A stretch of DNA of 10,546 nucleotides. Origin: Promethearchaeota archaeon (GTDB taxonomy: Archaea; Asgardarchaeota; Lokiarchaeia; Sigyniarchaeales; SOKP01). Under the pieces are notes generated by a model that was not told the origin of the DNA, made no database searches, and saw nothing but the letters and a program-made list of their open reading frames with translations. Shown here one piece after another: positions 1-10,546 of the stretch (within the stretch, counting starts at the first letter, position 1; every line of letters starts with the position of its first letter). The stretch is taken from NCBI GenBank assembly GCA_011364975.1, contig RDOE01000101.1, forward strand, positions 1-10,546, written 5' to 3'. The position numbers and the translations under genes were made by a program.

Positions 1-61
1 GACCTTCTATGGCCTGTTTTTTATCAGGCTTTTCCTCTGCTTTAGCCCAGTCTATCGACAA
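1..61 (-). CDS. 5' end of a hypothetical protein running off the window (MSIDWAKAEEKPDKKQAIEG...)
   Basis: The reverse complement reads GTGA (RBS-like), ATAAAA, then TTG at 61-59, and stays open for 20 codons to the window edge. It is more GC-rich than the adjacent AT-rich spacer. Not in the ORF track. Confidence 0.6.
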   Translation of the reverse strand, partial: MSIDWAKAEEKPDKKQAIEG

Positions 62-239
62 TTTTATTCACTTTGAAGTATATTTTTTGTTTTTTTTATT
101 AAAAATTATTTAATTTTATATTATTAATATAAAGGCTCTATTTTAAAAATCTATTTTTATACAAATTCCAGATTTTGATATATCAATTATGTAAAATATA
201 TTTATTTTATGGTGACAATACTATAATATTAATTTTTGC

Positions 240-1115
240 TTGAATCAAATGATTGTTATGGAGTCTAAAACTGAGCCTAAAACTGAGATAGAATTCATAT
301 CAACTTCGGGAGTATTTAAAACTCCATTTAGCATGATTATAATTTTACAATTATTCGTTGGGGGCATAATTTTAATAGTTGTAAATTTATGGTTTTTAAA
401 TAGCATATATTTTCTTTTAACAGGATCCCAATTTTATCCATTTGAGCCGAAAGCAGAATGGTATTATTGGTTATTAGTTCCCTTAAATTGTTATGCGGCA
501 ATATATTTATTTACATTTACGGTAGTAGTATTTTCTGCAGGTATATTTAAGATTTTAAATAAAATATATCCTCCAAAAGAAGGAGTATTTGAAAAAGGCA
601 GTAAAGATTGGGTATATATGCATAGAAGATTTTGGACAGCGTATTTTCCAGTTTGGTTAGCAAGAACCTTACCTTTACCTTGGTTAGACATTGTTGCTTA
701 TCGTATATTAGGAGTGAAAGTAGGAAAAAATGTTGTATTATATGAAGGATATGTTGATCCCTTATTTATAAAAATTGGCGATTTTACCATGACATCCTTA
801 AATATTTGCATATTTTCTCATTTAATTTATCATGATAAGGTCTTAATTAAAAAGGTTAACATTGGTAAAGCGTGCGTAGTAGGTCCACATACTATAGTCT
901 CCCCAGGTACTATTATGGAGGATTTTGCAGTTTTAGGAGTAAATAGTTATACATCGATAGATCAAGAATTAAAGGGGAACCTTATCCATGTAGGAACCCC
1001 CGTAAGCATGACCTTACCAATTCAAAGCCTTGAAGAATCGCAGAAAAAGGCAAAGCAAGTACAACAAGGAAAGGATAACTCAAATTCAATTAAAATTGAA
1101 AAAAATTTAGAGTAA
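240..1115 (+). CDS. Membrane-anchored hexapeptide-repeat (LbH) acyltransferase-like protein, paralog 1
   Basis: Two N-terminal hydrophobic segments, then PKEGVF..., LGVKVGKNVVL, IKIGDFT, FSHLIY, VNIGKACVVGPHTIVSPGTIM and a terminal VGTP. The true start may be ATG 249 or 258 rather than TTG 240. Confidence 0.8.
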   Translation: MNQMIVMESKTEPKTEIEFISTSGVFKTPFSMIIILQLFVGGIILIVVNLWFLNSIYFLLTGSQFYPFEPKAEWYYWLLVPLNCYAAIYLFTFTVVVFSAGIFKILNKIYPPKEGVFEKGSKDWVYMHRRFWTAYFPVWLARTLPLPWLDIVAYRILGVKVGKNVVLYEGYVDPLFIKIGDFTMTSLNICIFSHLIYHDKVLIKKVNIGKACVVGPHTIVSPGTIMEDFAVLGVNSYTSIDQELKGNLIHVGTPVSMTLPIQSLEESQKKAKQVQQGKDNSNSIKIEKNLE

Positions 1116-1129
1116 GTGGTGAGAATTTT

Positions 1130-1864
1130 TTGTTTCAGCCAGCTAGTTTAAAAGGAGATTCACCTACACCCATAGATGAGAGAATAAGGAATAGATTTAT
1201 CATTATATATATTTTAATAATAATTTTTAGTTTTATTCCAGGTTGTTTTTTTGAATATTATTATATAATAACATTTTGGACAGAAACATTTTATTGGCTT
1301 TTTTTTCTCTTGCTTCCGTTCAATGTATTAATTCTTATATACTTAATTCAGATAAGTGCTACAATTATCGCTGCTTTAATAATAAAAGTGATAAATCTTA
1401 TACATACTCCAAAAGAGGGTAATTTTAAAAGAGCGATTAATGATAAAGATTACTTATATTGGAATATAAGGAATATTGTAAAGAAATGGCCCCTTTATGT
1501 GATGGCTAGTAATCCCTTTCCTTGGTTAAAAAATAGGTTTACGTTGAGGTTTTTTGGCGTAAAAATTGGACGCCATTGTATCTGCGATAATAGCTGGATT
1601 TCCTCTGAATTTGTATCGATTGGTAAGAATGTAATATTAGGAATGAATTCAACACTTATTTGTTTTGGTATTGAACAAGATAATTTCATACTAAGGAAAA
1701 TTATAGTAGAAAATGATGTGCTAATAGGAGCGAAGTGCGTAATCTTACCCGGGACAATAATCAAGCAAAATAGTAAATTAGAAGCTCATTCATATACTGA
1801 TTTCAATGAGACTCTCAAAGAGAATTCCCTTTATTCGGGGCATCCCGCTAAATTAAAAAGTTAA
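1130..1864 (+). CDS. Membrane-anchored hexapeptide-repeat (LbH) acyltransferase-like protein, paralog 2
   Basis: GGTGA RBS at 1118-1122 before TTG. Two TM segments, then PKEGNF, FGVKIGRHCI, VSIGKNVILG, VENDVLIGAKCVILPGTII and YSGHPAK. Starts 14 nt after paralog 1. Confidence 0.82.
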   Translation: MFQPASLKGDSPTPIDERIRNRFIIIYILIIIFSFIPGCFFEYYYIITFWTETFYWLFFLLLPFNVLILIYLIQISATIIAALIIKVINLIHTPKEGNFKRAINDKDYLYWNIRNIVKKWPLYVMASNPFPWLKNRFTLRFFGVKIGRHCICDNSWISSEFVSIGKNVILGMNSTLICFGIEQDNFILRKIIVENDVLIGAKCVILPGTIIKQNSKLEAHSYTDFNETLKENSLYSGHPAKLKS

Positions 1865-1904
1865 TTCTAAATCAATAATAAATGTAGAAGAGATTTGAAA
1901 GGTT

Positions 1905-3137
1905 TTGCCACAATATAGGATATTAGATCAATTTAACCTTCTTTTAATCAGATATTCTGAGATTTGGTTAAAATCTCAAAAGGTAAAAATCCGGATGTTA
2001 AAAATTTTAATGGATAATCTCAAAAAACTATTAGAACGAGAAGGAATTTCTTTTCATAAATATCAATTAAGCAAAGATTCATCACGTATTTTATTCTTTT
2101 TCGACAATCTCGACATTGAAAAAGCAATAACAGTTTGCTTAAGAGTATTTGGGATTCATTCCATTAGTCCAGCTCTCAGAACATCAAGCAAGATAAACAA
2201 TATAATAGAGAGAACTTTAGAAGTGGCTCAACTAGTTTTAGAAAAAGGTGATACATTCGCACTTAAAGTAAAAAGATCTGGTAAACATGAATTTAGCTCT
2301 TTAGAAGTAGCACAAACTGTAGGAAAAGCTATATTAGATCAGTTCCCAGAATTGCGTTTAAAAGTTAATCTTTCCAATCCCAAGAAGATTATTTTTATTG
2401 AAATTAGGGCAGATTTTTCCTATATTTTTTTAGAAATTATTCCGAGTGATTGGGGTGGACTGCCTATTGAGTATAATAAGAAGGTACTTGTCATGGATAT
2501 CGGACGCATTAATGACCTCTTAGCAGGATTCTTGTTGATGAGAAGAGGTTGCGAAATATATCCTTTACTATTTGATAATAGCAATAATCAAGAGGCTGTA
2601 CAATCTTGGTTTGAAAACTGGCAAGAAGTCGCCAAATTTGTCCCGTATGATCGTATTCATCTTAAAAAAATTAATCTATATCAAATTTTATCTAATTTAG
2701 CAGTTAAATTAGAGGATAATACACATTTTTGCGCTTTATGTAGGATGATTCGAATGGCAATAGTAGCAAAATATCTTAAAACATCTAGCGAGCCGTTCAT
2801 TCCTAAAATCAGGGCTATTACAGACGGAGCATCCTTAAATAATATGACGATTTGTAACGATATAGTTGATTTAGAATCACTTTCTTTAAACTCATTATTC
2901 TCTGTTTATCCTATTTTCACTTCATTAATTGGATTAGACGAAAATATAATTAATAATCTCTTAACTCGCATATCTTCTAATTTAAATAAATTTACATATT
3001 GTGTCTTTAAACCAAAGAATCAAGAAATAAATGTAGAGACTGTAAAAAATTTATATGTAACCCTCAAGATTGAAGAGTTAGTTGAACAGAGTTTAACTAA
3101 TCTAGAAGATATTAAGCTATATTTTAAGTTGGATTAA
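1905..3137 (+). CDS. thiI: ThiI/TtuI-like tRNA sulfurtransferase homolog (NFLD + THUMP + PP-loop-like domain) with degenerate PP-loop
   Basis: N-terminal LIRYSEIWLKS; RVFGIHSISP; THUMP-type TFALKVKRSGKHEFSSLEVAQTVGKAI and VNLSNP; GGLP...LMRRG; CALC; PIFTSLIGLD. SGGxDS is replaced by IGRIND, so the symbol indicates homology only. Confidence 0.85.
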   Translation: MPQYRILDQFNLLLIRYSEIWLKSQKVKIRMLKILMDNLKKLLEREGISFHKYQLSKDSSRILFFFDNLDIEKAITVCLRVFGIHSISPALRTSSKINNIIERTLEVAQLVLEKGDTFALKVKRSGKHEFSSLEVAQTVGKAILDQFPELRLKVNLSNPKKIIFIEIRADFSYIFLEIIPSDWGGLPIEYNKKVLVMDIGRINDLLAGFLLMRRGCEIYPLLFDNSNNQEAVQSWFENWQEVAKFVPYDRIHLKKINLYQILSNLAVKLEDNTHFCALCRMIRMAIVAKYLKTSSEPFIPKIRAITDGASLNNMTICNDIVDLESLSLNSLFSVYPIFTSLIGLDENIINNLLTRISSNLNKFTYCVFKPKNQEINVETVKNLYVTLKIEELVEQSLTNLEDIKLYFKLD

Positions 3138-3212
3138 TAAAAAATTACAAAAAATTATTTTACAATGAAGCTTTTTATCTAATATATTTTATCAGTTACA
3201 TTGTGTGTTTTC

Positions 3213-3494
3213 ATGGCAAAAGTTGAATTGAATCTATTAAACATCTTTGCTTTAAAAGTGAAAAAGAATACTTTACAGTATGAAGCAAAAACCGTAGGCG
3301 ACATCATAACGAGATTCCTCAATGAATATGGAGAAAAATTAGATAGCAGTATCTTAAGCAAAAATAGAAAGAAATTGAATCCACAAATGGTTATTCTATT
3401 GAATGGACAAAATATAACATATATGAAAAGTTATAAGACAAAACTCAAGGATGGAGATAAACTCTACATTTCTTTTCCGATCTCAGGTGGCTAA
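3213..3494 (+). CDS. MoaD/ThiS/SAMP/Urm1-family ubiquitin-like (beta-grasp) sulfur carrier or protein modifier
   Basis: 93 aa from ATG 3213 (the track uses TTG 3201). Contains TVGDII and ILLNGQNI...TKLKDGDKLYISFPISGG, ending in a free Gly-Gly. Confidence 0.9.
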   Translation: MAKVELNLLNIFALKVKKNTLQYEAKTVGDIITRFLNEYGEKLDSSILSKNRKKLNPQMVILLNGQNITYMKSYKTKLKDGDKLYISFPISGG

Positions 3495-3554
3495 ATAATA
3501 ACAACACTTTTTTATCTTACTCATTTTTAAATATTTTATCCCATTATGTAAGGA

Positions 3555-3588
3555 TTTATTAAGTTCTACTACAATAACATTATTGTAG
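3555..3588 (+). promoter_or_regulatory. Putative TATA box (TTTATTAA, 3555-3562) followed by a palindrome CTACAATAA-CA-TTATTGTAG (3569-3588)
   Basis: Perfect 9-bp inverted arms with a 2-nt spacer, ending 24 nt before the GTPase start. The function is inferred. Confidence 0.4.
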
Positions 3589-3612
3589 GATATTATATCG
3601 ACATAATTATTT

Positions 3613-4563
3613 GTGTTAGTGGATGACAAAGTGAAAAAGCTAGCCTTCCTGGGTCTTGATAATGCTGGTAAAACTAGTATCATAACGGCCATAACTAAAA
3701 AGTTCGGTTATGAAGAAGAAATATTTAAATTAATGCCCACCAGAAAAATAGCGCGTGATGCATTCCGATTTCTTGGAATTGAATTTGTAAGAATGGATTT
3801 TGGTGGTCAGTTACAATATCGTGAAGAATATTTAAAACACCCGACTAAGTATATAAGTGGAACAGATTTAATTTACTATGTTATTGATGCCCAAAATTCA
3901 GAGCGTTTTGTGGAAACTGTTGATTATCTTGATCAAATTTTATTATTTTTAAAAGAAGAACGAGAATATCCTCCGATTTGTATTATATTTCACAAATTTG
4001 ACCCTCAAATTAGAAATGAAAAGGAAATTAACCAGAGAATCCTAACAATCAAGCAAGCTCTTACAAGATATAGTCATGATTTTGATATATTTTTCTTTGA
4101 AACAACAATATATGATATTAAGTCCGTAATGGATGCTTTCTCCTCAGGTCTTTCGTTACTATTTGAGAAAATGGAAATGGTGTCTCATTTATTTGCAGAA
4201 ATGAGTAAAAATTATAACACTTTAATGATTGCTTTGTTTGATGCTAAAGGAATTACAATTGGAGAATATTATAAACCACATCTTCATCTTCAAGAAAAGA
4301 TAAGAATATATGATAAATATCTAGAGACACAGAGAAGAATCATTGATCAGAATAGAAGAATGTTTGAATTCTCTGATAAATTTGACAACGGTCAAAGATA
4401 TTCTGGTTTGGTAGAACTTTTAAATTTTGGTAACTTAGATTTTTATCTACTTTTTATTATTGAGGAGGATAAGGAGGATTTAGCTTCAACTATTAAAATT
4501 TTAGATAAGATCGAAGCCGCTAAACCTCAAATGGAAAATATGATTTTACAACTAATTCAGTAG
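3613..4563 (+). CDS. Small GTPase (Arf/Rag-like) with a ~130-aa C-terminal domain, possibly roadblock/longin-like
   Basis: G1 GLDNAGKTS, G2 MPT, G3 DFGGQ, YVIDA, G4 HKFD, G5-region ETTIYD. The C-terminal region follows a helix-strand-strand-helix-strands-helix pattern (IALFDAKGITIGEY ... FYLLFII ... terminal helix). Confidence 0.9.
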   Translation: MLVDDKVKKLAFLGLDNAGKTSIITAITKKFGYEEEIFKLMPTRKIARDAFRFLGIEFVRMDFGGQLQYREEYLKHPTKYISGTDLIYYVIDAQNSERFVETVDYLDQILLFLKEEREYPPICIIFHKFDPQIRNEKEINQRILTIKQALTRYSHDFDIFFFETTIYDIKSVMDAFSSGLSLLFEKMEMVSHLFAEMSKNYNTLMIALFDAKGITIGEYYKPHLHLQEKIRIYDKYLETQRRIIDQNRRMFEFSDKFDNGQRYSGLVELLNFGNLDFYLLFIIEEDKEDLASTIKILDKIEAAKPQMENMILQLIQ

Positions 4564-4599
4564 AAATACTCGTTTTTTATTGATTATTAAGAAAAGTAA

Positions 4600-4703
4600 C
4601 GCAGATGGAGGGAGTCGAACCCTCGAGCGCTTACGCGCACCGGCTTGCTAGGAGGATACGCATTCACTCGAGGCCGGCGTCTTACCAGCTAGGCTACATC
4701 TGC
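4600..4703 (-). tRNA. tRNA-Ser(CGA) with a 21-nt intron at 37/38
   Basis: Acceptor stem GCAGATG/CATCTGC with discriminator G; D-loop GG; anticodon stem CCGGC/GCCGG; spliced loop CT-CGA-G|A (anticodon 4670-4668); long variable arm GCGC-GTAA-GCGC; T arm GAGGG-TTCGACT-CCCTC. CCA is not encoded and a T-rich tract follows. Confidence 0.93.
4646..4666 (-). other. tRNA intron (TGAATGCGTATCCTCCTAGCA) with a relaxed bulge-helix-bulge motif
   Basis: Removing it restores a 7-nt anticodon loop. Bulges are A36-G37|U and C-A|A38; the central helix CUCG/CUAG has one C-U mismatch. Confidence 0.85.
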
Positions 4704-4849
4704 ATTTTAATGAACCTAAATTTTAAGTTATTATCCTCCATAGGCTCTAATAAAGTTTAGTCCTTAAGGCTATATAATTTTTACTGTAAAGATATAGAAA
4801 ATGATTAGGATGATATTAGAAAATAAAGTATAGAGATAACTCCTTAAAA

Positions 4850-5146
4850 TTAAGCAGGAACATAAATCTTTAATTTTAAATCTTCATCTAAAAGTTTAAT
4901 GAGTCCTTCTTGTTCATAATGTTTGAGTAGTAGTTTAACTGCGGAAATTCGTAAATCATATTTTAAAGCAATGTCTGTTGCAATGATGCTTTTCCTTTTT
5001 GGAATTGATTCTCGAATTTCTTGTTCGATGGTATTAGGGATAAACGCATCCCTTTCTACAACATTAATTTGTTTGGTTCTACCGTATTTTCTCCTTAAAT
5101 TTAAGGTTGCTTTTCTGACTAGTAATTTTTCGTCCTTTTCAGACAA
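4850..5146 (-). CDS. rps25e: Small-subunit ribosomal protein eS25 (S25e)
   Basis: 98-aa basic protein. IPKRKSIIATDIALKYDLRISAVKLLLKHYEQEGLIKLL...KIYVPA matches the eS25 winged-helix pattern (VPxxKxITP...L.I..SLAR..L..L...GLIK.V.....IY). A GTGA RBS precedes the TTG. Confidence 0.85.
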   Translation of the reverse strand: MSEKDEKLLVRKATLNLRRKYGRTKQINVVERDAFIPNTIEQEIRESIPKRKSIIATDIALKYDLRISAVKLLLKHYEQEGLIKLLDEDLKLKIYVPA

Positions 5147-5293
5147 GATCGATCACATAAACCAGTTAAAATATTAAATATTTAAGCTGAATGAAATATT
5201 AAATACATAAAATTTAATAAAATTTTTGATTTGGGATTATCTATCTAAGATTTTATATCATATTGGAAAAAAACTTAAATAAGCCATTAGCAA

Positions 5294-5932
5294 TTGAACG
5301 ATAAATTTTTCTTTCATGTGAAAAAGCAGAGACCCGAAGAAACATTTGGAAGTGTTATTGATTATTTTGATGAGAGTAGATGTAGTGAATATTCTCAATC
5401 TAAAAGTATGATGAGAATTCAAAGAAGAATAACACTTAGGGCTCTTGAGTTATTGGAAATACCAAAAGGTAATCTTCTTATTCTTGATGCAGGTTGTGGT
5501 CCCGGATTCACCTCGTTTTATCTTAATGACCTTAAATATACCCTTATAGCTTTAGATTTAATCCCATATTTTTTAAAATACTATGATATGCGGATAATCA
5601 ATCCAATCTCCGCAGACATGTGCTTTTTACCCTTCAAACCAAGCATATTTGATGCGATTTTGTCTATCTCTGCATTACAATGGGTTTATAGGGAGATAAA
5701 TAATCAAAAAATGAATTTCAATCTTATAAATTTAATTAAATCCTTCTATAATGTTCTTAAACCTAACTCTAAAGCAATATTCCAATTTTACCCTAAAAAT
5801 ACTGCTATTATGGATAGTATTGGAAAAATTATAACAAATAACAGTCGCTTTAAAGGAAACTATATAATTGATAACCCAGAGAATCCTAAAAAAAGAAAAG
5901 TTTTTTTGATGCTGCAAAAAGAAAGTGAATAA
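5294..5932 (+). CDS. Class I SAM-dependent methyltransferase, Bud23/WBSCR22-like (SSU rRNA m7G methyltransferase homolog)
   Basis: SAM motif ILDAGCGPG plus Bud23-type blocks: RPE, YFDE..CSEYSQ..MMRIQ..IT.RALELL, LPFKPSIFDAILSISALQW, AIFQFYPKN and IDNPENPKKRKVFLML. Confidence 0.85.
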   Translation: MNDKFFFHVKKQRPEETFGSVIDYFDESRCSEYSQSKSMMRIQRRITLRALELLEIPKGNLLILDAGCGPGFTSFYLNDLKYTLIALDLIPYFLKYYDMRIINPISADMCFLPFKPSIFDAILSISALQWVYREINNQKMNFNLINLIKSFYNVLKPNSKAIFQFYPKNTAIMDSIGKIITNNSRFKGNYIIDNPENPKKRKVFLMLQKESE

Positions 5933-6061
5933 TCGTGTACACAGAAAAAATATAATTCCAATTTTTTGTTATAATGAAAAAATTAGTAGTTTAAGTTTAA
6001 CTCCGGTTTGCATTTTTTGAAATCACTAATTTGTGAGAGATTGTGGGAAATAGTATTAGTT

Positions 6062-6125
6062 AAAAGTTATATATGCAAGATTACAATTATATTGTTATAA
6101 AAAATCTTGTTATAATTAATTATAA
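6062..6125 (+). promoter_or_regulatory. Putative BRE/TATA (AAAAGTTATATATG) and downstream repeated TTGTTATAA boxes upstream of the large surface protein
   Basis: A purine-rich run followed by TTATATA at about 6062-6073; TTGTTATAA at 6092 and 6107. The AT-rich background weakens the significance. Confidence 0.3.
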
Positions 6126-6154
6126 TATAAACTTAAAATATATGGTATATAAAA

Positions 6155-9100
6155 ATGTACAAACGAAAATATCGAACAATTCATGGAAAGGCTTTAGTTT
6201 TACTTTCATTTCTTCTTGTATCAATGGTCTATGGTAGCATAACGCTTTTTATAGTCAACCTATCTGATAATACGATGAATTTAGATGAAATATCTGGCTT
6301 TAATAACCCCGAAGAAGTAAGTTCTCCAAGAACGAACGCCATTAGTCTTGATTCTTGGTGGAATGCCTCATTTTTATATCGGAGACTATTAAATATTACA
6401 AACTTGTATACTGAGGATTTAGTTGATTTTACAACTTCAATCACATTTGATTATAGTGAGTATGTTTCAAGTGGACATATGAATTCAAGTTTATATGATA
6501 TAAGAGTAGTAGAAAATGGAATTCTGAGAGATTATTATTATGAAATAGATTATCCAAATCCTAATTATGTGACTTTGTGGTTTAAAACTAATTGTTCCGC
6601 TAGTTCAACCGAATACGACACATTCTTATATTATGGTAATAACACGGTTGGTCGAGCGACTAGTTATTATATGTCACAAAATCCTGAAGGGTTAATGTGG
6701 TATTCATTTGATAATGATTATCCCGGACTTATGATTGATAAACTGAATAATTATAATGCTACGGCTTATAATAGTCCAACTCATACTACAGGAAAAGTAG
6801 GCAGCTATTCTCTCAGCTTTAATGGAAATAATCAATATTTAGGAATAGAAGGAAAAAATTATAATACAGTAGGAGCGATTAGCCAATTAACTGTTTGCCT
6901 TTGGTTTCAAACTTCTTTTATTGGAAGTAGTTATAATGACAACTGGGCATTCTTTGATTATGATCGGTCAGAATATTTTAACTTTTATATTCGAGGAGAT
7001 AATGGACAATTAGGTTTCTCTTCAGCTAGAAGTGGTATTGATGATTTTTATAGCAACACTGGAACTTTGAATGATGGGGATTGGCATTTTGGAGTTGCTG
7101 TTTATGATGGAATAGATAAATACATATTTATTGATCCTTCTTCGGGTCAATGGGATGCTAGAGACCTTAATTCCCATTCAGGATTAGCCATAGGTACAGG
7201 AACTTTGAGATATGGTATTATAGGAGATGGTTCTGAAGCAACTAGTGTTGGAACTCCTCGTAATAATATCTATTATCAAGGATTAATGGATGAGATAAGA
7301 TATTTCGAACGGGCACTTTCAGGAAAAGAAATTGAATGGTTATATAAAGGATACGAGCTACAAACAACATTAAATGAAGAACAAGAACAACTTGCTCAAG
7401 TAATTCTTACTTGTTATGATGTTGATAATAGAATCGTTCCAAATGCCGAATTAATTTTAATTAACGCAACTGATGGATCTATTGTTTCCATTCAATCTAC
7501 TTCGGCAGATGGTACTGTAGAATTCAATCAATTAGAATATGGTGCCTATAATATTACAGTAAATTACACTCTCAATGTTGGAACTGAAGATATTGTTTAT
7601 GATAGTAGTCAAAGTAAATATGGAGGGCCAATCCAATTTATGCTTACAGGCCTTTATCACACTTTTGATATTATTTTAGACTTATGGACAATTGATTTTG
7701 AGATTGTTGACTGGGATTATCAACCAATGAATCAAGGATTTATTACAATTTGTGAGACATCAACTAGTCCAGTAATTGAAACACTTAATTTAAATAGCGA
7801 AGGAAAGGCAACTTTCCGTTGGCATAATAGATCATCATACTACTATAAGGTGTATTATCAAAACGAAGACTATAACCCTACTTTAACTCCATTAAACGCA
7901 AGTGATATTTTTAGGAATGAATATATATCAAATCAAAAGTATTATACTTCCTATTTCAATGTAAATGAAACCAGTACAGGACCCGTTGGTTACTTTGAAG
8001 TAAGTGAACGAATTTACACTGCCGGCTCAAAAAATCAAATAACCGATAAAAAAATATTAAAAGCCAATATTACATTATCAAATATGGAGGAACATCTTGA
8101 TTCAGTAAAAATCTATTATGTTAATAGTGAAAATAAGACCTTTACTAGTGTTTCAGGAGATCATTTAATCTTTAAAAACACATCTTATGGTGTTGGGGAT
8201 AGTAGTGACTTTATTCAGCTTGATATGAGACATCCACAGACAATAAGTAATCCTTTAGTTGCTGACAATTATGAAGTTTATGGTCTGTATTTTGAAATTG
8301 AGGGGACTAACAGTACACAATGTAATGGGGTAATAAAAATTGATACACTTGAAACCCTTTACATTTTTAACAGGACGGAATTATCAAAAATATCAATTAA
8401 AGTAGTTGATGAACCACCGACCAGAATTCCAGTTCCAGGTGTGGTAGTTCATGTTTTCAATGGATCAATTACTGATTCTAATTCCTTAGTTAATTTAACT
8501 ACTGATCAAAATGGAATGGCATATGGACTACAAAATTCGGATATAGGATTTTGGTATAAAAGAGGTGTAAGTTATAATTTTACATTAGAATTTTTCGGAG
8601 AAAGCGATAAGGATTTTACTGTAAATTACACCTCTCCATCTCAATGGATGCCTTTATATCCTAATAGTGTGACTAAATATAATTATACGTTAAATAGCGA
8701 ATCTTCAATCATTTTTGAATTGATAATTGATTCAAGTGACTTTATAACAGAATTCTTGGAATCATTTGGCGATACATCTGCTGATTGGGGTCAGGATATT
8801 ACATATTCAGTGAACTATACGTATTCAACCGATGGAGGATCGTCTTGGTTTCCAATAAATACTGCTGATGAAGTTAAACTAACTATTAAGGATTTTGATG
8901 GTGTAATTGTTTTCTCAAAACCTTTAGCACCTTTGGGTAATGGTAATTTCACCACTACACTTGATTCTGGGATTTTATCAGCAGGTTTTGAGAGTAGTAT
9001 TTATACTATTGAAATTACTGGAAGAAAAGCAGGATATGGAAATCCAGAGAAAGTAATATTCGTGCTTCAACTCTATGCGACTCTAACTGGTTCAAGTATT

Positions 9101-10411
9101 CACGATTATGATAATATGCCTCAAGAAATTTCTCGTGTAACTCAATATTATAATGAATTGGTAAATATAACTACCTCATATTATCCATCATCTAGTCCTA
9201 GCACGTTATTACAGGGAGCGATATTGAGTTATAGTTGGGATTATGGCTCAGGTTTCAATATTGGCGAAGATCTAATTAATCCAGGATATTATACTTTTGA
9301 AATAGACACCTCCTTAACCCCAACTACTGGAATATATAGTATAGATATAAGTATTGAACTTGAAAATTATACCAGAAGTAACTTCGCAATATTTCTTGAG
9401 ATAATTCCAAGACATACTGATTTAAACGGTACAAGTAGCCTATATCATGTTTCTAAGGATCTCTGGGTAAAAGATTCTTTCAATTTTACCTTTGAGTATA
9501 AGGACATAACAGGGACATCAGATTATCGAATTGAAAACTCAGAATTAGCCTACTACTATTGGTACCAACTTGCAGAGGATGGAAGCCCCTTAGGGAGTCC
9601 AAGTACAGATATTGATTTAATTGAAACAATAGATAACTTATATTTGATCGATTTTGACACAGCAAACAGAGATGTAGGGAAATACGCCCTGTTCGTTACA
9701 ATTCAAAAAAATAACTATGAAGTAAGAAATGCTTTCATCAATTTAGAGATAAAATATAGAACTATTGCTCACTCCATTACTGCTGTAGGTTTAGAAGGTT
9801 CCCAGATCAACGTTATTCAAGGTGATGATATTATGGTAACCTTAGATTTATCAGATGAGTCAAGAAGCTTAGATCCTCTTATAAATGCAACCATAATTTT
9901 AATGGTTGGGGGAAATTCATATCAATTTACTGAAGTAGGTAATGGTCAATATCAATTTGTTTTTCCGACTGATAATATCGATGCATTCTTTATGCCACAA
10001 TTTCTTCAGGCTAGCATTACGATATCTAAAGAAGATTATATTTCCAAAGAACTTAATCTTACTTTTGTCGTTGGTATGCCGGAGATCTTTCCGGGATTTC
10101 CGATGTTCTATTTCTTAATAATAGTTATTGGAGTTGCTGCGGTTGTGGGTAGTTTAGTGATTTATCGCCAGATTCAAAGAGCAAGAATTCCAACCTTCGT
10201 TAAGAAAGCAAGAGAAATGAGCAAGAACATCAAGGGAAGGAAATCAATTTCAGACTCACTTATATATCCTTCTAAAGAAGAATATATAACCAAAAAACTT
10301 GGTGATAAATGGGCTATGCTTGGCTTATCATTAGATGATGTTTATGGTCTTGAGGGTAAGAAGAGAAAAAAATTACCCGAAGTAACTGAAACAGAAGGAG
10401 GTGGTATGTAA
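6155..10411 (+). CDS. Large membrane-anchored cell-surface glycoprotein: DUF2341-like + LamG/ConA-like lectin + Ig-like/carboxypeptidase-regulatory-like beta-sandwich domains + C-terminal TM + cytoplasmic tail
   Basis: Basic N-terminus and hydrophobic helix (aa ~13-35); WWNASFLYRR...DIRVV...TLWFK...YYGN (DUF2341-like); WYSFD...GKVG..SLSFNG...LTVCLWF...NDGDWHFGVAVYDG...YQGLMDEIRYFERALS (LamG); PNAELIL...TSADGTVEF..LEYGAYNITV; many NxS/T sequons; TM at aa ~1317-1337; ~80-aa basic tail. Confidence 0.88.
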   Translation: MYKRKYRTIHGKALVLLSFLLVSMVYGSITLFIVNLSDNTMNLDEISGFNNPEEVSSPRTNAISLDSWWNASFLYRRLLNITNLYTEDLVDFTTSITFDYSEYVSSGHMNSSLYDIRVVENGILRDYYYEIDYPNPNYVTLWFKTNCSASSTEYDTFLYYGNNTVGRATSYYMSQNPEGLMWYSFDNDYPGLMIDKLNNYNATAYNSPTHTTGKVGSYSLSFNGNNQYLGIEGKNYNTVGAISQLTVCLWFQTSFIGSSYNDNWAFFDYDRSEYFNFYIRGDNGQLGFSSARSGIDDFYSNTGTLNDGDWHFGVAVYDGIDKYIFIDPSSGQWDARDLNSHSGLAIGTGTLRYGIIGDGSEATSVGTPRNNIYYQGLMDEIRYFERALSGKEIEWLYKGYELQTTLNEEQEQLAQVILTCYDVDNRIVPNAELILINATDGSIVSIQSTSADGTVEFNQLEYGAYNITVNYTLNVGTEDIVYDSSQSKYGGPIQFMLTGLYHTFDIILDLWTIDFEIVDWDYQPMNQGFITICETSTSPVIETLNLNSEGKATFRWHNRSSYYYKVYYQNEDYNPTLTPLNASDIFRNEYISNQKYYTSYFNVNETSTGPVGYFEVSERIYTAGSKNQITDKKILKANITLSNMEEHLDSVKIYYVNSENKTFTSVSGDHLIFKNTSYGVGDSSDFIQLDMRHPQTISNPLVADNYEVYGLYFEIEGTNSTQCNGVIKIDTLETLYIFNRTELSKISIKVVDEPPTRIPVPGVVVHVFNGSITDSNSLVNLTTDQNGMAYGLQNSDIGFWYKRGVSYNFTLEFFGESDKDFTVNYTSPSQWMPLYPNSVTKYNYTLNSESSIIFELIIDSSDFITEFLESFGDTSADWGQDITYSVNYTYSTDGGSSWFPINTADEVKLTIKDFDGVIVFSKPLAPLGNGNFTTTLDSGILSAGFESSIYTIEITGRKAGYGNPEKVIFVLQLYATLTGSSIHDYDNMPQEISRVTQYYNELVNITTSYYPSSSPSTLLQGAILSYSWDYGSGFNIGEDLINPGYYTFEIDTSLTPTTGIYSIDISIELENYTRSNFAIFLEIIPRHTDLNGTSSLYHVSKDLWVKDSFNFTFEYKDITGTSDYRIENSELAYYYWYQLAEDGSPLGSPSTDIDLIETIDNLYLIDFDTANRDVGKYALFVTIQKNNYEVRNAFINLEIKYRTIAHSITAVGLEGSQINVIQGDDIMVTLDLSDESRSLDPLINATIILMVGGNSYQFTEVGNGQYQFVFPTDNIDAFFMPQFLQASITISKEDYISKELNLTFVVGMPEIFPGFPMFYFLIIVIGVAAVVGSLVIYRQIQRARIPTFVKKAREMSKNIKGRKSISDSLIYPSKEEYITKKLGDKWAMLGLSLDDVYGLEGKKRKKLPEVTETEGGGM

Positions 10412-10414
10412 GAT

Positions 10415-10546
10415 ATGCCAGTAGGTTTAGTTGTTATGAAATGGGATGAACGAGTTGGTACGGAAATATTAGCTAAATATCCAGAAGAAATTTCAGTCAC
10501 TGACAAAACTTTAATGCAAGTTTATAGTACGCATGAATATTCTGGT
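10415..10546 (+). CDS. 5' end of a longin/uDENN-like domain protein (MPVGLVVMKWDERVGTEILAKYPEEISVTDKTLMQVYSTHEYSG...), truncated by the window
   Basis: Strong RBS GGAGGTGG at 10397-10404, ATG 3 nt after the upstream stop, and 44 open codons. The pattern hydrophobic strand, [WF]DxxxG, xxIxxxYP, helix resembles uDENN/longin N-termini. The CDS is secure; the fold call is tentative. Confidence 0.7.
   Translation, partial: MPVGLVVMKWDERVGTEILAKYPEEISVTDKTLMQVYSTHEYSG

Follow-up and report, generated by a model that had tools for sequence, protein, structure and literature searches.

A tail-less Bud23-type methyltransferase gene lying head-to-head with eS25 in a Lokiarchaeial genome, with putative guanine-N7 activity on 16S rRNA

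Introduction

The DNA considered here is a window of 10,546 nucleotides from a Promethearchaeota archaeon of the class Lokiarchaeia (contig RDOE01000101.1, assembly GCA_011364975.1), and one of its genes, called gene A below, raises the question of whether an archaeon encodes a genuine relative of Bud23 and what such an enzyme would do. Bud23 of Saccharomyces cerevisiae and human BUD23-WBSCR22 are 18S rRNA (guanine1575/1639-N7)-methyltransferases that work with Trm112/TRMT112 (PDB 4QTT, 4QTU, 6G4W, 7WTT).

The absence of Bud23 or of its m7G from archaea is stated in the available text of three papers of 2015, 2017 and 2018 (PMC6144793, PMC5372719, PMC4472018), and in that of PMC6144793 it is specified that neither Haloferax volcanii nor archaea generally have a Bud23 orthologue. 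The available tables of Birikmen 2021 (PMC8481954), the main text of which does not contain the word “Bud23,” list BUD23 under Asgard with an abundance filter and without comment, also under Eury and TACK when unfiltered, but drop it altogether at the strictest setting (Table S10), and they assign it to LUCA or to LECA according to the filter applied (Table S5). JGI automatic labels give the name Bud23 to 9/120 homologues among the matches listed. A full-text literature search, with most subscription texts outside its scope, returned no paper pairing Bud23 with Asgard or K19306 with archaea; Bud23 gave no match in the supplementary files to PMC12962969, PMC13247210 and PMC12872458, two scanned files and external data apart, and the accessible portions of PMC4678810, PMC12605026 and PMC5699541 hold nothing on archaeal Bud23. 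Apparently, the archaeal Bud23 family has been auto-listed once and never described or tested.

Results

Gene A and its surroundings

The window carries the following features:
240-1864, plus strand: tandem pair of membrane proteins with domains of hexapeptide repeats (left-handed beta-helix) (Pfam)
1905-3494, plus strand: THUMP/ThiI-like protein (TIGR00342, 132 bits, cut-off 264), then a ubiquitin-like protein of SAMP/MoaD type with a C-terminal GG
3613-4563, plus strand: Rag/Arf-like small GTPase with a C-terminal extension (Pfam Gtr1_RagA, E 4.8e-22)
4600-4703, minus strand: tRNA, read as tRNA-Ser(CGA), whose variable arm is long and whose anticodon loop holds an intron, just downstream of eS25 (Rfam; missed by ARAGORN)
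4850..5146, minus strand: eS25 gene, head-to-head with gene A (Pfam Ribosomal_S25, 30.2 bits, cut-off 28.8)
5147..5293, no strand: spacer between the divergent starts of eS25 and gene A, 147 bases, A+T-rich (read from the sequence)
5294..5932, plus strand: gene A (paralogue A), encoding a class I SAM methyltransferase of Bud23 type without the tail; open frame of 212 aa with a TTG start
6155-10411, plus strand: surface protein of 1418 residues; laminin-G-like domain, hydrophobic segment late in the chain, charged tail (Pfam and sequence)

The database copy of gene A begins at GTG 5318 and yields 204 aa; the TTG start was preferred because the first eight residues are conserved among relatives. 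We infer from the sequence that the spacer may be a promoter region shared by the two divergent genes; a sigma-70 promoter scan gave counts at chance level, with a model ill-suited to archaea. The names borne by close homologues and the genes nearby (eS25, SAMP, Rag-like GTPase) likewise mark the source as a Loki-type Asgard archaeon. Eukaryotic contamination was ruled out, gene A being intron-less, lying amid archaeal genes, and having full-length copies with the same neighbour across genomes of its own family. The copy at one locus (L040, genome G131) contains a single in-frame TAA, which is either an assembly error or the mark of a pseudogene. The PP-loop, a usual ThiI feature, is hard to see in the THUMP/ThiI-like protein.

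Relationship to Bud23

In a phmmer search of the PDB, the gene A protein matched six sequences at E<=0.001, five of which are orthologues of Bud23 or the corresponding chains of cryo-EM structures (residues 12-208, E 8.7e-27 to 6.5e-19), human and yeast Bud23 being the closest (E 1e-26 to 4e-24). The sole other match, to residues 58-135, is a generic methyltransferase at 5.3e-6, an E-value over 18 orders of magnitude away from those of yeast and human Bud23. The entire catalytic domain aligns with that of Bud23/BUD23 at 32–34% identity, with a TM score of up to 0.86, and the span of the PDB matches bears out the likeness beyond the SAM motif that the preliminary description had read from the letters. 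An AlphaFold2 model of the protein (pLDDT 90.7) retrieved eight Bud23/BUD23 chains as the top eight Foldseek matches (E 1e-19 to 4e-16, TM 0.73–0.86 by query), the ninth match following at E 2.8e-10 and TM 0.55. Reciprocally, the gene A frame was the best match of 26/26 eukaryote-clade proteins among 3957 frames of the source genome, with paralogue B second, in a test that is biased, these 26 proteins having been found with the gene A query.

The preliminary description had named generic UbiE/BioC-like enzymes as the identity to be set against Bud23, and a small-molecule methyltransferase of this kind, resembling Bud23 by chance, would suit the Pfam result (generic methyltransferase domains only), the position of BioC (TIGR02072) as the best NCBIfam match, and the UbiE label borne by relatives in some databases. 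However, the BioC match reached 46.3 bits against a cut-off of 184.95 and covered residues 41-132 only, no UbiE model was among the NCBIfam matches of the protein, and the E-value gap, the fold search, the reciprocal matches and the tree described below all speak for Bud23. BioC/UbiE-type class I enzymes share with gene A the SAM-binding core (residues about 41-163), but they have neither the N-terminal nor the C-terminal motifs specific to Bud23 and stand apart in the tree, and gene A falls far under their curated cut-offs. The generic identity is extremely improbable and, within the reach of sequence and structure, refuted; by both, the full gene A domain is nearer Bud23 than any other methyltransferase.

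Motifs, guanine pocket and the missing tail

The motifs below were read from the translation of gene A (plus strand):
R13-P14-E15; I42-Q43; R49-ALELL; D65-AGCGPG
S124-ISALQW-W130; F163-QFYP-K-N169; D193-NP-ENPKKRK-VFLML-207

Every motif named at the outset from the letters alone (RPE, IQ, RALELL, SISALQW, QFYP and the C-terminal K.RK.FL.L) is present, and gene A shares with Bud23/BUD23 the RPE, IQ, GxG, D88, SxSxxQW and QFYP elements and the C-terminal basic loop. We take yeast S118, W122, Y159 and I31 to be the lining of the guanine pocket in Bud23, and the first three correspond by alignment to gene A S124, W130 and Y166. In a 99-row alignment, S124, S126, W130, Q164 and Y166 are found in 26/26 eukaryotic and 14/14 Lokiarchaeial A rows, and RPE in 23–26/26 and 12–14/14, respectively, while W130 is found in 0/10 generic methyltransferase rows serving as the outgroup. 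Clade and tail served to label the 26 eukaryotic rows; only some of these bear names, with one row in a cluster with an abalone bud23-like protein, one from EukProt and one matching the human chain. The SAM site consists of G67, G69 and D88 in a class I fold, which supply the GxG motif and the acidic residue that follows strand 2. The alignment pairs G69 and D88 with human G63 and D82, mutation of either of which gives a catalytically dead enzyme according to the available text of PMC4472018.

Two typically basic eukaryotic positions are changed in gene A. Column 32 holds K/R in 18/26 eukaryotic rows and E in gene A, and column 38 holds R/K in 24/26 and S in gene A; K37, beside column 38, is kept in 13/14 Lokiarchaeial A rows. 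The yeast counterparts of E32 and S38, K21 and R27, are presumably rRNA contacts.

The protein has eight to twelve additional N-terminal residues compared with Bud23/BUD23 and ends at residue 212, whereas the yeast and human proteins (275/281 aa) continue into a basic C-terminal tail, about 50–90 residues long in most eukaryotic rows. The end thus falls, as had been proposed, where the eukaryotic basic extension begins. The tail family PF12589 gave no Pfam match in the gene A protein and was not found in a search of the source genome run without a positive control. Because this extension is missing, gene A was filed as a tail-less variant and not as a full Bud23 member. As far as the available texts state, the yeast Bud23 crystal structure was likewise solved without the tail (PMC5372719), and the tail holds helix 18 (PMC9723619).

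The Trm112 partner and neighbouring assembly factors

The predicted partner was found by genome search:
C106:98123-98752 of the source genome, minus strand: Trm112, 207 aa, its two zinc-knuckle halves set apart by a long central insert

The search for Trm112 and the modelling of the complex had both been proposed in the preliminary description. The ESMFold2 model of gene A protein with this Trm112 scored 0.92, the best of three controls scoring 0.01, on a mark reached by 116/157 solved complexes and by 2/215 mismatches; at least 98% of contacts agreed between runs, with a partner pLDDT of at least 91. Since the Bud23–Trm112 complex had already been solved, the model is to be read as likeness and not as binding. 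Gene A protein would likely pair with the Trm112 of its own genome.

The interface does not name the substrate, because archaeal Trm112 binds many methyltransferases, as the available text of PMC6144793 sets out for its many partners. The H. volcanii partners listed there (Mtq2, Trm9, Trm11 and Hvo_0019) have the class I fold of gene A, and the predicted Trm112 interface of gene A resembles these pairs, but none of these partners, as they appear in the accessible part of that paper, shows the Bud23 motifs. An Asgard–eukaryote Trm112 subfamily has been proposed in PMC13734099, the available text of which does not mention Bud23. Among DPANN carriers of the Bud23 family, a small Trm112 frame was clear in only 2/20, and the DPANN Trm112 Pfam matches lie mostly in frames of 300–400 residues, probably other zinc ribbons, which leaves co-occurrence uninformative.

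Genes for Emg1/Nep1 and Rio2 are both present in the source genome. The eukaryotic counterparts occupy the Bud23 site before and after Bud23, according to the available portions of PMC9723619 and PMC8848936.

Gene neighbourhoods and paralogue B

In the following, f1 denotes the source genome's own family, f2–f7 further families of the same class, and f27 a family outside that class. eS25 lies head-to-head with gene A in 30/30 best f1 loci, the present one included, with 126–159 bases between the matches, and in 7/7 further loci of own-family type. Among 12 f2/f3 loci, eS25 is head-to-head in seven and within 2 kb in three more; A is directly followed by B in 11, with uS10 beyond in eight. The Bud23-type gene of f27 stands head-to-head with uS7 in 3/3 loci (L033, L034 and L035 in G300, G303 and G302). 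eS25, uS7 and uS10 are proteins of the small-subunit head, in which the target base also lies. Kin loci are not independent, and these observations therefore amount to about three independent linkages, not forty; read from gene order, the context points to the small-subunit head. There was no conserved ribosomal neighbour at 18 DPANN loci scanned (one eS6 lay three genes off), nor any ribosomal linkage at two f5 loci, two f4 A loci (one adjoining eIF5A) and the locus of genome G397. In many own-family loci, a Rag/Arf-like GTPase stays near eS25, and genes related to the 1418-residue surface protein follow gene A.

Unlike the Bud23/BUD23 system, the source genome has a second paralogue, found by genome search:
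C22:15739-16437 of the source genome (L053:3940-4593), minus strand: paralogue B, 218 aa, with 28% identity to A

Its pocket is changed (QW to NF, Q164 to E in 10–11/11 rows), and the target of B probably differs from that of A, to judge by these residues. uS10 is 5 kb from paralogue B on contig C22 and adjoins B in many relatives. A 412-residue metagenome protein (P0127) joins a B-type domain to an A-type one in a single chain, and the fusion suggests that A and B may work together. Another protein (P0134) has an additional, different methyltransferase-like domain.

Distribution

The phylum survey covered 400 genomes, with only seven candidates scored per genome. A or B was present in 127/134 genomes of the own family, with full-length A in 100 (rows at E<=1e-60), and carriers in the other families of the class numbered 1/1 (f2), 13/14 (f3), 4/4 (f4), 2/3 (f5) and 0/4 (f6 and f7). 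In 239 genomes of other Asgard classes, the only carriers were 3/4 genomes of f27 and G397 with a B-type gene; the Bud23-type family was not found in the other 235/239. G397 (locus L036) has the B-type gene only and is the sole carrier outside the own class and f27; its neighbours are unmatched in the source genome. A further 16 other-class genomes gave weak matches (E 1e-15 to 3e-21); those inspected, in 3/16 of these genomes and in two own-class genomes, were rejected as generic, with partial profile cover and a place in the outgroup. A conserved Asgard methyltransferase family with a Y-x-x-R-Y..IQ helix (L107, L108, L109, L111 and C144:1294-1917 of the source genome) forms one outgroup clade (100/97).

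Records labelled Heimdall-, Hod- and Hermodarchaeota at NCBI (P0033, P0049, P0065, P0093, P0111 and L118) look like Lokiarchaeial f1. Presence in those three lineages was not accepted, five NCBI-labelled matches scoring best against Lokiarchaeial f1 rows; the records were taken as mislabelled Lokiarchaeial bins on account of their f1-like sequence and of the f1 gene order on a “Hermodarchaeota” contig.

A profile search identified DPANN carriers in 11/151 genomes of the Micrarchaeota phylum (seed included), 7/201 of Nanoarchaeota and 2/61 of Iainarchaeota, by which an “Asgard-only” family is ruled out; the same type of search gave 0/251 in Thermoproteota and 0/121 in euryarchaeal genomes, with 0/91 in a second, overlapping and hence not independent, euryarchaeal sample. 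Among 1.84 billion representatives searched, many relatives of 185–240 residues lie outside Lokiarchaeia, the named ones being Micrarchaeota and Nanoarchaeota. Among the 80 loci listed in a further scan, there was no full-length bacterial match.

The candidate target base in 16S rRNA

We assume E. coli G1338 to be the equivalent of yeast G1575. The 16S assembly of the source genome covers model positions 4-828 only, without the 3' half. In other Asgard genomes, the G at this position is kept in 20/20 16S sequences aligned to E. coli K-12; these site-reaching sequences represent 19 genomes and come from the 24/40 genomes with a 16S match. The base is kept across nine A-carrying, one B-only and nine non-carrying genomes, and the target G therefore exists but does not discriminate carriers. 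No 16S signature of gene carriers was seen in the four regions compared; the 16S of G397 differs at the position two bases after the target G. The archaeal 16S rRNAs analysed to date have shown no m7G at this site, according to the available text of PMC6144793, PMC5372719 and PMC4472018. The archaeal lineages behind these statements are lineages in which no gene A was found in the present study.

Phylogeny

The main tree (LG+C20, 99 rows, 206 columns) included 26 eukaryotic and 18 other rows chosen from 150 representatives. The Bud23 family separated from 10 generic methyltransferases at 99/94, and the eukaryotic rows formed one clade (100/100). Eukaryotes joined Lokiarchaeial A and most DPANN rows, the DPANN RPE group (98/93); the rows of f27, f5 and B fell outside, as did some of those from DPANN. 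The free tree placed Lokiarchaeial A among DPANN rows (96/92); on all 99 rows, a tree with eukaryotes and Lokiarchaeial A alone together scored 6.6 log units above it (p-AU 0.58). The AU test, run on 69/99 rows under LG+F+G4 and LG+C20 with short searches, the fast constrained ones being noisy, rejected none of six sister hypotheses for eukaryotes, B included (p 0.12–0.78). Membership of gene A in the Bud23 family is firm; orthology within the family and the direction of descent are not, and no sister of eukaryotic Bud23 is singled out by the tree.

Discussion

Taken with the pocket, the partner and the gene context, the family membership of gene A makes it probable that this gene encodes a Trm112-assisted 16S rRNA m7G methyltransferase for the G1575-equivalent base, as a putative activity. 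The protein would bind its predicted partner Trm112 and SAM, the pair would dock on the head of the immature small subunit (30S), and it would there methylate N7 of the 16S guanine equivalent to yeast G1575, with substrate, position and timing proposed by analogy. As in yeast, the nascent P-site region may be bound between the actions of Emg1/Nep1 and Rio2. Being tail-less, the protein could serve as a simpler factor, devoted chiefly to catalysis or to head folding, and for want of the tail it would miss the helix-18-holding job of eukaryotic Bud23.

Two other roles accept the Bud23 ancestry and deny the mark. The enzyme might act on the small-subunit head without making the G1575-equivalent m7G, either methylating a neighbouring nucleotide or serving mainly as a head-folding chaperone; Bud23 catalysis is dispensable for the assembly role in yeast and human, according to the available text of PMC8848936 and PMC4472018, two basic positions differ in gene A, and linkage to genes of head proteins suits either role. 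However, the tail that holds helix 18, as described in the accessible part of PMC9723619, is missing, and the SAM and pocket residues are invariant in 14/14 Lokiarchaeial A rows, which argues for retained guanine chemistry and against such a role; we regard it as unlikely. The enzyme might also be a Bud23-derived purine N-methyltransferase that acts elsewhere, on tRNA, another RNA or a free purine; the linkage to eS25 would then reflect shared expression only. The patchy distribution and the DPANN loci without conserved ribosomal context fit this idea, as do the resemblance of the Bud23 active site to xanthosine methyltransferase, noted in the available text of PMC5372719, and the pocket of the sister paralogue B, already changed from QW to NF and from Q to E. 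Against it stand the separate linkages to eS25, uS10 and uS7 across lineages and the N-terminal RPE/IQ helix and C-terminal basic loop common to eukaryotes and gene A, and we consider another substrate distinctly unlikely. The putative 16S m7G activity is accordingly the reading retained below.

The preliminary description had also suggested that the gene points to an archaeal origin of this step of 40S maturation. What stands is that the rooted tree fits an archaeal source better; the narrowing of this source to Asgard ancestry does not, the family being patchy and the sister left unnamed by the tree. That the archaeal copies reflect transfer between early eukaryotes, Lokiarchaeia and DPANN, as against eukaryotic inheritance from an Asgard ancestor, would agree with the failure to find the family in 235/239 other-class Asgard, 251 Thermoproteota and 121 euryarchaeal genomes, with carriage in only 3–7% of the DPANN genomes sampled, with the place of Lokiarchaeial A among DPANN rows in the free tree (96/92) and with the outcome of the AU test, which rejects no sister hypothesis. 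On the other hand, the eukaryotic clade (100/100), rooted on generic methyltransferases, lies inside a deeper archaeal diversity with two old paralogues, and the tree joining eukaryotes with Lokiarchaeial A scores 6.6 log units higher (p-AU 0.58). This nesting makes an archaeal source a better fit than eukaryote-to-archaea transfer, and transfer among the three groups is, in our estimate, somewhat unlikely. Owing to the patchy distribution and the unresolved tree, gene A alone gives no support to an Asgard origin of eukaryotic 40S maturation.

More tentatively, and with rather less confidence than would be needed to adopt it, the P-site m7G and Bud23–Trm112 could be archaeal inventions still working in Lokiarchaeia, f27 and some DPANN. 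Lokiarchaeial A would then mark the G1575-equivalent base and B place a second mark on the small-subunit head, and eukaryotes would have added the basic tail, turning the enzyme into an assembly checkpoint.

Gene A contradicts the statement, repeated in the Trm112/Bud23 literature, that archaea have no Bud23 and no such m7G. It leads to the prediction that one named 16S base carries m7G in Lokiarchaeia but lacks it in those Asgard lineages that have no such gene. Moreover, a natural tail-less Bud23 separates the catalytic job from the eukaryotic assembly job and, catalysis being dispensable in both yeast and human, bears on what the m7G mark is for.
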